A stretch of DNA of 37,998 nucleotides, from NCBI GenBank assembly GCA_031269415.1, contig JAISZF010000050.1, forward strand, positions 1 through 37,998. Direction: 5' to 3'. The notes under the pieces were generated by a model that saw only the letters and a program-made list of their open reading frames with translations, did no database searches and had not been told where the DNA came from. The translations under genes and the position numbers were made by a program. Within the stretch, counting starts at the first letter, position 1, and each line of letters opens with the position of its first letter. Positions 1 through 37,998 of the stretch are shown here, one piece after another. The stretch comes from Clostridiales bacterium (GTDB lineage: Bacteria; Bacillota; Clostridia; Lachnospirales; WQUN01).

Positions 1-8
1 TTAATTTA

Positions 9-17
9 TGATATAAT
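9..17 (+). promoter_or_regulatory. extended -10 promoter element TGaTATAAT upstream of the first membrane-protein ORF
   Basis: TG at 9-10 and TATAAT at 12-17. A strong SD, AAGGAGG, follows at 38-44. The -35 region lies outside the window. Confidence 0.35.
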
Positions 18-183
18 TTGCATATAGTTTTTTTGACAAGGAGGCGAGATCATCAACGCGATAGATCTGGTTAAGCCCAAACCCGCGCGTTTAACGTTAA
101 AGCCGCGTAATAAAAAAGGATACGTACATAGAGGATTCCTAGACAGGCGATTAACAAAGAGAGGATATATAATATGCTGTATC

Positions 184-1812
184 GTGTTTTTCGCGCTGAC
201 CGGTCTGGAAGCGCTGGCCTTTACATTTAAGGGGATATTCTCAATTGCCGCTTCAAGAGCGTGGCTTTTATTTATGCTCTCTTTTTTCGTTCTGATTCTC
301 AGGAAAGTAATACTCCGCCTCATAATGGATATAAAGTCGCGCCGTTTCGTCGGGCCGCTGATAATGGCCGCTATGGTATCAGTGGTTTTTTACGGCTGCG
401 GCAGCCCTAATATCCGCTGGATAGATTACGAATCCGCCCAACAGGTCGCGGCGGGTCTGGACGCCCTTACCGCGGCTGATTTCAGATATACCGAACTGGC
501 CTTCTTAGGCTATCCGGTCAGACAATACATAATGTTAGCCCTGCCCAGCGTAATAGGGGGCAGAAATATGTTCGCGCTGCACTTCGGTTTCAATTTTATA
601 TTCGCGCTTTCCGCTCTGGCCATGTACACGGGTTTATCTGAATTCTTTATGAAGTACAAGCCGCATCTTGTCAAGTACGCCGCGATTATCACCCTCATGA
701 CTCTCACAAGCCCGATTATAGCTGATTTAACGCGTGTCTGCGAACAGTCTCTGCTGCCGTCCGCTTTCACTATGATGGCGGTCGGATGTTTTTTGATGTA
801 CATACGCGGGGCTACCCCAACTTCTGTGGTTGGACTCGCGTTCAGCGGCGTTACATTGGCCTCTATGTACACGCCCGGTTTTGCCTCGGCCGCCTTACTG
901 GCCGCGGTTTTAGTCAGGCGTATGGTCATTTCTGTACGCGAATCCAAAAGCGCGGCTCGCGGGTCTTTGGATTTCAGCCTGGCGCTGTTAACGGGCGTAA
1001 CGTTGTTTTATTCGCTGAAACTCATCTCAAACGGCAACGCCATGATCGGCGACGAAACAACGCTGGAATTCCTGATAACGGCAATTAAGCAGATTATAAC
1101 GGAAAACCCATATGGTTTGTTTCGACTCTTAACCCCGATTGTTTTGCTGTTCGCCCTTTTTACGTTCATGGGCGTATTTGGCATACCCGACCTGCAATTG
1201 GTATTATGGGCTTTCGTGAGCATAGCGGTTTCGCTGCTTATGAAAGGATACAGCGCGAACAGAATTGTTTCCATACAGCGCGGGAGCGTCGCGGTTCCCA
1301 TACTGGTCAGTCTTCTGGGTTACAGATTCTTTGACGGCGTACATTTACATCTGAAGAACAAAGCCGTCGCGCGTTCGGCGTCTATCGGATTTTGCTTATT
1401 TATTGTATGCGCCGTATCCTTGAATATAGCGTCGCCCCGGTTTATGCCCCATGTTTGGTCGTCGGCGCCGCAAAAGCTGCAGACGCGGGTAGTTCTAGAC
1501 TCTCAGAAAATGATAGAAAATTCGGAATTCTATAAAGCGGCGCCGCCTGTGCTGCTGTATTTCACGGAAGAAGGCTATCGCGCCAATCCATACGAGCATA
1601 TGAGGTATTTAAACCCGGCTATGCTCACGCTTTCGACTGATAACGGAATAATTGAAGGGGAGTACTCGATTGAGAACGGAGTGGTTATCTACGCGCGGGC
1701 TTCGGCCGCGCTGCCGGACGAGTACGCGGCTATGAGCGGGTTGGAAACATTAACATGGAGGATCGACGGAACAGACGCCGTTATAAAGCGTTTAGTAATC
1801 CCGCCACAGTAA
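184..1812 (+). CDS. polytopic integral membrane protein with a soluble C-terminal region, function unknown (5' end uncertain)
   Basis: ORF of 542 aa from GTG 184, with an in-frame ATG at 325. Many hydrophobic helices are followed by a ~100 aa non-hydrophobic tail. The frame is open back to nt 37, and the only good SD (38-44) precedes in-frame ATC codons at 49 and 52. A strong hairpin terminator follows the stop. Confidence 0.6.
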   Translation: MFFALTGLEALAFTFKGIFSIAASRAWLLFMLSFFVLILRKVILRLIMDIKSRRFVGPLIMAAMVSVVFYGCGSPNIRWIDYESAQQVAAGLDALTAADFRYTELAFLGYPVRQYIMLALPSVIGGRNMFALHFGFNFIFALSALAMYTGLSEFFMKYKPHLVKYAAIITLMTLTSPIIADLTRVCEQSLLPSAFTMMAVGCFLMYIRGATPTSVVGLAFSGVTLASMYTPGFASAALLAAVLVRRMVISVRESKSAARGSLDFSLALLTGVTLFYSLKLISNGNAMIGDETTLEFLITAIKQIITENPYGLFRLLTPIVLLFALFTFMGVFGIPDLQLVLWAFVSIAVSLLMKGYSANRIVSIQRGSVAVPILVSLLGYRFFDGVHLHLKNKAVARSASIGFCLFIVCAVSLNIASPRFMPHVWSSAPQKLQTRVVLDSQKMIENSEFYKAAPPVLLYFTEEGYRANPYEHMRYLNPAMLTLSTDNGIIEGEYSIENGVVIYARASAALPDEYAAMSGLETLTWRIDGTDAVIKRLVIPPQ

Positions 1813-1832
1813 ACATTTCGCGGTTTAAAAAA

Positions 1833-1868
1833 GGCGCCGCGCGTGAAATCCGCGCGGCGCCTTTTATT
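1833..1868. terminator. bidirectional intrinsic terminator between convergent genes
   Basis: GGCGCCGCGCG (1833-1843), 7-nt loop, CGCGCGGCGCC (1851-1861). It is flanked by an A-run upstream and TTTTATT downstream. Confidence 0.75.
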
Positions 1869-1924
1869 GATTTTATGCGAGTTTTAATATACAATTCCAG
1901 TAAATGAGTTGACAGTTTTATCTT

Positions 1925-3280
1925 CTAAGGCAAACGCAGGGAAACATTGCTGATCCCATAATCATATAGCATACTGCGCGTATAACGCGTCAGGAATTCG
2001 GGTTCGGACGACTTACCGGCTAATCTGTAACCCTCTGACGCCATCAGTTCATCCCTGATTTCGTCAACTCTTCCCGAAAAATAAGCGACGTTAAGCGCGC
2101 TTATCATCTCGGCGACCTCTTCGGCCTCATTCTCCGTATAAAGACCTGAATCAATCAGCCGCCCGTATGTACGGTTATACGAAACGTCTTTATAGTATTT
2201 TTGAGCGTAGGATTTGAAGGTTAGCAGATTGGCGTCTTCGGACCCGATGGAGCCTGCCCAGCGTTCCACGTCCACGCTTTTAACCGAATAATCGAAACCT
2301 TCGCCCGGCTTATAGCTCAGTACGCCGAATTGGTGGGGATAGGTCAGCAGCGAGCTGGAAGCGACCTCAAATATCCCTTCGCGGTTCTTTATATCCTGGA
2401 CATGTATATGCCCGCTGAAGACCAGTTCAATGCCGCATTCAGAAAACAGCTGCTCGGCTTCTTCCGCGTTATCCAGCGTATATCCGTAGTGAAGCGTATA
2501 ATTGTGTATAAACAGATTATGATGCGTTACCGCGATAATACGGGCGTTGTTATTATGCGCCAGTTCAGCGCATTTTCTTATCCAATTCTGTGTTTCCGGT
2601 AAAATCCTGCCGTATACGGCCGGGTTCTCATATTCTATGTTGGTTTTGTATACGCAGGTATCCAGCATCAAGAGCCATACGTCCTTCGACGGGGCGGCCA
2701 GATAACTCAAACTGGAAGCGTCTCGCATAACGGCCTCGTTATAGCCGAAATCCGCGTATATCTCCTCGAATTCCTCAGGCGTGATATAGTCGGTCACATA
2801 CTGCGAACCGCCTTTAAAGCCCCTGGCCCAGGGATTAAGAATATCGTGGTTGCCGGGGATTACGTACGCTCTGGTTTTCCCCGAAAGCTCTATGTTTCTC
2901 AATTTTTCCGCCATCCGCGTATGGCTTTCCTTCTCGCCGTTAACGGTCAGATCGCCGCTGATGATCATTGCGTCCGGGCTTAAATCCTTCATATCGTATA
3001 CGAGCGTTTCCATGATTTCTTCGGAATAATTCATCAGGCTGCCATTGCCCGACGATACGAAACGCTGAAACGCGTCCCCATGATCATTTATCTTGTCGGT
3101 AATATAGTGCGTGTCGCTCGCGACAGCGATTAAGAGATCGCTTCCGGAATCAATGGCGCCGTCCGGAATTTTCGCGGCCAGCCCGCCGCAGGCAGTTGCG
3201 GGCAGTAAAAGGAAAAGCGCCGCTAAAAGATAACGAGGGTTACTTCGACGTTTATTCGTCGGAAGTCGCCGCGTCATCAT
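1925..3280 (-). CDS. secreted or lipoprotein-type metallophosphoesterase (calcineurin-like)
   Basis: 451 aa. Metallophosphoesterase motifs SDTHY, SGDL, GNHD, VTHHN and SGHIH are present. The N-terminal signal peptide ends in the lipobox-like LPATAC. Confidence 0.85.
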   Translation of the reverse strand: MMTRRLPTNKRRSNPRYLLAALFLLLPATACGGLAAKIPDGAIDSGSDLLIAVASDTHYITDKINDHGDAFQRFVSSGNGSLMNYSEEIMETLVYDMKDLSPDAMIISGDLTVNGEKESHTRMAEKLRNIELSGKTRAYVIPGNHDILNPWARGFKGGSQYVTDYITPEEFEEIYADFGYNEAVMRDASSLSYLAAPSKDVWLLMLDTCVYKTNIEYENPAVYGRILPETQNWIRKCAELAHNNNARIIAVTHHNLFIHNYTLHYGYTLDNAEEAEQLFSECGIELVFSGHIHVQDIKNREGIFEVASSSLLTYPHQFGVLSYKPGEGFDYSVKSVDVERWAGSIGSEDANLLTFKSYAQKYYKDVSYNRTYGRLIDSGLYTENEAEEVAEMISALNVAYFSGRVDEIRDELMASEGYRLAGKSSEPEFLTRYTRSMLYDYGISNVSLRLP

Positions 3281-3374
3281 GGGAACGCCTTTGGAGGCGG
3301 CGCGGTTTTCTTCACGGCAAAATAGTCCTCCGCCAAGATAGCGTATTCCGCGTAATCACTTATTTTTTGAATAA

Positions 3375-5495
3375 TCACTTAACCCGCGCCTTAACAACCA
3401 AATCCTTTCCGAGGCAAATAACAAAAGTTTTCTCCTGGCCGTTCAGCGTTCCCTTGGCTTCCGCCTCTTCGCCGCGCGTCAGCCTGCCCGCTGTGTCCGC
3501 GTCCAGCGTGATAGAAAACCGTTCCAGCGCGTTCTTCCATATGCCGAACGCGCAGCCGTCCTTCCAACGGGAACAGTAAAACTTCTTGCTGTTCTCCAGA
3601 ATATCGCCTGTTCCGCATTTGGGGCAGGTTCCCAGTTTGGCCGGCGCGGATTTGCCACCGCGCTTCATCTTCCTGGCTTCGGCGGGAAACTCAACCGTTT
3701 TTTCCGCCGCTTTCGCCGATGAGATCAGAAAATTTACATACCGCTTAATACTGGCCATAAACTTTTCCGGATCCATGTCGGCTTTCGCGATGCTTCCCAG
3801 CCCTTTTTCCCATTTGCCGGTTGTCTCGGGCGATTTCAGCTCCGGCGGAACCGCCTCTATCAGCTTCATGCCCTTTTCCGTGGGAATCAGCGATTTGGCC
3901 TTGCGCGTTATGTACCCAACGTCTATCAGACGCTCGATGATAGCCGCGCGCGTGGCCGGCGTGCCCAGCCCCGATTCCTTCAACGCGGCGGCCAGTTCCT
4001 CGTTCTCTATAAAACGGCCCGCGTGCTCCATGGCCGACAGCAGACTCGCCTCGTTGTAGGGCTTCGGCGGCTGTGTTTTCTTCTTCACGCATTTTGTGTC
4101 CTTTACCTTAACCGGATCGCCCGTCTTAACATTGGGCAAGGGCGCTTCCTCGGGCTTATCCTTGGCGGCGGTTAAGTCCTGCGGGTAGAGTTCCATCCAA
4201 CCGGGCTGAACAATGGTGTTGCCCTTCGTAAGGAAGCGTTCGCCCTCCACAAGGCTGATTATCGCGGTAATATCATATATGTAAGCCGGATAGAACACCG
4301 CTATGAACCTGCGGACTATCAGGTCGTATATCTTCAGTTCGTCGTCGCTCAGCGAAGCGATTCTGGGTGTTACATCGGCGGGTATAATGGCGTGATGATC
4401 GGATACCTTAGCGTTGTCCACAATGCGCGGGGTAACGGGCAGCGAGGGCAGCCCGAGCGCGTATGACACGTATTGCTTATACGGCTCTATATTCAGCCGC
4501 TTGAGTAAGCCGGGCAGTTTGGGCGTCAGATCGTCGCTTAAATGGCGGCTGTCCGTCCGCGGGTATGTGATCATTTTGCGTTTCTCGTATAGATCCTGCG
4601 CGATAGATAGGGTTTTCTGCGCGGAAAAGCCGAACCGCTTGTTGGCGTCGCGCTGGAGTTCCGTCAGGTCGTAGAGCTGGGGCGGCGGAACCTTCTTCCG
4701 TTCGGTCGTGACACCGCTCACAACGCCCTCTTTACCTTTTACCTTGGCGGAAATCTCCTCCGCTTTCGTTTTATCCAATATCTTGCTGTCTTTCGTTTGC
4801 GGATCGAACCAGACGCCGGTATAAGTGGGTTCCTCAAAATCCGCGCGAACCTCCCAGTAGTCTTTGGGCACAAAGGCTTCTATTTCCTTCTGACGCGCCG
4901 CGATAATCGCCAGCGTGGGGGTCTGCACGCGCCCCACGCTCAGCAGCGCGTTATACTTGATCGTAAACGCGCGCGAGGCGTTCATGCCGACCAGCCAGTC
5001 GGCCTCCGAGCGGCAGCGCGCGGACTCGTACAGCGCGTCATACGCCTTCCCGTCTTTCATGGACGCTAATCCGGCGCTAATGGCGGCGTCGGTCATGCTG
5101 GAAATCCAGAGGCGCTTAACCGGCTTGGTACAGCCGTTTATCCTATATATATACCGGAAGATCAATTCGCCCTCGCGGCCGCTGTCCGTCGCGCAGATAA
5201 TCTGGCCGGCCTCTTTGCTGTCCATCAGTTTCTTGAGTACGGCTAACTGCTTTTTGGTATTCGGCGCGGGTTTTAATTTGATGCTCTCCGGCATAATCGG
5301 CAGGGTATCCATGCTCCATCGTTTCCAAACCGGGCTGTAATCCTCCGGCTCCGCTAACGTCACTAAATGCCCTATCGCCCACGACACGATATATTTCTCC
5401 GAAAAAAGACAGCCCTCCGCCTTAGACGCGCATCCCAGCACCCGCGCGATGTCCCGTCCGACTGAGGGCTTCTCGGCTATTACCAATGTTTTCAT
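3375..5495 (-). CDS. topB: DNA topoisomerase III (type IA)
   Basis: The track ORF is 3375-5555. I place the start at ATG 5495 (MKTLVIAEKPS, SD AGGAGAA upstream). It has a TOPRIM N-terminus, the active-site segment ITYPRTDSRHL and a C-terminal CPKCG..C zinc ribbon. Confidence 0.9.
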   Translation of the reverse strand: MKTLVIAEKPSVGRDIARVLGCASKAEGCLFSEKYIVSWAIGHLVTLAEPEDYSPVWKRWSMDTLPIMPESIKLKPAPNTKKQLAVLKKLMDSKEAGQIICATDSGREGELIFRYIYRINGCTKPVKRLWISSMTDAAISAGLASMKDGKAYDALYESARCRSEADWLVGMNASRAFTIKYNALLSVGRVQTPTLAIIAARQKEIEAFVPKDYWEVRADFEEPTYTGVWFDPQTKDSKILDKTKAEEISAKVKGKEGVVSGVTTERKKVPPPQLYDLTELQRDANKRFGFSAQKTLSIAQDLYEKRKMITYPRTDSRHLSDDLTPKLPGLLKRLNIEPYKQYVSYALGLPSLPVTPRIVDNAKVSDHHAIIPADVTPRIASLSDDELKIYDLIVRRFIAVFYPAYIYDITAIISLVEGERFLTKGNTIVQPGWMELYPQDLTAAKDKPEEAPLPNVKTGDPVKVKDTKCVKKKTQPPKPYNEASLLSAMEHAGRFIENEELAAALKESGLGTPATRAAIIERLIDVGYITRKAKSLIPTEKGMKLIEAVPPELKSPETTGKWEKGLGSIAKADMDPEKFMASIKRYVNFLISSAKAAEKTVEFPAEARKMKRGGKSAPAKLGTCPKCGTGDILENSKKFYCSRWKDGCAFGIWKNALERFSITLDADTAGRLTRGEEAEAKGTLNGQEKTFVICLGKDLVVKARVK

Positions 5496-6253
5496 ATAAA
5501 CATTCTCCTGCGTTTCTTCTCCATTACTACAAACGGCAGGTACATAATAAACCACAGAACCAAAAGCAGGCCGACAAACCCAAACAGGAAACCGGGGTTG
5601 CCCATCAGATTTATCAGGATCTCCAAAGGAGAACCCTCGGAACCCGCGTTGACGAAGAAGAAATTGGTGTTCAGCCGTTTATTCAAAAAGTAGATCGGCG
5701 GCACTATTATCAGAAGGAACAGCGCGGGCCGCCAGATGTTCCGCGCGCTGGGGCGTATGTCGTCAGCAATAAGCGGCATCAGCACAAACGCTATATGCAG
5801 GCCATGAACCACAAAGCTTTGAATAGCCTGATAGCTCCATAGCGGGTACATGGTCCAGTTGGGAAACAACAGAGCGGCGAGCGCGCCGGGCAGGCCAAGT
5901 GAATACAGAATCTCGCCCGTGGTTTTATTAGGCCGAACCGCGTGAATAATCTCAATAAACATGCTTAATCCGCAGAGATGCAGAGGAAGCTGGCTGACTG
6001 GGTAAACCGGCTGCAACAGAACAAACGAAGCCTGCCGTACGGCCTCGGAGATAAAAATGATTGCCGCGGTTACGCGCAGCATTTTCAGTCGGCTCCTGTC
6101 CGAAGCGTAGTTATACAGAAGTATCAAAATAACAATGCCGATTATTATACCAATTAAAAATATGATATGAGCGCCTCCGTACATCTGAAATCCATCGCCG
6201 GGTTTTGCCGTATCCTCAAGATATTGAAAATATTTAGACATATACGCATCCAT
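5492..6253 (-). CDS. integral membrane protein, function unknown (possibly YwaF/TIGR02206-like)
   Basis: 253 aa with about 7 hydrophobic helices. An alternative start exists at ATG 6241. Its stop overlaps the topB start in an ATGA arrangement (5492-5495), implying translational coupling. The family assignment is from memory and weak. Confidence 0.6.
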   Translation of the reverse strand: MDAYMSKYFQYLEDTAKPGDGFQMYGGAHIIFLIGIIIGIVILILLYNYASDRSRLKMLRVTAAIIFISEAVRQASFVLLQPVYPVSQLPLHLCGLSMFIEIIHAVRPNKTTGEILYSLGLPGALAALLFPNWTMYPLWSYQAIQSFVVHGLHIAFVLMPLIADDIRPSARNIWRPALFLLIIVPPIYFLNKRLNTNFFFVNAGSEGSPLEILINLMGNPGFLFGFVGLLLVLWFIMYLPFVVMEKKRRRMFI

Positions 6254-6405
6254 CCTTCCTTACATAGTTTGACGTGTCTTAAGCCGGTTGTCAATAGATT
6301 TTGACATAGATTTTTGACATTAGAAACCAATTAGAAAGGATTTTTTCCATGTAAACTGTGTTATAATGTCCCCATACGGAAGAAAAATGTATAGGGAGGA
6401 AAGAA

Positions 6406-8112
6406 ATGCGCAATTTAAAAGGTTTTTTCGGGGTTGTACTGGCTGCCGTCATGGTTGTTTCCGGTACGTTCGCCGTCTCGGCAGCGGGTACGGAGATTGA
6501 CGACGTGTATGTTATCCCAGAGGACGGCGAAAGCGCCTACAGCCCCAATATCAGCAAAGCCCGCGATATATCGCCGGCGCCGCTTACTGAACAGGAACAT
6601 CCCGACACTCGAATCATACACATCGATATACCAGCAGATCCAGGCAATCACGATTTTGTCATCCATTCCGCTTCGTCCATACGCAAGGTTGAAAAACAAC
6701 TTATGGCGGATAACCGCATCGTACTGGATTTTTCCACAGCAAGCAATGAATTGGAGGATCAGTACAATATTAATCATCCCGTTGTTCAACGGATACGCGC
6801 TGGCCAATTAACCCCGCAAACCACCCGCGTGGTGTTTGATCTGAAGGCCGGGGCAAGCTTCGTGGTGTTACTGTCCGACGATCGCCGAAGCCTGACTGTG
6901 CGCTTTGTACAGAATACCATTACCCGCATCTATTTCCACGGGGAGGGTAATACGGATATTATAGAAATAACCGGCGACTATTGCCCGATCCTCTCCATCG
7001 CGCCGCTTGCGGGAACTAATCAAATAATTGTGGACATGCCCATTTCCACAATGGGGCAGCCGGCCAAATACATAACGGACATGAGTTTCGTGAAGATTGT
7101 ACACGCGTCGCAGCCGGATATAAACACCGCGCGGCTGACGCTGGAAAGCTACGGCATGGCCGGAATATCCGTGGAGTACAGCGGAAACACCGCTATCCTC
7201 CGATTGAGCCCCGCTACTTACGATAATATCTATTACACCGGCGACAAGACGCTCAGCCTGAAGAAGGATCCTAATTACCCCATAAGCGCGAACGATCTCC
7301 TGCGCGAGGATCATTATGCGTTCGGCCAGTTTGTGTTCGAACTGCCGGGGCAGTACAGCGGCTGGCTTGGCTGGGGAGAGTATTACATAAATGATGAGTA
7401 TCTGAACGAAATATTAATCAAGACGGGCGACAACGGCAATACCAGGCTGGTCTTTGAGCAGAAGCGGGTACTGGCGTATGAGTTTTGGGAAGATTCCGAA
7501 TATATATATATTAAGCCCGTACATCCTAAGGAGAAATATGATAAGATCGTTGTACTCGATCCGGGGCATGGGGGCAACGCGTCCGGCGCGTCCGCCAATG
7601 GACTGGTGGAAAAGAACCTGAACCTGGACGTGTCCAGCCGCCTGATTAACCTGATTGAGCGGGATGGAAGCGTAAAGGTATACGCCACGCGCATAACAGA
7701 TAGAAACGTGGATCTGTACGATCGACCCGTATGGGCAAGCGATATAGGCGATATCTTTATTTCCATACATATGAACGCAATGGGCGGCGGCAACACATCG
7801 ACAAACGGCACGGAGGTTTACTGGTATCCGCACTCCAATGACAGCCGGCTTGGGTATTCCGGCAAGGATATGGCCGAGATCTTCCAGCGCAACTTGGTAA
7901 GCGATCTGGGCACGCGGAATTTGGGCGTCAAGTCCAACCGGTTTATTGTCATAAAGAATACAACCATTCCCGCTATTCTATGCGAGATTGGGTTCCTTAC
8001 AAACCGGGCCGAGGCCGCCAGGCTTGGAAACGCCAATTTCCGGCAAAGTACCGCCGAATCGCTGTACCGAAGCGTATTGGAGGTGTTCGCGGCTTATACG
8101 CCGCGAAGGTAG
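6406..8112 (+). CDS. N-acetylmuramoyl-L-alanine amidase with N-terminal AMIN-like repeats
   Basis: 568 aa with a signal peptide (AVMVVSGTFAVSAAG). Two AMIN-like segments are present (RIVLDFS...TRVVFDL and IIVDMP...ARLTLE). The C-terminal Amidase_3 signature is VVLDPGHGG...EKNLNL...FISIHMNA...GTEVYWY. Confidence 0.85.
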   Translation: MRNLKGFFGVVLAAVMVVSGTFAVSAAGTEIDDVYVIPEDGESAYSPNISKARDISPAPLTEQEHPDTRIIHIDIPADPGNHDFVIHSASSIRKVEKQLMADNRIVLDFSTASNELEDQYNINHPVVQRIRAGQLTPQTTRVVFDLKAGASFVVLLSDDRRSLTVRFVQNTITRIYFHGEGNTDIIEITGDYCPILSIAPLAGTNQIIVDMPISTMGQPAKYITDMSFVKIVHASQPDINTARLTLESYGMAGISVEYSGNTAILRLSPATYDNIYYTGDKTLSLKKDPNYPISANDLLREDHYAFGQFVFELPGQYSGWLGWGEYYINDEYLNEILIKTGDNGNTRLVFEQKRVLAYEFWEDSEYIYIKPVHPKEKYDKIVVLDPGHGGNASGASANGLVEKNLNLDVSSRLINLIERDGSVKVYATRITDRNVDLYDRPVWASDIGDIFISIHMNAMGGGNTSTNGTEVYWYPHSNDSRLGYSGKDMAEIFQRNLVSDLGTRNLGVKSNRFIVIKNTTIPAILCEIGFLTNRAEAARLGNANFRQSTAESLYRSVLEVFAAYTPRR

Positions 8113-8338
8113 ATCTTCACAGACGGCGGCTTTCGTGCTATTATATTTATAATGTAGCGAGGAGCGATACTATTGGCCCCATCACCCAACCAGGAACGCG
8201 CCCATTGTTTTTACAATGTGGCGCATGAAGGGATATTATACTTCGACAGGAAGTGGCTGAATGAGTGACCTGCTGAGGATTGCCGCCGCGGATCTCGCGG
8301 GCGCGGGGTATTAAGCCGCTAAATGGCGCGAAAATGAA

Positions 8339-8373
8339 GGGAGCCACGATACGCGGCTCCTCTTTCTTGTTTT
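8339..8373. terminator. hairpin terminator, mainly for thyX and possibly also for the + strand
   Basis: GGAGCC (8340-8345) pairs with GGCTCC (8355-8360). On the + strand it is followed by TCTTTCTTGTTTT, and on the - strand by CTTCATTTTC. It lies 15 nt after the thyX stop. Confidence 0.5.
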
Positions 8374-8374
8374 C

Positions 8375-8998
8375 TCAAATATCCTCAAACAAAACCCCAA
8401 CCCGTCCCCGGACCGCTTTCAGAGCCATATCGGCGGACTGGCGCATCTGCGGGTGCGCGGCTTTGTCCGTGCGCAGCTTGAAGAAATGCCTCCACTCGCG
8501 CGCGTTCCCGGTGACTACCAGTTCGGTTTTTACACTGACGGGCAAAACGGAACGCGCCTGTTCCGGGATGGCCTTGCACGTATTCAGCAATTCAAAATAA
8601 GCGCGTTCGGCCGCTTCCATCGCGTTTAGCCAGACGCTGTACGCGTCGTCGGCCTCCGCCCAAAAGCAGGGCTTTATAAAAGTGAGTTCGCTGTTAAACC
8701 TGTCTTTGGAGTAATTACAGTAGCGCGTGGACTCCTGCGCAAAGCTGAACAGCCTGTGCCGCACAATTTCGTGCGAAACCCCGCGGTCGCAGACAAATTT
8801 GATTGATATGGCGGGGGCGTGTTCCAGCATAGCCTCGTGTCCGCGTTCTATCAATCGACTCACGAACGCCGGCGCGGACGTATCCGTAATACCGCCCTCG
8901 GATTTGTAACAGGTGCGTCCGGCTCGTTCAATGACTTTCAGTGTTTCCGGCCCGTTGATCTCCGATAAAATCTCAATTGAGGGTTCAATGATTTTCAT
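8375..8998 (-). CDS. thyX: FAD-dependent thymidylate synthase
   Basis: 207 aa. The ThyX signature RHRxxSxxxxSxR is present as RHRLFSFAQESTR. Confidence 0.9.
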   Translation of the reverse strand: MKIIEPSIEILSEINGPETLKVIERAGRTCYKSEGGITDTSAPAFVSRLIERGHEAMLEHAPAISIKFVCDRGVSHEIVRHRLFSFAQESTRYCNYSKDRFNSELTFIKPCFWAEADDAYSVWLNAMEAAERAYFELLNTCKAIPEQARSVLPVSVKTELVVTGNAREWRHFFKLRTDKAAHPQMRQSADMALKAVRGRVGVLFEDI

Positions 8999-9068
8999 AT
9001 GTATTCATACAACCTCCCGTCCCGAATAATGGCATTATAACAGCGTACGCGCCGATTGAAAAGCATAA

Positions 9069-9098
9069 TAAAAAACGCCCGGTTTTGGGCGTTTTTTA
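9069..9098. terminator. bidirectional intrinsic terminator downstream of the CotF-like gene
   Basis: AACGCCC, loop, GGGCGTT, flanked by AAAAAA and TTTTTT runs. Confidence 0.7.
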
Positions 9099-9109
9099 AT
9101 TTAATTGTT

Positions 9110-9394
9110 TTATCTCATTCCCTGTGGTCCGACGCCTTGCTGCTGCATACCCGATGAAAGAGCCGTCTTGATGTTGTTGATATCCTGTGGGGAACTCGAC
9201 GGCGAAACCGGGTAATACCCTTTCTGCTCGGCGACCTTATACAGATCGTATTGGAACTTCTCGTCAGAGTCCCTCATTTGCTGAAATGTCTGACGAAGGT
9301 TCTGATCCGCTGTTTCGGTGATAACCTTGGCGTAATTGCCCAAGCCGGCTTTCGTGCCGCTTAGAATATCCATTACCATGTCTTTTTCCTGCAT
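9110..9394 (-). CDS. spore coat protein, CotF (Coat_F) family
   Basis: 94 aa. The helical pattern ...DILSGTKAGLGNYAKVITETADQNLRQTFQQMRDSDEKFQYDLYKVAEQKGYY is typical of Coat_F domain proteins. Confidence 0.7.
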   Translation of the reverse strand: MQEKDMVMDILSGTKAGLGNYAKVITETADQNLRQTFQQMRDSDEKFQYDLYKVAEQKGYYPVSPSSSPQDINNIKTALSSGMQQQGVGPQGMR

Positions 9395-9414
9395 TTTTGT
9401 CCTCCTGTAAATTA

Positions 9415-9597
9415 TTATAGCATCTGAATCAGGTTCTGCGCGCTCTTAGTCGCGTCTTGAGCCGCCTTGGAAAACATTTGCTTGATGTTTGAGTCTTGAC
9501 ACTGATTGGCATAGTCGCTAAGCTTGTTCGCCACTGTTTGATGGCTGGAAACAATCTCACGGATGCTGTTCAGTTCTGACTGGCTTAAACCTGGCAT
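9415..9597 (-). CDS. small helical protein co-oriented with the CotF-like gene (probable coat-associated partner)
   Basis: 60 aa. It lies 20 nt upstream of the CotF-like gene on the same strand, with SD AAAGGGG before the ATG. I recognise no motif. Confidence 0.5.
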   Translation of the reverse strand: MPGLSQSELNSIREIVSSHQTVANKLSDYANQCQDSNIKQMFSKAAQDATKSAQNLIQML

Positions 9598-9680
9598 GAG
9601 GATACCCCTTTCGCATTAGTAAAATAAAACTACGATATTACTTTTTACCAATAGCGGATAAAATATACGCTTGAAAAAAA

Positions 9681-9944
9681 TTAATCTATAACGTGAAGCC
9701 CCGCTAAAACAGCCAATTCCCTGACCGCTTTAATGGATACTTTTTTTCCCTTGTATTCCAGCAATCCATCCATGTTGCCCGTGAATATACAAGACGGCTC
9801 GTACTTCCGCAGGATTATTTTGTAATCCTCAATAAAAATCTCTAAAGGGTCCTTTTCTTTGATGTCCAGCGTGCTTCGCAATTCACTGGGAATCACTATT
9901 CTGCCTAATTCATCCACTTTTCTGACAATACCTGTCGATTTCAT
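9681..9944 (-). CDS. abrB: AbrB/SpoVT-family transition-state regulator
   Basis: The track ORF extends to 10022. I place the start at ATG 9944 (SD GAGGAGG). The N-terminus MKSTGIVRKVDELGRIVIPSELR is the canonical AbrB swapped-hairpin domain. Confidence 0.85.
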   Translation of the reverse strand: MKSTGIVRKVDELGRIVIPSELRSTLDIKEKDPLEIFIEDYKIILRKYEPSCIFTGNMDGLLEYKGKKVSIKAVRELAVLAGLHVID

Positions 9945-10157
9945 CGTGTGCCTCCTCATAAAGTCTTGATTAATATGTAAATACGACATTCTTATTGTAC
10001 CGTAAATGTAATTAAAAATCAATTTATATATTTTATTATAAATTTTACCTGTCGATTATCGTCGGTGAGCTGTGAAGTACAACCTGCTTATCCAAGATAT
10101 GTATTAAGATATTTTTGTATGAATATACTTGTATAAAATCATTATAGGGGATTTCTT

Positions 10158-10739
10158 ATGCTGAATTACATATGGGGATGCATGATTTTAATAGGGATCG
10201 CCGTGGCCGCCGTAACAGGACGTTTGCAGGATGTTACCAACGCGGCGATCGAATCCGCGAAAGACGCGGTGATGCTCTGTGTGACTATGCTGGGCGTGAT
10301 GTCCATGTGGACCGGGCTGATGAGGATAGCCGAGCGAGCGGGGCTGATAGATATGCTGTCGGAAAAAATGGCGCCGCTGCTGCGTATGCTGTTCCCGGAT
10401 ATTCCGCGCGGACATAAGGCGCTTAAGCATATCTCCACGAATTTTATAGCGAATATTCTGGGCTTGGGCTGGGCCGCCACGCCGGCGGGGCTTAAAGCGA
10501 TGGATGAGCTTCAAGGGCTTAACTCGCGGAAAGACACCGCCAGCAGATCCATGTGCATGTTCATGATAATAAACATGTCCAGCCTGCAATTGGTTACCAT
10601 GAGTATTCTGGCTTACCGGTCACAATATAATTCGGCCAATCCGTCGGAGATCATCGGGCCGGGGCTGATCGCTACGCTGGTTTCAACGTTAATCGGCGTC
10701 ATAGCGGGTAAATTCTTCGAGAGAGGATCCGGCTCATGA
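10158..10739 (+). CDS. spmA: spore maturation protein A (nucleoside-recognition/Gate domain)
   Basis: 193 aa membrane protein with an ATGA overlap to the next gene. The pairing and sequence match the spmA/spmB type. Confidence 0.8.
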   Translation: MLNYIWGCMILIGIAVAAVTGRLQDVTNAAIESAKDAVMLCVTMLGVMSMWTGLMRIAERAGLIDMLSEKMAPLLRMLFPDIPRGHKALKHISTNFIANILGLGWAATPAGLKAMDELQGLNSRKDTASRSMCMFMIINMSSLQLVTMSILAYRSQYNSANPSEIIGPGLIATLVSTLIGVIAGKFFERGSGS

Positions 10740-11269
10740 GTTATATAATGATGCTCTCTAACCTGATTATCCCTATGACATTCGCCGTGATCATTCTCTA
10801 CGGCTACGCTAAAAGGGTGGAGTTGTACGATAACTTTATTGAGGGCGCGAAGGACGGCATGCAAACGGTAGTCGGGATTCTGCCTACTATCGTGGGACTG
10901 ATGGTCGCCGTCGGTATCCTGCGGGCGTCCGGAGCTTTGGATATAATCAGCAGGCTCATTTTGCCGCTGACTTCGCGGCTGGGGTATCCCAATGAGGCCG
11001 TACCGCTTACGCTTATGCGCTTGGTTTCATCCTCCGCGTCTACGGGTCTTCTGCTGGATTTGTTTAAAAAATACGGGCCTGACAGCTATATGGGCCGTTT
11101 CGTGTCTATTATGATGAGCTGCACTGAGACGGTCTTTTATACGATGAGCGTATACTTCATGAGCGTGAAGATTACAAAGACGCGTTATACGCTGACCAGC
11201 GCTCTGATCGCCAATTTCGCGGGTGTCGCGGCGTCGCTTTTGTTGACGAACATTTTGTTTCCCTCTTGA
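10736..11269 (+). CDS. spmB: spore maturation protein B
   Basis: 177 aa membrane protein, translationally coupled to spmA (ATGA at 10736-10739). Confidence 0.8.
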   Translation: MSYIMMLSNLIIPMTFAVIILYGYAKRVELYDNFIEGAKDGMQTVVGILPTIVGLMVAVGILRASGALDIISRLILPLTSRLGYPNEAVPLTLMRLVSSSASTGLLLDLFKKYGPDSYMGRFVSIMMSCTETVFYTMSVYFMSVKITKTRYTLTSALIANFAGVAASLLLTNILFPS

Positions 11270-11293
11270 TTTTCATAGCTATGAAAACATATA

Positions 11294-11322
11294 ATAGAAG
11301 CGCGTGGATCACGCGCTTCTAT
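11294..11322 (+). terminator. 13-bp perfect hairpin after spmB (weak U tract)
   Basis: ATAGAAGCGCGTG, loop GAT, CACGCGCTTCTAT, followed by TAATCT. It is preceded by an 18-nt perfect palindrome, TTTTCATAGCTATGAAAA (11270-11287). Confidence 0.45.
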
Positions 11323-11358
11323 TAATCTACGCGCTCGATTACGTGAGAGGTGTGAAGA

Positions 11359-12069
11359 ATGGAGAAACGGGAGCTTTTATACAGAGGCAAGGCAAAGGAT
11401 ATATACGCGACCGATAACCCGGACGTATGCGTTATGCGTTACAGGGATGATTTAACAGCGTTAAACGGAGGCAAGAAGGGATCGTTTCCGGGCAAGGGGG
11501 CGCTGAACCGCCGGATTTCCGATATGATATTCGCGTTTCTGGAAACCGGCGGTGTTAAGACACATTTTATCAAGACGATAAACGAATACGAGGTTCTGAT
11601 CCGCAAGGTACATATCCTGCCGCTGGAGGTAATCGTGCGGAACATAGCGGCGGGTAGCTTTTCAAAGAAATACGGTGTGCCGGAGGGTAAGCCGCTCAAA
11701 ATGGCGCTGCTGGAATTTTCCTTGAAGGACGACGCGCTGGGCGACCCTATGATAAGCCCCAGCCACGCTATCGCGCTGGAATTGGTTACCGAGGAGCAAT
11801 TGAATCAAATCAGCGGCGTGGCTATGGGTATAAACAATCTTCTCAAAGCCTTGTTTGACCGCGTGAACCTGACGCTGGTGGATTTTAAGATAGAATTCGG
11901 GACGGGCAGCGGAGGGAATATCCTGCTGGCGGACGAAATAACGCCGGATACGTGCCGTTTATGGGAAAAGGACGCCGGCGTTAAAATGGATAAAGATCGC
12001 TTCCGCCAGGATTTAGGCGGCGTGGAGGAAGCCTATCGCGAGGTGGCGAACAGGCTAGCCAATTATTAG
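11359..12069 (+). CDS. purC: phosphoribosylaminoimidazole-succinocarboxamide (SAICAR) synthase
   Basis: 236 aa. LLYRGKAKDIY...LNGGKKGSFPGKG...DKDRFR is typical PurC. Confidence 0.92.
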   Translation: MEKRELLYRGKAKDIYATDNPDVCVMRYRDDLTALNGGKKGSFPGKGALNRRISDMIFAFLETGGVKTHFIKTINEYEVLIRKVHILPLEVIVRNIAAGSFSKKYGVPEGKPLKMALLEFSLKDDALGDPMISPSHAIALELVTEEQLNQISGVAMGINNLLKALFDRVNLTLVDFKIEFGTGSGGNILLADEITPDTCRLWEKDAGVKMDKDRFRQDLGGVEEAYREVANRLANY

Positions 12070-12999
12070 GGGGTACAGTGCGTAACTCATAGCGAGGGCT
12101 ATCAGCCCGTGAACAATTTTAGACAACAGGTATACGGAGGGCTTTATATCCGTTTTTTCTATCATACTGACGGTCTGCGCGTGTATGGACAGGCCGCCGA
12201 ATGAGATCAGTCCCGCGGCCGCCAGCACACGCGCTTTTAGCGGCATGTCGGTGGCGCGCGTCAGGAACAGCCCGTTTGTCATCTCAAGAAGTCCTGATAG
12301 CACGCTCGCGGCCTCACGGCTGAGAAATGGGATCATCACGACTCCCTTGCACAGAACGCCGAAGAAGATGATAAAGCCGCCGATTAAAGCTATACTTTCC
12401 ATAGCGTTCATAACGCTTTGCGACAGGATCGCGCCAAGCGGTTTATAAGCCGGTTTGACGCGGGACGGTTCTGTAACGCGGCGGGGTTGTTTTTCGCGGC
12501 GCGTGTAAGACCTGAACAGAAGGCCGGTGACGAGCGCGGACGCGTAGTGCGCAAGCATAAGGAAATATCCGATCCGCTTGTCACCGAACATGCCGACGCC
12601 GACCGTGCCTAAGATAAACAGCGGCCCGCAGTTGTTCGAGAAGCTGATCAGACGTTGGGCTTCCGTATGCGTCAACATGCCGTTTTCCCTGAGTCGCGCG
12701 GTGATCTTCGCGCCCATGGGGTAGCCTGAGCTGATACCCGCCGCCAAGGCAAACCCGCCCTCGCCAGGAACCCCGAACAGGCCCATGAACTTAGTCAGCC
12801 GTTTGCCGATAATCTCGGTGAACCCGACGTCTGACAGGATATTCATACCGATCATGAACGGCAGCAGCGACGGCAGGGCGCGGTTAAACCAAAGCTTTAC
12901 GCTATCCCCGGCGGCTTCCAGCGCCTCGGCGGGGAATGAGAGAATAAACGCCAGAAGCGCCAGAATAGAAACGGTAAGCGGTATTTTATTCACGGACAT
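12055..12999 (-). CDS. nucleoside-recognition (Gate) domain membrane protein, YlbJ-like sporulation protein
   Basis: 314 aa polytopic protein, shorter than B. subtilis YlbJ. It is convergent with purC and overlaps it by 15 nt. Confidence 0.6.
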   Translation of the reverse strand: MSVNKIPLTVSILALLAFILSFPAEALEAAGDSVKLWFNRALPSLLPFMIGMNILSDVGFTEIIGKRLTKFMGLFGVPGEGGFALAAGISSGYPMGAKITARLRENGMLTHTEAQRLISFSNNCGPLFILGTVGVGMFGDKRIGYFLMLAHYASALVTGLLFRSYTRREKQPRRVTEPSRVKPAYKPLGAILSQSVMNAMESIALIGGFIIFFGVLCKGVVMIPFLSREAASVLSGLLEMTNGLFLTRATDMPLKARVLAAAGLISFGGLSIHAQTVSMIEKTDIKPSVYLLSKIVHGLIALAMSYALYPLIIG

Positions 13000-13058
13000 C
13001 TCATGATACCTGTTTATATTTTTATTAATAATCTATTCATGCGAGAAAGGATTTAGAC

Positions 13059-14645
13059 ATGCGTACGAAAGATAAAACGCCCGCCCCTGCGAAAAGCGGG
13101 GGAAAGGTCATGAAGATGACCGCGTGGAGGCGGCCGGCTGACAAGAGACCGCCCGCGGGAAAGCGGACGGCGGCAAAACGTTCTGATTTAAAGGCGGCCC
13201 GTACGGCGGCGTCCAGAAACAGAGCGATGTTTAACATAACCTCCCTGTTTTTTGGTTTTGTGTTGATCTATATAACGCAAAGTCTGTTTGTGTTCGCGCT
13301 GAAACCGCACACAGCGATTGACCGCGTGGCGCCGGGCAGCGTTACCTCCCCAATCGATCTGGAAGGTGTCATAATCCGCGACGAAAAGGTATACAGAAGC
13401 ACAGCCGCCGGTACCGTAAGGTTTAATGTGGCTGAAAATGAGCGGGTAAAAAAGGGTGATACTGTATGCAGCGTCCAGAACGCCGAAGAGGTGGATCGCA
13501 TTAACGCCGAATTGATTAACGTCAACGAAGAACTGCTGAAGATACAAAGTATGCGGGCGGATGTAACTGACCTGAGCGGCAACGGGCGGAGAATAAACGC
13601 CTCAATGAAGAATATGATTGACGATTGGGCGGGCGGCGCGAAAGTAAATAGCTTTTCCTCAATATATCCGCTTATTGACAGCCTCGCGGCTAATGTCGAA
13701 CTGCGAAATCAGATTATTCTGGACGACGTGTCGGACGCCCTTCGTGAACAGGCGGACAAACGCCAAATGTACCAGGAAGAGCTGAGCAAAAACATGACGT
13801 TGGTCGCGGCGGAAGAGAGCGGCGTGGTAAGCGGCCTGCTGGACGGTTATGAGGAGACTTACACGCCGAATATAACGGCTAAGCTCTCTAAAGAGCAGAC
13901 AGTCCCGAAAGGAGGCGCAAAGCCGCTTACGGTAAAGTCCGCGGAGCCTGAAACGCCCCTGTTCAAGATAATTCAGTCGAATATATGGTACATCGCGACT
14001 TACATACCAAATGAGATTATAGACGGCTGGCAAGAAGGCGACTCTAAAATACTGCGCTTTGACGCGGATATCAGTCTGCCGGTAACCGTGGATCGCGTAT
14101 CGGCGGACGATAGCCAGAGTTATGTACTGTTCAAGTGTACGCGCTTTATGGAGGAATACTTGGATTCCCGCGCCTTACGCTTCAGGGTGAGCGGAGATTC
14201 CAGCGAGGGCTTGAAAATACCGAAGTCTTCCGTAACCGTGAAAACTTTGATCACAATACCCAGGGAATATGTCAGCGTTGAGGATGATCAGTTAAAGAGA
14301 GCAAAGCTCGTCAAATCGGGGAGAGAAAACATATCCTTCTACTACGCCGCGATAGACGAGGGCATGATATACGCGGATCCGGCGGGCGGCGTTGTAACGC
14401 TGGGAATGGAGATACAAAACCCCGCGGACTCGGAAATAAAGACTCAATTGACCGAAGCCGCTGAGATTACGGGAGTTTACCGCGTCAACAACGGCGTGGC
14501 GGATTTCCGCAAGGTCGCCCTGAGCGAGGGTCAGCAGAATGTGGGTTATTATATCCTGGATCCCGAGCTTAATAAGAGCTTGCAGGAGAAGGACGGCATT
14601 GTGCGTGACGCGGAGTCGGTAAAGGAAGGGCAGATTATTTTTTAA
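13059..14645 (+). CDS. single-pass membrane protein with HlyD/membrane-fusion-like ectodomain and a basic N-terminal tail
   Basis: 528 aa. A K/R/P/A-rich first ~55 aa is followed by one TM (ITSLFFGFVLIYITQSLFVFAL), a lipoyl-like hairpin (VKKGDTVCSVQN) and a coiled-coil-like stretch. SD GAAAGGA precedes the start. Confidence 0.45.
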   Translation: MRTKDKTPAPAKSGGKVMKMTAWRRPADKRPPAGKRTAAKRSDLKAARTAASRNRAMFNITSLFFGFVLIYITQSLFVFALKPHTAIDRVAPGSVTSPIDLEGVIIRDEKVYRSTAAGTVRFNVAENERVKKGDTVCSVQNAEEVDRINAELINVNEELLKIQSMRADVTDLSGNGRRINASMKNMIDDWAGGAKVNSFSSIYPLIDSLAANVELRNQIILDDVSDALREQADKRQMYQEELSKNMTLVAAEESGVVSGLLDGYEETYTPNITAKLSKEQTVPKGGAKPLTVKSAEPETPLFKIIQSNIWYIATYIPNEIIDGWQEGDSKILRFDADISLPVTVDRVSADDSQSYVLFKCTRFMEEYLDSRALRFRVSGDSSEGLKIPKSSVTVKTLITIPREYVSVEDDQLKRAKLVKSGRENISFYYAAIDEGMIYADPAGGVVTLGMEIQNPADSEIKTQLTEAAEITGVYRVNNGVADFRKVALSEGQQNVGYYILDPELNKSLQEKDGIVRDAESVKEGQIIF

Positions 14646-14657
14646 GGCAGTGATACA

Positions 14658-15347
14658 GTGAATAATATAGAGGAAAATCTCGCGCGCGTGCGAAGCAATA
14701 TTGACGCGGCCGCGAGAAGGTCGGGAAGGAACCCCGCGGAAGTCAAGCTTATCGGCGTTACGAAGACCATAGATGTCGAGCGGATACGTACATTATTGAG
14801 TTTAGGGGTGAACTCTCTGGGCGAGAACAAGCCCCAGGAATTGGCCGAGAAGTACGCGGCTCTGGGAAACGGTCCGGAATGGCATTTGATCGGGCATTTG
14901 CAGACCAATAAAGTCAGACTGATAATCGACAAAGCGGCGATGATTCACTCAGTAGACAGTCTGCGCCTGGCTGGGGAGATCAACAGACGCGCCGCCGCCG
15001 TCGGCAGGGTTATGGATATTTTAGTGGAGCTGAATATAGCCGCCGAACCGTCCAAACATGGGATACCGCCCGACAAGACCTTGAGTTTTGTCGAAGAAAT
15101 ATCTGAATTGGAGAATTTACGTATACGCGGACTGATGTGTGTTGCGCCAAATGTCGACGAACCGGAAAAAAATCGGATTTTCTTCGCAAAGATGCGGGAA
15201 ATTTTTATTGACATAAAAAACAAATGTGTACATAATATAGATATGTTAGACTTATCCATGGGTATGACGAATGATTACGAAATTGCCGTCGAAGAGGGAG
15301 CGACAATCGCGCGGATTGGGACAGGCATTTTCGGTTCAAGAGTTTAG
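14658..15347 (+). CDS. yggS: YggS-family pyridoxal-phosphate homeostasis protein (YlmE)
   Basis: 229 aa with a GTG start. Sequence (LIGVTKT..., HLIGHLQTNK, MGMTNDYE) and its position before sepF fit YlmE/YggS. Confidence 0.85.
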   Translation: MNNIEENLARVRSNIDAAARRSGRNPAEVKLIGVTKTIDVERIRTLLSLGVNSLGENKPQELAEKYAALGNGPEWHLIGHLQTNKVRLIIDKAAMIHSVDSLRLAGEINRRAAAVGRVMDILVELNIAAEPSKHGIPPDKTLSFVEEISELENLRIRGLMCVAPNVDEPEKNRIFFAKMREIFIDIKNKCVHNIDMLDLSMGMTNDYEIAVEEGATIARIGTGIFGSRV

Positions 15348-15461
15348 CCCCGAGTAAGTCATAACCGGATATATTTAAAAAGCGGTCGGAACTATGCCGC
15401 TATACTAAGGGGAAACATTCGACCCTGTCGAAAATTCATGCATTCAGGAGGAGAATGTTTA

Positions 15462-15956
15462 ATGGCTAAATGGCTGAAGAATTTCCTGCAGCAGGTAATG
15501 CTGGGCGTAAATCCTGATGAGGAAGAAATTTACGAAGACACGGAGGCAATTGACGTAAATGAGGATGAAGAGACTCAAGACGCTGAAATAACGAGGTTGG
15601 ATTCTGTCCGCGGGCGTAAATTCGACGATAACAGCAAGATTCTGAATTTCAGAACAGGCGCCCAAATGCAGGTTATGATTACATATCCGAAAGAGATTGT
15701 CGACGCGACCGATATATCTGACTTTCTGCGCAAGGGACATGTGTGCGTGGTTAACCTTGAAGGGGTGGAGCGGCCGCACGCCCAGAGAATCGCTGATTTC
15801 TTAAGCGGTGCCGTGTATGTCAGCGACGGCGCGATAGAGCGTATTAATACGGATATCTTTATCGTTGCGCCCGCGCATGTGCGTATCAACGGCGAATCTG
15901 AAGAAGAGTTGAACGCCAGCAATATTCTTCCATGGATCGCTTCGTCGTTTAAATAA
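15462..15956 (+). CDS. sepF: cell division protein SepF
   Basis: The track ORF starts at 15438. I use ATG 15462 (SD AGGAGGAG). The C-terminal DUF552 core is QVMITYPKEIVDATDISDFLRKGHVCVVNLEG...IFIVAP. Confidence 0.85.
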   Translation: MAKWLKNFLQQVMLGVNPDEEEIYEDTEAIDVNEDEETQDAEITRLDSVRGRKFDDNSKILNFRTGAQMQVMITYPKEIVDATDISDFLRKGHVCVVNLEGVERPHAQRIADFLSGAVYVSDGAIERINTDIFIVAPAHVRINGESEEELNASNILPWIASSFK

Positions 15957-16001
15957 GAGGTTCTTCGCCGCGGCAAACAAATAATATATCGGAGGGAAAA
16001 A

Positions 16002-16280
16002 ATGGCGGGCATACTGACGACCGCAATAGATTGTGTTGTTAACGCGCTGTTTCTATTGATTGTTATACGGGTGGTCTTATCCTTGGTTCGGTTTTCCCGC
16101 CGAAATGTACTAACCGATCTTGTGTATACCCTTACAGAACCGCTTCTCGCCCCTATCCGCTCCCTGCTCCGCAAGACTCCGCTGGGCGGCACGGGCATGA
16201 GCTTGGATTTATCTCCGTTGGTTTTATTTCTTTTGATTACTTTGGTCAGGAATATTATTTTGGGGTTTATTAGCATGTAA
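16002..16280 (+). CDS. yggT: YggT-family membrane protein (YlmG)
   Basis: 92 aa, two TM helices, in the canonical position after sepF. Confidence 0.75.
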   Translation: MAGILTTAIDCVVNALFLLIVIRVVLSLVRFSRRNVLTDLVYTLTEPLLAPIRSLLRKTPLGGTGMSLDLSPLVLFLLITLVRNIILGFISM

Positions 16281-16291
16281 AGGGGCTATTA

Positions 16292-17098
16292 ATGGATAAG
16301 CAGGAATTGCTTAAACGCTTTCAAACGCCGGACGAAAAACTTTTACTTTCTAAAGTTTTAGACCGGCTTTTTTTATGTCAAACAGAGCGGCAAAAGACCT
16401 TTACTTCCTTTCTGGATCCTCTTCACGCGGTGAAAATCGCGGAGATTATCCGAGCTCGGGCGGATGAGAAGCTCCTCACGTATGGAGGAGCGCCCGGCTG
16501 CGAACGTAAAATGCTGGGGTTTGCCCCAGCTTTTGAGCAGTTGGAATTTATTGATTTTCCGATAGACCGTGTTTCGGTCAGGTTTCCGCTGAAATTCGGT
16601 TCCGGTCTAAGCCATCGCGATTTTCTGGGTTCCTTGATCGGATTGGGCATAGACAGGGGGAAGATAGGGGATATCAATATAGACGGCGGGGAGGCTGAGG
16701 TCTATGCCCACCGCGACGTGGGCGGTTTTATATGCGCGAACCTGGATCGCGTAGGCCGCGTAAAGGTGACTGCTGACATAGAGCGCGTCGAAACAGTTTT
16801 TTGGGACACCTGGCAGGAGTTTAAACCGGACGACGGGCGGGAGATGATCATTAACATCAGCTCGACGCGGATAGATACTATAATCAGCTCGGTATTCCGG
16901 GTCGCCCGCGGCGCTTCCGCGAAACTCATAACCGGAGGGAAAGTTTCGGTAAATTGGACGCCGGTTACGCGTAATGACAAGGTTGTTAACGAGGGGGATA
17001 CTATAACAGTGCGTGGCCACGGGCGGGTCCGCGTGGAGGCGATAGAACAGAGCGGCAAAAAAGAGCGCTTTGCAGTCCGCGCGGTCAAATACAGTTAG
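16292..17098 (+). CDS. ylmH: S4-domain RNA-binding protein YlmH
   Basis: 268 aa with a C-terminal S4-like segment (RIDTIISSVFRVARGASAKLITGGKVSVNW). It sits in the canonical position after yggT. Confidence 0.75.
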   Translation: MDKQELLKRFQTPDEKLLLSKVLDRLFLCQTERQKTFTSFLDPLHAVKIAEIIRARADEKLLTYGGAPGCERKMLGFAPAFEQLEFIDFPIDRVSVRFPLKFGSGLSHRDFLGSLIGLGIDRGKIGDINIDGGEAEVYAHRDVGGFICANLDRVGRVKVTADIERVETVFWDTWQEFKPDDGREMIINISSTRIDTIISSVFRVARGASAKLITGGKVSVNWTPVTRNDKVVNEGDTITVRGHGRVRVEAIEQSGKKERFAVRAVKYS

Positions 17099-17171
17099 GG
17101 ATAAAAAGCCATACACAGACGCAAAATAAACACGGGAACAGTGTATATGGGCGTCCGCGGGAGGGCTTTTT

Positions 17172-18080
17172 GTGAGTGATAACAGAAATCGTATAATGAT
17201 TGTTGATGACGAAAATATTAATCTGGCTATTTTGAGCCAAATACTGTCGCCGGAATTTGATCTGGTCACAGCGATGAACGGTCAGGACGCGCTGAAACGG
17301 GCCGAGAAAAACCAGCCGGATTTGATTCTGCTTGATATTGTAATGCCGGATATGAGCGGGTTTGACGTGCTGAGGAAACTGAAATCATCCGGCGCGACGA
17401 AAGACATACCTGTTATCATCATCACCGGACGGAATAACGCGGACGATGAGGAGAAAGCGTTTTTACTGGGCGCGGTAGACTATATGACAAAGCCCTTTAA
17501 TAACACCATTGTTATGGCGCGCGTTAAAACGCGGCTCCAAATGGTACGTCAGACGCGAACGATTGATCGGATGAGCATGGAGGACGCGCTGACCGGCCTG
17601 CCGAACCGCCACAGCTTCGACAATCACATGGAAATGGAGTGGAAACGCGCCATAAGGGAAAAAAAGCCGCTCTCGCTGCTGATTGTTGATATAGACCGGT
17701 TTAAAGCCTACAATGACGCCTATGGAAATATACAGGGCGACGAATTATTAAAAGCGGTAGCCACTGTGTTTCCAAAATCAGTCAGACGCCCCGCGGATCT
17801 TTCAGCGCGTATAAACGGCGAGGAATTCGCCGTTATTCTTCCAGACACGGCATGGGAATCGGCGCTGCTGATTGCGGAGAATATCAGGAAAACCATAAAG
17901 GCAACTATCCTGCCCACTGTTGACGGAAAGACGCATACCTTCGTAACGGTCAGCATCGGATTGGTTACCAAGACGCCGCGGGTTAACGATACAATATCCG
18001 ACTTCTTTAACTTGGCGGACGGAAGCATGTATGAGGCGAAACGCGCCGGACGCGACAGGATTATCGGGAAGGTGTTATAA
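17172..18080 (+). CDS. response regulator with GGDEF (diguanylate cyclase) output domain, variant NGEEF motif
   Basis: 302 aa with a GTG start. The REC domain has DDE...LLDIVMPDMSG...KP. The GGDEF domain has an RxxD I-site (RPAD) five residues before NGEEF. Confidence 0.85.
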   Translation: MSDNRNRIMIVDDENINLAILSQILSPEFDLVTAMNGQDALKRAEKNQPDLILLDIVMPDMSGFDVLRKLKSSGATKDIPVIIITGRNNADDEEKAFLLGAVDYMTKPFNNTIVMARVKTRLQMVRQTRTIDRMSMEDALTGLPNRHSFDNHMEMEWKRAIREKKPLSLLIVDIDRFKAYNDAYGNIQGDELLKAVATVFPKSVRRPADLSARINGEEFAVILPDTAWESALLIAENIRKTIKATILPTVDGKTHTFVTVSIGLVTKTPRVNDTISDFFNLADGSMYEAKRAGRDRIIGKVL

Positions 18081-18848
18081 AAGCCTCTGCCTCACAGCCT
18101 CATACAGCAATACGCTGCCCGCCGCCGCCGCGTTCAGCGATTCTGCCTTGCCAATCATGGGGATCTTTGTTAAGACATCGGCTTGCGCGGATAACTCGGG
18201 CGAAAGCCCGCGCGCTTCATTCCCTATCATTATACAGCACGCTCGGCTTAGATCGGCGTTATAAGGTATGGTATCGCCTTTCAGATGCGCGGCGGCCAAT
18301 ATTACGCCGCGCTCTTTTAAAAAACGCGCGGCGGTCATTGCGTCCATGTCTGTTACGCAGGGCAGATGGAACAGAGAACCGGCGGACGCCCGTATTACTT
18401 TCGGGCTGTACAAATCGGCGCAGCCTCGGGTCAGTATTACGCCCGCCGCGCCCGCCGCGTCCGCCGTCCGTATCAGAGCGCCGACATTGCCGGGATCCGT
18501 TACGGACTCGCACAGCAGCAAGAGTGAATTTTCAGCGGTCACTCTGCACAAGGTGTACGCTCTTTTTGCGCAAACGGCCATTACGCCCTGCGGCGTAACC
18601 GTGTCGGACAGCTTTTTGTATTGGTAATCCGCCGCGATATAGACTCGTGCTTTGCTTTCGTAAATATTAAGATCGTGTTTACCCGCGAACTCCGCGGAAA
18701 CAATAAAGCATTCGACAGGCCATCCGTCTGGGATCTCGGAAATAAATTTTTCCCCTTCGACAATAAACAGATTAGTTTTATCCCTGCCCTTTTCTCTAAG
18801 GAGTGTCAGGGTTTTTTTTATATATTTTTGGCTGATAATTTGGGCCAT
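18075..18848 (-). CDS. TrmH/SpoU-family RNA 2'-O-methyltransferase
   Basis: 257 aa. SpoU motifs NVGALIRTADAAG, IMIGNEARGLS and ESLNAA are present. It is convergent with the GGDEF gene and overlaps it by 6 nt. Confidence 0.8.
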   Translation of the reverse strand: MAQIISQKYIKKTLTLLREKGRDKTNLFIVEGEKFISEIPDGWPVECFIVSAEFAGKHDLNIYESKARVYIAADYQYKKLSDTVTPQGVMAVCAKRAYTLCRVTAENSLLLLCESVTDPGNVGALIRTADAAGAAGVILTRGCADLYSPKVIRASAGSLFHLPCVTDMDAMTAARFLKERGVILAAAHLKGDTIPYNADLSRACCIMIGNEARGLSPELSAQADVLTKIPMIGKAESLNAAAAGSVLLYEAVRQRLL

Positions 18849-18929
18849 ATAATCACTACCCTCTAAGCAAGTTTATCACATACCCAGCGGAATTGCCAAT
18901 ATCATATTGTATTGACCGGGCGAAGTTTA

Positions 18930-18958
18930 TTGCCAAACCCAAAATCCAATGGTAAAAT
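18930..18958 (+). promoter_or_regulatory. sigma-A-type promoter for aroC-lysA
   Basis: TTGCCA (18930-18935), 17-nt spacer, TGg-TAAAAT (18950-18958). Confidence 0.4.
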
Positions 18959-18988
18959 CAATCATATATTGTAAGAAAGGGGCCGTAT

Positions 18989-20095
18989 ATGTCGGGTTCG
19001 CGTTTCGGAAAGAATTTTACCGTCACCACCTGGGGCGAGAGCCACGGTCCGGCGATCGGCGCGGTCGTCGACGGTTGCCCGGCGGGAGTCGCGCTGTCGG
19101 AGGAGGACATTCAGCGCGATTTGGACAGGCGAAGCCCGGGCCGTTCCCCTTACGCCTCAAAGCGTGTGGAACCGGATACGGCTGTTATTCTGTCCGGCGT
19201 ATTTAACGGCGTGACGACTGGTACGCCCGTATCCATACTCATCAACAACGCGGACAAGCGAACGGCGGACTATTCGGATATCGCCGGGGTATACAGGCCT
19301 GGGCACGCCGATTATACCTACGATAAGAAATACGGAATCCGCGATTACAGGGGCGGCGGGAGGTCGTCCGGTCGTGAGACCGCGTGCCGTGTGGCGGGCG
19401 GGGCGGTGGCGCGGCGTTTTTTAGGCGAATTGGGCGTGGATGTACAGGCGTATACGGTGGCGATCGGCTCCACTAGCGTTGACAGAGCGAGGTTTGACAT
19501 GTCGCAAGTCACGCTTAATCCATTATGCATGCCCGATCGGCAAGCCTACGAGCGGGCCGCCGCCGAAACGGATGCCGCGATGAAAGAGGGGAACTCGCTG
19601 GGCGGGGTCGTCGAGTGCGTTATACGAGGCGTTCCGCCGGGTGTCGGCGAGCCGGTGTTCGATAAACTCTCCGCGCTGCTGGCGCGCGCCGTATGCTCCA
19701 TAAACGCCGTCAAGGGGTTTGAAATGGGCGCGGGCTTTAACGCCGCCGGTATGAAGGGCACGGAGAATAACGACGAAATGTATTATGAAAATGGCGCACT
19801 CAAAAAACGCACGAATAACGCCGGCGGTATATACGGCGGTATAGCCGACGGCTCGGATATTGTGTTCCGCGCCGCGTTTAAACCCACGCCGTCTATATCC
19901 GCCGCTCAAAACACGGTCGGCGCGGACGGGGCGAACAGAACTCTGCGCGTAAAAGGCCGCCATGATCCGCTTGTGGTTCCCAGGGCTGTGGTGGTGGTCG
20001 AGGCGATGGCGGCGCTGACGGTGGCGGATCTTACGCTTCAGGCGTGTTTGTCAAATATTCTCAATATTAAAAAGATACTGGATGTGGTGAAATGA
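18989..20095 (+). CDS. aroC: chorismate synthase
   Basis: 368 aa. The N-terminus FGKNFTVTTWGESHGPAIGAVVDGCPAG and the overall sequence are typical AroC. Confidence 0.93.
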   Translation: MSGSRFGKNFTVTTWGESHGPAIGAVVDGCPAGVALSEEDIQRDLDRRSPGRSPYASKRVEPDTAVILSGVFNGVTTGTPVSILINNADKRTADYSDIAGVYRPGHADYTYDKKYGIRDYRGGGRSSGRETACRVAGGAVARRFLGELGVDVQAYTVAIGSTSVDRARFDMSQVTLNPLCMPDRQAYERAAAETDAAMKEGNSLGGVVECVIRGVPPGVGEPVFDKLSALLARAVCSINAVKGFEMGAGFNAAGMKGTENNDEMYYENGALKKRTNNAGGIYGGIADGSDIVFRAAFKPTPSISAAQNTVGADGANRTLRVKGRHDPLVVPRAVVVVEAMAALTVADLTLQACLSNILNIKKILDVVK

Positions 20096-21351
20096 TAAAG
20101 TTGAATGCCAGTGTGACGGACAAAACAAACTTCTTTAACGGGTCCGATCCCTTCGACCTCGCGGCGAGGTACGGCAGCCCGTTGTATGTGTACAATGAAC
20201 GCATTCTGCGGCGGAACTGCCGCGATTTGGCCGGAATGTGCGGCTATCCGCATTTTAAGGTGAATTTTTCCGCAAAGGCCAACAGTAATCTGGCGATATT
20301 GCAAATCGTCCGTGAAGAAGGGCTGTTTGTGGACGCGATTAGCGCGGGAGAAATATTCGCGGAGCTGGCCGCGGGCTTTACCTCTGATGAGATCTTTTTT
20401 GTTCCCAACAATATTTCCGAGGACGAGATGCGATTCGCCATTGAACGCGGCATACTGCTCAGTGTGGATTCCGTTTCGCAGTTGGAGCGGTACGCCTCGC
20501 TTAACCCGGGAGGCCGCGTCGCGATTCGATTTAACCCGGGCGTCGGGGCAGGCCATCATGAGAAGGTCATAACCGCCGGAGAGAATATCAAATTTGGGGT
20601 GAATCCGGAGGATATACCGAATGTCAAGAATATAATCCGCCGCTATAACCTAAGCCTGACAGGTATAAATCAGCATATAGGGTCGCTGTTTCTGGAGAAA
20701 ACCCAGTATCTGAAAAGTATGGACGCTTTATTTGATATAGCCAGGGAGTTTGAGGATCTGGATTTTATAGATATGGGCGGAGGATTCGGTATTCCGTATC
20801 ATAAGACGGAGGGGCAGGGCAGGCTCGATCTCAAGGATATGGGCGATTCGCTGGCGGAGAGGATGACGCGGTTCGCCGGTGAATACGGCAAAGAATTGAC
20901 TTTAATGGTTGAACCCGGCAGATATGTAAGCGCTGAAGCGGGTTTGCTGCTTGGAACGGTGCACGCGGTGAAATTTAACGGGCCGGTTAAGTATGTGGGT
21001 ACGGATATCGGCTTTAACGTCCTTGCGAGGCCTGTGATGTACGACGCGCACCATGATGTCGAAATCTACAGGCGTGATGACTTAACCTCGGGAAAGCGGG
21101 AGTGCGTTAACATCGCCGGAAATATCTGTGAGAGCGGAGATATACTGGCCAAAAACCGGCTTCTGCCGGAGATACTGGAGGACGACCTGCTGGGGGTGCT
21201 GGACGCCGGAGCTTACGGGCACTCGATGAGTTCCAACTATAATAACCGATTGCGGCCCGCTGAAATATTGCTGCGCGAGGATAATTCCGTACGGTTAATC
21301 CGCGGGCGCGATACCATGGAGGATCTCTTGCGGCCTTATGTCAAGCTTTAG
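20092..21351 (+). CDS. lysA: diaminopimelate decarboxylase
   Basis: 419 aa. It has a PLP-lysine context (FSAKANSN) plus GGGFGIPY and CESGD. There is an ATGA overlap with aroC. Confidence 0.9.
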   Translation: MIKLNASVTDKTNFFNGSDPFDLAARYGSPLYVYNERILRRNCRDLAGMCGYPHFKVNFSAKANSNLAILQIVREEGLFVDAISAGEIFAELAAGFTSDEIFFVPNNISEDEMRFAIERGILLSVDSVSQLERYASLNPGGRVAIRFNPGVGAGHHEKVITAGENIKFGVNPEDIPNVKNIIRRYNLSLTGINQHIGSLFLEKTQYLKSMDALFDIAREFEDLDFIDMGGGFGIPYHKTEGQGRLDLKDMGDSLAERMTRFAGEYGKELTLMVEPGRYVSAEAGLLLGTVHAVKFNGPVKYVGTDIGFNVLARPVMYDAHHDVEIYRRDDLTSGKRECVNIAGNICESGDILAKNRLLPEILEDDLLGVLDAGAYGHSMSSNYNNRLRPAEILLREDNSVRLIRGRDTMEDLLRPYVKL

Positions 21352-21409
21352 TCTTCACGCCGACTGTCCGCGGGGCGCGGTCTATCCGTCGTGTCCATAA
21401 GGGTAAAAA

Positions 21410-21423
21410 TGTCGAATGTCGAA
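21410..21423 (+). promoter_or_regulatory. two abutting perfect TGTCGAA heptamers (Spo0A-box consensus)
   Basis: TGTCGAATGTCGAA read directly. It lies about 60-75 nt upstream of the -35 at 21485. Confidence 0.35.
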
Positions 21424-21484
21424 TGATTTCTTTTGATTATCACAACTTTATCTAAAGTTTTTTTCCGATAAGCCGATATAGTTA

Positions 21485-21513
21485 TTGAAAAACAAAAACA
21501 GTTGTATTATAAT
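21485..21513 (+). promoter_or_regulatory. near-consensus sigma-A promoter inside the lysA-deacetylase intergenic region
   Basis: TTGAAA (21485-21490), exactly 17 nt, TATAAT (21508-21513). Confidence 0.55.
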
Positions 21514-21519
21514 ACCTAA

Positions 21520-21620
21520 GTATGGAGTTAATTCTAAATATGATATAATTCTATTATTCGTTATATTTTTCTCCTTTCCCTCTTTTTGAGAAAGCCTTTT
21601 GGCTTTCTCACTTTTTTTTT
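21520..21620 (+). ncRNA. candidate ~100-nt small RNA or leader/attenuator transcript
   Basis: It is bounded by the promoter above and the intrinsic terminator at 21588-21620. It contains a pyrimidine tract, TTTTTCTCCTTTCCCTCTTTTT (21566-21587). The only coding potential is a leaderless 8-codon ORF (ATG 21522). Confidence 0.3.
21588..21620 (+). terminator. intrinsic terminator (+ strand only)
   Basis: GAGAAAGCC, loop TTTT, GGCTTTCTC, followed by ACTTTTTTTTT. Confidence 0.7.
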
Positions 21621-21781
21621 CATAAAATATGGCGTATGCTGTCTGTTTTTTCAAATTCTGACACGCAAGTGAAATATAATTGTTATTTATTAAGTTGGAA
21701 TATTTAGGTATACTAACAGGACTAATATAGAATTCGGCGACCGGCATATTCCGGGGGCTGATAGTATCGAGAGGGGAGAGT

Positions 21782-22579
21782 ATGCTTAAAAAGTTGTTTT
21801 TTTGTCTTGCCGCGATCTCTATCGCGTTTTTCGGTTTAACCGGATTGATGCAGGCAAATCAGCCTCAAATCGCTGTTTTGCTGTATCATCACCTCATTCC
21901 CGAGGCTGATAACACCGCTTTTTCGGATAACGGGCTGGTTATGTCTGTGGAACTATTCGCCCGGCAAATGGAATATCTTTATAAGAACCAATACCATACG
22001 GTTACCTCGAGTGAATTAAGGTCATTTTTGTATGAAAAAAAAGCGCTTCCGCCAAAGAGCGTGATGATTACTTTTGACGACGGCTATATGAGTAATTATA
22101 CCTTCGCCTACCCGATCCTGAAACAATACGGGTTTAAAGCCGTATTATTCGCTATTACGGGAAGCGTGCAAACCAAGGATCAGGAATATCACCCCGATCA
22201 GTTGGACATGATCAGTTGGATGCAGGTAGCCGCGGGATCGGACATATTCGAGTTCGCTTCGCATACCCACGCGCTGCACACGCCGGTGAACGGTAAAACA
22301 GGTTTAGTGAGCGTGACACCGGATGAAGCCCAAGCCGATTTGATACTCAGCCAAAAGCGGATCAATAACAGGAAACTGTTCGCTTACCCTTTGGGTCAGT
22401 ACAACACGCGGGTAGTCGATATGCTGCGCAATAATGGCGTCGATATGGCGTTTACGATTAATAAGGGTTATGTAAATCAGAACAGCAATCCGTTGCTGCT
22501 GAACAGGGTTACTGTTTATGCCAGCTGCGATATTAAAACATTCGAATCCGTCGTGACATGCAAATACAAATACAGGTAA
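21782..22579 (+). CDS. secreted polysaccharide deacetylase (NodB homology domain)
   Basis: 265 aa with a signal peptide. It has the TFDDGY motif and histidines (ASHTHALH). Confidence 0.85.
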   Translation: MLKKLFFCLAAISIAFFGLTGLMQANQPQIAVLLYHHLIPEADNTAFSDNGLVMSVELFARQMEYLYKNQYHTVTSSELRSFLYEKKALPPKSVMITFDDGYMSNYTFAYPILKQYGFKAVLFAITGSVQTKDQEYHPDQLDMISWMQVAAGSDIFEFASHTHALHTPVNGKTGLVSVTPDEAQADLILSQKRINNRKLFAYPLGQYNTRVVDMLRNNGVDMAFTINKGYVNQNSNPLLLNRVTVYASCDIKTFESVVTCKYKYR

Positions 22580-23646
22580 TGGCTAAGACGCGTAACGTGG
22601 AATTAAAAGGCGAACGCTCATTGGAGAGGAAGATAAAAAACGCTCCCCACGCTCCGGGATGCTATCTGTATAAAGACGCTTCCGGTCAGGTTATCTATGT
22701 GGGCAAGTCAAAGGAATTACATAAGCGCGTAAAACAGTATTTCAGGAACAAGCCCTTCGATTACGAAAAACTGAACCGTTTGGCGCGCGCGATCAGCGAT
22801 GTGGAGTATATCGTGACACCAACGGAACTCGACGCGCTGATAACGGAATACAGGCTGATTAAAACCTATAAGCCGAGGTTTAATTCTCAGTTGAAACAAG
22901 ACGTGGAGCATCCCCTGCTGCGTATAGACACGTCGGGGATATACCCGGCCATATCGGCGACGAGTGAGTACGCGGAGGGTTTTGGCTGTTATTTCACCTG
23001 CTTCTTCGACATCTATGAGATTCAAAGCGCGATCGATACGATTAACAGGGCGTGGCGCACACCCCTCTGCGGTAAAACGGAATTTCAGCCGAACGGACGC
23101 GCCTGCTTGAATTATCATATCGGCAGATGCCTCGCGCCATGCGCGGCGATGCCGGATCCGGAGGCCTACCGGCGTGACATCGATCAGGTAATCGCTCTTC
23201 TGAGAGGCGAGCATGTGATGAAGCTCGAAGAACTGCGTCTATTGATGGAAGCTTACTCGGAGGAACTGGCTTTTGAAAAAGCCGAAGCGTGCCGCGTGTT
23301 GATTGACGATTTGGAACGGCTGCGGGCGCGCGGCGCTAAGCATTTCTACAGGTACGATAAAGTAAATCGCGCGATCCTTTTTATAAGGCCGTTCCATGCC
23401 GCGCAATATACTGTGTTCTGCTTTAATGAGGGCAGAGCGGTATTGAGAAAAGACTTTCCGACACTCGAAGCGGCGCCGGAGATCAGGTTCGAAAACGCGC
23501 CGCCGATCTCCGAAGGACGCTGGCTGGAGCGGGCTTTGGCTGAAATATTGGCGGTCAAGTGTTTTATCAGGCTTGCGGACGAGTGTGAGGATACGGAAAT
23601 AATAAATTCAGCGTTGATAAACAGTAATTTTTTTCTGGGATTATAA
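22579..23646 (+). CDS. truncated UvrC-like (Cho-like) GIY-YIG nuclease with UVR domain
   Basis: The track ORF starts at 22558. ATG 22579 overlaps the upstream stop (TAATG). It has a GIY-YIG module (PGCYLYKD..GQVIYVGKSKELHKRVKQYF), the UvrC Cys-rich segment CLNYHIGRCLAPC and a UVR-like helix pair. The C-terminal EndoV/RNaseH-like and HhH domains are absent. Confidence 0.75.
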   Translation: MAKTRNVELKGERSLERKIKNAPHAPGCYLYKDASGQVIYVGKSKELHKRVKQYFRNKPFDYEKLNRLARAISDVEYIVTPTELDALITEYRLIKTYKPRFNSQLKQDVEHPLLRIDTSGIYPAISATSEYAEGFGCYFTCFFDIYEIQSAIDTINRAWRTPLCGKTEFQPNGRACLNYHIGRCLAPCAAMPDPEAYRRDIDQVIALLRGEHVMKLEELRLLMEAYSEELAFEKAEACRVLIDDLERLRARGAKHFYRYDKVNRAILFIRPFHAAQYTVFCFNEGRAVLRKDFPTLEAAPEIRFENAPPISEGRWLERALAEILAVKCFIRLADECEDTEIINSALINSNFFLGL

Positions 23647-23720
23647 AATTCACACTCTGTTCATATTTTATTTATATATAGGTTTTATAATAATTATGGT
23701 AGAGATCGAGGGGGCTAGGG

Positions 23721-25190
23721 ATGGAAGAATATAAAAAAAATTTTCTGGACTTAACTGAGATCGATAGAATTCAGCGGGAAATTGAACGGAATCTGTATAG
23801 CAAACCTCAGTCTGATTACGCGCGTGATATCAATCAAGCCGAACCCACGGTTGAATTTACCGGCGGCCTGGTTACTTACGCGAATCCGGAACGCTATTAT
23901 TCAGGCGCGAGCGTCCCGATTTATGAGCCTAAGCCCGGCGCGTCACGTAATGTATTCTACCATGAAACTATAAAAAACGAAACCAAGCGTTATAATAAAA
24001 AGCGTTTTCGTCGTACCGCCGCGATTGCCGTAGTCATCTGTACTTTAGGTACCGGTACGTTGGGCGTGGGGTTTGGCGTAGCTTATCCGCTGGCTAAAAA
24101 TTATTTTTATCCGAGTATAAGCAGTGAAAATTCCCGTAATTATATAAATGCCTCCGGTGCGGATAAGTCTGAGGTAACCAGTGAGACTGTCACCGGAACG
24201 ATTGTGAAACCCGCCGAGGATCCGACGGTCATTCGTTCAATGACAGACGTTATTAAACTGGTGGCTCCATCCGTTGTATCCATCAGATCAGTGGCGGAGA
24301 CGTCAGCCGACTATTTTAGTTTGCCAAACGCTGAGAGCGGCTCGGGATCGGGTATTATCTTCAGCGAGGATTCCGGCAATATCTTTATAGCCACGAATTA
24401 CCACGTAATATCCGGCGCCGAGTCCGTTACAATCAATATTGGCGACAGCGAGGATATAGAGGCTTCATTCGTGGGCAGCAACCCCGAGTCGGATTTGGCG
24501 GTTATTTCCGTTTCAAAAGCCGACATCGCGAAAGCGGGCGTTTATTCCGTTTCGATTGCCATATTCGGAGATTCTGATATAACACAGGTCGGTGAGCCTG
24601 TAATAGCGATCGGCAACGCCATGGGCGAGGGCAATATAGTTACTTCAGGCATTGTCAGCGCCGTTAATAAAGAAATCTCGATAAATAATATGAATCTGCT
24701 GGTTATTCAAACCGACGCCGCGATAAACCCGGGCAACAGCGGCGGCCCGCTGATAAACGCTTGCGGCGAGATCGTCGGCGTAAACACGGCAAGGCTTATG
24801 CCTTCCGACGCCGAGGGTATGGGTTACAGCATTACTTCCAATACGGTTCAGCCTATATTAGAGGAGATTCTTCATCAGACGCCTAAGCCGTTTTTAGGTA
24901 TTCAAGGCACGGATCTCACCAAAGACTTAGCGGATATTTATCAGCTGCCCAATTTGGGTGTGCTGGTGCAGGAGGTTGTACCTGGATCCAGCGCTCAAAA
25001 AGCGGGTATACAGCGCACCGATGTCATTACCGGCTTTAACGATGAGCCAATATTCACGATGAAACAGCTTTCCGAGGCAATACAAAAATGTAAAGTCGGC
25101 GATGTGGTTACAGTCAAGGTATACCGTGAAGGCAGCGCTTCACTTGAATTCAAGGTTAAACTCGCTGAGTATAAAACGGATAATTTTTAA
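23721..25190 (+). CDS. htrA: membrane-anchored HtrA/DegP-family serine protease with PDZ domain
   Basis: 489 aa with a cytoplasmic N-terminus and one TM. The catalytic triad contexts are NYHVI, ESDLAVI and GNSGGPL. A C-terminal PDZ domain is present. Confidence 0.88.
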   Translation: MEEYKKNFLDLTEIDRIQREIERNLYSKPQSDYARDINQAEPTVEFTGGLVTYANPERYYSGASVPIYEPKPGASRNVFYHETIKNETKRYNKKRFRRTAAIAVVICTLGTGTLGVGFGVAYPLAKNYFYPSISSENSRNYINASGADKSEVTSETVTGTIVKPAEDPTVIRSMTDVIKLVAPSVVSIRSVAETSADYFSLPNAESGSGSGIIFSEDSGNIFIATNYHVISGAESVTINIGDSEDIEASFVGSNPESDLAVISVSKADIAKAGVYSVSIAIFGDSDITQVGEPVIAIGNAMGEGNIVTSGIVSAVNKEISINNMNLLVIQTDAAINPGNSGGPLINACGEIVGVNTARLMPSDAEGMGYSITSNTVQPILEEILHQTPKPFLGIQGTDLTKDLADIYQLPNLGVLVQEVVPGSSAQKAGIQRTDVITGFNDEPIFTMKQLSEAIQKCKVGDVVTVKVYREGSASLEFKVKLAEYKTDNF

Positions 25191-25273
25191 TTATTGATTT
25201 TTAATTATTGATGTATTGTTCTTTCGGTAAATCCGCGAGAACTTAACATATTCCCTCCTTTATTTTTTTAGCT

Positions 25274-25308
25274 GCCGGCGGCTGGGTTCAGCCTGCCGGC
25301 CTTTTTTT
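25274..25308 (+). terminator. intrinsic terminator after htrA
   Basis: GCCGGCGGCTG, loop GGTT, CAGCCTGCCGGC (one bulge), followed by TTTTTTT. Confidence 0.75.
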
Positions 25309-25321
25309 GAAAGGGGCAGTT

Positions 25322-26140
25322 ATGCGATATCGGATGCTTGTGTCGGATTTGGATAATACGCTGTTAAGCGGCGGAGCGCGTATATCGCCCGAAGTGAAGG
25401 ACGCTGTGGCTTTTGCGGTAAGCAAGGGCGTTCGTATCGTTTTATGCTCGGGCCGGTGCTACTTATCAATGAATATCTTCGAAAAGGCTTTAGGGCTTAT
25501 GTCGGAAGATCAACTGGGAATCAGTTTCAACGGCGGTTTGATATACGAATCCCTGTCCCGGAAGATATTGACAGATTACAGGCTCGAAAGAGGGCTGGCC
25601 TTCGACTTGATAGACGGCTTGAAATCGAGAGGAGCTTCCGTGTTGGTATATCAGGGAGGAGACCTATACGCTGAACATAAGTCGGCGGATATAATGACTT
25701 ACGGGAAGGGCGCAATGCTGCCCGTTAATATACTTAACGACTTCCGCGAGTTGTCCGGGGATGTGTCAAAAATTTTGGTGCGCGGTGAGAAAGGGTTTAT
25801 CAGGCGTGTTGAGGAGTCGCTTAGGGATACGGCGGCCGGTCGCTGCAACGCGTTTTTTTCTGCGGATGTTCTATTGGAGTATTGCCCCCTTGAAGCCGAT
25901 AAAGGCGCGGGGATGGAAAAGGTTTGCGCTCACTACGGCATAAGCCCGGAAGAAACCATCGCGGTGGGAGATCAGAACAACGATATTCCTATGCTGCGCC
26001 TGGCCGGTCTGGGGATCGCGGTCGCCAACGCGACGGAAGAGGCTAAAGCCGCCGCGGATCAAGTGGCTGACGCAACGAATGATCAGAATGCCGCAGCCCG
26101 TATTATTTATAGCTATTTCGCTGACTCCTTAATTCACTGA
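25322..26140 (+). CDS. Cof-type HAD-IIB phosphatase
   Basis: The track ORF starts at 25307. I use ATG 25322 (SD AAAGGGG). It has the DxD motif (VSDLDNTLL) and GDQNND. Confidence 0.85.
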   Translation: MRYRMLVSDLDNTLLSGGARISPEVKDAVAFAVSKGVRIVLCSGRCYLSMNIFEKALGLMSEDQLGISFNGGLIYESLSRKILTDYRLERGLAFDLIDGLKSRGASVLVYQGGDLYAEHKSADIMTYGKGAMLPVNILNDFRELSGDVSKILVRGEKGFIRRVEESLRDTAAGRCNAFFSADVLLEYCPLEADKGAGMEKVCAHYGISPEETIAVGDQNNDIPMLRLAGLGIAVANATEEAKAAADQVADATNDQNAAARIIYSYFADSLIH

Positions 26141-26180
26141 TTTGTCATAATAATGACATTTATTCTGGTTTTATGGGATA

Positions 26181-26248
26181 TTGACAGGTATATTTTGCTA
26201 TGCTATAATTTTGACTTTTTGTCTTGTTTATGGTATACTAAATATAAT
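26181..26248 (+). promoter_or_regulatory. tandem strong sigma-A promoters upstream of veg
   Basis: P1 is TTGACA-17 nt-TATAAT (26181-26209), a perfect consensus. P2 is TTGACT-17 nt-(TGg)TATACT (26211-26239). A further TATAAT lies at 26243-26248. Confidence 0.6.
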
Positions 26249-26298
26249 ATGAATTCCGTAATCGAACATATTGACGAGAATTCATAAATACAAGTGAG

Positions 26299-26550
26299 GT
26301 GACCGTTGTGTTTGATAGAAAAGATGTGGTTCATGTAAAAAAAGACATCGAACGCAGGATAGGAAGCAGGGTGATCCTGGAGACAAACAAAGGCAGACAC
26401 AAATCAGTCGTAAACGAGGGTGTCATCTCCAATGTCTATCCAAGCATCTTTACAATTCAGTTGTCAGATAACGACGGTGCGAAACGCAAGCTGTCATTCA
26501 GTTACACAGATGTACTGACCAATTCTGTGGAAATAACTTTGGCTGAGTAA
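26299..26550 (+). CDS. veg: Veg protein (DUF1021)
   Basis: 83 aa. The start could be GTG 26299 or GTG 26308, with SD GTGAGGTGA. The sequence ...KKDIERRIGSRVILETNKGRHKSVVNEGVISNVYPSIFTIQL...FSYTDVLT is typical Veg. Confidence 0.85.
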   Translation: MTVVFDRKDVVHVKKDIERRIGSRVILETNKGRHKSVVNEGVISNVYPSIFTIQLSDNDGAKRKLSFSYTDVLTNSVEITLAE

Positions 26551-26701
26551 CTACGCGCCGCATAATGGGGGGAACGCCGAGCGGAGAATTTTTTCCGAAC
26601 AGGCATAATCTTTAAGCCTTCTTAATATATTGTCTAAAGATACGCATTTGGATCAGCCAGTCCAAATACGCCGTGACAATTGTTAAGGGGGCAATTTTAT
26701 T

Positions 26702-28270
26702 ATGGAGAATCAGCTTGTCAAAGAGAAGGTTTATTTAGATCAGACCATAGACCGCGAATCTACGCAGATATTGCTTGAAGGCGATATCATTGTTCCGGAT
26801 GTAAAACCGGACATGGCGCAAATACTGTCCACCGACGCGAAGGTGCTGATTGAAAAAACCGAGGTGTCCGCGGACAGGGTCAATTTTATAGGAAAATTGG
26901 ATGTCGAAGTGCTTTACATCGCCAAAGGCGCGGATAAATCCGTTTATTCCATGAGCGTGACCGCGCCCATAGACGATTTTATCAACCTGGAGGGTGTAAC
27001 GCGCGACATGTGGGTAGACGCCAAGGCGGAACTGGCAAATATCGACTATAAGATGCTGAACGACAGAAAGATCAACTACCGCGCCGTTGTTAACGTGAGC
27101 GTGGGCGCCGAATATCCGGAAGCGCGGGAGATCGTGGTGAATATTGAGGACGTGCCAGAGAACCAACTGTTGAAATCGACTCTGAACCTGAACAAGACCG
27201 TTGAGAATAAACTGGATCATTTTACGGTTAAGGATCAGATTACTCTGCCATCCAGCAAGCCGAATATTCAGGAAATCATTCAATGCTCCACTCAGATCTC
27301 CAATAAGGACATACGCATAGCGGCCGGCAGGGTCAATATATCCGGCGACCTCTTTGTATCCGCGTTATTCAAAGGCGACAGCGACGAAAATCTGGTAGAG
27401 TTTATTGAGAATGAGATCCCGTTTAACGGTTCCGTTGACGTAACCGGGGTTAATGACGATATGTTTGCCGATGTGACGCTGAACGTGCAGGATCAGTATG
27501 TTCAGGTAAGGCCGGACAGCGACGGCGAAGATCGCGTGCTGGACATTGAGGTGTCCGTCGGCGTTATTCTCAAGGTGTACAGCACGCGGGAGATCGAGAT
27601 ACTTGAGGACGCTTACAGTATAGATCAGCAGCTTGATATAGTAAAAGATAAGGTGCGTTATCCAAAGCTGGTATGCAGGAACAGAAATCAGACCACAATA
27701 AAAGAAGTAATACAGGTTGATAATAACAGCCCGGATATTCTTCAAATCTTCAGGGTTAAAGGCAGTGTGCTGCTGGACGACATAAAGATCATAGACGATA
27801 AGATCATTGCCGAAGGCGCTATTCAGGCGGATATTCTATACTTGGCGGAAAGCGACGATACCCCAATCTACAGTTTCGGAAGCGTTATCCCTTACAGGCA
27901 GATCATTGAGACGAAAGGTTCAACGCCGGATATGTCCGTGAATCTTGACATCAGCATTGATCATATAGCGTTCAACATGCTTAGCAAGCGCGAAACTGAA
28001 GTGCGTTTCCTGCTGACGTTCAACACACAGGTTATTGAGGAAAAAAACGTGGATGTCGTCTCGGACATCGGGTTTAAGGAATTAGATCCCATTGTTTTGG
28101 ATAATATGTCTAGTATGACGATATATGTTGTGCAGGCGGACGATAACCTCTGGAAGATCGCCAAACGCTATAATACAGGCATAGACGATCTCCTTTCGGT
28201 CAATGATATCGAAAGTCCATCAAAGATTTTCCCCGGGCAGAAACTGCTTATCTTAAAAAAAGTGAGCTAG
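26702..28270 (+). CDS. DUF3794-repeat protein with C-terminal LysM domain (SipL/SpoVID-like coat morphogenetic protein)
   Basis: 522 aa. The C-terminal LysM is YVVQADDNLWKIAKRYNTGIDDLLSVNDI...PGQKLLI. Length and architecture match clostridial SipL. The family call for the N-terminal repeats is from memory. Confidence 0.65.
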   Translation: MENQLVKEKVYLDQTIDRESTQILLEGDIIVPDVKPDMAQILSTDAKVLIEKTEVSADRVNFIGKLDVEVLYIAKGADKSVYSMSVTAPIDDFINLEGVTRDMWVDAKAELANIDYKMLNDRKINYRAVVNVSVGAEYPEAREIVVNIEDVPENQLLKSTLNLNKTVENKLDHFTVKDQITLPSSKPNIQEIIQCSTQISNKDIRIAAGRVNISGDLFVSALFKGDSDENLVEFIENEIPFNGSVDVTGVNDDMFADVTLNVQDQYVQVRPDSDGEDRVLDIEVSVGVILKVYSTREIEILEDAYSIDQQLDIVKDKVRYPKLVCRNRNQTTIKEVIQVDNNSPDILQIFRVKGSVLLDDIKIIDDKIIAEGAIQADILYLAESDDTPIYSFGSVIPYRQIIETKGSTPDMSVNLDISIDHIAFNMLSKRETEVRFLLTFNTQVIEEKNVDVVSDIGFKELDPIVLDNMSSMTIYVVQADDNLWKIAKRYNTGIDDLLSVNDIESPSKIFPGQKLLILKKVS

Positions 28271-28296
28271 GTTTACAGCGGGTGAATAAAATTGCG

Positions 28297-28335
28297 TCCA
28301 CGCCGCGGTTATGATCTTGCGGCGTGGATTCTTCT
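28297..28335 (+). terminator. intrinsic terminator after the LysM protein
   Basis: TCCACGCCGC, 12-nt loop, GCGGCGTGGA, followed by TTCTTCT. Confidence 0.6.
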
Positions 28336-28400
28336 ATGCTATAGTAAATTATTATTAGTTTATTATTTGGGATTAACGTACACATAAGAAGGAGGTATTT

Positions 28401-28730
28401 ATGAAACTTGTTATGGCCATTATCCATGACGAAGACGCTTTCCATATCATGGATTTGCTTAATGAAAAGGGATATTCCGTCACAAAGCTCGCCAGTACCG
28501 GAGGTTTTTTAAGGGCCGGCAACACGACGCTGATCTGCGGTGTCACTGAGGAACGCATCCCTGAACTGGTTGACATTATCGAGAAAAAGTGCAAGAGCAG
28601 GAAACAGATTACCTCTGTGAACTCAACACATGTTAACGCGACGGAAAGCTACGTACCGTACCCGGTCGAGGTGACGGTAGGCGGAGCCACAATCTTCGTG
28701 CTTAACGTTGAAGATTTTAAAAAGGTATAG
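28401..28730 (+). CDS. darA: PII-like cyclic-di-AMP receptor (YaaQ/DarA, DUF970)
   Basis: 109 aa. MKLVMAIIHDEDAFHIMDLLNEKGYSVTKLASTGGFLRAGNTTL is typical DarA/PstA. Synteny with yaaR-holB supports the call. Confidence 0.85.
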   Translation: MKLVMAIIHDEDAFHIMDLLNEKGYSVTKLASTGGFLRAGNTTLICGVTEERIPELVDIIEKKCKSRKQITSVNSTHVNATESYVPYPVEVTVGGATIFVLNVEDFKKV

Positions 28731-28733
28731 GTT

Positions 28734-29174
28734 ATGTCCGTACGCATATCCGCGCCCATGCCGGTAACCGCCGCCGCGATTCAGCCCGGCGGGCGGCGCG
28801 TCACTGAGGCGGACTTCAGTTTCAGCCTGAATCGGCTGGACGATGAAGGTTTGGCGGAACGGCTGAGCAATCTTTTGGACGGCATAACGGTACAGGGAAA
28901 GCGGCTGGCGGAGCATATGGACATTAAGGATATGCGCCATTACAGGAGCCTGGTTTCTGATTTTATGCGTGAAGTGGTAACCCGTTCGCATGAGTTCACC
29001 CGCGAGAATTTTCTGGACAGGCGCGGTCGGCACCGCGTCTACGGCATTGTCCGGCTTGTGGACACGAAGCTGGATGAACTGGCGCGGAAATTGATCAGCT
29101 CGGAAAGGGATCATATAAACATCTTGGACAGGGTTGACGAGATAAAGGGTTTGCTTCTGGATATAATCGCTTGA
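28734..29174 (+). CDS. yaaR: YaaR (DUF327) family protein
   Basis: 146 aa. It has the conserved ...FLDRRGRHRVYGIVRLVDTKLDEL... segment and sits between darA and holB as in B. subtilis. Confidence 0.75.
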   Translation: MSVRISAPMPVTAAAIQPGGRRVTEADFSFSLNRLDDEGLAERLSNLLDGITVQGKRLAEHMDIKDMRHYRSLVSDFMREVVTRSHEFTRENFLDRRGRHRVYGIVRLVDTKLDELARKLISSERDHINILDRVDEIKGLLLDIIA

Positions 29175-29247
29175 AAACCGCCGGAAACGGCGGTTATTCT
29201 TGTTGAGCGCGGGCGACCCGCGCGGCGCGTTGTTTAAGGGGGGCTTT

Positions 29248-30231
29248 ATGGCTTCATTTTCTGAAATCATCGGCATGGACAGTATTATCGGCAGTTTGAG
29301 GAGTTCAATCCAATCCGGAAGGGTTTCGCACGCGTATGTCTTTGACGGGCAGGCGGGTATGGGTAAATCCACGCTGGCGAAAGCCCTGGCCAAAACGCTG
29401 CAATGCGAAGCCGGCGGAACTGACGCGTGCGGTTCATGCGTTTCCTGCCGGACATTTGAAAGCGGCAATCACCCTGATATTTTTAACGTAATTACAGACA
29501 AAAAATCCATAGGCGTGGACGATATCCGCGATCAGGTGATCAAGCCCATGGAAACGCGGCCCTATCGGTACCGCTATAAGATATTCATAATCGGCGGCGC
29601 GGATACCATGACCATGGCCGCGCAGAACGCTCTGCTGAAAACCATTGAGGAACCCGCGCCGTATGGACTGTTCTTGCTGCTCTCCGAAAATTATAACGCG
29701 TTTTTGCCGACAGTCATATCCAGGTGCGTTGTGTTCCGGCTGAAGCCGCTGTCCGAAGAGAATGTGGCGAACTATCTGACGGGTAAGGACATCAGTGAAG
29801 ACCAGGCGCGTTTTTACAGCGGTTTTTCACAGGGTAATATAGGCAGAGCCTTGCGGCTGTCGTCTTCGCAAGCCTTTACGGAAATGCGTGAGACGGTCGT
29901 ATCGCTGACGCAGGCGCTGCGCCGGCTGGACATGCCTGAGATATTCGCCCGCTTTCACGTTCTGGAGACTTATAAGGAGGATATACAGGAATTACTGGAT
30001 CTGCTTATGCTCTGGTACAGGGATGTTATAATAATGAAAGAAACCGATAACGCGCGTTTCCTCATTCAACCTGATAAGAAGAATGAAATCTACGCGGAGG
30101 CGCAGGCTACGGATTTATCCTGCCTGTATAAAAAATTTGACGCCATTTGGCAGGCTAAGCGGAATCTTAAACAAAACGGGAATTTTCAACTGACTCTGGA
30201 GATGATGCTGTTAAGCTTGGGAAGCGGGTGA
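29248..30231 (+). CDS. holB: DNA polymerase III subunit delta'
   Basis: The track ORF starts at 29200. I use ATG 29248 (SD AAGGGGGG). It has HAYVFDGQAGMGKSTLA (Walker A-like) and a zinc module CGSCVSC. Confidence 0.88.
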   Translation: MASFSEIIGMDSIIGSLRSSIQSGRVSHAYVFDGQAGMGKSTLAKALAKTLQCEAGGTDACGSCVSCRTFESGNHPDIFNVITDKKSIGVDDIRDQVIKPMETRPYRYRYKIFIIGGADTMTMAAQNALLKTIEEPAPYGLFLLLSENYNAFLPTVISRCVVFRLKPLSEENVANYLTGKDISEDQARFYSGFSQGNIGRALRLSSSQAFTEMRETVVSLTQALRRLDMPEIFARFHVLETYKEDIQELLDLLMLWYRDVIIMKETDNARFLIQPDKKNEIYAEAQATDLSCLYKKFDAIWQAKRNLKQNGNFQLTLEMMLLSLGSG

Positions 30232-31079
30232 TAGTAATGATTGATATAATAGGTGTCAGGTTTAAAAAAGTAGGCAAGATATATTTCTTTGATCCGGGGG
30301 ATATGGAGATCGACAGGGGTACGCCTGTTATTGTTGAAACCGCGCGCGGCGTGGAGTACGGTTACACGGAGATCGGCAGAAGGCCGGAGCCGGACGAGCA
30401 TGTGGTTCAGCCGCTTAAAAAGGTTATGCGTATCGCTACGGAAGACGACACGCGGCAGTTGGAGGCAAACAAACGGAGAGAAGAGGAAGCCTTTGACATA
30501 TGCCTGGAAAAGATAAAACAGCATGGGCTGGATATGAAATTGATTGAAGTGGAATTGACATTTGATCAGAACAAGATTATCTTCTACTTCACATCGGACG
30601 GGCGGGTTGATTTCAGGGAGCTGGTAAAAGAGCTGGCCTCGATCTTTCGGATTCGCATAGAACTGCGGCAGATAGGCGTAAGAGATGAGGCCAAGATACT
30701 GAACGGAATTGGCATATGCGGGCTTACGCTGTGCTGCGCCACGTTTTTGGGTGAGTTTCAGCCGGTTTCCATTAAAATGGCTAAGGAACAGAGTCTGTCG
30801 CTTAATCCGACCAAGATTTCCGGGATCTGCGGGCGGCTGATGTGCTGCCTTAAATATGAAGAGGACACGTATGAATTCCTGAACCGCGGTCTGCCGAACA
30901 CAGGCGATATTGTACGCACGCCGGACGGGGACGGCGAGATTCTGTCCGTGAATGTTCTGCGACAGATAGTAAAGGCGGCGGTGCGCAAAAAAACGTCGGA
31001 CGTGCCTGTTGTGGGTTTTTACGCGGCGCGTGAGATAAAAGTGCTGTCTAAAGCCGTAGTGGCTGAAAACGCCGAATAG
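30228..31079 (+). CDS. ricT: PSP1-domain protein YaaT/RicT (stage 0 sporulation, RNase Y regulation complex)
   Basis: 283 aa. The start could be GTG 30228 or ATG 30237. It has a PSP1 domain and a Cys cluster (CGLTLCC...CGRLMCC). Confidence 0.85.
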   Translation: MIVMIDIIGVRFKKVGKIYFFDPGDMEIDRGTPVIVETARGVEYGYTEIGRRPEPDEHVVQPLKKVMRIATEDDTRQLEANKRREEEAFDICLEKIKQHGLDMKLIEVELTFDQNKIIFYFTSDGRVDFRELVKELASIFRIRIELRQIGVRDEAKILNGIGICGLTLCCATFLGEFQPVSIKMAKEQSLSLNPTKISGICGRLMCCLKYEEDTYEFLNRGLPNTGDIVRTPDGDGEILSVNVLRQIVKAAVRKKTSDVPVVGFYAAREIKVLSKAVVAENAE

Positions 31080-31081
31080 CC

Positions 31082-31846
31082 ATGCCGAGCGAAATACTTG
31101 AAGGAGAACGGCTGGAGGATCTGCAATGCGGGGGTATGAAGCTGATCCAGAACCCGCGTTATTTCCGTTTCGGTATCGACGCTGTGCTTTTGGCGAACTT
31201 TTGCCGTGTGAAGGCGGGAGAAACCGTGATTGATCTATGTACCGGCACAGGGGTTATTCCTGTACTGCTCTGCGCCAAAACCCGCGCCAAACACATCCTC
31301 GGCATTGAGATTCAGAAAGCCTGCGCCGATATGGCGGGCAGAAGCGTATCGCTTAATGGGATTTCCGATCGAGTGAGCATTATAAACGGCGATATCAGGC
31401 GCGTCCGCGAACTCTTTCCCGCCGGATCGGCTCATGTGGTAACTGCTAACCCGCCGTATATAAAGAAAGGCGCCGGAAAAATCAACGAATCTGATGAGAT
31501 TTCCATAGCGCGGCATGAAGTGCGCTGCGACTGGAGTGATATAATAAAATCGGCCGCTTGGCTGTTAAAGCCGGGCGGCCGATTATACGCGGTTCACAGG
31601 CCGGAACGCCTGGCGGATATTATCTGTGCCGCGAGGGAATACCGCATGGAGCCGAAGGTAATCCGATACGTTCATCCATATGACCGCAAGCCTCCGATAT
31701 TGATACTCATAGAATTTATCAATGGCGGGGCGGCGTTTTTGAAAACCCTGCCGCCGTTGACAGTGTATGAGGCGGACGGCGGGTATACGGACGAACTACG
31801 AAAAATCTATGGAATAAAGCAATTAACAGGCGGTCAGTCGCCTTGA
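31082..31846 (+). CDS. trmN6: tRNA (adenine-N6)-methyltransferase, YabB/TrmN6-like
   Basis: 254 aa. It has a SAM-binding segment (VIDLCTGTG) and the NPPY motif (TANPPYIKKG), and follows yaaT as in B. subtilis. Confidence 0.8.
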   Translation: MPSEILEGERLEDLQCGGMKLIQNPRYFRFGIDAVLLANFCRVKAGETVIDLCTGTGVIPVLLCAKTRAKHILGIEIQKACADMAGRSVSLNGISDRVSIINGDIRRVRELFPAGSAHVVTANPPYIKKGAGKINESDEISIARHEVRCDWSDIIKSAAWLLKPGGRLYAVHRPERLADIICAAREYRMEPKVIRYVHPYDRKPPILILIEFINGGAAFLKTLPPLTVYEADGGYTDELRKIYGIKQLTGGQSP

Positions 31847-32742
31847 ACGGTAAGCATGGCGTTATGAGCGGCTATAGCCCCGTCGGCGGCGGCTGTGATC
31901 ACTTGGCGCAGCGACTTCCTGCGTATATCGCCCGCCGCGAATATGCCGGGTATATTGGTTCGCATCTCGTCGTCCGTGATGATATATCCCTGCCCGTCCA
32001 GGTTCAGCGATCCTTCGAACAATTTGCTGTTGGGGGACGCGCCGACCGCCACAAAGACGGCGGAAAGCTCCAACGCGCGCGGGGTATGACCCTCTTGGGA
32101 CAATACCGCGCCCTCTACCTTCTTTTCGCCCAGCAGTTCCGTTACCCTCGCGTTCATAATTAATTCTATATTGTCATGGTTTTTTAATTTTTCCGTTTCA
32201 GCCCGCGCCGCGCGGAAGCTGTCCCTCCGGTGGATTATATATACCTTCCGGCATATTCTGCTTAAGAATAACGCCTCCGTCACCGCCGTATCGCCGCCGC
32301 CGACAACCGCGACTTCCTTGTCCCTGAAGAAATTGCCGTCGCAGGTGGCGCAATATGACACGCCCGAACCTCTCAGTTCTTTTTCCCGCGCCAAGCCCAG
32401 TTCGCGGGGGTTGCGGCCCGTGGCCGCTATGACGCAGCGGCTCTCATAGCTTTGCTTTGCTGTCCTGATCACCTTAATATTATCGCCGAATTCCACCCCG
32501 TTAATGGTCTCGTAAATTATGCGGGGTTCATAGATCCGCGTCTGCTTTTCAAATTCGTCGATTAATTCCCCTCCTGTTATGGGCTTGGAGAAACCGGGGT
32601 AGTTCTCTATTTCATGCGTGTTGATAATTTGCCCGCCCAGGTACAGCTCCTCAATCAGCAATACGCCCAGCCCATAGCGCCGGGCGTACAGCGCAGCTGT
32701 AAGCCCCGCCGCCCCGCCGCCCAACACGATGACGTCATACAT
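31834..32742 (-). CDS. trxB: thioredoxin-disulfide reductase
   Basis: 302 aa. It has the redox motif CATCDG and FAD/NADPH GxGxxG motifs (GGGAAG, GGGDTA). It is convergent with trmN6 and overlaps it by 13 nt. Confidence 0.92.
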   Translation of the reverse strand: MYDVIVLGGGAAGLTAALYARRYGLGVLLIEELYLGGQIINTHEIENYPGFSKPITGGELIDEFEKQTRIYEPRIIYETINGVEFGDNIKVIRTAKQSYESRCVIAATGRNPRELGLAREKELRGSGVSYCATCDGNFFRDKEVAVVGGGDTAVTEALFLSRICRKVYIIHRRDSFRAARAETEKLKNHDNIELIMNARVTELLGEKKVEGAVLSQEGHTPRALELSAVFVAVGASPNSKLFEGSLNLDGQGYIITDDEMRTNIPGIFAAGDIRRKSLRQVITAAADGAIAAHNAMLTVQGD

Positions 32743-32764
32743 AGTAAAACTCCTCTCGATATAC

Positions 32765-32792
32765 TTGACTTTATCGGATAAACTGATATAAT
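32765..32792 (+). promoter_or_regulatory. sigma-A promoter for tRNA-Arg
   Basis: TTGACT (32765-32770), 16 nt, TATAAT (32787-32792). The tRNA begins 14 nt later. Confidence 0.5.
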
Positions 32793-32805
32793 GTTCTGGT
32801 TATCC

Positions 32806-32878
32806 GCATCTGTAGCTCAGTGGATAGAGCGACCGCCTCCTAAGCGGTAGGCCGTGGGTTCGATCCCCGCCAGGTGCA
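32806..32878 (+). tRNA. tRNA-Arg (anticodon CCT)
   Basis: Hand-folded cloverleaf. Acceptor stem GCATCTG/CAGGTGC, D arm GCTC-AGTGGATA-GAGC, anticodon arm ACCGC-CTCCTAA-GCGGT, T arm GTGGG-TTCGATC-CCCGC, discriminator A. CCA is not encoded. Confidence 0.93.
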
Positions 32879-32881
32879 TGT

Positions 32882-32922
32882 AAAGCCCTTGAAATCAGTT
32901 GATTTCAAGGCTTTATTTTTTT
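32882..32922 (+). terminator. intrinsic terminator after tRNA-Arg
   Basis: AAAGCCCTTGAAATC, loop AGTT, GATTTCAAGGCTTT (one bulge), followed by ATTTTTTT. Confidence 0.7.
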
Positions 32923-32936
32923 ATATTTTTTTAGTC

Positions 32937-32958
32937 TTCCCACATTATTCCCACATTA
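32937..32958. repeat. perfect tandem 11-bp direct repeat TTCCCACATTA x2 at the integrase 3' end
   Basis: Read directly. Copy 1 is 32937-32947 and copy 2 is 32948-32958. The second copy contains the integrase stop codon. Confidence 0.8.
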
Positions 32959-34155
32959 GATTTTAAAGAGGTGGTTAATGCTTTCAGCGGCTTCTGTTTT
33001 AACCTTGGGCATAACATGCACATACACACCTGCCGTGATTGCTATGGTCGAATGTCCTAATAGTTTTGACACGGTTAATAGTTCAATGCCCTGCTCAAAT
33101 AATTGCGTGGCGTAAGTGTGCCTTATATTATGAAACGCTCTTGTCCTTACCCCGGCCCTTTTTAAACAGCGTATCCATGCGTGGTATATATTTTTGCCGT
33201 CCAGGTAATTGCATGTACTGGATGTGAATATTAAACTCGCGCCTGTTAAGGGTATTTTGTTTGCCAGGTATTTTTCTTTTTGCCGCGCCAGATATGCCTT
33301 TAGGGTAGGAATTAACGCGCTGGGCAAAGGGACGTTCCTTATACTGCTTTTAGTCTTTGGCGTTTCCAGTATCAATGCATATTTGTATGAGCCGTCGGCG
33401 TTAATTATTTTTACGCTCTTTAATGCCTTTGCAACGTGTATTTCTTTATTCTCCAAGTCAACATCCCGGAATGACAGTCCCAGCAGTTCCCCTTTTCTAA
33501 GTCCTGTGCCTAAACCAAGTAACAGTATCATGTTGAGACAGCTTCCGGATTCGTTAAAATAGTTACATGACGCGGCTTTTATTTTTTCAATCTCGTCAGG
33601 TGTAAACGGGTCTACCTCTCTGTCTTCTATGTCGCTTATTCTTTCGGACGCTTTTGATCGCCCCGGAATAGCTATCCTGAAACAAGGATTTATTACTATG
33701 TATCCTTCCTTGATGCAGTAGTTGAAAAACATTTTTAACAGCTTATTCAGATTAAAGATTTGACTTGAGGAAGTTCCTGTATCATAGATCCTGTTATAAT
33801 ACTTTTGGAGCGTCATGGATTTAATGGCGTATATTTTCAGGTTGAATAGTTCCGTGTTTATTACATAGTTACGGAAAACGCCCTCGTATCTGTCGAACGT
33901 GGCGTAGGATGCATACTGCTTTACTACCTCAAATAACCAGGTATGCATGAACTCGCCTAAGGTAGTATTTTGAAAGTCAATATTTAACCCCTTATTGAGG
34001 TTATCAATATATTCTTTCTTTTTTTGTTCAGCTTCCCTCATATTCTTACCTAAAAATTCTTTCCGTATGCGCGTCCCATCCGGGCGCGTTCCAACAGTGG
34101 CAGTTACGCGGGCATATTTAATCCCGTTTTTTTCATAGTTAGTCTTAACTGCCAT
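32956..34155 (-). CDS. int: tyrosine-type site-specific integrase
   Basis: 399 aa. The catalytic residues occur in LGTGLRKGEL (R), HNIRHTYATQL (HxxR) and LLGHSTIAITAGVYVHV (H, Y). It is adjacent to the tRNA. Confidence 0.9.
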   Translation of the reverse strand: MAVKTNYEKNGIKYARVTATVGTRPDGTRIRKEFLGKNMREAEQKKKEYIDNLNKGLNIDFQNTTLGEFMHTWLFEVVKQYASYATFDRYEGVFRNYVINTELFNLKIYAIKSMTLQKYYNRIYDTGTSSSQIFNLNKLLKMFFNYCIKEGYIVINPCFRIAIPGRSKASERISDIEDREVDPFTPDEIEKIKAASCNYFNESGSCLNMILLLGLGTGLRKGELLGLSFRDVDLENKEIHVAKALKSVKIINADGSYKYALILETPKTKSSIRNVPLPSALIPTLKAYLARQKEKYLANKIPLTGASLIFTSSTCNYLDGKNIYHAWIRCLKRAGVRTRAFHNIRHTYATQLFEQGIELLTVSKLLGHSTIAITAGVYVHVMPKVKTEAAESINHLFKI

Positions 34156-34504
34156 TAGTGCGTTCCTCCTGTTGCATTTTCAGGTAAACGTCAGCAGCGC
34201 CCTCCAAACGATATTTGTTCTTAGTGTCCAGCTTCTGGATTTTCTCCAGTAAAGGCGCGATATTGTTTTCATTATCATATGCTGGGAATTTAATGTCATC
34301 ATTCATTAGATAATCGTAGGAAACGCCGAAATAGGATGTTATTTTTTTAACTATATCAACGGATATACGTTTGGAAGTGTTGCACCTAAACATATTATGT
34401 AATGCTTCATAGTTGATACCAGATTCATCACAAAGCTGTTTTATAGTTATTCCCTTTTCCCGACATAATGATTTAATTTTTTTATTAGTGTCCAATAAAA
34501 ACAC
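34145..34504 (-). CDS. XRE-family HTH regulator (CI-like repressor), overlaps the integrase start
   Basis: 119 aa. The HTH is IKSLCREKGITIKQLCDESGINYEALHNMF. The start could be GTG 34504 or TTG 34495 (SD GAAAGGTG). It overlaps int by 11 nt. Confidence 0.8.
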   Translation of the reverse strand: MFLLDTNKKIKSLCREKGITIKQLCDESGINYEALHNMFRCNTSKRISVDIVKKITSYFGVSYDYLMNDDIKFPAYDNENNIAPLLEKIQKLDTKNKYRLEGAADVYLKMQQEERTNGS

Positions 34505-34574
34505 CTTTCATATTATTATTTTTATCTATGGTAGCATTTTATTATTACAAAGGCAAGTCTTTTTTAGGTTTGAT

Positions 34575-34610
34575 TTGACAAGATGAACGACGTATGATAA
34601 ATTTATATCA
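34575..34610 (+). promoter_or_regulatory. rightward early promoter with an overlapping near-palindromic operator
   Basis: TTGACA (34575-34580), then TGa-TAAATT (34595-34603). The near-palindrome TGATAAATTTATATCA (34595-34610) covers the -10. Confidence 0.45.
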
Positions 34611-34667
34611 GTGTTTAAATTAACCAACAAAGGATGATTTTAACATTATTGCCCAAGGAGGGGTTGT

Positions 34668-34874
34668 ATGTTTCACAACATGATGGCGGAAATTGCAAGG
34701 CATGATTTAAAGCTGGTTGACATAGCAAAAGCTCTGGGGATTTCCAGATCTACGCTTTCCTCCAAGATAAGAGGTAAGTCGCTGTTTTGGGCAGATGAGG
34801 TGCAGACTATGCAAAAGCTGTATTTTTCTGATTGCACTTTTGATTATTTATTGCAGGAGGATACCGTTACATGA
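34668..34874 (+). CDS. small Cro/XRE-like HTH protein
   Basis: 68 aa. AEIARHDLKLVDIAKALGISRSTLSSKIRGKSLF is an HTH. It is divergent from the repressor, with SD AAGGAGGGG. Confidence 0.7.
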   Translation: MFHNMMAEIARHDLKLVDIAKALGISRSTLSSKIRGKSLFWADEVQTMQKLYFSDCTFDYLLQEDTVT

Positions 34875-35158
34875 AGCTTTCTTTAATTAATGATGAACCT
34901 ACGGTAGATTTTTATGAAGTTACTCCCGTGCAATGTGGTAAAATAATGAATCCTCCTATATCCGGCGCGACAGTACTGTCGCGCTGTAAACAAGGGATAC
35001 TGCCTTTTAAGTGTTACAGGACAGAAGGCGGGCATTGGAAAATTTTATTACCGAAGAAGCTTTATTCTAGTAACGCCATTGAGCAGACACTAAAAAATGA
35101 AAACGCCAAATTAAAATTGGTAATCGAAGCCGTTAAGGACGCTGTTAATACATTATAG
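34871..35158 (+). CDS. hypothetical DNA-binding protein, possibly excisionase-like (HTH_17-like)
   Basis: 95 aa with an ATGA overlap to the Cro-like gene. The segment CGKIMNPPISGATVLSRCKQGILPFKCYRTEGGHWKI resembles excisionase-family HTH proteins. The assignment is weak. Confidence 0.4.
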   Translation: MKLSLINDEPTVDFYEVTPVQCGKIMNPPISGATVLSRCKQGILPFKCYRTEGGHWKILLPKKLYSSNAIEQTLKNENAKLKLVIEAVKDAVNTL

Positions 35159-35169
35159 AAGGGTTTGCC

Positions 35170-36687
35170 ATGAAGCTCAATCCACTCCAAATTTTTTATT
35201 TAATAAAAGATAATGACGGCGCTTTTATTACAATGAATGCGAGCGCCTATAAACCTTTATTTATAAAGCATACCCGGCAGGATTATTTGAATGAAGGAAT
35301 ACCGGGTATAGAGCCAATGACCGCGCAGGAATTAAATTTTGAACGTGACGAGCAGACAAGGAAGCTGTACAGCACGGATTGTTACGCGGAAGAAAAATTT
35401 GACGGGACAAGGGCTATACTGCATATAGGGAAGCAGCATAGCCGTATATTCAGTCGGAATATAAGTACGAAAAGTAATTGGTATAATGAATTTACTGATA
35501 GCCTGCCGCAATTAAGAGGATTATCCAGTGAGCAGTATGAAGGAACAATTCTTGACGGCGAGTTATTAATCCCCAATAGGCCGTTTAAAGATATATCGGC
35601 CACAATGAATTGCCTGTGGGATGAAGCAATTAACCGTCAGCTTAAATTAGGTTTCGCCGTATTGAATGTATTTGATATTGTTCATTACAGGGGACTCGAC
35701 ATTATCCATAAGCCTTTGGCCGAAAGGAAACGTTTTTTGCGTGAAGTCGTTAAGGCGTTGCATAGTGCTTACTTATCGGAAGTCTTGTATTTTGATGATA
35801 CGATAACCGTAGTTATACCGGAATCCCTTGTACATCAATTAATGACTGAATACTATTATAAGATTTCCGGGGAAGAAAATTTGCTGTATCCTAATTTATC
35901 AAATTTATTAGCCCAGCAGATTTATGGATTCAGCAAGGATATAACCGGAGATTTTAAATTACGTAATGTTGATAAACAAACATACTACGAGTATATTGTT
36001 GCAATGGGCGGTGAGGGGATTATTCTTAAAGATAAATCAGCCCCATACGAACATAAGAGAAGCAAAGCATTTCTAAAAGTAAAGAAGAATTTTACCCGAG
36101 AAGTTATCATTACTGGGTTTAGCGAACCAACAAAAGAGTATAATGGGAAGCTTCCGGAAACATGGAATTATTGGGAAAACTCAAAAACCGGGGAAATAAA
36201 AGTATTTGACTGGAGCAGTTCAGTGGACAACGACTATTACGCGCGAAATGAGAGCCATTTAATACCGGTATCCAAATACTACGCAGAGCATTGGGTTGGC
36301 AATATTCAGTTTGGCGTTGCTATATCCGACGATGAGGTTAAAACGCTGTCCAAGAAAAAGACGTTTTACATTCAGAAGATGCGGTTTGGTCATAAAATAG
36401 TTAATGTAATTGAGATCGGGGAATGCGCAGGTTTTGACGAAGAAACGCGCCACATGTTCAGTAGTCAGTATTTGTCCAAGGATGGATATATTCATTGTAT
36501 TACAGACACTGATTATGAGCGCGCGGAGAGGAATGAATTTCAACCTGTTCAGTGGGAGGGCAAAGTAATCGAAGTACTGGCGAATGATTTGTTTAAAGAT
36601 ACCGGCAAATTGAGGCACCCAAGATTTTTAAGATTGCGTGAAGATAAATCCCCGCTGGAATGTAATTGGAAGAACCATATAGCATAA
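35170..36687 (+). CDS. ATP-dependent DNA ligase (phage type)
   Basis: 505 aa. The nucleotidyltransferase motifs are I KFDGTR (Lys codon 35395-35397), III ILDGELL, IIIa FAVLNVFDI, IV GEGIILKD, V FLKVKK and VI RHPRFLRLREDK. SD GAAGGG precedes the start. Confidence 0.85.
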   Translation: MKLNPLQIFYLIKDNDGAFITMNASAYKPLFIKHTRQDYLNEGIPGIEPMTAQELNFERDEQTRKLYSTDCYAEEKFDGTRAILHIGKQHSRIFSRNISTKSNWYNEFTDSLPQLRGLSSEQYEGTILDGELLIPNRPFKDISATMNCLWDEAINRQLKLGFAVLNVFDIVHYRGLDIIHKPLAERKRFLREVVKALHSAYLSEVLYFDDTITVVIPESLVHQLMTEYYYKISGEENLLYPNLSNLLAQQIYGFSKDITGDFKLRNVDKQTYYEYIVAMGGEGIILKDKSAPYEHKRSKAFLKVKKNFTREVIITGFSEPTKEYNGKLPETWNYWENSKTGEIKVFDWSSSVDNDYYARNESHLIPVSKYYAEHWVGNIQFGVAISDDEVKTLSKKKTFYIQKMRFGHKIVNVIEIGECAGFDEETRHMFSSQYLSKDGYIHCITDTDYERAERNEFQPVQWEGKVIEVLANDLFKDTGKLRHPRFLRLREDKSPLECNWKNHIA

Positions 36688-36718
36688 GTGATAATAGCCA
36701 AATATTAATCCGATACGA

Positions 36719-36756
36719 TAATGGCAGTCATAGATAATTATCTATGGCTGCCATTA
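36719..36756. repeat. 19-bp near-perfect palindrome between the convergent ligase and HNH genes (hairpin without U tract)
   Basis: TAATGGCAGTCATAGATAA / TTATCTATGGCTGCCATTA, with a single G-T position. There are no flanking T or A runs. Confidence 0.6.
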
Positions 36757-36791
36757 CATTACAGTTGGCCGGATTTTAAGGAGGGGAAGGT

Positions 36792-37982
36792 TCAACAATT
36801 GTCATTATTATCAATTGTGACCTGTAATTCTCTAATATGAGTAAACTGTAACTGCTCAATAATAAATTTTAATAAATCAGGCTTATAGCTATCTAGCCAG
36901 TGAGGATCGTTACCTTTATATAATACTATTTCAAATATACCCGTATTGCCTTCAAAGTCGCCTGAACCTGGGTCGCCGGGATGGTCTATATATGCACACG
37001 CCGCGCATTGATAAAACCAGTTAACAATTCGGGCAATCGTCCATTCAGTGGCTTCCGAATAAGGCGGGTTAAATAACTGCAATTTGTTTGGCGCGGACAA
37101 CAGGCTTGTAGAATTCTTTTTAAAATTAATAATCCGCGTGCCCTTTAGATTATGGCAATACTCACATAGGCATTGCAAATTATCTTCATCGTCATTGCCG
37201 CCGCGTGACACGGGGATAATATGATCAATCTCAATGTACCGTATTTCCCGCTCTTCAAATAACCTGGAATAGCAAGCGTGGCACCTGTTTTCATTTTTTT
37301 TGCGGATTTCCTGTTTCCGTTCGTGTGTTAAAGGTTCCAAAGTTACGGCGGATTCCCCATAAGCGTCGTTATATACCGGCGGGGAATAATAAAGTCGGTT
37401 GGCGTTGTCATACGCTGTCCTGAATGTGTTAAAATCTTTATATAACAGTTTCCAGTGCAGTTGGCTATCATTGAATAGTTTTTCAAGCCGGCTGTGAATC
37501 TCCGGTCCGGGCAAGACAGTAATCTCCTTCACTACTTGGTCCATATCGTATTTTTTGCGGTCACTGTAATCAAAAAATACGGGCTTGGTATCATTCTGCG
37601 CTACATGGCGAATTAGTTTCTGTACGTTTGTTATTAGCTCATCATCAAAATTGTCAATAGGGTCGTCGAAAAAATCCCCGACTAGCTTTGTCGCTTTGTA
37701 ATACAAGGCTGATTCGTTAACCGTCTCACTGCCGTACCGCTTTTTGTTCCATAAATATTCAGGCATTTTTTCCAGCATGTTTTCGTATTTTGCGCGGTTG
37801 AATTCATATACGAGGATTGTCTCATTTTCAATTGTACTGGAATCGTTCTCGCTGTCTACATTTACGTATGAACACTTATACCAGCCAACAGGCAGATAGG
37901 TTATATACTTCATTTGTTCGTAACTTTCGTATTTTATATCCCGGCTTAGATTCTTTACTAATTGTATGGAAATCAAATCCAT
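36792..37982 (-). CDS. large HNH-nuclease-domain protein with unassigned N- and C-terminal regions (possibly 5'-truncated by the window)
   Basis: 396 aa from ATG 37982. The HNH/zinc-ribbon core is CHACYS...EIDHIIPVSRGGNDDEDNLQCLCEYCHNLKG (about nt 37143-37283). No SD is present, and there is no in-frame stop in the 16 nt up to the window edge. Confidence 0.8.
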   Translation of the reverse strand: MDLISIQLVKNLSRDIKYESYEQMKYITYLPVGWYKCSYVNVDSENDSSTIENETILVYEFNRAKYENMLEKMPEYLWNKKRYGSETVNESALYYKATKLVGDFFDDPIDNFDDELITNVQKLIRHVAQNDTKPVFFDYSDRKKYDMDQVVKEITVLPGPEIHSRLEKLFNDSQLHWKLLYKDFNTFRTAYDNANRLYYSPPVYNDAYGESAVTLEPLTHERKQEIRKKNENRCHACYSRLFEEREIRYIEIDHIIPVSRGGNDDEDNLQCLCEYCHNLKGTRIINFKKNSTSLLSAPNKLQLFNPPYSEATEWTIARIVNWFYQCAACAYIDHPGDPGSGDFEGNTGIFEIVLYKGNDPHWLDSYKPDLLKFIIEQLQFTHIRELQVTIDNNDNC

Positions 37983-37998
37983 TGGGTTGTATTTTTGT

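Follow-up and report, generated by a model that had tools for sequence, protein, structure and literature searches.

A helicase-HNH nuclease gene as probable defence cargo beside a phage ATP-dependent DNA ligase in a tRNA-Arg prophage

Introduction

Some immune effectors combine a helicase and a nuclease in a single protein, as in SauUSI, Hna and Nhi. SauUSI, the ATP-dependent type IV restriction enzyme of S. aureus (PDB 7clg), carries an SF2 ResIII-type motor, a nuclease and extra domains on one polypeptide, with a PLD nuclease at its N terminus and a DUF3427 domain that reads modified bases at its C terminus. HsdR and the restriction helicases linked to dnd and Pbe systems (PbeA, TIGR04095) use ATP to translocate on dsDNA and are coupled to nucleases; their nuclease is an N-terminal PD-(D/E)XK domain, and their partner genes encode HsdM/S, Dnd or Pbe proteins. 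Hna is a single-protein defence in which an N-terminal SF2 helicase is joined to a C-terminal PD-(D/E)XK nuclease (PMC13381803), and its mechanism is that of an ssDNA exonuclease and of abortive infection. HNH nuclease cores occur in EcoKMcrA behind an N-terminal 5mC reader, in the PtuB protein of Septu (with PtuA) and in the ZorE protein of Zorya II (with ZorA and ZorB). ATP-dependent DNA ligases are in turn found in phages (PHROG 114; e.g. Bacillus phage BCD7 and PhiKMV), and such enzymes can mend nuclease damage, as reported for the PhiKMV ligase (bioRxiv 10.64898/2026.09.21.753257).

Here we analyze a prophage locus in which an ATP-dependent DNA ligase gene faces a gene for an HNH nuclease. 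The window, that is the whole stretch of DNA analyzed, is an entire contig of 37,998 nt, of which the collections searched contain no longer version, and the reading frame of the HNH gene runs off its last base. A first-pass annotation had proposed that the two genes form a self-protecting nuclease/ligase system or, alternatively, that a host-protecting nuclease sits next to an independent phage ligase.

Results

The left border of the island is formed by a tRNA-Arg gene (anticodon CCT; 32806-32878, plus strand; ARAGORN), the integration target, which is followed by a terminator-like hairpin at 32887-32910 in a terminator scan. The host flank has a G+C content of ~0.50-0.55, which drops just downstream of the tRNA gene to the 0.37-0.40 of the island. 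The lysogeny module consists of a tyrosine integrase (32956-34155, minus strand; Pfam Phage_integrase, 1.6e-25, and Phage_int_SAM_3), a cI-like HTH repressor (34145-34504, minus strand; Pfam HTH_26 and HTH_3, PHROG transcriptional regulator/repressor families), a small cro-like HTH protein that opens the rightward operon (34668-34874, plus strand; weak HTH and PHROG repressor matches) and a 95-aa ORF (34871-35158, plus strand), which has no match in Pfam or PHROG and is kept by synteny between cro and the ligase gene. The integrase is 50-52% identical to its counterparts in the related prophages L004 and L007, the repressor has a syntenic homologue in L004-L008, and the cro-like protein and the 95-aa ORF share 40-46% and 44-48% identity, respectively, with the syntenic ORFs of L004-L008. 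The ligase gene (35170-36687, plus strand, 505 aa) comes right after this module, as the first-pass annotation had placed it.

The ligase was identified by its Pfam, PHROG and NCBIfam matches, including Pfam DNA_ligase_A_M (1.4e-24, 87 bits against a cut-off of 26.2 bits) and phrog_114 'ATP-dependent DNA ligase' (6e-43), and in the PDB its sequence matches archaeal and Lig1/Lig3 ligases in their adenylation domain. In an alignment of 27 family sequences, invariant columns include Lys-76 (the adenylated lysine), Asp-78 and Gly-79 of motif I (EEKFDGTR), motifs III (DGE, Asp-129 to Glu-131), IIIa (FDI, Phe-168 to Ile-170) and IV (GGEG, Gly-280 to Gly-283), and the motif V lysines Lys-303 and Lys-305. 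The candidate motif VI, RHPRFLRLREDK, is invariant or nearly so, with Arg-482 to Pro-484, Arg-485, Asp-492 and Lys-493 unchanged throughout. A putative C-terminal OB-fold scores 20.9 bits with Pfam DNA_ligase_A_C, under the 27.5-bit cut-off. The motif conservation suggests that the enzyme is catalytically complete, in agreement with the earlier description of a ligase with motifs I-VI. It shares its catalytic motifs with the PHROG 114-type phage ligases and has 26-29% identity to ligases annotated in Bacillus and Brevibacillus phages, but differs from the PHROG 114-type enzymes in two family-specific insertions and in the fixed place that its family holds directly 5' of the large terminase gene.

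Each of the 51 related loci examined in phages and prophages shows this placement, usually with the portal gene next. The closest homologues (63-64% identity) belong to prophages with the gene order int - cI - cro - small ORF - ligase - TerL - portal - capsid - sheath, none of which has an HNH gene, and a further 46 IMG/VR loci with ligases of 36-45% identity again show the ligase followed by TerL in every case and usually by portal. The synteny identifies the ligase as a core gene of a phage and prophage family with contractile tails, and within the temperate branch, where we place the window, int - cI - cro - orf95 precede it. By family membership, the ligase would serve to close nicks or breaks in the DNA of the phage itself when this is replicated, matured or repaired. 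In three of the related loci (L107, L123 and L139), TerL contains LAGLIDADG intein-like insertions.

On the opposite strand, a reading frame at 36792-37998 stays open to the contig end. Its first ATG gives an ORF of 396 aa (36792-37982, minus strand), and the contig stops 16 nt upstream of this ATG, which is not preceded by a Shine-Dalgarno sequence. The first visible codons (QKYNP-MDLISIQLVK) align inside homologous fusion proteins, and the five codons upstream of the ATG match their conserved linker. All 401 visible codons are uninterrupted, and more than 100 family members align over 98% of the fragment, with identities of 27-37% and E values of 1e-68 to 1e-210. By homology, the frame is the 3' half (the C-terminal ~401 codons and the stop) of a gene for an SF2 helicase-HNH nuclease of ~840-860 aa, cut by the end of the contig. 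Since the helicase half lies outside the window, the fusion at this locus rests on the open frame and the five aligned codons, and a split two-gene arrangement as in the Ectobacillus locus L001 may also apply here.

The fragment itself comprises three parts. The HNH (beta-beta-alpha-Me) core with its two CxxC zinc pairs (37128-37310, minus strand) matches Pfam HNH at residues 234-283 (4.4e-12, 46.4 bits, cut-off 21.4), and its catalytic and zinc residues are all present (Cys-234, Cys-237, Asp-253, His-254, Asn-268, Cys-273, Cys-276 and His-277). Its best matches by both fold and sequence are EcoKMcrA (6ghc) and Gme HNH (4h9d). Ahead of the core, AF2 predicts a helicase-associated middle domain (residues ~1-215; 37338-37982, minus strand) composed of a β-hairpin followed by helices, with pLDDT values mostly above 90. 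Behind it lies an α/β domain (residues ~305-396; 36795-37070, minus strand), again a confident AF2 prediction. Neither flank belongs to a Pfam family or has a Foldseek match in the PDB or BFVD, and the C-terminal domain returned only non-significant MamM-CTD-like fold matches (E ~0.5). The canonical CxxC...DH...N...CxxCH core and the unrecognizable flanks had both been noted from the sequence, and the structure prediction suggested at that time extends the latter observation to the level of fold. The size of 'at least 396 aa' given before was likewise correct, because the frame is unclosed at the contig end.

A profile search returned 398 relatives, and most of the 120 listed are 836-865 aa long with DEAD/ResIII, Helicase_C and HNH domains; their source annotations name them only 'DEAD/DEAH box helicase family protein'. 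The family layout is an SF2 DEAD/ResIII helicase, a middle domain of ~200 aa, the HNH core and a C-terminal domain of ~90 aa. Wherever a homologous locus includes upstream DNA, the helicase half precedes HNH, and the two are nearly always fused in frame. Among the representatives of 154 clusters, the middle domain directly follows the helicase at residues ~450-660, and it is also present in two proteins of ~690 aa that have no HNH Pfam match. The C-terminal position is variable: longer relatives carry Sel1, HEAT, GyrA_C or TPR repeats there (TPR in P0258), and some add an N-terminal kinase. Immune sensors often swap C-terminal modules or gain extra domains in this manner. Some copies are decayed or split, L010 having a stop-to-stop length of just 537 aa, L020 being broken and L001 being divided into two genes.

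We compared the family to the described systems. The helicase half is nearest by sequence to a type IV restriction enzyme, to a dnd-linked restriction helicase and to PbeA, HsdR and RadD, with SauUSI (7clg) as its best PDB sequence match (1.2e-13) and partial NCBIfam matches to RadD and Hef. By fold its neighbors are the dsDNA translocases RadD, SauUSI, XPB and HsdR, RadD being the best. SauUSI likewise unites motor, nuclease and extra domains in one polypeptide, but the helicase core is all that the two have in common: here the motor comes first and HNH follows, and neither PLDc nor DUF3427 was found by Pfam in the window fragment or in the Pfam assignments precomputed for full-length homologues (DEAD/ResIII/SWI2_SNF2, Helicase_C and HNH, with AAA_34 faint only). 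By these Pfam results, the protein is not a type IV enzyme of the SauUSI type. The Hna protein follows the same logic, domain order and stand-alone organization, but no sequence relationship to it was detected, and its nuclease is of the PD-(D/E)XK type whereas Pfam identifies HNH here. The protein is thus no member of Hna, and the way in which Hna works need not carry over to it. The motors of HsdR and the dnd/Pbe-linked helicases are related to ours; in contrast to these enzymes, the helicase-HNH protein has its nuclease at the C terminus and is not accompanied by HsdM/S, Dnd or Pbe genes. Its likeness to EcoKMcrA, PtuB and ZorE is confined to the HNH core of ~60 aa, and the 5mC reader of McrA, PtuA and ZorABCD are all missing. 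Septu (PtuAB) and Zorya II (ZorABE) are excluded by the lack of a PtuA or ZorA/ZorB partner and of any neighbor gene conserved across 15 helicase-HNH loci. The proposed PADLOC search (PADLOC-DB v2) gave no full-length model for the protein: the window protein has weak matches to REase_II, mREase_IV, ZorE and DpdF, the Ectobacillus homologue to PtuB, and the Septu and Zorya matches stay at the level of the HNH core (13-28 bits). Nothing therefore independently flags helicase-HNH as a defence gene.

The family is rare, with 154 clusters at 50% identity among 1.84 billion, and it is scattered patchily over many phyla, which suggests horizontal transfer. It was found in none of 50,697 isolated phages, and full-length homologues were absent from INPHARED and IMG/VR; members are present on two Deinococcus replicons. 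Eight genomic contexts were examined, one of them the window's own prophage. Four of the eight have restriction or defence surroundings: GmrSD with a PDDEXK_4 protein matching the PADLOC candidate PDC-S26; a KAP NTPase with an SF1 helicase; in Acetobacterium, a SauUSI-like PLD-helicase-DUF3427 protein with NERD and a type I MTase/S gene; and two McrBC systems with a UvrD-PDDEXK protein. The remaining three (Deinococcus chromosome II, a cobalamin operon and L162) are not defence-like.

The ligase and HNH ORFs are separated by a spacer of 104 nt (36688-36791), in which a repeat search located a palindrome of 19+19 nt (36719-36756, 95% complementary), in line with the ~100 nt and the 19-bp palindrome read off earlier. 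The predicted RNA fold of the spacer has an energy of -32.8 kcal/mol (z = -4.2), and none of 200 shuffled sequences folds as well. The terminator scan does not call the palindrome because it lacks a T-run. No equivalent hairpin is present in the ligase-TerL spacers of L004 and L007, in comparison with which it is specific to the ligase/HNH junction. The palindrome probably serves as a bidirectional transcription stop or insulator where the insertion would have taken place.

Discussion

We favor, with a probability of roughly 0.7, an interpretation in which the two genes are unrelated: a core phage ligase and a solitary helicase-HNH gene that is probably defence cargo of the prophage. An insertion would have brought them next to each other. 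This corresponds essentially to the alternative offered by the first-pass annotation, an independent phage ligase next to a host-protecting nuclease; the independence of the two genes is borne out, and the protective role is suggested by the company and make-up of the family. The helicase-HNH gene has the look of an accessory ('moron') gene, since it occupies the strand opposite the phage operon, with the ligase on one side and the expected terminase on the other, is insulated by a strong hairpin and belongs to a solitary, patchy family that is often found in restriction or defence islands. The position between ligase and TerL is extrapolated from relatives, because the expected terminase would lie beyond the contig end. 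In the favored interpretation, helicase-HNH would be expressed from the prophage, its SF2 motor would load onto incoming DNA and translocate with ATP, and the HNH active site would thereby be brought to this DNA and cut it. Coupling or target discrimination may be the task of the middle domain and of the C-terminal domain, which varies within the family, and the lysogen would be shielded from other phages or mobile DNA. A more specific proposal, which we put forward tentatively and at slightly less than even odds, is that the ~850-aa protein represents an undescribed single-gene, ATP-dependent nuclease against phages and other mobile elements, with two new-fold domains (a helicase-coupled middle domain and a swappable C-terminal specificity module), captured by the phage as superinfection-exclusion cargo at the ligase/terminase junction.

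The best-surviving alternative is that helicase-HNH is a housekeeping or accessory enzyme of DNA repair or recombination, such as one that processes stalled forks or branched DNA in the manner of RadD or Hef. We consider this unlikely but retain it, because the best structural match of the motor, RadD, is a repair helicase; the partial Hef match and the copies that lie amid metabolic genes with no defence neighbors point the same way. However, the marked rarity and patchiness of the family, its location in restriction or defence islands in 4 of 8 contexts and its carriage by a prophage, its swappable C-terminal modules and its decayed or split copies are typical of defence genes and not of core repair genes. 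It is more doubtful still that the window holds a dead remnant, a gene that is broken off or decayed in the organism and not just in the assembly, and so functionless here. Only the 3' half is visible and damaged copies exist elsewhere (L010, L020 and L001), but the visible codons are unbroken, the conserved and catalytic residues are intact and the truncation falls exactly at the contig end.

We then considered the ligase and the nuclease as one unit, in which the ligase reseals self DNA after the HNH protein has nicked or cut it, or in which both act as a single defence or counter-defence system. The genes are adjacent and convergent, have a hairpin spacer in common and reside on one mobile island, and the PhiKMV ligase sets a precedent for the repair of nuclease damage. 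Against this, a helicase-HNH or helicase protein was found in 0 of 51 related ligase loci, and a ligase, terminase or portal gene in 0 of 19 helicase-HNH loci. The constant neighbor of the ligase is instead the terminase, and the constant partner of the HNH domain is its fused helicase. Being convergent, the two genes are not co-transcribed. Co-occurrence of homologues was the test that the first-pass annotation had set for its nick-and-seal module, and as the homologues do not co-occur in these loci, the module fails it; we regard such a system as highly improbable. As improbable is a role as a packaging accessory working with the terminase (HK97 gp74-type) or as a homing endonuclease beside the terminase gene, a context already raised by the annotation: the HNH gene does stand where packaging genes start in related phages, and TerL attracts selfish elements in the same phage family, but the nuclease makes up the C-terminal half of a helicase fusion of ~850 aa that is encoded on the other strand from the packaging operon, each of the 51 related phages manages to package its DNA without this gene, and the full-length homologues of the protein are cellular and in non-phage contexts. 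A small HK97 gp74-like HNH protein, co-oriented and conserved with the terminase, is rejected on the same grounds of size, strand and absence from the 51 ligase-TerL loci.

A defence that pairs a nuclease with a ligase would have represented a novel kind of system, and our evidence removes it. Having returned to two unrelated genes, we note that helicase-HNH is a reasonable candidate for addition to the one-protein helicase-nuclease immune effectors introduced above: it is rare yet phylogenetically widespread, is without a full-length PADLOC model, and contains two domains that are confidently modeled but lack structural relatives. The position of the ligase directly 5' of the large terminase in 51 of 51 loci represents a clean regularity of phage genome organization, and this linkage could hint at ligation acting in genome maturation or packaging.

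The HNH Reading Frame Appears to Be the Rear of a Helicase-HNH Gene

We analyzed the minus-strand reading frame that closes the window (36792-37998). It ends at position 36792, its first ATG lies at 37982, and the resulting 396-aa protein contains an HNH domain at residues 234-283 (Pfam, 4.4e-12). None of the catalytic or zinc-binding residues is missing, in agreement with the HNH core recognized in the first-pass annotation. The last HNH position is a histidine, His-277 (codon 37152-37154, in CEYCHNLKG), where 117 of 119 family members have an asparagine (CxxCN); among the aligned family, the canonical H-N-H form is found in the window copy only.

The window represents the entire contig, and the HNH frame runs open through its final base. 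Ahead of the ATG, five codons encode QKYNP, followed by MDLISIQLVK, and the 16 nt that precede the ATG lack a Shine-Dalgarno sequence. A search for the identical ligase protein returned no second contig; the HNH protein was found in the 37,998-bp contig only, its nearest relative being 37% identical. A first protein search recovered only three full-length relatives, two of which start with SF2 helicase C-terminal motifs (…TQMIGRALRGEK…) and run via …Q-x-R-N-P-x-E-L-V-S-I-Q-L-V-K… into the HNH protein, exactly where the window frame enters. A profile search yielded 398 relatives at E <= 1e-10, and most of the best 120 are 836-865 aa long and combine DEAD/ResIII, Helicase_C, and HNH domains. At 13 loci of GTDB species representatives, the HNH half is directly preceded by the helicase half wherever upstream DNA exists, and nearly all of these loci have both halves in one frame, as single ORFs of 791-863 aa. 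One Ectobacillus funiculus assembly (L001, 8685-11215) has the halves as separate, out-of-frame ORFs 3 nt apart, whereas they are fused into one 843-aa ORF in the type strain JCM 11201 (L009, 8630-11161); the difference could be a frameshift, sequencing error, or real strain variation. The open frame, the aligned homologues, and the helicase found upstream in other loci together argue that the HNH ORF is the last ~47% of a helicase-HNH gene that the end of the contig truncates. An HNH operon had been suspected to continue past the window; the open frame and the fused homologues indicate that it is the gene itself, rather than an operon, that continues.

The Ligase Occupies a Fixed Position Upstream of the Large Terminase

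The facing plus-strand gene (35170-36687) encodes a 505-aa ATP-dependent DNA ligase, which matches Pfam DNA_ligase_A_M (1.4e-24; 87 bits, cut-off 26 bits) and PHROG 114, 'ATP-dependent DNA ligase' (6e-43). In an alignment of 27 ligase family members, the motif I lysine Lys-76 (EEKFDGTR), the DGE, FDI, and GGEG motifs, and the KxK lysines are invariant, as are most positions of the C-terminal RHPRFLRLREDK. Its sequence is akin to that of the adenylation domain in archaeal and Lig1/Lig3 ligases, and annotated Bacillus and Brevibacillus phage ligases are 26-29% identical to it. By these matches and motifs, the protein appears to be an ordinary-looking, complete ligase, as originally annotated. 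Upstream of it we found a tRNA-Arg(CCT) followed by genes for a tyrosine integrase, a cI-like repressor, and a cro-like protein and then by a 95-aa ORF, and the G+C content falls at the tRNA from ~0.52 to ~0.38. This gene set and the G+C drop point to an integrated mobile element and bear out the proposed tRNA-Arg island with a lysogeny module. The 95-aa ORF (34871-35158), located between cro and the ligase, is 44-48% identical to counterparts in related prophages and matched no Pfam or PHROG family.

The nearest ligase relatives (63-64% identity) belong to prophages in which int, cI, cro, a small ORF, and the ligase reproduce the left arm of the window. There, the ligase is followed after 77-180 nt by the large terminase (TerL), portal, capsid, and tail-sheath genes. 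In IMG/VR, alignment-based scanning added 46 loci that encode a full-length homologue of the ligase; in every one of them the ligase is followed by a TerL homologue, 47-72% identical to that of the related prophage L004, with portal usually next. Scanning IMG/VR with the ligase as a single sequence gave no match, and the island had no nucleotide-level match among INPHARED phages. Overall, all 51 related phage or prophage loci examined (L004-L008, L105-L144, L150) have the ligase just ahead of the large terminase and portal genes, and this fixed position upstream of TerL is striking. The gene sits about where a small-terminase gene would be expected, and temperate members carry no replication module between cro and the ligase. 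One plain possibility is that the ligase gene closes the early genes or opens the late ones. Work on the PhiKMV ligase, which is reported to raise tolerance to restriction or Cas cleavage, indicates that phage ligases are able to repair nuclease damage (bioRxiv 10.64898/2026.09.21.753257), and by analogy an anti-restriction benefit to the phage is thus possible.

The Ligase and the HNH Gene Do Not Travel Together

The two facing genes had been proposed to form a nuclease/ligase module that cuts and seals DNA. The window is the only place where we have seen them as neighbors: the HNH gene is absent from the prophages holding the closest ligase relatives, the 46 IMG/VR ligase loci contain no match to the HNH fragment or the helicase, and tblastn located no ligase, TerL, or portal in 19 helicase-HNH loci. 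This absence of co-occurrence speaks against a module, and nothing ties the ligase to its neighbor. The fallback offered in the first-pass annotation, an independent ligase beside a prophage-borne nuclease that would protect the host, fits better. What we see is most probably a core phage ligase adjoining the 3' half of an uncharacterised helicase-HNH gene. In the simplest history, the helicase-HNH gene would have been inserted in reverse orientation at the ligase-terminase junction of the prophage, the terminase side of which lies past the contig end.

The spacer between the stop codons of the ligase and the HNH ORF measures 104 nt and holds a 19+19-nt palindrome at 36719-36756, close to the ~100 nt and palindrome noted before. 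Its predicted fold (-32.8 kcal/mol, z = -4.2) is far stabler than that of shuffled sequence. We found no equivalent strong hairpin at the uninterrupted ligase-TerL junctions of the related prophages L004 and L007, as would fit a hairpin that stops transcription where the two units have come to converge.

Large ligase-TerL gaps at three other loci (L123, L139, L107) were considered as cargo hotspots and rejected, since they are due to intein-like insertions within TerL and contain no accessory genes; the insertion in the window is thus exceptional among the loci seen. The enlarged TerL ORFs are 838-1283 aa long (L107 9981-12497; L123 6397-10158; L139 9740-13591), and ORFs overlapping TerL in L123 and L139 carry a LAGLIDADG-like motif (MILGTxLGDG), which suggests inteins or homing endonucleases inside TerL. 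A small zinc-finger ORF often lies between ligase and TerL (L107 9426-9887, L117 9401-9907, L139 9276-9647, L128 2451-2888). The L107 copy matches Pfam DUF3268 (9.5e-52) and weakly resembles the zinc ribbons of Top1 and NAD-ligase; the ORF is missing in the window, L004, and L007. At the junction of a distant ligase-TerL phage (L142, 9309-13446) we observed four extra same-strand ORFs, of 145 aa, 75 aa with a CxxC, 308 aa with a KxxG-like 'EKIHGSN' motif, and 506 aa. The 308-aa ORF is possibly an RNA ligase, and L142 would be a second case of cargo at this junction.

A Motor Resembling Restriction-type SF2 Motors Is Joined to an HNH Domain by a Middle Domain

We compared the helicase half with sequence and structure databases. 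The motor matches PbeA (2e-26) and type IV REase models in PADLOC; EcoAI-type HsdR, RadD, Hef, and a dnd-linked restriction helicase in NCBIfam; and SauUSI among PDB sequences (7clg, 1.2e-13). By sequence, its nearest kin are restriction-type SF2 motors. Foldseek placed the AF2 model of one full-length member (pLDDT 81.8) closest in fold to RadD, SauUSI, XPB, and EcoR124I HsdR; this search classified the motor and did not extend into the middle domain. RadD, SauUSI, XPB, and HsdR are double-stranded DNA translocases, not RNA DEAD-box proteins.

A second AF2 model, of the window fragment, was built from 119 sequences and is confident (pLDDT 89.6). Foldseek against PDB and BFVD matched its HNH core alone, with EcoKMcrA and Gme HNH as best hits, and found no significant structural relative for the first ~215 and last ~90 residues. 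Pfam, NCBIfam, PHROG, and PADLOC likewise matched only the core, so the HNH flanks, already described as matching nothing recognizable, remain so in all these searches. A MamM-CTD-like identity of the C-terminal domain was discarded (E ~0.5, not significant). An exhaustive HMMER search with the middle domain alone retrieved 154 cluster representatives among 1.84 billion proteins, nearly always at residues ~450-660, directly after the helicase. Two relatives of ~690 aa (P0312, P0331) have helicase and middle domain and no HNH Pfam match. Longer members (P0281, P0313, P0337, P0347, P0258) retain the helicase-middle-HNH core but are extended by Sel1, HEAT, GyrA-C (beta-pinwheel), or TPR repeats at the C terminus or by a Ser/Thr kinase at the N terminus. 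The placement of the middle domain and the varied C-terminal additions suggest that the former travels with the motor and that the C terminus is a variable module.

Genomic Contexts and Possible Function of the Helicase-HNH Family

The family occurs in Bacillota, Cyanobacteria, Deinococcota, Planctomycetota, Desulfobacterota, Spirochaetota, Synergistota, and Chloroflexota; in comparisons across phyla, identity is ~67% for the helicase half and only ~33% for the HNH half. Decayed copies exist. Neither the genomes of 50,697 isolated phages nor IMG/VR yielded a full-length homologue. All-vs-all BLAST of neighboring ORFs revealed no conserved partner gene across 15 loci, which argues that the protein acts alone; additional BLAST clusters were dismissed as antisense ORFs within the gene or synteny of two closely related Nostoc genomes.

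Four of the eight contexts examined are clear defense islands. They contain GmrSD with a PDDEXK_4 protein matching the PADLOC candidate PDC-S26; a KAP NTPase with an SF1 helicase; in Acetobacterium fimetarium (L103, 12635-15760), an immediately adjacent SauUSI-like PLD-helicase-DUF3427 enzyme, with NERD and a type I MTase/S gene; and two flanking McrBC systems, one of which has an EVE-McrB, with a UvrD-PDDEXK protein (L163, 4117-7615 and 12390-14503). Three contexts are not defense-like (Deinococcus chromosome II, a cobS-cobU insertion, and L162), and the eighth is the window prophage.

We propose a defense role, to which we assign a probability of about 0.5. Expressed from the prophage, the protein would load on and track along foreign double-stranded DNA with its ATP-driven motor and cleave this DNA at the HNH site; coupling of motor to nuclease, or discrimination of self from non-self, may fall to the middle and C-terminal domains. 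SauUSI, HsdR, and Hna follow the same motor-nuclease logic, and single-polypeptide motor-nucleases are already known as a kind, but the nuclease and accessory domains differ here. Unlike SauUSI, the helicase-HNH protein has no PLD or DUF3427 domain; unlike HsdR, Septu, and Zorya, it has no HsdM/S, PtuA, or ZorAB partner. Identity with Hna is ruled out, because the Hna nuclease is a PD-(D/E)XK enzyme (PMC13381803). No PADLOC-DB v2 model covers the protein past generic domains, none named Hhe was among the PADLOC matches listed, and we found no description of a helicase-HNH defense protein in open-access papers and bioRxiv. The main competing explanation, a role in repair or recombination, draws on RadD as the best fold match of the motor and on the copies in non-defense contexts; we consider it rather improbable. 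That the HNH protein serves in packaging or as a homing endonuclease is very unlikely.

The surroundings in L103 and L163 are dense clusters of modification-dependent restriction genes. In L161 (7448-10948), a cobalamin-biosynthesis cluster holds a full-length helicase-HNH gene, which separates cobS from a short cobU ORF; further genes of mobile elements are absent from the vicinity, and the helicase-HNH gene seems to have been inserted there on its own.
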